From Acidimicrobiia bacterium (GTDB lineage: Bacteria; Actinomycetota; Acidimicrobiia; Acidimicrobiales; JANYDT01): a stretch of 55,682 nt of DNA. The stretch spans positions 1-55,682 of the forward strand of contig JANOHI010000019.1 in NCBI GenBank assembly GCA_031406385.1. The letters run 5' to 3'. This document shows, one piece after another, positions 1-55,682 of this stretch (positions are counted from its first letter, which is position 1; each line of letters opens with the position of its first letter). A program made the position numbers and the translations under genes. Below the pieces are notes generated by a model. It saw only the letters and a list, made by a program, of their open reading frames with translations. It was not told the origin of the DNA and ran no database searches.

Positions 1-1
1 C

Positions 2-2779
2 GGGTATCCGCCGGAGATGCTCGATCTCGATCTCGATCTCGAAGCGGATCTGGGTATCGATACGGTGAAGCAGGCTGAGCTGTTCGCCACCGTCCGCGCC
101 GCGTATGGCATCGAACGTGACGAGAAGCTCAAGCTCCGTGACTATCCGACGCTCCAGCATGTGTTGGGCTTCGTCCGCGACCGCGCCCCCCAGTTCGCCA
201 CCACCGCACCTACTGGCGAGACCGACGGCAACGAGACATCGGGTAACGAGACACCTGCCGGCCCCGCAACCGTCCCGTCGGACGACGTTGCCTCCGGGTT
301 TCCCCGACGGGTGCCGATCGCGGTGCTGCGTCCGACCCTCGGTGCGTGTGCTGCGACCGGGGTAGACCTCGGCGCCGGTACGCGCGTGGTGATGATGGCG
401 GACCTGGGCGGCGTGGCCGAGACCCTGGCTGATCAGCTGCGCGAGCGCGGAGTGGAGGTCCTTCAGATCAACGGTGCACCCAAGGCGAAGGCGCTCGAGA
501 CCCAGCTCGCCAAGTGGCGTGGTGAGGGTGCCATCACCGGTGTCTACTGGCTGCCCGCCCTGGACGACGAGGGCCCCTTCGCCGAGCTGGAACCGTCGGC
601 CTGGAAGGAGGCCACCCGGGTGCGCGTGAAGCTGCTCGCCACCACGATGCGGGCCCTCTACGACGACATCGCCCCGGCGCACACGTTCCTGGTGAGCGCC
701 ACGCGGATGGGCGGCCGCCACGGCTACGACGCAGGCGGGGCGCTGAGCCCGATGGGCGGTGCCGTGCGGGGCTTCACGAAGGCCTACGCCCGTGAACGCG
801 GCGACGCTCTCGTAAAGGTGGTCGACGTCGCTTCTGCGGCCACGCCGGCCGATATCGCCTCGGCCCTCGTGGACGAGACCTTGGCCGATCGCGGGGTGGT
901 CGAGGTCGGCCGCACCGACGACCAGCGCTGGTCGGTTGGGCTCGCCGAGCAGACCGTCACCGCCGATGAGAGCCGATCGCTCGGTGCCGACAGCGTCATC
1001 GTCGTCACCGGGGCGGCGGGCAGCATCGTGTCGGCCATCACCGCCGACCTCGCACGGGCATCGGGGGGGACCTTCCACCTCCTTGACCTCACGCCCGAAC
1101 CCGATCCCGCGGACACTGACGTGGAGCGGTTCGTGTCGGACAGGGACGGTCTGAAACACGACCTGGCCCAACGGATCACCGACCGGGGCGATCGCGCCAC
1201 ACCCGCCCTGGTCGACCGCGAGCTGGCCCGCATCGAGCGGCTTCGCGCCGCCCACGACGCCATCGAGGCCGTCCGCTCGGCCGGCGGCACGCCGCTCTGG
1301 TACCAGGTGGACCTCACCGATGCCGACGCCGTGATGGCCGTCATGGCGACGGTGCGCGGACGGAGTCCCGGCGTGGACGTGCTGCTGCACTGCGCTGGTC
1401 TGGAGATCAGCCGCTTCCTCGCCGACAAGCCGCAAAAGGAATTCGACCTGGTCTTCGACGTGAAGGCCGACGGCTGGTTCCACCTGCTGCGCGGCCTCGG
1501 CGACACCCCACTCGGTGCGGCCGTCGTGTTCAGCTCCATCGCTGGGCGATTCGGCAACGGTGGGCAGACCGACTACAGCTCGGCCAACGACCTGCTGTGC
1601 GCATCAGTATCCAACTTCCGCACCAGCCGACCCGGCACCGTCGGCATCGCCATCGACTGGACGGCGTGGGCATCGATCGGCATGGCCAGCCGCGGGTCGA
1701 TCCCGAAGATGATGGCGCTGGCGGGCATCGACATGCTCCCGCCGGAGATCGGTATCGCGGCGGTGCGCCACGAGATCACCGCATCCGGCCCCGGCCGGGA
1801 AGTGGTGGTCGCCGGGCGCCTCGGGCTGCTGCTCGACGAGCGCGACGAACTCGGTGGACTCGATCCTGCGGCGGCCACCGGTGATCTCGGCGTACTCGGT
1901 CCGATGATCGGCGACGTGGCCGCATGGACACTTCGCGACGGGATCGTCGTGCGCACCACGCTGTACCCGACCGTGCAGGGATTCCTCGACGACCATCGCA
2001 TCGACGGCACCCCGGTGCTGCCCGGAGTGATGGGCATCGAGGCGTTTGCCGAGACGGCCGCGCTCGCCGCCCCCGGTTGGTCGGTGGTCGCGGTCGAGGA
2101 CGTCGAGTTCCTGGCGCCGTGCAAGTTCTATCGGGACGAGCCACGGACGCTGGAGATCATCGCCCAGCTCCATCCCGATGGTGATGAGCTGGTGGCCGAG
2201 TGCCGACTCGTCGGCCGTCGGTCGCTGGCCGGCCAGGGCGAGCAGGTCACCACGCACTTCACCGGCCGGGTGCGACTCTCCGCCGAACCGCCCGGGCCCG
2301 GTGAGACCGCGGTGGTGGCGGAGCCCACGGGCTCCGTCGTGACGCCGCAGGAGATCTACCGGGTGTACTTCCATGGGCCGACGTACCAGGTGCTTGCCGG
2401 CGCCTGGCGGGTCGATGAGGGTGCTGCGGGACGATTTGCCGCGGACCTCCCGGCCAACCACGATCCGAGCGATCGGCCGACGTTGATGGATCCGCGGCTG
2501 ATCGAGCTGTGCTTCCAGACCGCGGGCATCCATCAGCTCGGCACCACCGGCACCATGGCCCTTCCCCATCGCGTCGCCCGGGTCGTCGTTCGGCTGGGCT
2601 CTGGGACGGGCGGGTGGCGCGCCCTCGTCACCGCCGTCGGGGAGCACGGGGGCGCCGATGCCGTCGTCGTGGACGCTGACGGCGTGATCCGAGTCGAGCT
2701 CACGGGCTACGAGACCATCGCCGTCCCGACTCCGGTCGACGACGACGCCCTCGTCCCGCTGCGCGAGGCGATGACCTGA
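2..2779 (+). CDS. PfaA-like iterative type I PKS/FAS, C-terminal part (ACP - KR - DH); 5'-truncated by window edge
   Basis: Frame is open from base 2 ([26 protein letters not shown], PfaA-type ACP signature). KR with [34 protein letters not shown] motif [14 protein letters not shown] (HxxxGxxxxP). Confidence 0.88.
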
Positions 2780-2780
2780 G

Positions 2781-8101
<5,321 letters not shown>

Positions 8102-8105
<4 letters not shown>

Positions 8106-8770
8106 GCTCCACCGGGTGGCTGGCGATCGCCGACGCCGAGGTGCCCGACGGCGACGCTTGGCTCCATCCCGACGAACGCGCGGTGCAGACCGTGCTGCGC
8201 ATCGACAAGCGGCGCCGCGAGTGGCGCATGGGCCGGTTCGCGGCTAAGCACGCGGTGGGCGCATGGCTCGGCGAGACCCCCGACGACATCGTGGTGCGCG
8301 CGGCCGACGACGGGGCGCCGGAGGCCTTCCGACACGGACGCCGGCTGGCCGTATCGCTGTCGATCAGTCATCGGGCGGGACGGGCAATCGCCGCCGTGGC
8401 CGACTGCCCGGTGGTGGTGGGATGTGATCTGGAGGTCGTCGAGCCGCGGTCCGACGCGTTCGTCGCCGAGTGGTTGGCCGAGGCCGATCAGCAACGGGTG
8501 GTGGCGGCCGGGCCCGACCGCCACCGCATGGCAAACCTCATCTGGACCGCCAAGGAGGCGGCGGCGAAGGTGGAACGCGAGGGTCTGCGACTCGATATAC
8601 GCGCGCTTACGGTTGACATCCATGACTCCCCCGGTGCCTGGCAATCCCTTCGGGTGAGTTCGCCCGATGGCACGGCCCTCGACGGATGGTGGTCCGACCA
8701 CGACGGCTTCGTGATGTCCGTTGTGACACGGCCAAACTGCGGCCCACCCCGACCGCTGCATCTGGGCTGA
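8102..8770 (+). CDS. Sfp-type 4'-phosphopantetheinyl transferase
   Basis: Motifs SLSISHR, VGCDLE, WTAKEAAAK; 4-bp GTGA overlap with the carboxylase stop. Confidence 0.9.
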
Positions 8771-8952
8771 CCGCCCAGATCCCGCTGCGCTTCGCGGAGG
8801 TCACCTGCGGGATGGCCACGAACCCGTCGAGGTGCGGCTCCCCGCTGCGCCGTCGGACCCGCGCATTGTTTCGGCCAGCTCGTGGCGCAGGGCTGGAGTT
8901 GACGTACAGAAACGAACGAGGTCAGCGCCGGATCCGGCGGCCTCGCTGTTCG

Positions 8953-9459
8953 TCAGCCGGAGAGCCTGACAAGTGCGGCGACCGTGTTCATGTTCCGGGC
9001 GGTGCCCTTTGCCGCGGCGGGGATCTTGAGCTTCGAGTCGGCCATGCCGTCGCCGTAGTGCACGTAGATCACGCGTTGTCCGAGGGCAAGCTCTTCGTTC
9101 TGTCGACCGCTCACTCGATCCAGTGCCGTGGGCGGCGGCGCACTGTCGAGAAAGATCGCCATCGTGTGGTTCGGGGCGCGATCGGCGAACGGATTCTCCC
9201 CAAGTGCCGTCGCCATCTCCTCGGGAGTGAGCACAACCACACCGACGGGCTTCCCGGCGTATTCCGCGAGCACGTCGTTGAGGTCCCTCTGCACCTCGGA
9301 TGCCGAGGACGCACTGGCGAAGACCACATTGCCGCTGGCGATGTAGGTCCGCACGTTGATGAAACCGACCCGCTCGCACATCTCACGCAGGTCAGCCATC
9401 GGAAGCTTCCCCGTCCCGCCGACGTTGACCGCGCGCAGGAGCGCCACATAGGTGTTCAT
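8953..9459 (-). CDS. DUF1697 family protein
   Basis: YVALLRAVNVGG, VRTYIASGNVVF and TARNMNTV are typical of the family; start placed at ATG 9459. Confidence 0.85.
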   Translation of the reverse strand: MNTYVALLRAVNVGGTGKLPMADLREMCERVGFINVRTYIASGNVVFASASSASEVQRDLNDVLAEYAGKPVGVVVLTPEEMATALGENPFADRAPNHTMAIFLDSAPPPTALDRVSGRQNEELALGQRVIYVHYGDGMADSKLKIPAAAKGTARNMNTVAALVRLSG

Positions 9460-9589
9460 CGCCGTTCCCCGCACGTTTCCGTTGCTTCACGACGGGAAGA
9501 ATTTCGGGTGCGCACGCCCAGGACCGTACTCGTCGAAGGCTCGCATCCACGTTCACGTGACCTCGCAACGGGAGGTACACCGGATTCGC

Positions 9590-10243
9590 TCAGCGAAACG
9601 ACCCCGACCGGGCGAGCCCGACCGCATCGGTGATGGCGGCGAACACCTCGTCCTTCGACGGTGTGGCATCGATGCGGACGACCAGCTCCTTGCGACCGAA
9701 CACGTCGATCACCGGCTCGGTCTTCGCGTAGTAGTCGGCCAGTCTTCGCGCCAGAGCCTCGGGAGTGTCGTCTTCGCGCTTTTCGAGGCCTCCACCGCAC
9801 ACGTCGCAGACGTCGGGGACCGCTGGACGGTGCGCGATCAGGTTGTAGTCGAGCCCGCACCGCGAGCAGACCCGTCGCGACAGCACCCTCCGCTGGACCT
9901 CGTCGTCGGGCAGATCGAGCACGATCGCCGCGTCGATGTCGTAGCTCTCGAGGAAGAACTCGGCCTGGGGCACGTTGCGGGGAAAGCCGTCGATCACGAA
10001 CCCGTGGTTCCAATCGTGTTGTTCGAGTCGATCTCGGACGACACTCTCAACGATGTCGTCGCTGACGAGATGGCCGGCATCGACCAGTCGTCGAACCTGT
10101 GCGCCGAGCTTGGTGTGGTGGGCGATGTTCCAGCGGAAGATGTCACCCACACTGATGTGCTCGAGTCCGAAGGCCTCGCACAGCTTCGAGCTCTGGGTGC
10201 CCTTCCCACTGCCTTGCACCCCCATGATCACGAACTTGCGCAT
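9590..10243 (-). CDS. adk: Adenylate kinase (Zn-lid type)
   Basis: P-loop GVQGSGKGTQ, HISVGDIFR, GFVIDGFPR, lid CSRC...CDVC, REDD. Confidence 0.9.
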   Translation of the reverse strand: MRKFVIMGVQGSGKGTQSSKLCEAFGLEHISVGDIFRWNIAHHTKLGAQVRRLVDAGHLVSDDIVESVVRDRLEQHDWNHGFVIDGFPRNVPQAEFFLESYDIDAAIVLDLPDDEVQRRVLSRRVCSRCGLDYNLIAHRPAVPDVCDVCGGGLEKREDDTPEALARRLADYYAKTEPVIDVFGRKELVVRIDATPSKDEVFAAITDAVGLARSGSFR

Positions 10244-10334
10244 CACCACATCGTGGCACCCAGCCACTGGGGGACGGACACGTCAGGATCGCCGAAAAAC
10301 GAGCGAAGACAGGGTTCGTTGGTAGATTGACGCC

Positions 10335-10766
10335 GTGGCGGACGACCAGGCGAGCAGGCAATCGCTGCCGAACGCTCCAAAGGATCTCAATCATCAGTTC
10401 CTGGCGTCGCTGCCGGATGACGGTCCCGTGGTGATGGTCAACCTGGTCCGGTTCCGTGAGCTTTCGCGTGATGGAATCGGCAGTGGGTGGGACGCATACT
10501 CCCGCTACAGCAAGGCGGACATGCCTTTGCTCAAGGGGGTGGGCGGAACCGTCTTGTGGGCCGGACACGTCGAGGGTGCGGCCTTCGGAGACCTCGGCGA
10601 TGACCGTTGGGACTGGGTCGTCGTGGTCTGGTACCCGTCGCGCTCGGCGTTCCTCTCGATGATGACGTCACCCGAGTACGCGCTCGCCAATGTCGATCGG
10701 GAGAACGCGGTCGAGGATCACGTGATCCTCGCGGCCAAACAGTCGTATTCGAAGTTTGCGGTCTGA
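10335..10766 (+). CDS. DUF1330 family protein
   Basis: PVVMVNLVRFR, WDWVVVVWYPSRSAFLSM pattern; TAGATT -10-like hexamer 6 nt before GTG. Confidence 0.8.
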   Translation: MADDQASRQSLPNAPKDLNHQFLASLPDDGPVVMVNLVRFRELSRDGIGSGWDAYSRYSKADMPLLKGVGGTVLWAGHVEGAAFGDLGDDRWDWVVVVWYPSRSAFLSMMTSPEYALANVDRENAVEDHVILAAKQSYSKFAV

Positions 10767-11083
10767 GCAGGCGCTTGTGATGCGTTGACTGCGCATGTTG
10801 CGGTCGACGATGGGTTGCTCGCGTTGAACTCCCACCCAGCCCGGTTTGCAGGCTGACTCCGGCGCGAGCCAGGGCGACTCGATAGTCGCAAACCCTGACA
10901 GGTAGCTGCTCGATTTCCGGCGTTCGGCAACTCCCGCCAGGGCGCACACAGTCGGTTGATGCAGGCGCGCGGTCTGCCCACCGTGGGGTATCGAGTGGTC
11001 GTATCGGGTGCCCTCGATCGGCAGTTCGGGACTCGCGAGATCCGTCGCCGAGCGGCTGCCGGGCTCGGCTCGACCCACGTGCG

Positions 11084-12220
11084 TCAGAGGTTGAAGCGGC
11101 CCCGGGCATAGGCGCTGAAGGCCTCGCCACTGAAGGCGATGTGCTGGTTGGCGGTGTGGATGTCGCGGAAGCACCGTTCGAGGGGGTGTCCCGCATACAC
11201 GATGCCTGCACCCGCGTAGCCAAACGCTAAGTCGACGGCCGTGATCGCCGCATCCATGGCCTGCTGGCCCGCCAACGTGAGCCGGCCTAGCTGGGCCGGC
11301 GTCGCGGCCGCCCCGGTGTCGATCGTTGTCCAGGCATCCTCGATCGTGTGGTGAACGAAGGTCTTGGCGCTCTGGAGCACTGCTTCGGCTCGGCCGACGT
11401 CGAACTGCACGCGGGGGTCCTCGGCGATGGTGGATCGGCTGCCACCTCGGCGCTTGGTCGGCGCGAGTTGGGTCAGCTCGTCGAGGGCGCGGCGGGCGAC
11501 GCCAAGCGGGAACCCGCTCATGAGCACCGACAGCAGGGGAAAGAACCCCAGCTGCCAGAGCGGCCCGTCCCGGCGTGCGGGATCGAGCATCGGGGCCGCC
11601 GAGTGTTCGGCGGGGATGCGGAGTTCGCGGACCTCGATGTCGTGGCTACCGGTGCCGCGCAGGCCGGTCGAGTGCCAGGTGTCGTGGATCTCGGCCATCC
11701 CAGCCGGGAAGTAGGCGAACCGCAGGTCGGGGGCGCCGTCGGGCCGTGTGGCTGGTTGGTCGCCGTCCATGACGACGACGCCGACCTGGTACCAGTCGGC
11801 GTGGATGCAACCGCTGTTGAACGGCCACCTCCCGTCTATGACGAGGTCGTCGCGGTTGCGACGGGCACGACCGAGCGGGGCGAACATGCTGGTTGAAACC
11901 ACGTCCGTGGATTCGCCGAGCATCTCCTTGGCGGCGCTTGGCTCGAGCCATGCGAAGAAGGCGGTCGAGTTGCCTATCAAGACGGTCCATCCGGCGGACC
12001 CGTCGGCCCGCGCAACGGTCTCGATGGCCGTGACGATAGTGATCGGGTCCACCTCCAGACCGCCGAGATCAGCAGGCATGGCCATCCGGAACAGGCCCTC
12101 GGCTCGAATCCGTTCGACCAAGTCGCGCGGCATCGTGCGGAGCCGCTCCGCGTCGTCAGCGCCCACACTTGCAGAGGCGGCAACCCGTGCTGCGCCTGCA
12201 ACGAGGTCTTCACCGGTCAT
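11084..12220 (-). CDS. Acyl-CoA dehydrogenase-fold flavin-dependent monooxygenase (HsaA/C2-HpaH-like)
   Basis: GRWPFNSGCIHADW, DTWHSTGLRGTGSHD, ERCFRDIH. The start could also be 12232; the upstream part of the track ORF overlaps tetR. Confidence 0.85.
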   Translation of the reverse strand: MTGEDLVAGAARVAASASVGADDAERLRTMPRDLVERIRAEGLFRMAMPADLGGLEVDPITIVTAIETVARADGSAGWTVLIGNSTAFFAWLEPSAAKEMLGESTDVVSTSMFAPLGRARRNRDDLVIDGRWPFNSGCIHADWYQVGVVVMDGDQPATRPDGAPDLRFAYFPAGMAEIHDTWHSTGLRGTGSHDIEVRELRIPAEHSAAPMLDPARRDGPLWQLGFFPLLSVLMSGFPLGVARRALDELTQLAPTKRRGGSRSTIAEDPRVQFDVGRAEAVLQSAKTFVHHTIEDAWTTIDTGAAATPAQLGRLTLAGQQAMDAAITAVDLAFGYAGAGIVYAGHPLERCFRDIHTANQHIAFSGEAFSAYARGRFNL

Positions 12221-12277
12221 GGGCATCTCCATATTCGGGGCAGTCTTAGTGCCTTCATATGGCCTATCATGGTCCCC

Positions 12278-12955
12278 ATGAGCGATCCCGTCAAGGCGCA
12301 ACGGTCGGCACAACCGAACCGGCGCTACGACAGCCCGGTGAGACGCGAGCGCGCCCTCGAGACCGAACGACGGATCCTGGCTGCCGCCGAGACAGCGTTC
12401 GCCGAGAACGGCTACGTCGGCACCTCGCTCGACACCATCGCCAACGCGGCCGGCGTGAACCCCCGCACCGTCTACAAGGTGTTCGGCACCAAGGTCCGTC
12501 TGCTCAGCCGCCTCGTCGACGTCTCGATGGTCGGCGACCAAAGCGCAGTGCCAGTGGCACGGCGGTCATGGGCGCTCGATGCGTTCCAAGCACCGACCGG
12601 CGTTGAACGAGTCGCTGCGTTCACAGCGGCGACCCGCCGGGTAATGCAGTCCGCAGGAGGTGTGTTCCGCACCGCCGCTCAGGCCGCGGTCGCCGACCCC
12701 GACGCCGCCGCCCTTTGGCGCCTTGGACAGGATCGACGTCAGCAGGACGCCGCCGCCTTCGTCGCCGCCCTCCACGACGCCTCGCAGCTCCGATCCGATC
12801 GAACGCCCGACGAGGCCACCGCGTCCGTGTGGCTCCTCACTTCCCCGGAGACCTACCTGCAGATGACCCATGGCCTCGCCTGGGACCTAGCGCACTACGA
12901 ACAGTGGTTGCGGCAGTCGATGTTCGACCTGCTGCTGGGACACGAAGCCCTATGA
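12278..12955 (+). CDS. TetR family regulator, divergent from the monooxygenase
   Basis: HTH ILAAAETAFAENGYVGTSLDTIANAAGVNPRTVYKVFGTK; TATCAT 7 nt before ATG 12278. Confidence 0.9.
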   Translation: MSDPVKAQRSAQPNRRYDSPVRRERALETERRILAAAETAFAENGYVGTSLDTIANAAGVNPRTVYKVFGTKVRLLSRLVDVSMVGDQSAVPVARRSWALDAFQAPTGVERVAAFTAATRRVMQSAGGVFRTAAQAAVADPDAAALWRLGQDRRQQDAAAFVAALHDASQLRSDRTPDEATASVWLLTSPETYLQMTHGLAWDLAHYEQWLRQSMFDLLLGHEAL

Positions 12956-13209
12956 GCTCAAGCGTCTGGCGTCGCGCACCCGAACGCCTGATCGAGGGCG
13001 GACACTTCGCTCGGCCCAGCGGCGTCGCAAATACACGCATACCCGGCGCTGTGCGTGCGCTCCACGCGTTTTGGGCTGCAAGCCCGAGTCGGCAACGAGC
13101 ACTCGTAGGAGTCGCTCTCGGGCATCCCGGGAGAGACGCGGCTTCCGACCACGATCTGTTCAGCAGACTTCGAAGAAATTCCTGAATAGCCACCCAAACA
13201 CGCCGGAAC

Positions 13210-13231
13210 TGTCATACCCACTTCGTACACT
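13210..13231 (+). promoter_or_regulatory. RecA-NDp/PafBC-type DNA-damage promoter (leaderless) of the HNH gene
   Basis: TGTCA-tac-ccacttcg-TACACT fits the spacing of the mycobacterial consensus tTGTCRgtg-N8-TAnnnT; ATG lies 7 nt downstream. Confidence 0.55.
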
Positions 13232-13238
13232 TGTACGC

Positions 13239-14621
13239 ATGGACTTTGCTGTGGCAGACGAGCTCATCGGCGACCTTCGCCGAGTACACATCGCAGTCGC
13301 CGACCAGCGCGCCACGATCTCCTTCCTCTCCCGAGTCCAGCGGCTGCGCGGGTTCCTCGACGCCCTCGAAGTCGAAGCGGCACTCCGACTCCACGAGCTC
13401 AGCCCCACCGCACCGGCCGAGCTTGCCAAAGCCACCCAGCGTCATGCCCGCGCCGGCGATCAGGTCTACGAACGAGCCGCCACACTCACCGCCGTGCCAT
13501 CGCTCACCGCACCCCTGGAGAGCGGAGCGTTGCAGGCGGCCCACGTCGACACCGTCACCAAAGTCCTGCGAACCATCGACGAGAAGCACGCCAACGCGTT
13601 CGCCGCAAGGTTGCCGGAACTGATCGATGATGCGGCGGCCACAAACGCCACGCCCGATGACCTTGCGCGCGCACTGAACCGTGCCGCACGTGCACTCGAG
13701 AACGACGACGGTATGACCCGCTTCACCCAACAACGGCGCGACACCGCATTGCACACCTGGACGGACAAGCGAACCGGCATGTTCCGGCTGTCGGGCCGAT
13801 TCGACCCCTTGAGCGGCGTCAAGCTGCACAACCACCTCCAGGCCATGGTCGCCGCGCTGTTCGCCGAACGCGTCCCGTCCACCTGCCCAACGGACCCCGG
13901 AGCGAAACAGGACCACCTCCGCGCCCTTGCGCTGCTCGCGCTCATCATGCAACAACAGCAGTCCGTCGGTCTCACGGTAGTTCCGAACGAACCGGAAGGG
14001 TCGTCGGACAAAGCGTGCAACGAGGACAACAGCGACGGCCATGCAAGGGGGAACGACTGCCACACCGACGACAACCTCGACGAATGGTCGGAGTCCTTCC
14101 GGACCGGACCGAGCAGGCTCGGTCGGCCCGAGATCGTCGTGGTCGTCGACGCCCGCCAAGAAACCCTCGACGCCAACCGCGGATCGCCCGTCGTCGACTG
14201 GGGACTCCCCATCGAACTCCCACCGCGAGCGCTCGAAGAACTGTTCCAGCGGGCCGACGCCCACCCCGTGATCGTCCACAACGGCGTTGTGCTCCACGCC
14301 CCCGGAGAGATGAACCTCGGACGCACCACCCGCCTCGCATCCCGGGCACAACGACGCGCCCTCCGAGCGCTCTACCCGACCTGTGCCGTGCCCGGATGCT
14401 GCGTGGCGTTCGAGTTCACCAAACCGCACCACGTCCACTACTGGGAACACGGCGGACCCACCGACCTCGCCAACCTGCTCCCCGTTTGCAGCAAACACCA
14501 CCACGCAATCCACGAAGGCGGCTGGAAACTCACCCTCCAACCCAACCGCCACCTCACCATCACCCTCCCCGACGGCACCATCCTCACCACCGGACCACCC
14601 GTCCGACTCCAGGCCGCCTAG
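13239..14621 (+). CDS. DUF222 / 13E12-repeat-like protein with C-terminal HNH endonuclease
   Basis: LGRTTRLASRAQRRAL, CAVPGC, HHVHYWEHGGPTDLANLLPVCSKHHHAIH. Confidence 0.88.
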   Translation: MDFAVADELIGDLRRVHIAVADQRATISFLSRVQRLRGFLDALEVEAALRLHELSPTAPAELAKATQRHARAGDQVYERAATLTAVPSLTAPLESGALQAAHVDTVTKVLRTIDEKHANAFAARLPELIDDAAATNATPDDLARALNRAARALENDDGMTRFTQQRRDTALHTWTDKRTGMFRLSGRFDPLSGVKLHNHLQAMVAALFAERVPSTCPTDPGAKQDHLRALALLALIMQQQQSVGLTVVPNEPEGSSDKACNEDNSDGHARGNDCHTDDNLDEWSESFRTGPSRLGRPEIVVVVDARQETLDANRGSPVVDWGLPIELPPRALEELFQRADAHPVIVHNGVVLHAPGEMNLGRTTRLASRAQRRALRALYPTCAVPGCCVAFEFTKPHHVHYWEHGGPTDLANLLPVCSKHHHAIHEGGWKLTLQPNRHLTITLPDGTILTTGPPVRLQAA

Positions 14622-14875
14622 ACGGCGGCTCGCCGACCCGATGTCACCACCTCAGCTCGTCGCTTCCAAACCGACCATCGTCGAGCGGTCACCCGTTTCT
14701 AGACAACCGAAACCACGGGCGGCCGGCGGCGATTCCATCGCTCTGCGCAACCGCGCTCCCGACGGAACACGGGCGGCACCGATCGGAACCCGCAGCCGCC
14801 CCAGGCTGTCCCGAGCCCGAGTCGAAGCGCGAGCCCAAGTCCAAGTCCGACGACAAGCCCGCACCAAGACCGGGG

Positions 14876-15553
14876 TCAGAACAGGCGCAACACGTTCGAC
14901 GGACGGTCGCGGAGCTCGTCGTAGTCGACCTCGACCCACGCGATGCCGCGGTCGGTGGCGAGCACCTTCGCCTGGGGCTTGATCTCCTGGGCCACGAACA
15001 TGCCCCGCACCGGTGCGAGCATCGGATCGCGGTTGAGGAACTCCACGTAGCGGGTGAGCTGCTCCACCCCGTCGATCTCACCGCGGCGCTTGATCTCGAC
15101 GGCCACCGTTCGCCCTTCGGCGTCCTTACACAGCAGGTCAACGGGTCCGACCTCGGTCGGGTACTCGCGTCGTACGAGCGTGAGACCCGGCGCAAGCATG
15201 TCCGTACGTTCACTTAGCAGTTCCTGCAGCTCGGCTTCCACGCCCTCCTTCTGCAGACCGGGATCGATGCCGAGATCGTGGGCGGAGTCGGAGTGGATCT
15301 CGTGCAGCGTGATCCGCAGGGTCTCAGCCTTCGGGTTGGTCACGACCCACTCCCCCGAACGTCCGTCCGCAGCCATGGTCTCGCGCACGGTGTTCGGGGC
15401 GGTCATCCAGTTGAGCGGCTTGTAGGCACCGCCGTCGGAATGGATGGCGACGCAGCCGTCGGCCTTGACCATCAGCAGACGGGTGTGATCCGGCAGCGTG
15501 GCCACGAGCCTGCCCTCGTAGACCACGGTGCACCGGGCCACAACGATCCGCAT
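14876..15553 (-). CDS. nucS: Mismatch-specific endonuclease NucS/EndoMS
   Basis: [55 protein letters not shown]. Confidence 0.95.
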
Positions 15554-15556
15554 CCG

Positions 15557-16408
15557 TCAGCTCCAGCCCTGCGGCCCGCTGGTCTGGGCCACGTCGCCAC
15601 CGAAATGCACGTGCACACGATCTCGCGACGCGTCCACGAAGGCATCCGCGTTCGGCATGAGCTGCCCATGGGGATAGCGCGCATACTCCGTGCGGCCGGC
15701 CGGGCAGCGCACACCATTGCCATACGCCATCAGGTCGACATGCCACGGTGCAACCTCGCCCCATGTGTCGGCCCCCGAATACACCTCCATGAACAACGGG
15801 GCATGCGCTTCGATGCGCGCCGGCACACCGCTCATTCGTCGGGGGAAGCGCATCGCCCCGATCCACGTCGATTCGCCGGTCGGCTCCGGTCGGCCAGCGT
15901 CATCGGGGGCCTTCGGCGCGATGGGCACGATGGTGAGGTCGAACCAATCAAGCTCTCGGCCGTTGACCACATCGACCTCGGCACGGGTGATGGCCACCCG
16001 ATAGTCACCGACCGTCCAGTCGAACGTTCGGCGCACGCCCACGAAGCGTCCCTCATGGGTGCCGAGTTGGAAGAAGCCGTCGTCGGCGACGCGAATATCG
16101 GCGGCGTCGAACGACCACCAGGTGGAGAAGATGAGTCCCTTCCCCACGCCTTCCATGGTCTCGGGATGCTGAATGTCGGTCTGCAGGCCGAAGTAGAACT
16201 GCGAACCGTCGATGTAGCCGGAATACGGAGCGAGGTACTCCCCCACATCCGTCCCCGGATCGTTGTAGATCGTGATGTCGAACTCGAGCACGTCGAGTGG
16301 CGCCGGGAACTCCCAATGCACGTAGACGGCATGACACGGCATCTTGATCCGACCGAGCAACGGATCGCCGGTGGCGAACAGCGATGAAATGCGGTCACGT
16401 AGTCCCAT
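15557..16408 (-). CDS. Hypothetical beta-rich protein (283 aa)
   Basis: Fills the space between hisA (1-bp gap) and nucS (3-bp gap); aromatic-rich, protein-like composition. Confidence 0.7.
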   Translation of the reverse strand: MGLRDRISSLFATGDPLLGRIKMPCHAVYVHWEFPAPLDVLEFDITIYNDPGTDVGEYLAPYSGYIDGSQFYFGLQTDIQHPETMEGVGKGLIFSTWWSFDAADIRVADDGFFQLGTHEGRFVGVRRTFDWTVGDYRVAITRAEVDVVNGRELDWFDLTIVPIAPKAPDDAGRPEPTGESTWIGAMRFPRRMSGVPARIEAHAPLFMEVYSGADTWGEVAPWHVDLMAYGNGVRCPAGRTEYARYPHGQLMPNADAFVDASRDRVHVHFGGDVAQTSGPQGWS

Positions 16409-16409
16409 G

Positions 16410-17201
16410 TCAGCCCTCGGCGCTCGAAACAGCTCCCGATGCCACGCGACACGTGACGACCCCTTCGTGAACCGTAAAGCGGTGTTCGTAGATCGCCTTT
16501 CCGGCAATCGCCCCAGCGAGACGGCGACCGTCACGCCGCGACACCAGCCCGCCGAGTACCGAGAGGTCACCGAGCGACGAAACCCCACCACTGGCGATGA
16601 TGTCGATGGACGACGCATCGAGCGCACGTGCAAGGCCGTCCACATCCGGACCCGTCAGCATCCCATCACGACCGATCTCGGTGATCACCGCGGCGGCCAC
16701 GCCCACGTCGTCGAAACGGGACAACAGGCTGAACAGCTCCACGCCGGTGCCGGCCGTCCAACCGTGCGCGGCGACCTCATAGGACCCGTCGGTCAGCGCC
16801 CGGGCATCGAGTCCGACACCGACCTGACCCGCAAAGCGCGGCGCCACCGACGAAATGAACTCGGGATCCTGCACGGCCCGCGTTCCCACGATCACCCTGG
16901 CCACACCGAGCCCGAGGAGTTCCTCGATGTCGTGCTCCGAACGAACACCTCCACCCGACTGCACACGTACATTCAGCGCGCCTACTTCTTTGGCAATCGC
17001 CGCGACAACCGCACGGTTCGCGCCCGATCCCGTGCGGGCCGCGTCGAGGTCGACCGTGTGGATCCACACCGCTCCCGCCTCCGCGAACGAACGCGCGACC
17101 GCCACGGGATCGTCGCCGTAGATCGTCTCGTCGGCGTAGTCACCCTGACGGAGACGAACGCACTTTCCGTCACGGATGTCGATGGCGGGATAGAGCTCCA
17201 T
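16410..17201 (-). CDS. hisA: ProFAR isomerase
   Basis: LYPAIDIRDGKCVRLRQG, HTVDLDAA, SGGGVR, RDGMLTGP, IASGGV. Confidence 0.95.
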   Translation of the reverse strand: MELYPAIDIRDGKCVRLRQGDYADETIYGDDPVAVARSFAEAGAVWIHTVDLDAARTGSGANRAVVAAIAKEVGALNVRVQSGGGVRSEHDIEELLGLGVARVIVGTRAVQDPEFISSVAPRFAGQVGVGLDARALTDGSYEVAAHGWTAGTGVELFSLLSRFDDVGVAAAVITEIGRDGMLTGPDVDGLARALDASSIDIIASGGVSSLGDLSVLGGLVSRRDGRRLAGAIAGKAIYEHRFTVHEGVVTCRVASGAVSSAEG

Positions 17202-17204
17202 CGC

Positions 17205-17837
17205 TCAGCCGATGCTGGCAACGAGCCAAGCCCGTCGCACGAAGTTGGCGAGCAGCGCGAGTCCCGAAGCCGACGATTTTTCCGGATGGAACTGGGTCCC
17301 CATGACCGAGCCCCGCTCCACGACCGCCCCCACCGGTCCGCCGTAGTCGCAGACCCCGACCACGTTGTCGTGCAGCTCTGGCGCGAACGAGTGGACGAAG
17401 TACATCCACGGTTCGACCGACTCATCGAGCAGAACCGATGGCCGGCCGGCGTAGGAGGTCACAATGTTCCACTGCATCTGCGGCAGCTTCACGTCGCCGG
17501 TCACCCGGCGCACTGTGCCGGGAACGAGTCCGAGGCCGGCCACCCCGCCGTTCTCGTCCGACCCGTCGTGCAGCATCTGCATGCCGACGCAGATCCCAAG
17601 GAACGGCCGTCCGGAGGCGGCGAAATCGTGAACGGTCGACCGCAGGCCATAGGAATCAAGCGATTCCATACAGCGACCCATCGCACCGACACCGGGGAGC
17701 AACACCGCGTCAGCCGCGGCGATCACCGACGGGTCACTCGACACCTCAACCCGGGCACCGGCTCGTTCGAGCGCTTTCGACGCCGAGTGCAGGTTGCCGA
17801 TGCCGTAGTCGATGACAACGACGTTCGGTGCGGTCAC
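17205..17837 (-). CDS. hisH: Imidazole glycerol phosphate synthase, glutaminase subunit
   Basis: DYGIGNL, LPGVG, GICVGMQ, QFHPEKS. Confidence 0.96.
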   Translation of the reverse strand: MTAPNVVVIDYGIGNLHSASKALERAGARVEVSSDPSVIAAADAVLLPGVGAMGRCMESLDSYGLRSTVHDFAASGRPFLGICVGMQMLHDGSDENGGVAGLGLVPGTVRRVTGDVKLPQMQWNIVTSYAGRPSVLLDESVEPWMYFVHSFAPELHDNVVGVCDYGGPVGAVVERGSVMGTQFHPEKSSASGLALLANFVRRAWLVASIG

Positions 17838-18505
17838 AGCACGCCTTTGGTCGACGGCACCCCACCGGGCGATTCGATCCGAACCGCATCACGGAAGGCG
17901 CGAGCCACCGCCTTGAACGACGCTTCGATGATGTGATGGGTGTTCTTGCCGCTGATCATCCGCACGTGCAGCGTGATCATCGCAGCGGTTGCCAGCGCCC
18001 GCCAGAACTCTTCCGCCAACTGCGGGTCGAAGCCGGGATCACCGAGTAAGAAGTTCTCCCCTCGACCGCCGGAGGGGTCGACTTCGTAGACCAGGAACGG
18101 TCGACCGGAAAGGTCGAGAGCCACATCGACGAGGGCCTCGTCGAGTGGCACGGCAATCGACGCGAATCGACGAACGCCCGCCTTGTCCCCGAGCGCCTCA
18201 CGAATCGTTTCACCGAGCGCGATGCCGACATCTTCAATCGTGTGATGGGTGTCGATCTCGAGGTCGCCGACGCAGTGCACCGTGAGATCCCAGCCGCCGT
18301 GCTTGCCGAGCTGGGCAAGCATGTGGTCGTAGAAGGGTATGCCGGTGGCCACATCAACAACGCCAGTTCCATCGATATCAACGGCAACGACGATCGACGT
18401 CTCCTTCGTCGTCCGGCGGCGCTCGGCGAATCGACGCCGCAGAGCGCCCGTGGAAACCGGTCGATCCTGGGCACGAGCCGTCGGCGGTTTCGCGTTGTCG
18501 TTCAT
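17834..18505 (-). CDS. hisB: Imidazoleglycerol-phosphate dehydratase
   Basis: TGIPFYDHML, DTHHTIED, NTHHIIEASFKA, VPSTKGVL. Confidence 0.96.
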   Translation of the reverse strand: MNDNAKPPTARAQDRPVSTGALRRRFAERRRTTKETSIVVAVDIDGTGVVDVATGIPFYDHMLAQLGKHGGWDLTVHCVGDLEIDTHHTIEDVGIALGETIREALGDKAGVRRFASIAVPLDEALVDVALDLSGRPFLVYEVDPSGGRGENFLLGDPGFDPQLAEEFWRALATAAMITLHVRMISGKNTHHIIEASFKAVARAFRDAVRIESPGGVPSTKGVL

Positions 18506-19587
18506 GCCATCACGTCGCCGAGCGCAGCGACGAATCGATCATCCTCTTCCGGGGTCCCCACGGTGACCCGAAGGCACCCGTCGAGTCCGGGCCACGAGGC
18601 GCAGTTGCGGATCAGCACACTCCGGTCGACGAGACCGCGCCAAATGCCGTGAGCGTCGGCGGAGCGGGGCCGGAACAGCACGAAGTTGGCAGACGACGGC
18701 CACACTTCAACGTCGAGTGTCGAAAGCGCGCGTACCAATCGCTCCCGCTCCAGCACGAGTTCTTCAACGCGCGCCCGCATCTGCCGCTCGAATCGCAACG
18801 CCAGACGGCCGGCCGCCTGCTTCATCGAGTCGAGGTGATACGGCAACACCACCTTGTCGAGCTCGGCCACGACCCAGGTGGGAGCGATGCAGTATCCGAG
18901 CCGGGCCGCCGCCATCGACCATGTCTTCGAGAACGTCCGCGTGATGATCAGCGGCGCCTCTTCCGAGAACAGCTCCTGGGCTGACCACGGAGCGAACTGG
19001 CCGTAGGCCTCATCAACAACGAGCAGCCCCGGCAGCTCGGCGACGGCCGAAACCGCGTGCTCGATGACGTCGCGCGTCTCCAGCACACCCGTCGGGTTGT
19101 TCGGCGAGCACAGGAAGGTGACGGCCGGCCGATGCGATTGGATCGCCGCGACGACCTCCTCGGCAACGAGGCCACCCAGGGAACGCCGCTGCTCCGCCAC
19201 CACGGTGGCGCCGACGACGCGGGCGATCTGGCCGTGCATGGCGTAGGTGGGCTCGAAGGTCAGCACCCGACGTCCGAATCCACTGAAGGTGAGCAGGATG
19301 GTCTGGAGCACCTCGTTCGACCCGTTCGCCACAAAGACCTGTTCGGGCTGCACGCGGTGGAGCTCGGCGATGTCTTGACGCAGCGCCGTGGCACCGCGAT
19401 CGGGGTAGCGGTGGAAGTCGATGGATCCGACCTCGTCGGCCAGGAGCTCTTGCCACTGCGCAGGCGGCGGGAAAGGACTCTCGTTGGTGTTCAGCCGCAC
19501 ATCGACATGCACCTGCGGTGAGTGATACCCCTCGAGTGCCGTCAGGTCCTCACGAACGGCCAATCGACCGGGAAGTACGAGCGCCAT
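18502..19587 (-). CDS. hisC: Histidinol-phosphate aminotransferase
   Basis: LNTNESP, NGSNE, CSPNNPTG, VDEAY, RTFSK, RLGY. Confidence 0.95.
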   Translation of the reverse strand: MALVLPGRLAVREDLTALEGYHSPQVHVDVRLNTNESPFPPPAQWQELLADEVGSIDFHRYPDRGATALRQDIAELHRVQPEQVFVANGSNEVLQTILLTFSGFGRRVLTFEPTYAMHGQIARVVGATVVAEQRRSLGGLVAEEVVAAIQSHRPAVTFLCSPNNPTGVLETRDVIEHAVSAVAELPGLLVVDEAYGQFAPWSAQELFSEEAPLIITRTFSKTWSMAAARLGYCIAPTWVVAELDKVVLPYHLDSMKQAAGRLALRFERQMRARVEELVLERERLVRALSTLDVEVWPSSANFVLFRPRSADAHGIWRGLVDRSVLIRNCASWPGLDGCLRVTVGTPEEDDRFVAALGDVMA

Positions 19588-19691
19588 AAGGCAGGCAACG
19601 CTAGCGGTCTCGCGTCGAGCCCGGACCGCCGAAACGCAACAACGACAGCGCGAGGGCCGTCCTTGTCTGCTTCGGCCAGACTTGACCGACC

Positions 19692-19892
19692 ATGACGATC
19701 ACGTCGATCAAAGCCGAGCTCTCCTCCATCGAGTCAGCGCTGGGTGACCTGAACAGGCGACTCGATGATCTCGGCCGCAATCAGCAAAAGGAGAAGGGCG
19801 GCGAGGTGCTCGGTGCCGAGCTGCTCTCGGTGGAGTCGACGCTGCGCAACGGCCAGCGGCGTCTCGCCAAGATCGTCGACCGGATCCGCTGA
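19692..19892 (+). CDS. Small helical hypothetical protein (66 aa)
   Basis: Occupies an otherwise empty gap; heptad-like Leu pattern; GC3-rich codons. Confidence 0.65.
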   Translation: MTITSIKAELSSIESALGDLNRRLDDLGRNQQKEKGGEVLGAELLSVESTLRNGQRRLAKIVDRIR

Positions 19893-19918
19893 GCCGACCG
19901 GCGACCATCGGAGGCTCG

Positions 19919-20827
19919 CTAGAGGCCGAACGACCGGGCCATGAGGTTGCGGACCCGGTCCTCCCGCGAACGAGAGCGGAACACCAACATCGAGCTGACT
20001 GCGGCGGCCGTGGCCACGATGACCAGGGCCAACGATCCGACGAACTGCCCGAGAGAGGATCGCTGCCGCTCAACGACGACCGGCACGACCTGCGAGCGCA
20101 ACGAATCGATTCCGACGACGGCTTGCTGGAACGAACCGGCGAGCGCTCCACGCGGTCCGTCGGTCACGAACAGCAGCGACGCTTGAGCAGAGGTTCCCGG
20201 ACGTATGTCCGTCGTCACCCCATCAACGGTGATCGTCGGCGTGCCGGGCACCATGAAGGGCGCACTCACGCCCGACGCATCGATCGACCGCTCGAGCCCG
20301 TTCACCCGGATCAGCGAACGTCTCCCAGGTGAGCGGAGGTCCACCACGCGAAGGGCACCGGAGTCAGCCGGCGCGTCGACAACGATGCTGCGCGGCGCGG
20401 CCGGCGTGCCCAGCACGAAGATGGTCTTGCGAGCGCCCGACGGAACGTCCACGACAATCGTTCCGGATGCCTGAGCCGCTGCTGGCGCGGGTGTCGAACG
20501 GCGGGTGTCGGCCCAGGCAAACGTGATCCGCTGCCGCCCCCCGGGCACGACGATGGCCGACGTCGCCACCAGCGACGGCACGCCGCGGGCCCGCACTTTG
20601 TTCCCGATCCACAGCGTCATCGGCAGGTCGTCGGAGAGCGCATTCACGATCTGCACCGAACCCATGGTCACCGGCCCGGGTGAGACCACGGCGACCGAGC
20701 TCGGCGTCGTCGCGCCAGCAACGGGCGCGACCGATGCCACAAACGGCGCCAGCAGACAGAGCGCCGCCGTGAGGGTTCGACGATCGAGACGGCACCGCAT
20801 CGGGGTTTCTATCGGCGCTGGAACCAT
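19919..20827 (-). CDS. Exported protein with C-terminal membrane anchor (DUF4397-like)
   Basis: Signal-like RRTLTAALCLLAP, VQIVNALSD motif, C-terminal hydrophobic helix plus basic tail; start uncertain. Confidence 0.6.
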   Translation of the reverse strand: MVPAPIETPMRCRLDRRTLTAALCLLAPFVASVAPVAGATTPSSVAVVSPGPVTMGSVQIVNALSDDLPMTLWIGNKVRARGVPSLVATSAIVVPGGRQRITFAWADTRRSTPAPAAAQASGTIVVDVPSGARKTIFVLGTPAAPRSIVVDAPADSGALRVVDLRSPGRRSLIRVNGLERSIDASGVSAPFMVPGTPTITVDGVTTDIRPGTSAQASLLFVTDGPRGALAGSFQQAVVGIDSLRSQVVPVVVERQRSSLGQFVGSLALVIVATAAAVSSMLVFRSRSREDRVRNLMARSFGL

Positions 20828-20915
20828 CGAACTTGACCGAGGGGCAGCGCGCGGGCACCGCCGAACGCCACTCCCGGCCCACTCACCGGCCCGCTCGCCC
20901 TACGCTGACCGGCCG

Positions 20916-21560
20916 ATGGCACGACCGCGAACTCCCAAAGGCCGGGCCGCGGCCGTCCGAACCCGACTGGCCGAGATCTACCCCGAAGCACTGTGCGAAC
21001 TCGACCACGAGAACGCCTACCAGCTGATCGTGGCCACGATCCTCTCGGCGCAGTCGACCGATCAGCGGGTCAACCTCGTCACCCCGGCGCTGTTCCGTCG
21101 CTATCCCGAGCCGATCGACCTGGCCCATGCTGACCAGGAGGAACTCGAGGCGCTGATTCATTCGACCGGGTTCTTCCGGGCCAAGGCGGCCAGCCTGAAG
21201 AAGATGGCGAATCGTCTGGTCGAGGTCTACGGCTCTGCGGTGCCCGGTGACATGGACGACCTCACCTCCCTCGCCGGGGTCGGCCGCAAGACCGCCAACG
21301 TGGTCCGCAGCGTCGCCCTCGGCCTGCCCGGCCTGCCCGTCGACACCCACGTGATCCGCCTGATGGGCCGCCTCGGCATCATTGAGGAGAAGGATCCGGT
21401 GAAGATCGAGCTCTTCCTCAACGAGCTCATCCCCGCCGGCGAGCGGGGACCATTCAGCCTCCGGACCATCCTCCACGGGCGCCGGGTCTGCGGCGCCCGC
21501 AAACCGAACTGCGCCGAGTGCGGACTTTCCGACGTCTGCCCGAGCGCGTTCAAGGTCTGA
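20916..21560 (+). CDS. nth: Endonuclease III
   Basis: LIVATILSAQSTD, HhH LAGVGRKTANVV, VDTHV, [4Fe-4S] motif C-X6-C-X2-C-X5-C. Confidence 0.96.
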   Translation: MARPRTPKGRAAAVRTRLAEIYPEALCELDHENAYQLIVATILSAQSTDQRVNLVTPALFRRYPEPIDLAHADQEELEALIHSTGFFRAKAASLKKMANRLVEVYGSAVPGDMDDLTSLAGVGRKTANVVRSVALGLPGLPVDTHVIRLMGRLGIIEEKDPVKIELFLNELIPAGERGPFSLRTILHGRRVCGARKPNCAECGLSDVCPSAFKV

Positions 21561-21655
21561 CCCCCCGCTCTGTCGACCGCTCTGCCGAGTCCCGCCAACT
21601 CCTGCCCACGCGCCGTCACGGCCTGACCCTCACCCCAGGCACGTAGGCTCGGGTC

Positions 21656-22564
21656 GTGGATCTCTCGGTGCTGCGCACGCTGAACGACGGCGACCGTCGA
21701 TCGATCCAGGTCCTCCTCGACCGGGCCGCCGCCGCCGACGGCCACTACGGGCTCAACGACGAGGCCTGGCTCGACTACGTCGACGGCGCTCGACCCGGTT
21801 TCGCTGCGGTGCTGATCAACGAGACCGGCCACGACCACCTCGTCGCCTACGGCCAGGTGACCAAGACAGGCGACGGCGCCTGGGCCCTGCACACCGTCAT
21901 CGATCCCCACCACCGCTTCGGCGCGGTCAGCGAGGTCAGCGCGCTGCTCGACGCCTCCCTCGACGTGATCGACCACGAGGGCGGCGGTGACGTGCACTAC
22001 TGGGTCTCGCATCCGACGTCGGCCAACGACGAACTGGCCGAGAGCCACGGGTTGCACCGGGGGCGCGACCTACTCGAGATGCGGGTCGACCTGCCGCTGG
22101 CCGAACGAACCGACATCGTCACGAGACCCTTCGAGCTGGGTCGGGACGAAGAAGCGTGGGTACGGGTCAACAACCGTGCCTTCGCGTCGCATCCCGAGCA
22201 GGGAGGGTGGACCCTCGAGGCCCTTCGCCGACGCGAGACCGAGGAGTGGTTCTATCCGCCCGGCTTCCTCCTCCACGAGATCGACGGCGACATTGCCGGC
22301 TTCTGCTGGACGAAAGTCCACGCAGGTCCAGTAGCGATGGGTGAGATCTACGTGATCGCCGTCGATCCCGACCACGCCGGCAAGGGGCTCGGCCGTCAGC
22401 TCACGATCGCCGGCTTGCAGTCGCTCTCCGACCGTGGGCAGCGCGTCGGCATGCTGTTCGTTGACTCCGACAACACGACCGCGGTCCGTCTCTACGAGAA
22501 GCTCGGTTTTCGTGTCGATCATGTGACCCGGGCCTACGGGGCCACCCGGGCGAGCGCCGGCTGA
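21656..22564 (+). CDS. mshD: Mycothiol synthase (tandem GNAT)
   Basis: NNRAFASHPEQGGW, GFCWTKVH, GEIYVIAVDP, LFVDSDNTTAVRLY. Confidence 0.92.
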   Translation: MDLSVLRTLNDGDRRSIQVLLDRAAAADGHYGLNDEAWLDYVDGARPGFAAVLINETGHDHLVAYGQVTKTGDGAWALHTVIDPHHRFGAVSEVSALLDASLDVIDHEGGGDVHYWVSHPTSANDELAESHGLHRGRDLLEMRVDLPLAERTDIVTRPFELGRDEEAWVRVNNRAFASHPEQGGWTLEALRRRETEEWFYPPGFLLHEIDGDIAGFCWTKVHAGPVAMGEIYVIAVDPDHAGKGLGRQLTIAGLQSLSDRGQRVGMLFVDSDNTTAVRLYEKLGFRVDHVTRAYGATRASAG

Positions 22565-22594
22565 CTGTTCGCTGCGCCGCGTAACGTAGGGGCC

Positions 22595-22669
22595 ATGACG
22601 TTTCTCGCCGTTGTGCTCGTCGCCTCCGCCGTGATCGTCGCCCTCGCCTTCGTGAACCGCAACCGATGA
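22595..22669 (+). CDS. Putative 24-aa single-TM small protein MTFLAVVLVASAVIVALAFVNRNR
   Basis: Read from the sequence (below the ORF-track cutoff). TAACGT 7 nt upstream; its TGA overlaps the rlmN ATG (ATGA). Confidence 0.6.
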   Translation: MTFLAVVLVASAVIVALAFVNRNR

Positions 22670-23739
22670 CCGACCCCACAGCGGTCACCTTGGGCCGGGT
22701 CCCGCGAGCGCCGGCACCGCGTTTTCGCTTCGATCTCGGTCCCGATGATCTCGCCGCGCTGCTGCCCGGTGAGCCGGCATTCCGCTCCCGCCAGATCTGG
22801 GAGGGGCTGTACGCCCAGGGACGCGAGCTTGACGAGCTCACGAACGTCTCGAAGACGTTGCGCGCCCGCCTGGTCGACGAACCCACGCTCGCGAGCGCGC
22901 TGTCGTGTGTGCACGAGTCGGCCGACGAAGGCGCGACCACCGTGAAGTGGCTCTGGCAACTGCACGGCGGCGCCCAGATCGAAACGGTGCTGATGCACTA
23001 CGACGATCGCTCCACGGTATGCATCTCCTCGCAGGCCGGCTGTGCGATGGCCTGCGGCTTCTGCGCCACCGGACAGGGTGGCTTCGAGCGCCACCTCTCG
23101 GTCGGGGAGATCGTGGAGCAGGTCATCCGCGCCCGACGTCGCGCCGCCGACGACGGCCGACGCCTGTCGAACGTCGTCTTCATGGGTATGGGCGAGCCGA
23201 TGGCCAACTACAACGCCGTCTGGGGGGCGGTCGAACGACTCCACGGCGACCTGGGGCTGTCGGCACGCCATCTGACGATCTCGACGGTCGGGATCGTCCC
23301 CGGGATCAAGCGCCTCACCACAGAGCGCCTGCCGGTCAACCTTGCGGTGTCGCTGCATGCCGCGAACGACGAATTGCGCAACGAGCTCGTACCGATCAAC
23401 CGCACGTACCCACTCGATGTCCTCGCCGAGGCGTGCGAGGACTACGTCGATGCCACCGGTCGCCGCCTTTCGTTCGAATGGGCACTGATCGCCGACACCA
23501 ATGACCGTCGCCAAGACGCCATCGAGCTCGCCGACTACGCCCGGTCGCTTCGAGCGCACGTGAACCTGATTCCGCTCAACCCGACGCCCGGCTATCCGAC
23601 GATCGGCACCGAACGGGCCGGGGTCGTCGCGTTTCGCGACGAACTCACCGAGCGCGGCGTGAACGCCACGATCAGACAGAACCGTGGCACTAGCATCGAC
23701 GCCGCGTGCGGACAGCTCCGGGCGACGCACCGGGCCTGA
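22666..23739 (+). CDS. rlmN: Radical SAM 23S rRNA m2A2503/tRNA methyltransferase
   Basis: CISSQAGCAMACGFCATG, FMGMGEP, SLHA, AACGQL. Confidence 0.95.
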   Translation: MTDPTAVTLGRVPRAPAPRFRFDLGPDDLAALLPGEPAFRSRQIWEGLYAQGRELDELTNVSKTLRARLVDEPTLASALSCVHESADEGATTVKWLWQLHGGAQIETVLMHYDDRSTVCISSQAGCAMACGFCATGQGGFERHLSVGEIVEQVIRARRRAADDGRRLSNVVFMGMGEPMANYNAVWGAVERLHGDLGLSARHLTISTVGIVPGIKRLTTERLPVNLAVSLHAANDELRNELVPINRTYPLDVLAEACEDYVDATGRRLSFEWALIADTNDRRQDAIELADYARSLRAHVNLIPLNPTPGYPTIGTERAGVVAFRDELTERGVNATIRQNRGTSIDAACGQLRATHRA

Positions 23740-23788
23740 GCAGCATCCCGGTTGGGAATGGGTCGGGCACCGGCCCTACGGTTGGGGA

Positions 23789-24238
23789 ATGGCAAAGATT
23801 GCATTCGATTCCATCGCGAACCACGTCGGCGAGCACCTCGGGTACTCGGCGTGGCACAGTGTCACCCAGGAGCAGGTGAACAAGTTCGCCGATGCGACCG
23901 GTGATCACCAGTGGATCCACATCGACGTGGAGCGCGCCAAGGCCGGACCGTTCGGCGGGCCGATCGCCCACGGCTACCTGACCCTCTCACTCGCCCCGAT
24001 CCTCCTCGCTCAGGTCCTCCAGGTCGAGGGCGTGAAGATGGGCGTGAACTACGGGACGAACAAGGTGCGCTTCCCCTCACCCGTCCCGGTCGGCTCGAAC
24101 CTTCGCCTTGGCGCCCAGCTCGCCAGCGTCGAGGACGTTCCCGGCGGCAAGCAGGTCACCATCGTGGCCACGTTCGAAGTCGAGGGCGCCGCCAAGCCGA
24201 GCTGTGTCGCCGAGCTGGTGTTCCGCTACTTCGGCTGA
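23789..24238 (+). CDS. MaoC family (R)-enoyl-CoA hydratase
   Basis: FADATGDHQWIH, IAHGYLTLSL, NYGTNKVRFPSPV. Confidence 0.92.
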   Translation: MAKIAFDSIANHVGEHLGYSAWHSVTQEQVNKFADATGDHQWIHIDVERAKAGPFGGPIAHGYLTLSLAPILLAQVLQVEGVKMGVNYGTNKVRFPSPVPVGSNLRLGAQLASVEDVPGGKQVTIVATFEVEGAAKPSCVAELVFRYFG

Positions 24239-24280
24239 CGGGCTCGGCTGACGTGCTCCAGTCGATCGGAGAGAGCGACC

Positions 24281-25324
24281 CTACCGGCCGTCGTTGACGG
24301 CATCTCGGGCGACGTCGGCAAAGAAGCCGACGTAGCCGGGGTTCAGCCGAATGGCATCCTGCGCTTTCTTGCCGGAGCCGAGCTTGGCATTCTTCCCGGC
24401 CAGCACGACGTTCTGCATGCTCGAAGGATCTATGCTGCGGGCGATCTGGGCGAGCGCCAACATGTCCGTCGGCTTCAGGTTCGTATCGGCGTTGGCCTGA
24501 AGGATTCGAACCCAGCGCACCAGCCCGGGGGCGTCGCTCACTTCTTCACGAAGCTTGGCGAGCGAATACAACAGCAGCGAACCCTGGTTGAACGAGCGGG
24601 TGAAGTCACCGTTAGCCACGCCCTTGCGATTTCGGGAGAACGCGAGGGCCGCCTGGCCGTTCATGGCGAACCAGCCCTTCTTGAATGTCGCGCCCGAGGC
24701 CGTGTCGTTCATCGCCGGATCGACGAGCACGTTCACGCCGCCGATCTCATCGACCATCTTGACGAAGCCACCGAACCCGGTGATCACGTAATCCTCGATC
24801 TTGAGGCCGGACAAACGGTTGATCGAGTCGAGGAGATCCTTCGGTCCGCCAGTCGCGAGCGTCTCGGTCAGCTTGCGCTCACCTTTGGCGGTGGGGACGA
24901 TCGAGTCACGTGGGAACCCCACGAGAATGCCCTTGTTGAATGCCGGGTTCCACAGGAGCACGTGGATCGAGTCGGCACGGGTGCGACTCACCGGCTGACC
25001 TTCTCGAGCATCGGATCCGACGATCAGGAGCTTCAGGATCTTGTTGTTCGGAACGATCTTCGTCGTGGCCGCCTCGAAGCTCTTCTCACCCACAAGGCCG
25101 GCGTCGCCCGAGGCGACATCCCAGAAGAACGGCGCGGCGGGCTTGGGGGGACGGCCGTTCGGAGCCCGGAGCACCTTGTTCGGAGTCTTTGGTTTGACGG
25201 CCTTCGCGGTTTTCTTGTTCGTCTTCGTCGCCGCGAGGACCGGTCCAACGGTGAGTGCCGCAGTGATCGAAGCGGCGAGCAGCGCGAAGCCGAGACGACG
25301 AGATGTGGTGAGGGGTCGTATCAT
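24281..25324 (-). CDS. LCP (LytR-CpsA-Psr) family protein
   Basis: LIVGSDAR, RADSI, FPRD, FVKMVDEIGGV, ALAFSRNR, DFTR; N-terminal signal/TM. Confidence 0.9.
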   Translation of the reverse strand: MIRPLTTSRRLGFALLAASITAALTVGPVLAATKTNKKTAKAVKPKTPNKVLRAPNGRPPKPAAPFFWDVASGDAGLVGEKSFEAATTKIVPNNKILKLLIVGSDAREGQPVSRTRADSIHVLLWNPAFNKGILVGFPRDSIVPTAKGERKLTETLATGGPKDLLDSINRLSGLKIEDYVITGFGGFVKMVDEIGGVNVLVDPAMNDTASGATFKKGWFAMNGQAALAFSRNRKGVANGDFTRSFNQGSLLLYSLAKLREEVSDAPGLVRWVRILQANADTNLKPTDMLALAQIARSIDPSSMQNVVLAGKNAKLGSGKKAQDAIRLNPGYVGFFADVARDAVNDGR

Positions 25325-25574
25325 GAGGATTCTCCTATGGAGCCGATCGCGATCGAGGTTGCCAATCGTTGGTATCGGGCATGCACCGGCGCCTACATGT
25401 GCCCCGGTGTCGGAAGTATCAAACCCTAGGCGTATGAGGATCTCGTGACGGGGACCTGAGCGCCTTACGCAGCTCGACCGAGGAGACGTCAGTTCTCATG
25501 AGAGCACGACCGAAGTGCAACGTTCGCATAATCGAAACCTTCCTGCCGCGCTCGGCAACGCACGAGCGTTTACC

Positions 25575-26519
25575 ATGCCCGTCGTGAGCGCAGCCTTCCT
25601 TGCCAACGGTCTCGACGCGTGGCGAATCCGTCCTGAGCAACCGTTCAAACTTTCCGGTATCGATCCGGAATCGACTCCGGAGGCGCCAGGCGACCGCGCC
25701 AAGACCGATGCCGCATCAAATGAGCTGCGCAAACGCCTGAGGGTGGTCCAGGACCGTTTCATGGCCGAGAAGGAGCGGAGCATCCTGCTCGTGCTCCAGG
25801 CCATGGACGGCGGCGGCAAGGACGGCACGGTGAAGAGCCTGTACCTGGGCATGCATCCGGTCGGGGCCGAGGTGATGAGTTGGGGGGTTCCGACCGAGCA
25901 CGAGTTGGCGCAGGACTTCCTGTGGCGGATCCACCATCGGCTGCCCGCGAAGGGCAAGATCGGCATCTTCAACCGCTCCCACTACGAAGATGTTCTCGCC
26001 GTCCGGGTTCGCAAGCTCAAGCCGCCCAGCGTCTGGCAGAACCGTTACTCGATCATCAACAACTTCGAAGCCGGTCTCGTCACCGAGGGCACGACGATCA
26101 TCAAGGTCATGCTGCACATCTCTCGCCAGGAGCAGGCGAACCGTCTCCAGGCTCGCGTCGATCGCCTCGACAAACGCTGGAAGTTCCGGCTCGGCGACCT
26201 CGAGGATCGTCAGCTTTGGCCGAGCTACCAACGCGCCTACGACGACGCGATCGAGAAGACCTCGACCGCCCACGCACCATGGTTCGTCGTTCCGGCCGAC
26301 AAGAAGTGGTACCGCGATTTCGCCGTGCTAACCATTCTCACGTCTGTGCTCGACACACTCAAGCCCGACTATCCGCCGCGCCACGATCTCGATGGTGTCG
26401 TCATTCCCGGTGCTGTTCGCCAGGTCTTCACCGAGAAACTGCCCAAGAAGCCGAAGCCGCCGAAGCCAGTTACCTCCTGGGTCACCCCGAACGACTCGCC
26501 GGAAAGCGACGGGGAATGA
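25575..26519 (+). CDS. ppk2: Polyphosphate kinase 2 family protein
   Basis: QAMDGGGKDG, FNRSHYEDVL, KRWKF, APWFVVPADKKWYR. Confidence 0.92.
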   Translation: MPVVSAAFLANGLDAWRIRPEQPFKLSGIDPESTPEAPGDRAKTDAASNELRKRLRVVQDRFMAEKERSILLVLQAMDGGGKDGTVKSLYLGMHPVGAEVMSWGVPTEHELAQDFLWRIHHRLPAKGKIGIFNRSHYEDVLAVRVRKLKPPSVWQNRYSIINNFEAGLVTEGTTIIKVMLHISRQEQANRLQARVDRLDKRWKFRLGDLEDRQLWPSYQRAYDDAIEKTSTAHAPWFVVPADKKWYRDFAVLTILTSVLDTLKPDYPPRHDLDGVVIPGAVRQVFTEKLPKKPKPPKPVTSWVTPNDSPESDGE

Positions 26520-27262
26520 ACGCCGCCGAACTCGCCCGCGCCACGGCGGCGCCGATCAACGCGATCGGCGCAAAGTTCATGCTGATCCCGGAGACGAACG
26601 AGATCGGCGCGGAACTCGGTTTCGCTCACCCGTTCGAGTTCTATACCGCCGGCCGGGGTGGAGTGCTGGGAGACGTCGACGCCGACGTCATCATCTCCGC
26701 GTTCGGGTTCTTCTCACCCAGCCTGATCCGGAAGTTCTGGGATTCGTCGAAGGCCGTCATGTCGCCTCGCCAGGCCGGGACGGCATTCGCCGGCGCCGCG
26801 CAAACATGGGGCCGCCGACACCTCGCCGGTATTGAGGGTCTGGATCGCCTGGCTGATCTCGGGGAGAAGGTCATCGAGGCCGCCGACTGCTCGGCGCTGG
26901 CGCTCTTTGCCGGGTGGCGATCCGAACCGCTCGCTGCCGACGCCCCGGCGCGCGCCTACCAGGTTCTGCATGTCCTGCGCGAGCATCGTGGCAGCGCGCA
27001 CATCGTGGCGGTTCTGGCAACCGGGCTCACGCCGTTCCAGGCGCACTTCGGCAAGCTCGGCGAGGCGGGGCTGAAGAACTTCGGGTGGCGCGACTGGCGT
27101 AGTGACCTCCTTGACGTCGCCGGCATGGAGAACCGACTCGCCCAGGCCGAGGAATTGACCAGCGAGCTCATCACCCCAGCGTTCGGTGCCCTCTCTGCGG
27201 CGGAAGCCCGCGAGTTCGCCGAGCTCGTCGCGTCCGTTCACGCGCACACGTCGAGCACCTGA
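26516..27262 (+). CDS. Conserved actinobacterial protein (SCO6745-like)
   Basis: YTAGRGGVLG, VLREHRGSAH; ATGA overlap with ppk2. Confidence 0.75.
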   Translation: MNAAELARATAAPINAIGAKFMLIPETNEIGAELGFAHPFEFYTAGRGGVLGDVDADVIISAFGFFSPSLIRKFWDSSKAVMSPRQAGTAFAGAAQTWGRRHLAGIEGLDRLADLGEKVIEAADCSALALFAGWRSEPLAADAPARAYQVLHVLREHRGSAHIVAVLATGLTPFQAHFGKLGEAGLKNFGWRDWRSDLLDVAGMENRLAQAEELTSELITPAFGALSAAEAREFAELVASVHAHTSST

Positions 27263-27378
27263 ACGGAAGCTGAACGCACAGTGGTTGCCGTTCAACCTCG
27301 TCGCTGTCTAAGGTCAATCCACGAAAATGAAACGACGTTCCTCTGAGTGGAACGCTGCTTCGACCCTGAGGAGGAACC

Positions 27379-28920
27379 GTGCGTTTGCGAATGTCTCGCG
27401 TTGTCGGCCTGGCAGCAATCGTTGCTGTTGTCGGTCTATCGCCGTCGCTGGCGCAGGCGGCGACGCCCAAGGCCGGTGGTTCCTGTACCGCCAAACAGGT
27501 GGGTACTTCCACCACGAGCGGGTCGAGCAGGCTCGAATGCCGCAAGAGCGGCAAGGCTGGGCGCTGGGTCCGGGTAACGGCAGCGACCGCGGCGCCGACC
27601 ACCGCGGCCCCCGCAACTGCCGCGCCGACCACCGCCGCGCCTGTCGCCACTCCAGCACCGAGTGGTGAGAACGGCCGTGGCGTCACCGAATCCACCATCC
27701 GCATCGGTTTCATCGACGCCGCGTTCAGGACGCCGGCCGGCTTCCTACCCAGCTCCACCGGGAACACCGCGGCCCAGGTCGGGGCCATGGTCGACGCCAT
27801 CAATGCCGCCGGGGGGATCGCCGGCCGCAAGGTCGTTCCCGTCATCCGCCAGTTCGACCTTGCCGGCAGCAACCGCGACCAGGCCGAGGCGCTGTGCGCC
27901 GCGTTCGCCGATGACGACAAAGTGTTCGCCGTATCGAGCCAGAGCGTGATCGTCGCCGCGGCGAGCAAGGAGTGCTTCGCCCGCAAGAAGACGCTCTACA
28001 TCGAAGGAGCAGGTTCCTTCCCCTTCGACACCGACACACTCAAGCGCATGGCACCGTATGCATACGTATCGAACCTTCCGGCCATCGACCGGGTGGTTCC
28101 CTCCTACGTCAAGACACTCGTCGACGAGAAATACTTCGGGGCCGATCCCAAGACGGCCAAGGTCGGCGTCGTGTCCATGGATGATCCGGCGTACAAGACA
28201 GCCGGGGCGAAGCTCATCGCGGAACTCGACAAGATCGGGGTGAAGCCGATCGAGACCACGTATTTCGACACCACCTCGCAGGCCACGGTGAGCCGTGATT
28301 CCACCGCCGCGTCCACGCGTTTTGCCGCCAAAGGCGTCACCCACGTGATCTCACTCGCTTCAGCTGGCAACACCATGCAGTTCATGTGGACCGGTGAGGA
28401 CAACGGCTACTACCCGCGCATGGCTTTCACCAGCTTCGACGCCCTCCGAATCGTGGCCGATGGGCCATCCTTCCGTCTCCGCAGGGTCAACAAGCGCAGC
28501 CTCGAAGGATCGCTCGCCATCGGTGTCAACTCGGTCGTCGACACCGACGACACGCAGAACATTTTCCCCTCCGCCGGCCCGGAGAAGCGGTGCATCGACA
28601 TCTACACGAGCTCCAAACTCATCACCGGATTCGAAAGCCGCTACCTCTCGCGCTACGCCCAGTCCTATTGCGACAACCTCACGTTCATGAAGACCGTCGG
28701 CGACAAGATCAAGGGCCCGCTCAACGTCGAGTCGTTCGCCGCCGAAGCAGCCAAGCTCGGCTCCAAGGGCTTCGATGCCGGCGTCGGCTGGCTCACCACA
28801 TTCGGGCCCGGCCGATTCGACGGTGGCGACGGGTACCGCGTGCTGCGTTTCGACTCCACCTGTAGCCGTCCGACCGACGGGTGCTTCGTCTACGCCTCGG
28901 GCGTCCAGAAACTCGCCTGA
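27379..28920 (+). CDS. ABC transporter substrate-binding protein (type I, LivK-like)
   Basis: Signal peptide, GVTESTIRIG, DAINAAGGIAGRKV, DDDKVFAV. Confidence 0.82.
   Translation: MRLRMSRVVGLAAIVAVVGLSPSLAQAATPKAGGSCTAKQVGTSTTSGSSRLECRKSGKAGRWVRVTAATAAPTTAAPATAAPTTAAPVATPAPSGENGRGVTESTIRIGFIDAAFRTPAGFLPSSTGNTAAQVGAMVDAINAAGGIAGRKVVPVIRQFDLAGSNRDQAEALCAAFADDDKVFAVSSQSVIVAAASKECFARKKTLYIEGAGSFPFDTDTLKRMAPYAYVSNLPAIDRVVPSYVKTLVDEKYFGADPKTAKVGVVSMDDPAYKTAGAKLIAELDKIGVKPIETTYFDTTSQATVSRDSTAASTRFAAKGVTHVISLASAGNTMQFMWTGEDNGYYPRMAFTSFDALRIVADGPSFRLRRVNKRSLEGSLAIGVNSVVDTDDTQNIFPSAGPEKRCIDIYTSSKLITGFESRYLSRYAQSYCDNLTFMKTVGDKIKGPLNVESFAAEAAKLGSKGFDAGVGWLTTFGPGRFDGGDGYRVLRFDSTCSRPTDGCFVYASGVQKLA
27583..27642 (+). 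repeat. Coding 15-bp tandem repeat, (A/T)TAAP x4 linker
   Basis: ATAAP-TTAAP-ATAAP-TTAAP in the SBP N-terminus. Confidence 0.8.
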
Positions 28921-28938
28921 GCCGATTCTGATCCGAGA

Positions 28939-28977
28939 CGAGCGGTCGGCGACTTCCCACGAAGTCCCGGCCGCTCG
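28939..28977 (+). terminator. Stem-loop after the SBP gene (terminator or mRNA stabiliser)
   Basis: cgagcggtcggcgacttc-ccac-gaagtcccggccgctcg imperfect inverted repeat; no U-tract. Confidence 0.55.
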
Positions 28978-29005
28978 ATTCGCGTCTTCGGGTACCCTCC
29001 GTCCT

Positions 29006-29470
29006 GTGTCGGCTGCGCCCCCTCATCGACGTCGGGCCCGGCGCGCGGTCGCGGTCGCTGTGATGCTAAGCGCGCTTAGCTCTGGTTGCACCGACGGGCT
29101 GTCCTTCCGCCAGGATGACCGACTCAAGATCGTGTCGCCACTCGACGGCGAACTCGTCGGTGAACCGGTGCTCGTCGAATGGCGCATGGAGCCGCGACCC
29201 ACCTCGGTGAAGGGATTCCTCGTCTTCATCGATCGGGCGCCACAGCCGCCGGGAAAGACCATCGAGCATTTCAAGCCCGACAATCGATCGAACATCTACG
29301 AGTCGACCACGGAGTCCGTCGAGATCGCCGCGTTCGAATCGGCGGTCAGCGGACCGAAGAACCGCAGGAACCGCCACCGGGTGCTGATCGTCGCACTCGA
29401 CGACCGCGGACGTCGCATCGGCGAAGCAAGTGACCACGTGGAGATCGACGTCTTCCGGGATGAGCTGTGA
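29006..29470 (+). CDS. Putative lipoprotein
   Basis: Basic N-terminus, hydrophobic stretch and lipobox-like LSSGC; TACCCT 7 nt before GTG; overlaps the next gene. Confidence 0.7.
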   Translation: MSAAPPHRRRARRAVAVAVMLSALSSGCTDGLSFRQDDRLKIVSPLDGELVGEPVLVEWRMEPRPTSVKGFLVFIDRAPQPPGKTIEHFKPDNRSNIYESTTESVEIAAFESAVSGPKNRRNRHRVLIVALDDRGRRIGEASDHVEIDVFRDEL

Positions 29471-31695
29471 ACGACGCAACCTCCGACGATCTCGAACGGA
29501 CGCGTGACGAGTCGCGAGCACGCGGGCGGGCCGCGCTGGGCGTCACCGGCTCGGCCACAACGCGATCGCTTCGCGATGTCGTACGCGAAGGGCGTGGCTG
29601 GTACCCGATCACTGCGCTGGGCGGCCTCACCATCGTCGATGCATTCCAAAGCTCGGCCTATTCAGTACTCGGACCCGAGATCGCCGACACCTTCGGGGTC
29701 GACGCAGCAATCATCGCCGGGTTCTTCGCACTCCGTCTGCTCGCCGTCTTCGGGGCAGCACTTCCCGCAGCAGCGCTCACCCAGGGCAAGCCGCGCCGGG
29801 CGGTGCTGTCGGTCGCGGCCGGCGCTCTGTGGGTCGTCACCTCATTCTCACTTGGCCTGTCCCGTACGGCCGCACTGCTCGCGATCTGGTTCGTGATCGG
29901 CGGCATCGGCAACGGCGCGTCGCAATCGCTTCATCGGCCACTGGTCATCGACAGCTACCCGCCATCAGGCCGCGTTCGTATGCTCGCGTTGTATCGGAGC
30001 TTCGACCAGGTCGGTGGGATCGGAGCGCCGCTGCTCGTCGCTGGACTGACCACCTGGGGCAACCTGACGTGGCGCGGCGTGTTCATCGTCGTGGGCATCA
30101 TCACCGTGCCGGCGTTTCTCTACGCCTTGCGTCTTCGAGATCCCGGGTTCGGCACCTACGACGAGGCCGCCCTCCGGCAATCGGTGAGCGGCGATGCACC
30201 GCTTCCTGGCGCGCTCGACGAGGCCGACGTCCGACTCGGCTTCTTCGAGATCGTCCGACGGCTCTTCCTCATTCCGACAGTCAGCCGAATCCTCGTCGGA
30301 TGGGCCGTCCTCGGCATGTCCTTCGTGCCACTCGCCACCTACCTCTCGTTCTTCCTCGACGACCGGTGGAAGATGGGTCCCGGGGCTCGGGCACTTTTCT
30401 CCGCCGCCCTGCCCGTGTTCTCCCTCTCCGCCGTGCTGCTCAGCAGCCGGAAAGGGGAATCGCTCCTCGCCAAAGACCCGGCGGCGCTGCTGCGGCGGGC
30501 TGCGTTCGGCATTGCCGGGGGCGGTGTCGCCATCTCGCTCGTGCCATACGTCCCCGGAGACAACTGGAAGAGTCCCTGGTTCGTCGTCATGCTCTTGGTG
30601 TTCGGGAGCGGATTCGCTCTGCAGGGCATTGGGTTCCCGTCGCTCGAGGCATCACAGCTGTCGATTATCCCGTCGAACATGCGGCCGCACGCAGCAGCAC
30701 TCGCCGGCATCTTCCTCTCCGCCGTCGGCGGCATCGGCGGTGTGCTGCTGCTCGGATCACTCGACCGTCGATTCGGCTCCGGCGCGGTCTTCGCTCCGAT
30801 CGGCGTGCTGTCGATCGTTGCCGGCCTTGTGCTGCGCTCAGCCACGAAAACGATCAATGCCGATCTCGATCGCAACGTCGATGCGCTCGTGGAGACCGAA
30901 CAGCTCAAGGCCATGCACGCGCGTGGTGAACGTCTGGCGATGCTCGCATGTCGTGGCATCGACTTCTCCTACGGAACCGTCCCGGTGCTCTTCGACGTGG
31001 ACTTCACCGTCGACGACGGTGAAATGGTGGCGTTGCTCGGCACCAACGGCGCCGGCAAGTCGACTCTGCTGCGGGTGGTCTCCGGCCTCGGTCTGCCGCA
31101 GTCGGGCACGGTCCGATTCCGCGGTCAGGACATCACCTACGTCGACGCCGAACGCCGCGTTGCTATGGGCATCACGCAGATCCCCGGCGGCAAGGCAGCC
31201 TTCGGCCCGCTGACCGTCGTCGAGAACCTTCGGGTCGCCGGTTACTCCCACGGCCGAAATCGCCGAGCGGTGGAGAACGGCATCGAGCGGAGTTTCGCCG
31301 CGTTCCCCCGTCTGGCCGAACGGCGCAGTCAACTCGCGGGAACGCTGTCCGGCGGCGAGCAGCAGATGCTGGCGCTCTCCAAGGCGCTCATCCTCAACCC
31401 GCGCCTGCTCGTCATCGATGAGCTCTCGCTCGGGTTGGCACCGATCGTCGTCGGTGAGCTGCTGGAGATGGTCCGACACATCAACGCCAGCGGAACGGCC
31501 GTCGTCCTGGTTGAGCAGTCGGTGAACGTCGCACTGTCGCTCGTCACGCATGCGTATTTCATGGAGAAGGGCGAGATCCGCTTCGATGGTGAAGCAAGTG
31601 ATCTCCTCGGCCGCGCTGACCTGCTGCGCTCGGTGTTCCTTGAAGGCTCAGCATCGGCCGTTTCGGCAAGCACGCCGGCCGGTCCGCCATCATGA
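29467..31695 (+). CDS. MFS transporter fused to a LivF-like ABC ATPase
   Basis: About 470 aa multi-TM MFS-like region, then GTNGAGKS, LSGGEQQ, LVIDE, VEQ. Confidence 0.85.
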   Translation: MNDATSDDLERTRDESRARGRAALGVTGSATTRSLRDVVREGRGWYPITALGGLTIVDAFQSSAYSVLGPEIADTFGVDAAIIAGFFALRLLAVFGAALPAAALTQGKPRRAVLSVAAGALWVVTSFSLGLSRTAALLAIWFVIGGIGNGASQSLHRPLVIDSYPPSGRVRMLALYRSFDQVGGIGAPLLVAGLTTWGNLTWRGVFIVVGIITVPAFLYALRLRDPGFGTYDEAALRQSVSGDAPLPGALDEADVRLGFFEIVRRLFLIPTVSRILVGWAVLGMSFVPLATYLSFFLDDRWKMGPGARALFSAALPVFSLSAVLLSSRKGESLLAKDPAALLRRAAFGIAGGGVAISLVPYVPGDNWKSPWFVVMLLVFGSGFALQGIGFPSLEASQLSIIPSNMRPHAAALAGIFLSAVGGIGGVLLLGSLDRRFGSGAVFAPIGVLSIVAGLVLRSATKTINADLDRNVDALVETEQLKAMHARGERLAMLACRGIDFSYGTVPVLFDVDFTVDDGEMVALLGTNGAGKSTLLRVVSGLGLPQSGTVRFRGQDITYVDAERRVAMGITQIPGGKAAFGPLTVVENLRVAGYSHGRNRRAVENGIERSFAAFPRLAERRSQLAGTLSGGEQQMLALSKALILNPRLLVIDELSLGLAPIVVGELLEMVRHINASGTAVVLVEQSVNVALSLVTHAYFMEKGEIRFDGEASDLLGRADLLRSVFLEGSASAVSASTPAGPPS

Positions 31696-34556
31696 CGGCC
31701 GTATTCGCACTGGCATTCGCCCCGGAATACCTCTTCCGCGGCGCCATCATCGGCATGACCTACGGACTACTTGCGCTCGGCATCGTCCTGGTCTTCCGAT
31801 CGAGTTCGATCCTCAATTTCGCCCATGGCGAGATCGGCCTGTTCGCCGCGGCGGTCTTCACCACGATCGTCAACCGGTTCTCGGTGCCCTACTGGGTCGC
31901 CTTTGCCATGTCCCTGGCGATCGGCGCACTCGCCGGGGTTCTCGCGGAGGTGGTGATCGTCCGTCGCCTGCGCCGCGCGCCAAAGCTGATGAGTGTGGTG
32001 GCGACACTGGGCTTTGCATCGTTCCTCGGGTTCTTCGGAGGCGTGATCCAGGGCAGCGACTCGGCCGTCCTAGGTTTCCCGAAACCAGTCGGCTTCCCGA
32101 CCTTCAAGTTCCGCACGTTCTTCGTGAGCCCCGCCCATTCGGCGATCCTCATTCTGTCGCCGGTCGTGATGATTGCGATTGCGTTGTTTCTTCGCTCCTC
32201 TCGCATCGGAATCGGAATTCGCGCCGCGTCCGCCAACGCCGAAGCGGCTCGGATGGCCGGGCTGTCCCCGAGCCGGATGTCGGCTATTGCCTGGGGTCTC
32301 GCCGGTGCCCTGTCGGCCTACACCGCTCTCCTGGTCACCCCGGCGCTCGGATTCGGCGCGACCGGCGCCACCAATGCACCAGGCCTTCTCCTACGCGCGC
32401 TTACCGTCGCGATCATCGCCCGGATGACAAACATCCCGATCACCCTGGCGGCCGGACTCGTCATCGGCATCATCGAGTCGTTCCTGCAGTACAACTACTC
32501 GTCGGGCGGCCCGATCGAAGTGCTCCTGCTCGGTACTGCGCTCGTGGCGCTCCTTCTCCAATCCGGACGTCGCGGCCGCAACGTGCAACGCGATTCGTGG
32601 ATCGCCGTGCAGCCCTGGTCACCGCTCACCACCGACCAGCTTCGTCATCCACTCATCCGAAACCTCGGGCGCATGGTCGCTGTCGTCGGGTTGGCTGCGG
32701 CGGTGGCGTTCGGGCTCGTGGCGTCCAATCAGGCCGCCCGCGAAGGCGGCCTGTTGCTGCGCATGGCTCTCATCGGCCTCTCGCTCTACTTCCTCATCGG
32801 TCTCGCCGGACAGCTCTCCCTCGGGCAGTTCGCCATTGCGGCGATTGGCGCGGTCGTCGCCGTGAGAGTCGCTGCCGGCGCCGGAGACATGCTGACGTCG
32901 ATCGTCGCCGCCGGTGTCGTCGGCGCGCTGGTGTCGGCCGCTCTCGGCATCCCGGCGCTACGCGTCCGCGGTCTCATGCTTGCGGTGACCACCCTCGGCT
33001 TCGCGGTAGCGACACAGTCATGGCTGCTCGGGCAATCCTGGGTGATCGGCGACGGGCTCGACAGCTCGACCCGGCGGATCTTCGGCTTCGACGTCTCGAC
33101 CGATCGCCGCTACTACTGGCTCATCCTCGCCGCTCTAGTCATCACGTTCCTGGCCGTGCGGAACCTCTCCAATGGAGCGTACGGCCGCCGGCTCCGAGCG
33201 TTGCGCGACAACGAGGACCAGGCACGCGCCTTCTCGGTGTCGGCCGTCCGTACGCTGCTGAGTGCCTACGCCGTTGCCGGCTTCATTGCCGGTGTCGGCG
33301 GCGCGGTCTACGCGCACTCGATCAGCCGGGTCTCGGTGCAGAGCTTCGCCGTGAACGATTCGATCAATGTCACCGCCACGGCCGTGCTCGGCGGGCTCGG
33401 TATCGTCGCCGGACCCCTCCTCGGTGCCCTCTACGTCATCGGCCTCCCCCGCCTGCCGCTCGACTCGCTGGCGCTCGCGGCCTCGTCGCTCGGCTGGCTG
33501 GTCCTGCTCCTCTACGTGCCCTCAGGCATCGCCGGGCTGATCGCACCGCTCCGCCGCACGGTCATCAGCGTCTTGGAACGCCGCCCCTGGACCGGTCGGC
33601 GCCACTACCGACCAGATGCCGACGTCGCCGATGACGACAACACGCTGCCGAGCGGTCCCGCGGTACGAGCGAAGGTGGGAGAGGCTTCGTTCGCCACGAC
33701 GGCCAAGACGTTCGGCGGCATCGGTCACCAGACCGCCCGTGCCGACGAGCCGATTTCGATGCGTGCCGGCGCGCCCGACGTACTCCTCTCGGTCGACGCC
33801 GTCAGCAAGCGCTTCGGCGGCGTCCGCGCCTGCGAAAAGGTCTCCTTCGACGTGATGCGCGGCGAGACCGTCGGCCTGATCGGCCCGAACGGCGCCGGCA
33901 AGACCACGCTCTTCGAGATCCTCGGCGGCTTCACCCGGGCCGACTCGGGCGCCGTGCGGTTCCTCGGGTCAGACATCACCAACACCTCTGCCGAATCCAG
34001 GGCGAGGCAAGGGCTCATCCGGTCGTTCCAGGACGCGCCGCTCTTCCCGACGATGACGGTGACCGACACGGTTCGTCTCGCCTACGAACGCCGGATGCCT
34101 TCGAGCCTCTTCGTCTCCTTGGCCGCTCTCCAGAGCCAAGAGCGACGGATCCGCCGAGAAGCAGACCAGTTGGTCGACCTTCTCGGCCTCGGTTCCTATG
34201 CGCGCAAAGCAGTTCATGAACTGTCGACCGGAACCCGTCGGATCACCGAACTGGCATGTCTCATCGCCCTCGAGCCGACGCTGCTCCTGCTCGACGAACC
34301 GTCGTCGGGCGTGGCCCAGCGCGAGACCGAAGCCCTCGGCGAGCTGCTCAAAGCCATCAAGGCTCATCTCGGAACCACCGTGCTCATCATCGAGCACGAT
34401 ATCCCCCTCGTCCGTTCGTTGAGCGATCGTCTCGTCGCCATGGAATCCGGACGTCTGATCGCCATCGGAGCGCCGGCGGCAGTCCTCGTCGACCCGCAGG
34501 TCGTGTCTTCCTATCTCGGCGGATCCACGGTTGCCATCGAACGCAGCGGGTCGTGA
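31692..34556 (+). CDS. Fused LivH-LivM-LivG ABC permease/ATPase
   Basis: LNFAHGE (LivH), GQLSLGQ and LAVTTLGF (LivM), GPNGAGKT, LLLLDEP, IEHD (LivG). Confidence 0.88.
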   Translation: MTAVFALAFAPEYLFRGAIIGMTYGLLALGIVLVFRSSSILNFAHGEIGLFAAAVFTTIVNRFSVPYWVAFAMSLAIGALAGVLAEVVIVRRLRRAPKLMSVVATLGFASFLGFFGGVIQGSDSAVLGFPKPVGFPTFKFRTFFVSPAHSAILILSPVVMIAIALFLRSSRIGIGIRAASANAEAARMAGLSPSRMSAIAWGLAGALSAYTALLVTPALGFGATGATNAPGLLLRALTVAIIARMTNIPITLAAGLVIGIIESFLQYNYSSGGPIEVLLLGTALVALLLQSGRRGRNVQRDSWIAVQPWSPLTTDQLRHPLIRNLGRMVAVVGLAAAVAFGLVASNQAAREGGLLLRMALIGLSLYFLIGLAGQLSLGQFAIAAIGAVVAVRVAAGAGDMLTSIVAAGVVGALVSAALGIPALRVRGLMLAVTTLGFAVATQSWLLGQSWVIGDGLDSSTRRIFGFDVSTDRRYYWLILAALVITFLAVRNLSNGAYGRRLRALRDNEDQARAFSVSAVRTLLSAYAVAGFIAGVGGAVYAHSISRVSVQSFAVNDSINVTATAVLGGLGIVAGPLLGALYVIGLPRLPLDSLALAASSLGWLVLLLYVPSGIAGLIAPLRRTVISVLERRPWTGRRHYRPDADVADDDNTLPSGPAVRAKVGEASFATTAKTFGGIGHQTARADEPISMRAGAPDVLLSVDAVSKRFGGVRACEKVSFDVMRGETVGLIGPNGAGKTTLFEILGGFTRADSGAVRFLGSDITNTSAESRARQGLIRSFQDAPLFPTMTVTDTVRLAYERRMPSSLFVSLAALQSQERRIRREADQLVDLLGLGSYARKAVHELSTGTRRITELACLIALEPTLLLLDEPSSGVAQRETEALGELLKAIKAHLGTTVLIIEHDIPLVRSLSDRLVAMESGRLIAIGAPAAVLVDPQVVSSYLGGSTVAIERSGS

Positions 34557-34560
34557 CGCG

Positions 34561-35973
34561 GTGACTGCACCTGCGAACGATCCGATCCTCGATGCCGTGA
34601 TCATCGGCGGCGGGCTCGCCGGCGTCTGCACCGCCCTCGGACTCCACGATGCCGGCCGGTCCTTCGTGCTGCTCGAGGCGAACGACCGCCTCGGCGGTCG
34701 GGTGAAGACGATCCACAGTTCCGAGTTGCCTGGCGGATCATTCGATGTCGGTGCCCGTCAGATCGGCCAGGGGTACCGACGCACGCTGGCATTGGTGGTC
34801 CGCCTCGGCCTCGAGACCATCGACGAAGCGGTGCAGCTCCTTCCGGCGGTGTACTGCATCGGAGGCGAGTTCGTCAGACCGCAGGACTGGCCCGATTCGG
34901 CCCAGAACCCCTTTCCCGAAGCCTTCCGATCAATCCCGCTCCCTCTGCAGGGCCCGTCGTTCCTCACCCGCCACGACGTCTTCACCTCACTCGACGGGTG
35001 GCGCGAGGACTCGGCGCTCGCCCTCGACGTGCCGGTGGCCGATCGTCTGCGCGCTGACGGTTACGACGCCGAGGCCGTTCGTCTGACCGAACTCTCGCTC
35101 GGCGGCGTCGTCGCCGAGCGGACATCGCTGCTCACCCTTCTCCAGGAGCACCACCGGCTGCTCGACGAGCTGCGGCTGACGAGCGGCGGCGCCATGGCCA
35201 TTGAGCAGGCGGGTCGCTCGACGCCACCGCTCGCCAGACCGGCAGTCCAGAACATCGTCGGTGGCACGTCGGCACTCATCGACGCCATGACCGCTCCGTT
35301 CCGACCGAACGTGCGGCTCGGCCATGGCGTCACCTCAATCGATCTGCGCGCGTTGTATGCCGTGATCACCTGCGCCAACGGCACCGCATTTCGGGCCCGT
35401 CGCGTCGTGAGCGCTGTCCCATTCACGGCGCTGCGCTCGGTCGAGATAGCCCCCCCATTGCCGGGCGCGCAGGGGGAGGCCGTCGCGAACATGGGGTATA
35501 CAACGAACACGCGGGTGTGGGCGCGCGTGAACCGGAAGTTCTGGGACGACGACGGGCTTCCCGCATCCACGTTCTCCGACGCCGCGTTCCGAACCGCATA
35601 CACGCTCCGCGATGCGGCAACAGACGAGCACACCGTCATGTTCATCATGTCCGGCGACGCCGCGCACGCCATCGATCGCCGCCCGTCATCGATCGCCCGC
35701 GACGTGATCGCGTCGTTCACCGACACTCGTCCCGCGGCGCAAGGCGCGCTCGATACGTTCCTCACGTCGTCGTGGGCCACCGAGTCGAACATCGGCGGAC
35801 TTCGCCACAGCTACGCGCCGGGGCAGATGCGCCGGTGGCTGAAAGACCTTGACCGTCCCTGGCAGCGACTCCACTTCGCCGGTGAACACACCCGTCGACA
35901 GGAGATGGGTATGGAAGCCGCGCTCGAGTCTGCCGAGCGAGTGATCGAGGAACTCGGCACCTTGGGCGAGTAG
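34561..35973 (+). CDS. Flavin monoamine oxidase family protein
   Basis: IIGGGLAG, LEANDRLGGR, LHFAGEHT, MEAALESA. Confidence 0.88.
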   Translation: MTAPANDPILDAVIIGGGLAGVCTALGLHDAGRSFVLLEANDRLGGRVKTIHSSELPGGSFDVGARQIGQGYRRTLALVVRLGLETIDEAVQLLPAVYCIGGEFVRPQDWPDSAQNPFPEAFRSIPLPLQGPSFLTRHDVFTSLDGWREDSALALDVPVADRLRADGYDAEAVRLTELSLGGVVAERTSLLTLLQEHHRLLDELRLTSGGAMAIEQAGRSTPPLARPAVQNIVGGTSALIDAMTAPFRPNVRLGHGVTSIDLRALYAVITCANGTAFRARRVVSAVPFTALRSVEIAPPLPGAQGEAVANMGYTTNTRVWARVNRKFWDDDGLPASTFSDAAFRTAYTLRDAATDEHTVMFIMSGDAAHAIDRRPSSIARDVIASFTDTRPAAQGALDTFLTSSWATESNIGGLRHSYAPGQMRRWLKDLDRPWQRLHFAGEHTRRQEMGMEAALESAERVIEELGTLGE

Positions 35974-35986
35974 GGACGGGCAACCG

Positions 35987-36613
35987 TCACCTTTCGAGTT
36001 GGACGTCGATCACCGAGCCATCCGCCTGCGGGAATCGGTACCCCGTCATCTGCCGCCGGCCGACGTCGATGAAGAAGCGGGCGGAACCGTCATACACCGA
36101 ACCCTCATAGGAGTAGGTCGAGACGCCGGTCGAGGTGTCGGTCGACAGGCAGCCCGCCGTGCGAGTTTCGACCGTCGGATGGAGGAGACGCTCCGGGTCG
36201 GTGAGGTGGTGGAGATCCGGAATGATGACGGTGCGACCGACCGCGCCGGCGTCGGCGACGGCAAGGATCACGGCCCCCTGGAACACCCGCAGCAGCGGGA
36301 AGAGCACCGTGCCCGGTGCCACGGCTTGCGTGTGAGCTTCACCGTCCACCGTCACCTCCAACGCTTCGCCGGCCAGCGCATAGGTGACGAGTCGCCGGGC
36401 GATCTGCCCGTCGCCGCTGTGGGTCCACAGGAGATCGAAGCGGCTGATGAGCCCGGAGAAGTCGACCGTGGCGTCGAGCTCCATACGGACCCCGCCGGCC
36501 TGCTCTCGGACGGCGTGGACCGACGCACCGTCGATCGTGAACACGTCCGTCACCCCGAGCAGGACGCCGTTGCGGCGGTACCGGTAGGTGCCGGATTCTC
36601 CTCTTGGTGACAT
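35987..36613 (-). CDS. Hypothetical protein
   Basis: Fills the gap; beta-rich, protein-like composition; no recognised motif. Confidence 0.6.
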   Translation of the reverse strand: MSPRGESGTYRYRRNGVLLGVTDVFTIDGASVHAVREQAGGVRMELDATVDFSGLISRFDLLWTHSGDGQIARRLVTYALAGEALEVTVDGEAHTQAVAPGTVLFPLLRVFQGAVILAVADAGAVGRTVIIPDLHHLTDPERLLHPTVETRTAGCLSTDTSTGVSTYSYEGSVYDGSARFFIDVGRRQMTGYRFPQADGSVIDVQLER

Positions 36614-36655
36614 CGAGACGTCACGTTATCGAGTGCTCACGCGAGACTCGGCGCC

Positions 36656-37060
36656 ATGGCCCTCGACCTCGCCGCCCTTCCCGATCGAACGCTGGCGCTG
36701 CTGGACGAGCCGGCATTCGCCGGACTCACGACCGTTCGGCCCGACGGGCGGCCCCATACTGCTGCCGTCGGCTTTGGCTGGGACCCCGCGACGCACGAAT
36801 GCTGGCTCATCCTGCGCGGCTCGGGCGTGAAGTACACGAACCTGGTTGCTGCGGGCGGTGCGCAGAGCGTGACGCTCTGCCAGCACGGCAGCGGCGGCCG
36901 ATGGATCTCGTTCGAAGGCGTGCTGCGCCTCGTGCCGGGGCCGGATTCCTTGGCCGAGACGCTGCGCCGCTACCGGTTGCGCTACGGCGCCCAGATCGGT
37001 GACGACCCGACCCGGGTCTGTGCTGTGCTCGCCGTGGACCGGGCCATCGGCACCGGTTGA
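36656..37060 (+). CDS. Pyridoxamine 5'-phosphate oxidase-like (PPOX class, possibly F420-binding) protein
   Basis: LTTVRPDGRPHTAAVGF, KYTNL, RWISFEG. Confidence 0.82.
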   Translation: MALDLAALPDRTLALLDEPAFAGLTTVRPDGRPHTAAVGFGWDPATHECWLILRGSGVKYTNLVAAGGAQSVTLCQHGSGGRWISFEGVLRLVPGPDSLAETLRRYRLRYGAQIGDDPTRVCAVLAVDRAIGTG

Positions 37061-37255
37061 GAGTCGCTGTTCTTCGACGATCACACGCCGGGCATTGCGG
37101 TCGCTTGCCGAGCCGGTTCCGAAACGGCCGCGCCAACCCGTAGTGCACTGAGTCGGAAGTTTCTGTTCCATCGATCCTTCCGACGGCGCCCGGCTGACAA
37201 CGAATCAGAGCAATTCCATGTCACAGGAACTTCTGTGAAGATGCGCTGGTGCCCG

Positions 37256-38170
37256 TCAGCCGGCGGCGCGCTTGCGTGGATCGGCCGGTGCCGCCCTTGC
37301 GTCGAGCACCGCGTCACCGATCCGCCCGAGCGTGGCGACGAGATCGCCCAGACCGCCCCCGATCGCCCCGACCAGGCGCGCCTGGCCGAGGTCGGTCGCC
37401 GACTCGATGGCATCGCGCGCCGAGCGTCCCGCAGGAGTGAGGACCCCGCCGTCGGCCATCCAGCCCCGGGCGGTCAGCCGTTCGACGGCCGACGCCAGCG
37501 CGGCGGCGTCGAAGCCACGGGTGGAGGAGTACTCGCCGACGGAGTAGCCGAGCCAGACCTCGGTGAGCACGTTCATCTCAGCCATGTCGAGCCCAGCCGC
37601 CGCGCACGCCGCGAGATGGGTGTCGCCGCGATGCTCCCGGACAAGCTCTGCGGCCCGCCACAGCCGACCGTAGGGGTCGTCCGGTACGGGAAGCGCCTGC
37701 AGCGCGCCGAAGAGATGACGCGGCCCTGGCTCGAGGGTCGACACCGCGGCGAGCAGCGCCGCACCCGCAGTAGCTATCACGTTCTCGTCGCTTCCTGAGG
37801 TGGCGTGGCGCAGGCCTGCCGCTGCGCCGGACGAACGGCTGGCCAGCACGTCAGCACGCAAGGACAGGCTCCGGCCGTGTTCGTAGACCGGACCGAGCAG
37901 CGCGCCATTGAACACCCCGAAGGCCGAGATCACCACGGACGGCGCAACGTCGGCCCCCAGGGCGGCCGCCCGTCCCCACACGTACCCGTCGAAGAAGTCG
38001 TGGCCGAGCGCGAGCGCCGCCTCGGCTGCGGCTCGCGACCACCAGCCGATCGTTGCAATCGGTTCGACGGCGTCGCGCAGCCGTCGTGCCGGTGAGGTGG
38101 ACGGTAGGACGGCGGGCGGCTCGTTCCCGGTCGGGATGAGGAAGATCCCAGCAATCACGTCGTAGTCCAT
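37256..38170 (-). CDS. Conserved actinobacterial protein (SCO6745-like), second paralog
   Basis: RRLRDAVEPI, YVWGRAAALG, VREHRGDTH. Confidence 0.78.
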   Translation of the reverse strand: MDYDVIAGIFLIPTGNEPPAVLPSTSPARRLRDAVEPIATIGWWSRAAAEAALALGHDFFDGYVWGRAAALGADVAPSVVISAFGVFNGALLGPVYEHGRSLSLRADVLASRSSGAAAGLRHATSGSDENVIATAGAALLAAVSTLEPGPRHLFGALQALPVPDDPYGRLWRAAELVREHRGDTHLAACAAAGLDMAEMNVLTEVWLGYSVGEYSSTRGFDAAALASAVERLTARGWMADGGVLTPAGRSARDAIESATDLGQARLVGAIGGGLGDLVATLGRIGDAVLDARAAPADPRKRAAG

Positions 38171-38228
38171 CTGCCCATCTTGGCCGGTCCGGCCACCGGT
38201 GACGCCCTTCTCGGCCATGATCGAGGGC

Positions 38229-39428
38229 GTGAAGATCACTGCGGTCGAAACGTTCGTCGTTGGTAATCCGCCCCCGCGCTTCGGAGGGCGCTACTGGATC
38301 TTCCTCAAGCTCACGACGGACAGCGGCGTGACCGGCGTCGGCGAGGTCTACGCCGCCACGTTCTCACCCGCCGTCGTCGCCGACATGATCGTCGACGTCG
38401 CCGATCGTCATCTGATCGGCCACGACCCGTTCCGGATCGAAACGATGTGGCGAAGCGTCTACGGCCGCGGCTACACAATGCGGCCCGATCTCAGCCTGGT
38501 CAGCGTGCTGAGCGGCTTGGAGATGGCGTGCTGGGACATCATCGGCAAGGAGTGCAACAAGCCGGTCTACGAACTGCTCGGCGGGAAGGTGCACGAGAAG
38601 CTTCGTACGTACACTTACCTTTACCCGCCGCCCGGCGTCGACGCCCATCATGACGACCCGGTGTACTCCGACCCCGACGTGTGCGCCGCGGCCGCCGTCC
38701 GCGCCATGGAGCTGGGCTTCACCGCAGTCAAGTTCGACCCGGTCGGAGGCTACGGCGTGTTCGACCCGCGGCAGCCTTCCCTCGAAGCGATGGACCGGTC
38801 CGAAGCCATGGTCGGCGCCGTTCGACGTGCGGTCGGACCAAAGGTAGACATCCTCTTCGGCACCCACGGCCAGTTCACCGCGACCGGAGCGATTCGGCTC
38901 GCCCGGCGCCTCGAGCGCTACGACCCGCTGTGGTTCGAGGAGCCGACGCCACCGGAGATGCCCGAGGAGATGGCCAAGGTGGCCCGACAAACGACGATTC
39001 CGATCTCGACCGGTGAACGGCTCACCACGAAGTATGAGTTCGCCCGCGTCCTGCAGACCGGCGCCGCATCGATCCTCCAACTCAACCTTGCTCGCTGCGG
39101 GGGATTGCTCGAAGGCAAGAAGATCGCGTCGATGGCCGAAACCCACTACGCCCAGATCGCGCCGCATCTCTACAACGGACCGATCGGCGGTGCCGCGAAC
39201 ATGCAACTCAGCGCATGCTCGCCGAACTTCTTGATCCTCGAAAGCATCCAGGACTGGACCGGCTTTCACGCCGAGATCCTGCACCGACCCGTGCAGTGGG
39301 AGAACGGCTACGTCATCCCGTCGCCGGAGCCCGGCCTCGGCGTCGAACTCAACGAGGACGTCGCACGAGCGCACCCGTACCTCGGCGACGAACTCATGCT
39401 CGAGCCGGCACCCCGACCGCTGGGCTGA
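38229..39428 (+). CDS. Mandelate racemase/muconate lactonizing enzyme family protein (enolase superfamily)
   Basis: GLEMACWDIIGK, PVYELLGG, KFDP, WFEEP, TGERL, APH, PGLG; start 38217 or 38229. Confidence 0.9.
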   Translation: MKITAVETFVVGNPPPRFGGRYWIFLKLTTDSGVTGVGEVYAATFSPAVVADMIVDVADRHLIGHDPFRIETMWRSVYGRGYTMRPDLSLVSVLSGLEMACWDIIGKECNKPVYELLGGKVHEKLRTYTYLYPPPGVDAHHDDPVYSDPDVCAAAAVRAMELGFTAVKFDPVGGYGVFDPRQPSLEAMDRSEAMVGAVRRAVGPKVDILFGTHGQFTATGAIRLARRLERYDPLWFEEPTPPEMPEEMAKVARQTTIPISTGERLTTKYEFARVLQTGAASILQLNLARCGGLLEGKKIASMAETHYAQIAPHLYNGPIGGAANMQLSACSPNFLILESIQDWTGFHAEILHRPVQWENGYVIPSPEPGLGVELNEDVARAHPYLGDELMLEPAPRPLG

Positions 39429-39461
39429 GGAACTTTGGGAGTTGTCGCTGGCGCCTGTGGG

Positions 39462-41099
39462 CTAGCGGAGCTCGATCAGGTCGAGCATCTTCTCGTCGTA
39501 GTGCAAAAGCGCGCCCTCAGGCATCATCAACACGCCGTTCGGCGCCAACTGGGTGACGAACTCGGTGTCGTGGCTGACGAGAATGATCGTGCCGGTGTAG
39601 TTCTGCAGCGCGGCCAGGACCGCTTCACGCGACGGCGGATCGAGGTTGTTCGTCGGCTCGTCGAGCAGCAGCACGTTGCTCCGCCCGATCATCAGCCGAG
39701 CCAGGGAGAGCTTCGTCTTCTCGCCCCCCGACAGCGTCTCCGCGTCCTGGTCAGCAACATCACCGACGAGACCGAAGTGTCCGAGCAGGGCGCGAAGGAT
39801 CGGATCGGGAACCGCCGGCCCCACCTCGCGCAACAGCGCCAGCACGCTTCGACCACCGCGCAGGTCCTCGTGTTCCTGGGCGTAGAAACCGAGCTTGACG
39901 TTGGCGCCGAGGACGATCTCGCCGGCGTCCTTCTCATAGACCCCGGCAATCGTGCGCAACAGCGTGGTCTTGCCGGCGCCGTTGAGACCGAGCACGAGGA
40001 ATCGGTCGCCGCGCGAAACGGTGAAGTTGACCTCGCTGAAGATCACCGTGTCGTCGAACGCCTTTGCCAGGTTCTCCACACGAAGGGCCATGTCACCGGC
40101 GCGAACGGGCTCAGGGAAGCGGACCTTCATCTTGCGGCGCTTGACGACCATCGCGTCGGACGGCCGCCCTTTGTTCATCTGTTCGATCCGCTTGAGCAGG
40201 GCGTTGCGCTTCTGCACGTGGGTGGCGTTCGCTCCACGGAACTTGTCGATCGTCTTCTCGAGACGGGTCACTTCCTTGTCGAAGTTCGCCTGCTCCCGAT
40301 CCCGCTGGGACTCTCGTTCCTCACGCTGGGCAAGGAACTGCGTGTACGTACCTTTGTATTCATCGATGCGGGCGTTCTCCAGCGCAATCACCCGATCGAT
40401 GGCGGAGTCCATCAGCTCGATGTCGTGACTGACCACCAGGATCGTGGACTTGGACGTCTTCAGGAACTCCATGACCCAGTTCTTGGCGTCGACGTCGAGA
40501 TGGTTCGTCGGCTCGTCGAGTACCAGCAGGTCGCCGCCTGCGAGGAGGAGGCGGGCCAGTTCGAGCCGACGCCGCTGACCGCCCGAGAGCATGCCGACGT
40601 CGCGGAGGAGCGCGTCCTCGTCGAGGCCGACGCCGGCGGCCATGCGCTCAGCATCGGACTCGAGTTGATAGCCGCCGAGCGTCCGAAACCGCTCTTCGAG
40701 GTTCGTGAACTTCCGAACGGCCTTGTCAAGCACGTCGTCCGCACCGTCGATGCCCGCACCCATGTCGATGCCGGCCTTCTCGATCCGCTGCTGCCAATCC
40801 TCCATCTGCACCTGCATCTGACGCAGCGGTGACCCGTCGAGCAGGTGGTCGAAGACCAACTTGCCGGCATCCTCGGGTCGCGCCGAAACATCCTGTCGGA
40901 GCCAGCCGCGGTGTTCAGGGAGCGTGATTGTTCCTGCGTTGGGCTTGCGTTCACCGGCGATCGTGCGAAGCATCGTGGTCTTGCCGGCGCCGTTCGGCCC
41001 GACCAGCGCGACCTTCTCGCCCGCACCGAGGCGGAACGATGCCCCGTTGAGCAGGACCCGGTGACCCAGGTCGATGCGAAGGTTGGTGACCTCAAGCAT
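39462..41099 (-). CDS. ABC-F family ATPase
   Basis: Two NBDs (GPNGAGKT/LSGGQ/LDEPTNHLD; GLNGAGKT/LSGGE/LDEPTNNLD), no TM segments. Confidence 0.92.
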   Translation of the reverse strand: MLEVTNLRIDLGHRVLLNGASFRLGAGEKVALVGPNGAGKTTMLRTIAGERKPNAGTITLPEHRGWLRQDVSARPEDAGKLVFDHLLDGSPLRQMQVQMEDWQQRIEKAGIDMGAGIDGADDVLDKAVRKFTNLEERFRTLGGYQLESDAERMAAGVGLDEDALLRDVGMLSGGQRRRLELARLLLAGGDLLVLDEPTNHLDVDAKNWVMEFLKTSKSTILVVSHDIELMDSAIDRVIALENARIDEYKGTYTQFLAQREERESQRDREQANFDKEVTRLEKTIDKFRGANATHVQKRNALLKRIEQMNKGRPSDAMVVKRRKMKVRFPEPVRAGDMALRVENLAKAFDDTVIFSEVNFTVSRGDRFLVLGLNGAGKTTLLRTIAGVYEKDAGEIVLGANVKLGFYAQEHEDLRGGRSVLALLREVGPAVPDPILRALLGHFGLVGDVADQDAETLSGGEKTKLSLARLMIGRSNVLLLDEPTNNLDPPSREAVLAALQNYTGTIILVSHDTEFVTQLAPNGVLMMPEGALLHYDEKMLDLIELR

Positions 41100-41289
41100 G
41101 GCGACAGGGGATCCGGTCGGTCGTGAGCATGGGGGTGGTGGTGGCGACCGGAAGCACAGCCCGTCAAGGTTACGGGGTCGTGGCCGTGCGACCGCGCACA
41201 CCGGCCACGATGTGCCCGACGTCGCTCGCCGCCGCGAAGCCGACCACACTGGTGATCATGGTTTCGTCGTCGTCGCTGCGGGTCCGGTA

Positions 41290-41730
41290 GTGCGACGGTC
41301 CACGCTCTTCAACATCGATGCGCTCTTCGAGTTGATCGTCGGGTTCATTCTCCTCTTCAACCCGTTGGTGGGTCCGGTGCTCCCAGCGCCGGGCTGGCTG
41401 GTCGCGACGGCCGGCGTTGGCCTGTTGGCCGCGGCGTGCGTCATCGGCCGGGCCGGGATGGGCAAAGGCCGACTGGTTCCGCGGATCCGCACATTTGGAG
41501 CGGTGAACGTCGGAACCGGGGTTATTGCGGCCGTGTGGGCTCTGGCGGCATGCGACGCGGGAGGACGCATCCTCGTGTGCGTCATCGCCGCCGGCCTCGT
41601 CGCCGTTGGTGCCGCCCAGTTCGCCGCGGGGGGCACGGTCGAGGCGCCCGGCCGCGTCGGTCGGGCCAACACCACCAGGGCAACGGCCGAAGAGCTCTCC
41701 CGAGCGCTGCACCAGAAGTCGGCCGAGTGA
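41290..41730 (+). CDS. Membrane protein (about 4 TM)
   Basis: Four hydrophobic segments; start uncertain. Confidence 0.65.
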   Translation: MRRSTLFNIDALFELIVGFILLFNPLVGPVLPAPGWLVATAGVGLLAAACVIGRAGMGKGRLVPRIRTFGAVNVGTGVIAAVWALAACDAGGRILVCVIAAGLVAVGAAQFAAGGTVEAPGRVGRANTTRATAEELSRALHQKSAE

Positions 41731-41821
41731 ACCGGCGTCGAGACCGCCGCACCCGCCCACGTGCCGCGCTTCACAGTGCATCTTCAAACATATCGAGCGA
41801 CCAGCCCTAACCTGGACTTTT

Positions 41822-42547
41822 GTGTCCACCGGTCCGTCCCCCAGCCCCACGATTGACCTCTCCGAGGGTCTGCCGACGGGTGACGCCAAGACCAAGGCCG
41901 TGCGCGACATGTTCGACACAATCAGCCCGCGCTACGACCTGGTAAACCGCGTGATGACGTTTCGGCTCGACGTTGCCTGGCGCCGTCGCACTATCGATTC
42001 CCTCGGCCTGCCCGCCGGCTCACGCATCCTCGACCTTGCCGCCGGCACCGGTGACTTCTGCCGCGACCTCTCCGCCCGCGGGTTCGAGGCCATCGGCATG
42101 GATCTCTCGTTCGGGATGCTGAGCCACGCCCGCACGACCAGCCCTCTCGTGCAATGCGATGCGCTGCATCTACCCGTGCCGACCGGCGCCGTCGACGGCG
42201 TCACCTGCGGCTTCGCGCTCCGCAACTTCACCGACCTGGAGGCGTTTTTCGACGAGGTCGGACGCGTTGTCCGACCGGGCGGACGGATCGCCTTCCTCGA
42301 TGCGGCATCTCCGGAGAATCCCGTGCTGCGATTTGGTCACGGCATCTACTTCGGACGCGTCGTGCCGATGATCGGAAGCGCCCTGAGCGATCGCACCGCC
42401 TACCACTACCTCCCGAAATCGCTCGCCTACCTGCCCGACCCACCGGTCATGCTCGATCGCCTCCGCGCCGCCGGGTTCTCTGGCGTGCAGCGTCGGCTCC
42501 TGCTCGGCGGCGCCGCGCAACTCATCGTCGGGACTCGCCAGGGATGA
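41822..42547 (+). CDS. menG: Demethylmenaquinone methyltransferase (UbiE/MenG)
   Basis: MFDTISPRYDLVNRVMT, LDLAAGTGD, GFALRNF, YHYLPKS. Confidence 0.88.
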   Translation: MSTGPSPSPTIDLSEGLPTGDAKTKAVRDMFDTISPRYDLVNRVMTFRLDVAWRRRTIDSLGLPAGSRILDLAAGTGDFCRDLSARGFEAIGMDLSFGMLSHARTTSPLVQCDALHLPVPTGAVDGVTCGFALRNFTDLEAFFDEVGRVVRPGGRIAFLDAASPENPVLRFGHGIYFGRVVPMIGSALSDRTAYHYLPKSLAYLPDPPVMLDRLRAAGFSGVQRRLLLGGAAQLIVGTRQG

Positions 42548-43920
42548 ACGCCGAGCAGCGATCCACCCAAGTCAACGACGCCAACGGTGAAGTGAACGCC
42601 GCGCCGATCATACGCGGGCATACGGTTGCCAACCCACAAGACGCCACAGCGTGGTCGGCATCGACCCGACCGCTCCCCGAGGAGATCGCCAAGGAACTCG
42701 ATCTTCTCGCGTTTGCCGGCGACTGCGGGATGCTCTTCATGCGTGATGGCGTCGGACTCGCGGCTCGGGGAACGGCGTTCCACATCCCGGTTCCGGGTGG
42801 CACGGCCGCGGTCGGCCACGTGCGCACCATCCTGAGTGCACTTGTCACCGACGACCCGATGCACCGCGCCGCGTCTGGACCCGTGGCGATCGGGGCACTG
42901 GAGTTCCTCCCCCACGACCCGGGATACCTCACGGTGCCCGAACTCCTGGTCGCCAAATCGAGCGACGGCACTGCCTGGGTCACCCGGGTGTACCGCTCCG
43001 ACGACGACTCCAATCGTCCACCGGCGTCCACCCCGCTCGATGCATCGGAGTTGGTCGGCCCGACGAGCAGCGGATGGTCGCCCCATGGCTTCGATCTTCA
43101 CTCCACCGTCACCCATCAGCAGTGGTGTGAACGGATTGCCACTGCGGTGGCCACCATCAACGAGGGGTCGCTCGAGAAAGTCGTGCTGGCCCGAGCTGTA
43201 GACGTCGAAGCGACCGAACCGCTGATCATCGGCGAGATCCTCGGCCGGCTCCGGGCGCTCTTCCCCAGCTGCATGGTGTTTCACGTCGACGGCTTCCTCG
43301 GCGCCAGCCCAGAGTTGCTGGTGAGCCGCAAGGGGTCGGCGGTTCGTGCCCATCCGCTCGCTGGAACGATCGCCCGATCCGGCGATCCGGAGACCGACGC
43401 CCGCCTGGCCGCAAGCCTGCTTGCGTCGACCAAGGACCGTTGGGAGCACTCCCTGGTCATCGACGCCATGGCGGCGCTGCTTCGTCCGTTGTGCGACGAG
43501 CTCGACGTGCCCCGCACGCCGACCGTCCTCTCGTTGCGCAACGTGTCCCACCTTGCCACCCTCATCACCGGCTCGTTGCGCGCCGAGAACGTCCACGACC
43601 GCAGCTCGCCAACGGCGCTCGAACTGGCCGGACTCCTCCATCCCACGCCGGCGGTCGGTGGCGTACCGCTCGACCTCGCGCTCGCCACGATCAGCGAGCT
43701 CGAACCGGTCCCGCGCGGCCGCTACGCCGGGCCGGTCGGCTGGGTCGACGCCGCCGGCAACGGTGAGTGGGCCGTCGGATTGCGCTCTGCCCAAGTCAGC
43801 GGCAATCGTGCTCGGATGCACGCCGGCGGCGGCATCGTCGCCGACTCCGACCCGGTGGCCGAGCTCACGGAAACGCAGCTGAAGCTCCAGGCGCTGCTCG
43901 CCGCCGTCGTGCGCCCGTAA
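42544..43920 (+). CDS. menF: Isochorismate synthase
   Basis: KVVLAR, GASPELL, LAGT, KDRWEH, LHPTPAVGG, RGRYAG, AGGGIV, ETQLK. Confidence 0.9.
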   Translation: MNAEQRSTQVNDANGEVNAAPIIRGHTVANPQDATAWSASTRPLPEEIAKELDLLAFAGDCGMLFMRDGVGLAARGTAFHIPVPGGTAAVGHVRTILSALVTDDPMHRAASGPVAIGALEFLPHDPGYLTVPELLVAKSSDGTAWVTRVYRSDDDSNRPPASTPLDASELVGPTSSGWSPHGFDLHSTVTHQQWCERIATAVATINEGSLEKVVLARAVDVEATEPLIIGEILGRLRALFPSCMVFHVDGFLGASPELLVSRKGSAVRAHPLAGTIARSGDPETDARLAASLLASTKDRWEHSLVIDAMAALLRPLCDELDVPRTPTVLSLRNVSHLATLITGSLRAENVHDRSSPTALELAGLLHPTPAVGGVPLDLALATISELEPVPRGRYAGPVGWVDAAGNGEWAVGLRSAQVSGNRARMHAGGGIVADSDPVAELTETQLKLQALLAAVVRP

Positions 43921-43925
43921 CGAGC

Positions 43926-45359
43926 GTGGTGTCCGAGCCGTCGCCCTCCTCCCCGCTCGCCGATGCGCTGCGTTCCTATGGCGAGGGGGAGGTGGCCTCG
44001 TTCCACATGCCCGGGCACAAGCAGCGCCCCCCCTCGGCGCTCGCCGAATCGACACTCGGGCGGGAGATCTGGCGTCACGACGTGAGCGAGATGGGTGGAT
44101 TCGACTACCTCCACTCACCTTCGGGGGCGATCGTCGAGGCACAGACCGCCGCTGCCGCTTCGTTCGGCGCCGGACGCACCTTCTTCCTCGTCGGCGGATC
44201 GACGGTTGGAAACCTCGCCGCCTTCGTCGCCCATGTCGGCGATGATGACGATGTCGCCGTCCTCCGAGGTTCACACCGCAGCGTCTTCGCCGGGATCGTG
44301 CTGAGCGGCGCTCGCCCGCACTACCTACCGGTCGTCCATGATCGGGTCGAAGACGGCTGGTTCCTGGCCGACCCGGCGGCGTTCCACGACATTCCTGATC
44401 GCCTCGCCGTTGTGCACATCACCCGACCGAACTACTACGGGATGGCGTGCGATCTTGCGCCGTACCGGCGGCTGGCCGATCGCACCGGCGCCGTTCTCGT
44501 GGTCGACGAAGCACACGGTTCGCACTTCGGCTTCCACCCGGCATTCCCGACATCGGCGTTGGCCGAAGGCGCCGACGTCGTGATTCAATCGACACACAAG
44601 ACGCTACGCGCGCTTACTCAAGCCTCGATGCTCCACGTTCGTCACGGCTTCGATTCGACCCGACTCGAGCGCGCCCTACCGATGCTCCAGTCGTCATCGC
44701 CCTCGGCGCTCCTCACGGTCTCGCTCGACCTGGCCCGCACCGAGCTCGACCGGTCGTCCGGCGAGCTGTTCACCCGGCTGGTCTCGTTGTCAGACTCAGC
44801 CCGCACGGCGATTGCGGCGCTCGACGGATTCCGCGTGGTCGGCCTTCGTCACGACGGAGTCGCCGTCGACCCGGCCAAGCTGGTGATCGATGTGTCCGCC
44901 CACGGGTGGACGGGATTCTCTGCGTCAAGGTGGCTACGCGAACACGCTCGGGTGTGGATCGAGCTCGCCGACTTCCGTCGCATCGTGTGTTCACTTACCT
45001 TTGGCGACAACGAAGTGTCGCTCGATCAGCTCATCTCCTCTCTTCGCCGACTCCATGAAGCGCCGCCCCCGGCAATCCCGTCGGCGACGGTCCTGACGTC
45101 GCTGCCCATCCCACCCCAGAAGCTTGCGCCTCGGGTTGCGCTCAACGTTCCGTCGGAGTCCGTTTCTGTCGGCGAGGCGCAGGATCGTACGTGTGCTGAG
45201 TATGTGATCCCGTACCCGCCCGGCATTCCCCTCGTGGTGCCCGGTGAACAACTCACCGGTGAGGTTCTTCAGGCGCTCAACTCGTTCCGCTCGGCCGGGG
45301 CAACCATCGTCGGGCCACACGATCGATCCGGCGCGACCATCCAGGCCGTGGCCCGCTGA
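43926..45359 (+). CDS. Orn/Lys/Arg decarboxylase (PLP, fold I)
   Basis: FHMPGHK, VDEAHG, QSTHKT, QSSSPS, PYPPGIP. Confidence 0.9.
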   Translation: MVSEPSPSSPLADALRSYGEGEVASFHMPGHKQRPPSALAESTLGREIWRHDVSEMGGFDYLHSPSGAIVEAQTAAAASFGAGRTFFLVGGSTVGNLAAFVAHVGDDDDVAVLRGSHRSVFAGIVLSGARPHYLPVVHDRVEDGWFLADPAAFHDIPDRLAVVHITRPNYYGMACDLAPYRRLADRTGAVLVVDEAHGSHFGFHPAFPTSALAEGADVVIQSTHKTLRALTQASMLHVRHGFDSTRLERALPMLQSSSPSALLTVSLDLARTELDRSSGELFTRLVSLSDSARTAIAALDGFRVVGLRHDGVAVDPAKLVIDVSAHGWTGFSASRWLREHARVWIELADFRRIVCSLTFGDNEVSLDQLISSLRRLHEAPPPAIPSATVLTSLPIPPQKLAPRVALNVPSESVSVGEAQDRTCAEYVIPYPPGIPLVVPGEQLTGEVLQALNSFRSAGATIVGPHDRSGATIQAVAR

Positions 45360-45469
45360 GGGGCGAGCGCAGCCCGACCGAAGCGTGCTTCGAGCGCTGA
45401 CGATTCAGCGAACGAGAAGGTGGCGTGAAGGGGCCGAGCGTTCGCCGGTGGCGCCACGTCCCGATGCCG

Positions 45470-45724
45470 TTAGAGCACCCACTGCACCATCTGGACGACC
45501 CGCCACCCGAGGTAGACCGCAACGCATACGACCGCCACTTTGAAATGCCACGGGGCCTTTGGTGCCTCCCCTTCCGTCTCCCCCGGCGCCGGCATACCGA
45601 GCGACCGGGCCTCCATGCGCAGCGCCCCCCTCGTCGCCAGGACGGTCTTGCACTCCGGGCAGGCCCCGTGCTTCTCCATGGCGTTCGGTGCCCAATACTT
45701 CGCACACGTGTCACACCACGGCAT
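45470..45724 (-). CDS. Small Zn-ribbon membrane protein
   Basis: CDTC...CPEC then a C-terminal TM helix; 3 bp from the upstream gene. Confidence 0.78.
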   Translation of the reverse strand: MPWCDTCAKYWAPNAMEKHGACPECKTVLATRGALRMEARSLGMPAPGETEGEAPKAPWHFKVAVVCVAVYLGWRVVQMVQWVL

Positions 45725-45727
45725 CGT

Positions 45728-46636
45728 TCAGCCCTCCGTCAAGCGCGGACCGGCCGACGCCACCCGTGACGGCACCGAACGGCCCACGATGTCTGCGGTG
45801 AGCTGGGACGCCACGAGCAACCGGCCGAGATCGATACCGGTGGCCACCCCGAGATCGTGGCACAGGTACACGAGGTCCTCCGTCGCCAGATTTCCCGCCG
45901 CGCCGGGGGCGAACGGCGAACCACCAAGCCCGCCGACCGACGTGTCGAAGCGGCGCACGCCGAGCTGCATGGCGGCGTAGGCGTTGACGAGGGCCGTACC
46001 GCGCGTCTCGTGCAGGTGCAGGCCGACTCCCGCTCGGGCCGACGGGCTCAGCGCATCAACCACGTCGTTGACCCGCCGGGGCGTCGCCATGCCCGTCGTG
46101 TCGGCCAGGGTCACGCACATTGCTCCGGCCGCGAGCACCCGATCGGCAAGGCGGACGACGTCGACGACATCGATCTCCCCTTCGTACGGGGAACCGAACG
46201 AGCACGACACGACGACATCGATCGGCACCACGTCGGCCACGAAGGCAGCGATCGACTCGATCGAGGCAACCGCTTCGTCAACGGTCATCTTCGTGTTCTT
46301 CTCCGAATACACCGAGCTGGCCGAGATCGTGACGGACAACTCGTCCACGCCTGCCTCCAACGCCAGCTGCGCGCCACGAAGGTTGGGCACGAGAGCGGTG
46401 CGACGGATCCCTTCGCGCACGCCCACTCCTCTCACCACCTCGGCCGCCCCGGCCATCGATGGCACCGCCGTCGGTGAGACGAACGAGCACAGCTCGATGC
46501 GCGTGACACCGGCGTCGATGAGGGCGTCGATGAGACGGACGCGATCGACGACTTCGACAGGCGCCTCGGATTGCAGTCCATCGCGCGGGCCGACGTCGCG
46601 GATCAGGATTGATTCGGGCAGGCTCATGAGGGTCAT
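45728..46636 (-). CDS. Hydroxymethylglutaryl-CoA lyase
   Basis: DVGPRDGLQSE, SFVSP, LADTTG, LHLHETRG, GNLATED; the usual GCP appears as GSP. Confidence 0.88.
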   Translation of the reverse strand: MTLMSLPESILIRDVGPRDGLQSEAPVEVVDRVRLIDALIDAGVTRIELCSFVSPTAVPSMAGAAEVVRGVGVREGIRRTALVPNLRGAQLALEAGVDELSVTISASSVYSEKNTKMTVDEAVASIESIAAFVADVVPIDVVVSCSFGSPYEGEIDVVDVVRLADRVLAAGAMCVTLADTTGMATPRRVNDVVDALSPSARAGVGLHLHETRGTALVNAYAAMQLGVRRFDTSVGGLGGSPFAPGAAGNLATEDLVYLCHDLGVATGIDLGRLLVASQLTADIVGRSVPSRVASAGPRLTEG

Positions 46637-46639
46637 CGG

Positions 46640-48163
46640 TCAGACCGGCGGCACGCCATGGCGCTTCTCAACCGTGACCCTCGGCTTGTTCACGGCTCTC
46701 GACAGACGAGCCCGAAGATCGGCGCGCAGAGCTTCCGGCTCGACGATGGCATCGATGATGAGCTCCGACGCCAACCGCAAGAGATCGACGTCTTGTTCGT
46801 ACTCGGCTCGCTTGGCCTTCACGAACGCCTCGCGCTCCGTGGCGTCCTCGATCTCGGCGATCTTGTTGGCGTAGACCGCGTTCACTGCCGGCTCCGGGCC
46901 CATGACGGCGATCTTGGCCATCGGCAGGGCAATAGTCGCCTCCGGCTCGAACGCCGGACCACACATTGCGTAGAGCCCGGCACCGTAGGCCTTGCGCACG
47001 ATCACGCACACCTTGGGCACGGTGGCCTCGGAGATCGCCGTAATCATCTTCGCCCCATGGCGGATGATCCCGACGCGTTCCACCGCGGTGCCGACCATGA
47101 AGCCGGGAACATCGGAGAGGAACACCAGCGGGATGTTGAAGGCGTCGCACAACCACACGAATCGCGCCGCCTTGTCGGCAGAATCGTGAAACAACACACC
47201 GCCCTTCTGCATCGGATTGTTGGCAACGAACCCGGTCACCGCGCCACCGAGGCGCCCGAATCCGACCACCAATTCCTTGGCGAACAGCGGCTTGGCTTCC
47301 ATCCAGGACCCCTCATCAACAAGCGCGCGTATCACCTTGCGCATGTCGTAGGCCTTGCGGTCCTCGAGCGGGATCATCGAAGCGGTGAGGGGCAGGCTCG
47401 GCTCGACGTTCCCGATCGACGCCGGACGCACCCTCCAGTTGTCCGGCATGTAGCGGAACCACTGCTTGGCGATGGCGATCGCCTCGGCATCGTCGGTGGC
47501 CAGGAAGTCACCACAACCACTGGTGGTCACGTGCATCCGGGCGCCACCCATCTCCTCGAGCGTGGTGATCTCCCCCGTCACCATCTCGACCATCCGGGGC
47601 GAACCGAGGTACATCGAAGCGTTGCCTTCGACCATTACGACCACGTCACAGAACGACGGGATATAGGCGCCGCCGGCTGCTGATGGACCGAAGAGGCAGC
47701 AGATCTGCGGGACCTTTCCCGAGAGCATCACCTCGTTATAAAAGATGCGCCCGGCCCCACGTCGTCCGGGAAAGAGCTCGACCTGATCGGTGATTCGGGC
47801 GCCGGCGGAGTCGACGAGGTAAAAGATCGGCAGCTCGTTGGCAAGAGCATGCTCGGTCAGTCGGATCATCTTCTCGACCGTTCGCGCTCCCCAGGATCCG
47901 GCCTTGACCGTCGGGTCGTTGGCCAGCACACAGACGACCCGGCCGTCGATCGTGCCCGTTCCGGTGACGACGCCGTCGGCCGGGAGATCCCCCGAGGGGG
48001 CGCTGGCGTTCGCGAGCAGTCCGTCCTCGACGAACGAGCCTTCGTCGACGAGAAGCGAAATGCGCTCTCGAACGAAGAGCTTGTTCTGGCGGGCAAGTTT
48101 GGGTCCCTCTTTGGCCAGGTTGCCCTGCAGGGCACGGGCCGAAGCGGCAGCGAGATCAGTCAC
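46640..48163 (-). CDS. Acyl-CoA carboxylase carboxyltransferase subunit (methylcrotonyl-CoA type)
   Basis: ADGVVTG, VDSAGARI, SAAGGAY, DVPGFMVG, KAYGAG. Confidence 0.9.
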   Translation of the reverse strand: MTDLAAASARALQGNLAKEGPKLARQNKLFVRERISLLVDEGSFVEDGLLANASAPSGDLPADGVVTGTGTIDGRVVCVLANDPTVKAGSWGARTVEKMIRLTEHALANELPIFYLVDSAGARITDQVELFPGRRGAGRIFYNEVMLSGKVPQICCLFGPSAAGGAYIPSFCDVVVMVEGNASMYLGSPRMVEMVTGEITTLEEMGGARMHVTTSGCGDFLATDDAEAIAIAKQWFRYMPDNWRVRPASIGNVEPSLPLTASMIPLEDRKAYDMRKVIRALVDEGSWMEAKPLFAKELVVGFGRLGGAVTGFVANNPMQKGGVLFHDSADKAARFVWLCDAFNIPLVFLSDVPGFMVGTAVERVGIIRHGAKMITAISEATVPKVCVIVRKAYGAGLYAMCGPAFEPEATIALPMAKIAVMGPEPAVNAVYANKIAEIEDATEREAFVKAKRAEYEQDVDLLRLASELIIDAIVEPEALRADLRARLSRAVNKPRVTVEKRHGVPPV

Positions 48164-48178
48164 CGCTTCAGTTTCGCA

Positions 48179-48688
48179 TCAGTCCTTCTTGTTGGTTGCG
48201 TCCTTGGCATCGGCCGCCGCGGACTTGGCTTTATCGCCGATCTGTCCTGCCATGCCCGACATCTGCGCCTTGAGTTCGTCCATCTTTCCGCCGCCCTCGG
48301 TGAACTTCAGGTAGCCCGCGAAGGCCACACCGGCACCGGAGAGGACGGCAAGGAACAGCCCGAAGGCCCGCGAGATGGGACCGTCCTCGCCGATCAGCAG
48401 CTTGAGGAAGGGCAACAGGAAAGTGAACGCACCGCCGGCGAGGAACAGCGCGGGGATTTGCGGCGGCAGCTTGACCGCGCTGAACAGGCGCAAACCAGTC
48501 CACACCATCATGCCGAGGACGAGGAAGAACGGAAGGCCGGCCCACAGGAAGCCGACGTCCCACCCGTTGGCGGAGGCGGAGAACCCGAACGCCTTGACCT
48601 CGAACCACGGCAGGAACGTGGAGATGAGGAACAGCAGTCCGAAGCCTCCAAGGAACTTGTCGCCGTTAGTGAGCTTGCTGAAATCCAT
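48179..48688 (-). CDS. Membrane protein (4 TM, FLPW motif)
   Basis: Hydrophobic segments; tightly linked to the carboxyltransferase gene. Confidence 0.75.
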   Translation of the reverse strand: MDFSKLTNGDKFLGGFGLLFLISTFLPWFEVKAFGFSASANGWDVGFLWAGLPFFLVLGMMVWTGLRLFSAVKLPPQIPALFLAGGAFTFLLPFLKLLIGEDGPISRAFGLFLAVLSGAGVAFAGYLKFTEGGGKMDELKAQMSGMAGQIGDKAKSAAADAKDATNKKD

Positions 48689-48751
48689 CGTGACCGACCT
48701 CCGTCGAAGTTGTACAGGAATACGCAACTACGCGACGGTAGCCGGTGGACC

Positions 48752-48824
48752 CGCTGGGAGAGAGGTTGCCCCAATTCCTAGGGGCAAAACACCTCCCAAC
48801 GCCGTTCGGAGGTGTTCTCCCGCA
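48752..48824 (+). repeat. 73-bp double-hairpin repeat, copy A
   Basis: cgctgggagagaggttgccccaattcctaggggcaaaacacctcccaacgccgttcggaggtgttctcccgca; 61/73 identical (hand alignment) to the reverse complement of 50127-50199. Confidence 0.9.
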
Positions 48825-48857
48825 TCGGTCCCGGTGGCAGGGCTGCCCGCGCCGTCC

Positions 48858-48948
48858 CCACCACAGCATTCGCCACCACAGCATTCGCCACCACGCCGTT
48901 CCGCACCCCACCATTTCCGCACCACTCCGTTCCCTGCGTCACCATTCC
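48858..48948 (+). repeat. Degenerate 15-bp tandem repeat (about 6 units)
   Basis: ccaccacagcattcg x2 exact, then ccaccacgccgttcc, gcaccccaccatttcc, gcaccactccgttcc, ctgcgtcaccattcc. Confidence 0.75.
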
Positions 48949-49079
48949 CTGGGTTGTGCCCCTGCACCGGAGCACCGCAGGAGCGGCAAACACTGTTGAT
49001 CGCCGCGCCGATCCGCCGGATCGTCGATGCCGGTCGACTCCCAGGAGACATCCGGGAGACGAATCGACATCATGGCGTC

Positions 49080-50078
49080 ATGGAGAGCAACCAATACAAC
49101 ACCGACCGAATCTTCACTGCCCTGGCTGCCGCGCAGCACGGTGCCGTCACACGTCCGCAGTTGCTGGAGGCTGGAGTCGCCGCGCACACGGTCGACCGTC
49201 GCCTCGCGGCAGGGATCTGGCGCACGATCGCGCCAGCAATCCTCACCGCAGCGTCAGCGGAACCGACATGGCGAACGCTCGCAACGGCCGCATTGCTCGA
49301 AGCCCACTGCGACGCGGTGCTTGCCGGACGCACGGCGCTCGCCATGTTCGGGCTCGACCTCGCCATCCACCTCGATCAGCCACCGACGCTGCTCGTTCCC
49401 CACACGAAGACCCACGAAAGCGCGATTGCCGAGGTCCGCCAAGTGAAGCATTGGCCCGCCGAGGAGATCGAGACACTCCCGGCGACTTCTTACGTAGAAG
49501 GCGCGTCCCCCCTGCGAGCGACGAACCCGGCGCGATCGCTCGTCGACCTGAGTGTGTGGACGCCGCCGTCGCAGTGGGATCAGTTCGAACGGATCCTCGA
49601 CGCCGCACATCGCCTCCGGATCGCTTCATATGACGACGTCCAAGTCAGTGTGGAGCGGGCCCGACTGCTGCGACGCCGGGGCCTGCGGCCCATCAACGCT
49701 CTTCTGGCGACGCGTACCGGTCGGCAGCCCGCTATCGCGACGAGCGAACTCGAAGCCCTCGCCCATCGCAAGTTCGTTCGCTACGGCGTCGGGTCACTCG
49801 TCCAGTTCGAGGTCCCCCACCCGGCCTATCCCGGACGCAACAAGCGCGCCGACGGAGTCTGCTCATCGACACAGGCCATCTTCGAATTCGACAGCCGCCT
49901 GTGGCACCTCCGCGATTCCCAGTTCTCGGCGGACCGGGCCCGAGACGCTCGATCGGCAGCGCTCGGCTGGATCACCGTGCGCCTGACGTGGGCCGATTTC
50001 ACCCTCCACGACGCCGCCACCCGCACGCTGGTGCGCCGCGTGTGCGGGCTCGACGGAGGCTTCCGCCCGGCGGCGTGA
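49080..50078 (+). CDS. AbiEi-like wHTH + DUF559/Vsr-like endonuclease protein
   Basis: N-terminal AAAQHGAVTRPQLLEAG; C-terminal SELE, RAD, FEFDSRLWH, DRARD, GWITVRLTW. Confidence 0.82.
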   Translation: MESNQYNTDRIFTALAAAQHGAVTRPQLLEAGVAAHTVDRRLAAGIWRTIAPAILTAASAEPTWRTLATAALLEAHCDAVLAGRTALAMFGLDLAIHLDQPPTLLVPHTKTHESAIAEVRQVKHWPAEEIETLPATSYVEGASPLRATNPARSLVDLSVWTPPSQWDQFERILDAAHRLRIASYDDVQVSVERARLLRRRGLRPINALLATRTGRQPAIATSELEALAHRKFVRYGVGSLVQFEVPHPAYPGRNKRADGVCSSTQAIFEFDSRLWHLRDSQFSADRARDARSAALGWITVRLTWADFTLHDAATRTLVRRVCGLDGGFRPAA

Positions 50079-50126
50079 GGAACGGAGGCGCCGACCCGAC
50101 CGTGAGCTGGATGAGTCTTGCCGTGC

Positions 50127-50199
50127 TGCGGCAAAACACCTCCCAACGCTGCTGGGAGGTGTTTAGCCCCCATATCTTGGGGCAACCTCTCTCCCAGCG
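50127..50199 (-). repeat. 73-bp double-hairpin repeat, copy B (inverted relative to A)
   Basis: tgcggcaaaacacctcccaacgctgctgggaggtgtttagcccccatatcttggggcaacctctctcccagcg. Confidence 0.9.
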
Positions 50200-50214
50200 C
50201 GTCGGCCCGAACGC

Positions 50215-51786
50215 CTAGTTGATGCGGCGGGCGCGGCCCGCCCAGTACGGCTCCCGGAGGTCCTTCTTGAGGACCTTGCCGGTCGGGTTGCGCGGCAGGA
50301 CGTCGGTGAAATCGACCGAGGTCGGGCACTTGTAGCCGGCCAGGAGGCCCTTGGCATGGGCGATGATCTCTGCCTCCGTAGCGGTCTGGCCCGGACGGAG
50401 CACCACGACGGCCTTCACTGTCTCACCCCACTTGTCGCTCGGCACACCGATCACGGCCACCTCGGCGATCGCTGGGAACGAGGCCAATGCGTTCTCGACT
50501 TCGGCCGGGTACACGTTCTCGCCGCCCGACACAATCATGTCCTTCACCCGGTCGGTGAGGAACAGGAACCCTTCGGCATCGAGGTAGCCCGCATCCCCGG
50601 TCTTCAGCCACCCGTCAGCCGTGATCGTCTTGGCGGTTTCGTCGGGATGGTTCCAATACCCGACCATGTTTTGTGACGAGCGCGTCCACAGCTCACCGAC
50701 CTCGCCCGGAGCCTTTGTCTCACCGGTCTCCGTATCAACGATCTTCATCTCCACCCAGGGATACGGCTTGCCGGCACTGCGCAGAAGATGCTCCCTTGGT
50801 CCACCCGGGTCATGGTCCTCCGGCGACAGCTCGGTGATGGCACCCGTCGTCTCGGTCATCCCGTAGACCTGGATGTGGGGGCATTTCAGCGTGGCCATCG
50901 AGCCGAGCAGCACGTCATTGGTGATCGGCGATGCTCCGTAGACGACCGACCGCATCGACGAGAAGTCGCGGTCGGACGCGCCCGGCGTCATCGCCATGAA
51001 CGCAAGAAGCGCCGGGACGTAGAACGCGTTTGTGGCCCGCTCCTTCTCCATCAATTCGAGCAGCACGTTCGGCATCGGGTCACGTACGAGCAGGGTCGTG
51101 GCGCCGATATACATACCGGCCACCGCCCAGCCCGATCCCCCGATGTGGAAGAGCGGCATGGTGGCAATGTTCTTCGACGTCTCGTCCATGCCCCACGGAC
51201 CGAGCACGTTGGCCACGAGTTGGAACAGGTTGTTGTTCGACGTCATGACGCCCTTGGGAAGACCAGTCGTCCCCGACGTGTAGAGCTGAAACGCAACGTC
51301 TCCCGGCAGTGTTCCGGCCTTTGGATCTTCGGCGGGGTGACCGGCGAGCCAGGCGTCGTAGCTCACCCAACGGTCGTGCGTACCGAGGGCGACGATGGTC
51401 TTCACCGACGTGAAATCCCCCTCGATCGACTCGATGGTTGCAAAGAAATCTGCACCGACGAAGAGCACCTTGGACTGCGAGTCGTTCACGGTATAGAGGA
51501 TCTCGGCGGGGGCGAGTCGCCAGTTGACGGAAACGTCGACGATGTTGGCCTTGGAGCACCCGAAGAGAACCTCGAAGTACTCGACGGAGTTCTTCTCGAG
51601 GAACGCCACGCGCTCCTGCCCGGCCACGCCCTCCGCCTTAAGCGCCTGCGCCACCTGGCTGGACCGACCATCCATCTCAGACCATGTCACGACCCGCTCG
51701 CCGAACTTGATCATGGTGTCGTTGGGCTTCTCGCCGGCGTAGAAGCGGATGATGTCGGCTGTGCAGCTGAATGAGGACGGATCCAT
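50215..51786 (-). CDS. fadD: Long-chain fatty acid-CoA ligase
   Basis: LYTSGTTGLPKG, PLFHIGG, YGMTE, WLKTGD, SGGENVYPAEVE, PRNPTGK. Confidence 0.93.
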   Translation of the reverse strand: MDPSSFSCTADIIRFYAGEKPNDTMIKFGERVVTWSEMDGRSSQVAQALKAEGVAGQERVAFLEKNSVEYFEVLFGCSKANIVDVSVNWRLAPAEILYTVNDSQSKVLFVGADFFATIESIEGDFTSVKTIVALGTHDRWVSYDAWLAGHPAEDPKAGTLPGDVAFQLYTSGTTGLPKGVMTSNNNLFQLVANVLGPWGMDETSKNIATMPLFHIGGSGWAVAGMYIGATTLLVRDPMPNVLLELMEKERATNAFYVPALLAFMAMTPGASDRDFSSMRSVVYGASPITNDVLLGSMATLKCPHIQVYGMTETTGAITELSPEDHDPGGPREHLLRSAGKPYPWVEMKIVDTETGETKAPGEVGELWTRSSQNMVGYWNHPDETAKTITADGWLKTGDAGYLDAEGFLFLTDRVKDMIVSGGENVYPAEVENALASFPAIAEVAVIGVPSDKWGETVKAVVVLRPGQTATEAEIIAHAKGLLAGYKCPTSVDFTDVLPRNPTGKVLKKDLREPYWAGRARRIN

Positions 51787-51929
51787 TCGAGACTCCTGTC
51801 GAAGCGGTGCACCAAATTCTATGAGGTCTCGTCTCGTGCAGGAACACGAAAGCCAGAATTCTCTTTCCGATGTTCCGATGGAGCGCCAAAGAGTCGCACT
51901 GGACACCCGGGAGCGTGTGAACTGGGGGG

Positions 51930-52460
51930 ATGGTTCGCACCCCCAAAGACGGTCACGTCTTCGTCACGATCGAAATCCCCCGAGGCTCACGCAACAAGTT
52001 CGAGATCGACCACGAGACCGGCCACATCTTCCTGGACCGCCGACTGTTCTCGGCGACCGTCTATCCGGCGGACTACGGCTTCATTCCCGATACCCTCGGC
52101 GAGGACGGTGACGCCCTCGACGCGCTCGTCCTGCTGGAGGACCCGACGTACCCGGGCGTGTGGGTCGAGGCCCGACCAGTCGGCGTGATGTGGATGCAGG
52201 ACGAAGCCGGACCCGACGCCAAGATCATCTGCGTCCCACCCCGGGAACCGCGTTGGCGCGGCGTCGAGGACCTTCGTGACCTGCCTGAAGAGCTGCTTGA
52301 GGAGATCAAGCATTTCTTCGACGTCTACAAGATGCTGGAGCCCGACAAAAAGTCGTCGACGGCCGGATTCGAGGGCGCTCGTGCCGCTTGGCGCGAAATC
52401 ACCGCCGCACGCGAGCGGGTGCACGACCCCAACGCCAAGCGCAACTGGGTCATCGAGTAA
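51930..52460 (+). CDS. ppa: Inorganic pyrophosphatase (family I)
   Basis: IEIPRGSRNKFE, LDR, YGFIPDT, DGDALD, YKMLE. Confidence 0.95.
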   Translation: MVRTPKDGHVFVTIEIPRGSRNKFEIDHETGHIFLDRRLFSATVYPADYGFIPDTLGEDGDALDALVLLEDPTYPGVWVEARPVGVMWMQDEAGPDAKIICVPPREPRWRGVEDLRDLPEELLEEIKHFFDVYKMLEPDKKSSTAGFEGARAAWREITAARERVHDPNAKRNWVIE

Positions 52461-52559
52461 GAGGAGGCCCCGGCCAAGAGGTCCCCACTGCGGGAGTTCG
52501 CCTCGGGTACCTCCGTTTCCTCGTTTCCGCCCGCTTGCTGTGACCGCCGTTCCGGGGCC

Positions 52560-52632
52560 TGCAGCAAAGCACCTCCCAACGACGTGCGGAGGTGTTTTGC
52601 CCCCATCTATGGGGGCAACCTCTCTCCCAACG
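52560..52632 (-). repeat. 73-bp double-hairpin repeat, solo copy C (same orientation as B)
   Basis: tgcagcaaagcacctcccaacgacgtgcggaggtgttttgcccccatctatgggggcaacctctctcccaacg; 61/73 identical to copy B. Confidence 0.9.
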
Positions 52633-52656
52633 CACCAAAGCTGCCGACAACGAGGT

Positions 52657-53136
52657 ATGGCTCTTTCTGAGGTCGCCTCTGCGGGGACGGACATCACCGA
52701 TTTGTTGACCGTGCGCGGACCGTCGCCGGTCACGGTGGCACCCGACGCCGACGAGGGCCTCGTCGACGCCCCGCTTGCGCCCGGGTGGGTGATCGAGGGG
52801 GACCCCCGTCCACGCATGCGCATCACGGCCACGGCACCGGGCGGCGCGATCAGCAGCGGCGTGTGGTGTTGCCAGCCCAGCCGCTTCACGTTTGTCTACG
52901 ACGTTGACGAGTACGTCCACATCATCTCCGGACGAGTCACCGTGATCGCCGGCTCCCATATCCATGAGCTGTCCGCTGGCAGCACCGCCATGTTCCCCCG
53001 TGGACTGCGCACAGAGTGGACCGTCCACGAACCGATTCACAAGGTGTTCGTCCTCGCCAACCCCCCAAGATGGGTGCGAATGGTGCGCCGAGTTCGGTCC
53101 CGCCTCGACTCGAAACTGCGATCGGCCAGCGCCTAG
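52657..53136 (+). CDS. Cupin (DUF861/EutQ-like) protein
   Basis: SGVWCCQP, DEYVHIISGRV, FPRG...W; gaggt RBS before ATG 52657. Confidence 0.8.
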   Translation: MALSEVASAGTDITDLLTVRGPSPVTVAPDADEGLVDAPLAPGWVIEGDPRPRMRITATAPGGAISSGVWCCQPSRFTFVYDVDEYVHIISGRVTVIAGSHIHELSAGSTAMFPRGLRTEWTVHEPIHKVFVLANPPRWVRMVRRVRSRLDSKLRSASA

Positions 53137-54059
53137 AAGTTGGTCTCTTTCGCATCAGGTCCGCCGACCGCTCGGGGACCGGTGCCTGCGGCACGGCACT
53201 GCTTGACGTCGCGATTCGAGTTCCGCTCACCTCGTGTGCATACCGCCACCAGCCGTTCGAGCGTCGAGGGATCCCAGGCATTCAGGAAGTCCGCATGCAG
53301 GCCGTTCACACCGCCCACACTCGTGACGAAGTCCGCTGCCGGGACCCGTCCCGCCGTAGACACCACGAGACGAAGCAGCGGAACAGCGACCGGATGCGTT
53401 GCCGGGCACTTCCCACCGACCGGAGCGACGGCGTTGCCGGGCGCCCCCAGACGCGCCCCATCCCAGCACTGCGGGAAGCTGAGCCGCACGGTCGTCGGCC
53501 CGGCGCAGGCCGGCGGCGACTCGCTCCATCCCTGCTCGTCGACGCCACGACCGCATGAAAACGCCACGACGTCAACACCCGGCGCCCGCCGAGACGTCGG
53601 TGATCCCGCGATCAGCTGCAGGCCGATCGGATACGGAACGATCCTCGAAGGAGCAACGGAGCCAACGCTGTAGTATGCGCGCATACGAGGACCCCACCCG
53701 GGACCTCGCAGCGTCGGCAACCAGTAGGCCGCCTTGTCGCCCGACTCGTTACAGGTCGTGGAACCTTCGGCCAGGGTTGTCGCGTTCGAGCGAGCCGTCG
53801 TCGAGACGTTGCCGAAGAAGTCGTGGCGGTGCGACGCCCCGGCGTGGCCGGGATGGACGATCGGGTCGTCGTTGGCGCTGTGGGAACGCCCGCACGTCAC
53901 CACGAAAGCGACCGACGGAAACGGCGTACGAGCGGGAGTTGCCGCAACTGCTCCCGTCGGCGACACGACTCCGACGGCCGATACCAGCGGGAAAGCCAAC
54001 ACGGCCGACGCCGCTGCGCGAACGGTAGCGATCAGACCCCGGCGATCCCGACCGACCAC
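53133..54059 (-). CDS. Secreted DUF1996 family protein
   Basis: DDPIVHPG...SHRHDFFGN, DKAAYWLPTL, FPQCWDG, LHADFLNAW. Confidence 0.85.
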   Translation of the reverse strand: MVGRDRRGLIATVRAAASAVLAFPLVSAVGVVSPTGAVAATPARTPFPSVAFVVTCGRSHSANDDPIVHPGHAGASHRHDFFGNVSTTARSNATTLAEGSTTCNESGDKAAYWLPTLRGPGWGPRMRAYYSVGSVAPSRIVPYPIGLQLIAGSPTSRRAPGVDVVAFSCGRGVDEQGWSESPPACAGPTTVRLSFPQCWDGARLGAPGNAVAPVGGKCPATHPVAVPLLRLVVSTAGRVPAADFVTSVGGVNGLHADFLNAWDPSTLERLVAVCTRGERNSNRDVKQCRAAGTGPRAVGGPDAKETNF

Positions 54060-54063
54060 CCGC

Positions 54064-55503
54064 TCATCCTCCCCGTTTGCGCACCCGCAACTTCAGCGGA
54101 GTCGATCCGAAATTGAACCGCTCACGAATGCGCCGCTCCAGGTAGCGCAGGAATTGCGGCGACAATTCGCGGTTGGCGAACAGCGTGAACGTAGGCGGGT
54201 CAGTTGCGCCCTGAGTCGCATAGAGGATCCGAGCTTCGCGACCGGGATGCATCTGCTGCGCCTCCTGCACGAGCTCGTTGAGCGCCCGGGTGGGAACACG
54301 CATGTGGTAGCTGCGCACCGAATCGCTGAGCAGCGGCAGGAGCTTGTGAACACCAAAACCAGAAAGCGCGCTTACCTTCAGCACCGGGGCGTAGGCGAGG
54401 AACTGCAGGCGGTCGGTCACGCTCACCTGGGCGGCCAACTTCTGGTCTTCGTTGAGGAGGTCCCACTTGTTGAGCTACACCACGATCGGACAACCTGAAG
54501 CGTCGATCCGCTCGGCCAGCCGCTGGTCCTGATGGGTGACGCCCTCACGGGCGTCGATCACCAGCACGGCGGCGTCGGCTTCATCGATGGCCTGCAGTGC
54601 CCGCACCAGGGAGAAGTACTCGGTGCCCTCATCGATCTTGCTCCGACGGCGCATGCCGGCCGTGTCGATGAAGCAGATCTGCCCTTCGGTTGTCTCGATC
54701 ACGGTGTCGACGGTGTCGCGCGTGGTGCCGGCCATGTCGTGGACGATCGAACGTTCGTCGCCGATGAGACGGTTGAACAGCGTCGACTTTCCGACGTTGG
54801 GCCGTCCGGCGATGACGACCTTTGGGGTCGCTCCCCCGCCGACACCGATCGTGTCGAACCTCGCCTCGTCCGATGCCCGTTCGTGGTCGAACGGCGCATT
54901 CTCGTCCTCGACGACCGGCTGTACCTGACGCTTCGCATCGGGGAGTTGCTCGAGCACCGCGTCGAGCACATCACCGGAACCGTTGCCGTGCAGCGCGCTG
55001 ACGGGCCACGGATCGCCAAGACCGAGACGCGTGAACTGCCAGATGTCGGGCATGCGGGTCTCACCGTCGACCTTGTTGACGATGAGGAACACCGACCCCT
55101 TCGGCCTACTCCGACGCAAGAGGTCGGCAACCCGCTCGTCCTCCTCGGTCAGCCCGACGGCAACGTCGACCACCATCAGGCACACGTCGGCGTCGGCGAT
55201 CGCTTTCTCGGCCGCCTCACTGACCTTGTCGTCGAGTTCCGAGCCCGACGCCAACCAACCGCCGGTGTCGGCGACGATGAAGGGAACGCCGTTCCACTCG
55301 GCCTCCACGTCCTTGCGGTCGCGGGTGACGCCCGGCTTCTCTTCGACAATTGCCTCTCGGCGCCCGACAAAACGGTTCAGCAGCGTCGACTTCCCGACAT
55401 TGGGACGACCGCAGATGACAACGACCGGCAACCCCCGGGGATTGCTCGGCGAAATGCGGGCCACAGCGGCGGCCCTCGATCGACGTTCGGTCTGTTCACT
55501 CAT
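54064..55503 (-). CDS. der: Ribosome biogenesis GTPase Der, interrupted by one in-frame TAG (54475-54477)
   Basis: Two GRPNVGKS P-loops, DTGG/DTAG, NKVD. After the TAG the same frame continues LNKWD... through the C-terminal KH-like domain (YLERRIRERFNFGSTP). Confidence 0.93.
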
Positions 55504-55576
55504 ACAACTCTCTGTTTCCTCAGCGCCGGTATCGGTGCATTCATCTGCGCGCGGACGAATCCGGAATCCGCATGGT

Positions 55577-55682
55577 TCACGACGGCGCTCCGACCATCAG
55601 GGCCTCGCGAAGTGCAATGCCATTGGTCGGGACAACCTCGACGGGCCGGGGAAGTTCCTCGGGACGGTTGCCGTCGAGGAAC
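55577..55682 (-). CDS. Possible 3' end of a gene upstream of der (truncated by window)
   Basis: Open frame ...FLDGNRPEELPRPVEVVPTNGIALREALMVGAPS* from the window edge; identity unknown. Confidence 0.35.
   Translation of the reverse strand, partial: FLDGNRPEELPRPVEVVPTNGIALREALMVGAPS

Follow-up and report, generated by a model that had tools for sequence, protein, structure and literature searches.

A family of REP-like extragenic palindromic repeats in an Acidimicrobiia genome brackets a gene for a protein that combines an AbiEi-type wHTH with a Vsr/DUF559-like nuclease domain, and this gene is probably the dedicated partner of the repeats, the two together forming a functional analogue of the REP/REPIN-RAYT systems built on a different enzyme. 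The association between gene and repeats is solid. In a literature search, we found no title or abstract linking DUF559/AbiEi-type proteins to REP-like repeats.

The locus lies in the window, by which we mean the whole 55,682-nt stretch of DNA that was analysed, from the source genome (G000), a 5.2-Mb Acidimicrobiia MAG from sediment. Three copies of a ~72-nt repeat are present. Copy A (48752–48826, minus strand), found by an inverted-repeat search, was matched by nhmmer at 48756–48822 with 70.0 bits and has an ssDNA folding z of −4.4; copy B (50126–50200, plus strand), found by a repeat search, was matched at 50128–50195 with 69.5 bits and has a folding z of −4.05; and copy C (52559–52633, plus strand), found by a direct-repeat search, scored 63.6 bits. 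Copy A comprises two hairpins and a conserved pyrimidine-rich tail and occupies the interval between a divergent membrane-protein gene and the nuclease gene, while copy B, inverted relative to copy A, sits between the stop codon of the nuclease gene and the 3′ end of a convergent acyl-CoA synthetase gene, so that both tails are directed outward from the nuclease gene. A preliminary description of the locus had reported that copies A and B are 61/73 identical and face each other around a single gene, and the repeat search bore this out, recovering matching inverted arms at 48748–48824 and 50127–50203 (77 nt, 83% complementary, spacing 1302 nt), with only one ORF between the two copies. The third copy that it had placed 2.4 kb away was also recovered, as a direct copy 84% identical to copy B and 2433 nt downstream of it. 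This copy C is a solo, ordinary dispersed member of the family located 3′ of an inorganic pyrophosphatase gene; its site is also occupied in a second genome, G003 (L013 665–732), and no counterpart was found in the 10 kb around the locus of G018 (L086). Within the window, the hairpin motif was matched at 3 loci (6 strand matches) versus 0.02 expected from 100 shuffles, and Rfam at gathering thresholds returned no matches over the whole window. Part of the interval from copy A to the start of the gene is taken up by a short tandem repeat with a 15-nt unit present 2.5 times (48858–48894, plus strand; Tandem Repeats Finder). The immediate gene neighbours are the acyl-CoA synthetase, which is of the AMP-binding type, and the small membrane protein, which belongs to no Pfam family; the pyrophosphatase and a cupin are also among the neighbours.

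The bracketed gene (49080–50078, plus strand; start codon at 49080 backed by ortholog alignment) encodes 332 residues and is present in single copy, its only tblastn match in G000 being itself. Residues ~1–215 correspond to an AbiEi-like wHTH and the AbiEi C-domain, and residues ~225–320 to a Vsr/DUF559/MTES_1575-like PD-(D/E)xK nuclease domain. In Foldseek searches with an AF2 model (pLDDT 87.7), the N-terminal region matched AbiEi (6y8q, E 1e-5) and Rv2827c (1zel), in line with a PADLOC assignment to AbiEi at E 5.5e-9, and the C-terminal domain matched 1cw0 and 1vsr (prob 1.00), 3hrl (TMt 0.71, prob at least 0.99) and the catalytic domain of the homing endonuclease I-Bth0305I (3r3p, TMt 0.70). 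The two-domain reading given in the preliminary description therefore holds at the level of fold and of the PADLOC profile, with the protein falling below every Pfam cut-off (AbiEi_4 20.2 bits vs 25 required) and having no DUF559 or MTES_1575 match in Pfam at E ≤ 0.01 and no match in NCBIfam. Across an alignment of 15 relatives, Pfam detected MTES_1575 in 9/15, AbiEi_4 in 7/15 and DUF559 in 3/15, and a profile of the same alignment searched against PDB sequences returned only 3hrl, at E 0.16. The candidate catalytic residues named at the outset (RAD, EFD and H) are retained, E269, D271 and H276 in 15/15 sequences and D258 in 14/15, and the gene evolves with a dN/dS of 0.11–0.18; Y replaces D258 in the ortholog of G001, though that genome has 42 tail matches. 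Neither an AbiEii gene (locus neighbours, Pfam) nor a transposase adjoins the nuclease gene, as had been stated, and Y1_Tnp/RAYT (PF01797) gave no match in G000, the control search being positive in 6/14 named genomes.

A genome-wide profile search showed that the repeat forms a dispersed extragenic family in G000, with 77 non-overlapping loci on 58 contigs, 73 of them intergenic by codon-model gene calls made for the analysis. The copies lie mostly at gene 3′ ends, with 19 in convergent, 43 in co-directional and 7 in divergent gaps. The unit of ~72 nt, with two hairpins and a folding z of about −4, is under strong sequence constraint: 70/70 aligned copies agree without exception in the core of hairpin 1, the stem of hairpin 2 and the tail. 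Two stem pairs alternate between A-T and G-C among the aligned copies, and wobble pairs counted by strand (G-T 47 vs A-C 27) show an asymmetry that is suggestive only, because repeat copies are not independent. The majority of copies have one tail and are therefore asymmetric, fully palindromic copies with a tail at each end being a minority. No target-site duplication was seen in 69 aligned copies with flanks, in agreement with the preliminary description, and a GTAG or CGTC tag beside the stems is absent from the 78-column consensus of 70 copies. One copy has been struck by an ISL3-like insertion. Separately, on contig C165 of G000, alanine dehydrogenase-like and Lrp-like genes, named from their translations alone, lie between inverted copies. 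Given 73 intergenic copies in about 4,900 gaps, approximately one doubly flanked gene is expected by chance in G000, and the double flank, taken in G000 alone, is not significant.

The stretch occurs in contigs from four DNA runs of one study and in no listed RNA run. Aligned to the window, these contigs break at both repeats; one of them contains an opposite-strand joint (48817/50167), and the other joints are skips with short sides. These few joints are indistinguishable from those at other repeat copies, and they neither support nor oppose inversion or excision of the gene. More generally, metagenome assemblies of these organisms break exactly at the repeats, breaks that the repeat family explains.

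Orthologs of the gene were found in 9/28 genomes of the host family, belonging to two genera (g1 and g6), with protein identity down to 48–49%; a single-gene tree did not settle whether these genera are sisters. In all nine ortholog-bearing genomes, the gene occupies one shared site, adjoining the acyl-CoA synthetase gene, and lies between inverted repeat copies of the variant belonging to that genome; the layout is conserved and the gene vertically inherited. By blastn, the arrangement in five g1 genomes is colinear with that in G000, and the gene is reversed between the repeats only in G004, G018 and G042. Gene and repeat variant also change together: the flank repeat of G004 is matched at full length at about 20 G004 loci and over its tail half only in other genomes, and the flank repeats of G001 and G018 show the same own-genome pattern.

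The co-occurrence of gene and repeats, observed among related genomes, extends to their joint absence. Tail-motif counts are 22–129 in the gene-bearing g1 genomes and 0 in G007, a g1 genome with an empty site, in which a BLAST repeat search also returned 0; in g6, the gene-bearing G018 has 48 tail motifs and the gene-less G023 has 1. Two genomes inside the clade thus lack both gene and repeats, and each of 29 genomes from outside g1 and g6 carries 0–1 tail motifs; a separate search of G041 (genus g3) gave 0. The syntenic site is without the gene in G007, G023 and G013. In the last of these, a sister of G018, the gene has truly been lost, leaving a short palindromic remnant at the site, and 20 tails are kept; in this one sister pair, perfect 14-nt tails make up 6/19 in G013 vs 32/42 in G018, and hairpins are weaker in G013 than in G018 (p = 0.047). 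G013 is one of three genomes that have repeats and in which the gene was not found, the others being G003, where its status is undecided because both contigs end at repeats, and G043, whose assembly is 78% complete.

We could place 35/40 G018 repeat sites in G000, and, besides the gene locus, only 1/34 is occupied there. Among the five closest species, which differ from G000 at a dS of 0.5–0.9 yet have repeat copies up to 99% identical, a further mark of constraint, 6/6 tested repeat sites are occupied wherever contigs allow, and no insertion polymorphism was found among the sites compared. Recent transposition is therefore unsupported, the sites being stable and both insertion polymorphism and target-site duplications having gone undetected.

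The same layout recurs around distant homologs that share 25–40% identity with one another. Flanking inverted hairpin repeats with a score of at least 18 are present at 10/23 evaluable homologs from other Acidimicrobiia, a score that 0/400 random G000 genes reach (maximum 16); strong flanking repeats are absent from the remaining 13/23, as well as from 22/24 homologs sampled across the phylum. These repeats are unrelated in sequence from one paralog to another even inside a single genome, with two types in G027 and four in G028. For six of six tested flank motifs, dispersal is confined to the genome of origin (51, 22, 10, 59, 6 and 5 matches), with 0 matches elsewhere bar one at 3 mismatches. 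In G032, a 310-aa ORF lies between inverted repeat arrays. Taken together, the REP/RAYT-like reading of the layout put forward in the preliminary description is supported, since every computational test that it named came out favourably: the repeat is a genome-wide family, orthologs are flanked by inverted copies, repeat variant and gene co-vary, paralogs have their own repeat types (borne out for paralogs in other genomes), and relatives have empty sites (G007 and G023, with G013 retaining its remnant).

How the protein might act on its repeats can be outlined by analogy. We infer that it may bind, nick and spread them. Modelled on the binding of AbiEi to the inverted repeats of its own promoter, the wHTH region would recognise the conserved CACCTC/GAGGTG core of hairpin 1 together with a related tail motif, and the nuclease domain would then introduce a nick in the repeat or close by. 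When this nick is repaired or replicated, repeat sequence could be copied from site to site, by homing-like gene conversion or by occasional new insertion, an outcome of which would be that the family stays homogeneous within each genome and persists; the gene-adjacent copies may double as the operator of the nuclease gene.

A sequence-specific regulator or chromosome-architecture factor, unlikely in our estimate, would account for part of this evidence: the repeats would be dispersed binding sites retained under selection because they serve the host, for instance in termination, in stabilising mRNA or in organising domains, those beside the gene would be an autoregulatory operator, and the nuclease would have no role in the origin or spread of repeats. 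AbiEi controls its own expression by way of inverted repeats in the promoter, and the AbiEi-type wHTH fold found by Foldseek and PADLOC, the location of repeats chiefly at gene 3′ ends, their strong constraint and the sharing of their sites among the closest species all agree with such a role. It leaves unexplained, however, the rise and spread of unrelated hairpin families with each paralog, the near-complete turnover of sites between genera while the gene flanks stay constant, and the conservation of nuclease residues under purifying selection. The same nuclease fold, resembling homing and retroelement endonucleases (3r3p, R2), could instead serve, in place of a domesticated role, the movement of an autonomous mobile or homing element, present or recent, made up of the gene and its two repeats, with the dispersed copies as miniature derivatives or solo ends. 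The inverted terminal arrangement, the minority of fully palindromic copies with tails at both ends, the presence or absence of the gene at one site across genomes, and its opposite orientation between the repeats in G004, G018 and G042 relative to the other six genomes would fit an element of this kind, which we nevertheless regard as quite improbable: each genome has a single copy, whose syntenic position is shared by two genera with protein identity falling to 48–49%, and no second copy, target duplication or transposase was found.

That gene and repeats have no functional link, the repeats having arrived near these genes through insertion preference or chance and the association having been inherited, is very improbable and strongly disfavoured. 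About one doubly flanked gene is indeed expected by chance in G000, and other genes are flanked by inverted copies as well (G000 C165 and G032); but 9/9 orthologs are flanked vs 1/34 other sites conserved between genera, 10/23 distant homologs vs 0/400 controls, paralogs within one genome have different repeat types, and gene and repeats have disappeared together from two genomes. It is hardly credible, finally, that the protein acts as an orphan AbiEi antitoxin in a type IV TA or abortive-infection system, as the PADLOC assignment (E 5.5e-9) and the Foldseek match to 6y8q might imply. With no AbiEii gene adjoining, the preliminary description had already set aside an AbiE TA pair, and rightly so; moreover, the conserved nuclease domain is lacking in AbiEi, and the conserved context consists of repeats rather than a toxin. 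A dedicated partnership between the nuclease gene and its repeats thus remains our preferred explanation.

A broader proposal, which we advance tentatively, is that AbiEi-wHTH/Vsr-like (DUF559, MTES_1575) nucleases constitute a second class of repeat-associated enzymes, independent of HUH and spread through Actinomycetota, in which each paralog would recognise and nick its own hairpin family and thereby propagate or homogenise it by homing-like conversion, not by ssDNA transposition. To our knowledge, no enzymes other than RAYTs have yet been connected with REP-type repeats. If a pairing of repeats with an unrelated wHTH-nuclease fusion holds true, the arrangement of a domesticated enzyme and its repeat population would have evolved more than once, and a role open to testing would fall to AbiEi_4-DUF559, an actinobacterial gene family that is very common and functionally uncharacterised. 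Biochemistry would gain a different sequence specificity from each protein-hairpin pair found in nature, and a second enzyme class may account for some RAYT-less REP families as well as for the abundance, so far unexplained, of solitary ‘AbiEi antitoxin domain / DUF559’ genes in actinobacteria.

Among known systems, AbiEi, which binds inverted repeats, and Rv2827c resemble the present protein by fold and profile in the N-terminal wHTH and the domain that follows; they differ in that here no AbiEii adjoins, a nuclease is fused at the C-terminus and the conserved partner is a repeat family. The C-terminal domain shares its fold with Vsr, DUF559, MTES_1575 and the catalytic domain of I-Bth0305I, and its E-x-D...H residues, preceded by a D, are the putative equivalent of their motif. 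Vsr is a free-standing enzyme that nicks at mismatches and is associated with a cytosine methyltransferase, and I-Bth0305I resides in a phage intron, neither being known to have ties to a dispersed repeat family. VSR, DUF559 and DUF2726 are grouped together, with only those two functions named, in the part of PMC3424549 that treats them. MITEs and insertion sequences share inverted ends, small size and intergenic dispersal with the repeats, which differ in having no associated DDE or other transposase, no target-site duplication and mostly asymmetric, single-tail copies. Free-standing homing endonuclease genes are marked by presence/absence polymorphism at one site together with cleavage of the empty allele; here G007, G023 and G013 lack the gene at the syntenic position, and dispersed repeats do not characterise homing genes. 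According to PMC3733652, a GTAG or CGTC tetranucleotide at the hairpin foot defines the REP tag, and whole REP classes are described without a dedicated enzyme. Such orphan classes, for example the CGTC-tagged one, resemble our case in that their REP families occur where no associated RAYT is present, and the orphan CGTC-type REPs differ in being mainly alphaproteobacterial with a unit of 20–40 bp.

The closest parallel is with the REP/REPIN-RAYT systems of Proteobacteria, in which short extragenic palindromes occur in tens to hundreds of copies, inverted members of the family enclosing their own vertically inherited gene, itself present only once. Each RAYT paralog has its own repeat type, and the repeats become fewer and more degenerate after gene loss. 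All of these features of layout, copy number, paralog type and gene loss are found here too. The present system differs in its host, an Acidimicrobiia actinobacterium, in a larger unit of two hairpins and a conserved single-stranded tail without the GTAG tag, and in its enzyme, which has an AbiEi + Vsr fold and is not an HUH Y1 (IS200/IS605-like) tyrosine transposase, for which reason its chemistry must differ from ssDNA HUH transposition.

The window corresponds to contig C495 of a draft genome of 5.24 Mb (500 contigs, 65% G+C; G000), and the runs containing this stretch are labelled as freshwater sediment metagenome. A repeat search of the window recovered inverted arms at 48748–48824 and 50127–50203 (77 nt, 83% complementary) around a single gene at 49080–50078 (+), whose start is backed by an ortholog alignment, together with a direct copy at 52559–52633 that is 84% identical to 50126–50200. 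The layout given in the preliminary description, two inverted copies and a nearby third, was thus recovered, and so was its statement that AbiEii toxin, transposase and target-site duplication are missing: the neighbours of the gene encode an AMP-binding acyl-CoA synthetase, a small membrane protein, a pyrophosphatase and a cupin, with no AbiEii toxin or transposase among them, and no target-site duplication was seen in the flanks of aligned repeat copies. The hairpin motif occurs at three loci in the window versus 0.02 matches expected by chance, and an Rfam search of the repeat returned no matching family. Between copy A and the gene start lies a perfect 15-nt tandem repeat of 2.5 copies (48858–48894), degenerate units of which seem to continue to about 48940.

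The gene is present once in G000 (tblastn). Its product gave sub-threshold Pfam matches to AbiEi_4 and AbiEi_3_N and no NCBIfam match, PADLOC AbiEi models cover the N-terminal 180 residues (E 5.5e-9), and Pfam assigned MTES_1575 to nine, AbiEi_4 to seven and DUF559 to three of 15 aligned relatives. An AlphaFold2 model built on the alignment of these relatives (mean pLDDT 87.7) was compared with the PDB using Foldseek. Over the N-terminal two thirds the matches are AbiEi antitoxin 6y8q (E 1e-5) and Rv2827c (1zel); over the C-terminal third they are Vsr (1cw0, 1vsr), NGO0050, a DUF559 protein (3hrl), and the homing endonuclease I-Bth0305I through its catalytic domain (3r3p). This agrees with the wHTH plus Vsr/DUF559-like architecture first described. 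E269, D271, H276, D285, R286, R288 and D289 are invariant in the 15 aligned sequences, so that the candidate catalytic residues earlier said to be retained are kept except at D258, which is present in 14 of 15 and replaced by Y in the G001 ortholog (L006, G001:C55, 1123–2112, −). In G001, conservation of the repeat family is concentrated in the tail half. Pairwise dN/dS was 0.11–0.18 for the closest species and did not exceed 0.26 in any of the eight ortholog pairs compared, versus 0.04–0.05 for a neighbouring carboxyltransferase gene, indicating that the nuclease gene is functional yet fast-evolving.

Genome-wide, iterated nhmmer on G000 converged at 151 strand hits, corresponding to 77 non-overlapping loci on 58 contigs, 73 of them intergenic according to a codon-model gene caller (4,933 calls, 88% coding), confirming a dispersed, mostly intergenic family. 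With each repeat set on the + strand, 43 intergenic copies lie between co-directional genes, 19 between convergent genes and seven between divergent genes, while four touch contig ends. Each copy comprises a 14-bp hairpin 1 with the core CACCTCC/GGAGGTG, a short G+C hairpin 2 and a pyrimidine-rich tail, GGGCAACCTCTCTC, which is a diverged third version of the hairpin-1 arm; a minority are fully palindromic, with a second, inverted tail at the opposite end. Single-stranded repeats fold far below shuffled controls (z about −4), and in 70 aligned copies the core, second stem and tail are invariant, while two stem pairs alternate between A-T and G-C via G-T intermediates. In many G000 copies a second conserved sequence, GTGTTGCGAGCAGTCGAGCG, starts about 10–15 nt past the tail (examples on contigs C489, C215, C153, C41, C428, C353 and C80), which suggests BIME-like composites of this repeat and a member of a different family. 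On C282 (11222–12734), an ISL3-like transposase ORF, assigned by reading the translation, sits between two partial same-orientation repeat matches (model positions 41–68 and 1–52, overlapping by 12 positions), which looks like an IS insertion into one repeat copy accompanied by a short duplication; in Proteobacteria, REPs likewise serve as IS targets. The invariant hairpin-1 core in the window (48790–48814, 50137–50161 and 52570–52594) pairs an SD-like GGAGGTG with CACCTCC, which we take to resemble the 3' end of 16S rRNA, and the tail carries the CCTC motif again; an RNA-level role of the repeats in read-through transcripts is conceivable.

Within G000 alone, the bracketing of the nuclease gene is no more than chance: 73 intergenic copies spread over about 4,900 gaps should by themselves enclose roughly one gene, and on C165 a repeat pair brackets alanine dehydrogenase-like and Lrp-like genes (by translation reading). 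The case depends on comparison between genomes. Orthologs (47–78% identity) occur in nine of 28 genomes examined from this family, seven in the window's genus (g1) and two in a second genus (g6). All nine are adjacent to one and the same acyl-CoA synthetase gene, at its 3' end, and, as the preliminary description would have it, all nine have inverted repeat copies on either side, with the two flanks on two overlapping contigs in G006 and the synthetase-side flank reduced to a tail plus a different hairpin in G018; in G004, G018 and G042 the gene lies the other way round between its repeats than it does in the remaining six. Moreover, repeat and gene co-vary: the flanking copies belong to each genome's own variant, so that in G004 the flank aligns at full length with about 20 loci of that genome, but with other genomes in the tail half only, and the G001 and G018 flanks behave in the same way. 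As an inheritance control, 40 G018 repeat sites were mapped to G000 via flanking genes; of the 35 placeable, gene locus excluded, 1/34 also had a repeat in G000, with each genome's own variant at this sole common site. Site turnover between the genera is therefore near-complete, while the gene flanks persist and track the variants.

Some distant homologs have repeats of their own. We scored the best inverted repeat between 450 nt upstream and 450 nt downstream of 24 loci from other Acidimicrobiia, 23 of them evaluable; ten scored at least 18 (range 18–85), and 400 randomly chosen G000 genes of comparable length all stayed below this value (maximum 16). Each flanking arm forms a hairpin, and the sequences are unrelated from paralog to paralog; three G028 paralogs (63–68% identical) have a common outer frame and different inner hairpins. 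Each of the six flank motifs tested is scattered through the genome it came from and occurs essentially nowhere else. In G027, that of L011 has 51 half-sites (about 26 palindromes) and that of L114 has 22 matches, in G028 that of L117 has ten, and in G032 that of L131 has 59, each with none in four other genomes; in G028, that of L123 has six, with none in 40 other genomes, and that of L115 has five, with one 3-mismatch match in 40. Paralogs with their own repeat types, two in G027 and four in G028, argue for specificity between protein and repeat, and against repeats generally landing near these genes. Across the phylum, a homolog is present in 62 of 201 sampled genomes, a tally that includes six unpublished genomes used for no other result here, and two of the 24 published loci examined score at least 18 and one scores 17; bracketing therefore marks part of the protein family, not all. 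Nor is it exclusive to nuclease genes, since inverted arrays of the G032 repeat bracket a 310-aa ORF that seems unlike the nuclease family. This ORF (L163, G032:C2:56300–59300, 1062–1994, −) lies between triple arrays with a 71–72-nt period and looks AhpD/carboxymuconolactone-decarboxylase-like by sequence reading.

Ortholog presence and tail-motif counts (at most one mismatch; reversed-pattern control 0–2) were compared across genomes that are kin. A single-gene tree places G007 inside g1 and does not settle the relation of the two genera. In g1, the genomes with an ortholog (G000, G001, G002, G004, G005, G006 and G008) carry 22–129 tails; the ortholog was not found in G003 (126 tails) or G007 (0). 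In g6 it was found in G018 (48) and G042 (6), and not in G013 (20), G043 (21; a 78% complete genome) or G023 (1). It was likewise not found in 29 genomes outside both genera (0–1) or in G041 of g3 (0). The empty sites sought in relatives exist: in G007, which also has no BLAST match to the repeat, the synthetase gene is directly followed by the membrane-protein gene, and in G023, nearly free of repeats, the gene is missing at the same site. In G013, sister to G018, the gene has been lost, and what is left at the site is a short tail-hairpin-tail palindrome after the synthetase stop codon (L017, G013:C167, about 3066–3107), which looks like the footprint of a lost cassette or a minimal ancestral element. 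The repeats of G013 are scarcer and less intact: perfect 14-nt tails number 6/19 in G013 versus 32/42 in G018, and hairpins are weaker in G013 (Mann-Whitney p = 0.047, single genome pair). In G003, both contigs expected to flank the gene (C259, C184) end at or within repeats. Independent assemblies break exactly at repeats, as in these two contigs, G005, G006 and the Logan contigs of sequencing runs X1–X4 (window 48752–48826 and 50126–50200); MAGs can therefore easily miss the gene, and apparent absences need care.

The association between wHTH-nuclease and hairpin repeats recurs robustly in independent lineages. We infer that the wHTH region would bind the conserved core and tail motifs, that the Vsr-like domain may nick at the repeat, that repair could then copy repeat sequence between sites, and that the flanking copies may also act as operator of the gene. 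The six repeat sites examined, on two contigs, are occupied in every genome where contigs permit, often as doublets, with no insertion polymorphism among the five closest species; single copies are up to 99% identical despite synonymous divergence of 0.5–0.9, so the family is strongly constrained or homogenised. This pattern fits conversion-based maintenance at least as well as it fits transposition.

Four rival readings bear on the same data. Coincidence of gene and repeats would be compatible with the chance-level bracketing in G000, and sits poorly with flanks that persist between genera. An orphan antitoxin would agree with the AbiEi-like N-terminal part; the toxin-free neighbourhood, the Vsr-like third and the repeats as the conserved context speak against it. 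A protein acting purely as a DNA-binding regulator at dispersed sites would share the proposed binding and operator roles, and would leave the invariant residues of the nuclease domain and the paralog-specific repeats to be accounted for. A relic of an autonomous element would suit the inverted layout and the presence or absence of the gene at one site, less so a gene found once per genome at the same place in two genera.

No title or abstract retrieved by full-text searching linked DUF559/AbiEi-type proteins to REP-like repeats, and for the Vsr/DUF559 group a passage in a PD-(D/E)xK family survey mentions no functions beyond Vsr repair and intron homing (PMC3424549). The wHTH-nuclease and its repeats resemble the proteobacterial REP/REPIN-RAYT systems in their defining layout and evolutionary behaviour, and the placement of repeats in G000 agrees with the usual position of REP elements behind genes. 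They differ in the enzyme, as no Y1_Tnp/RAYT match was found in G000 by a search that was positive in six of 14 named control genomes. The abstract of a REP census describes one REP super-family that "apparently lack[s] a dedicated transposase" (PMC3733652). Given the difference in enzyme, we class the pair as working like REP-RAYT while keeping it outside that family.
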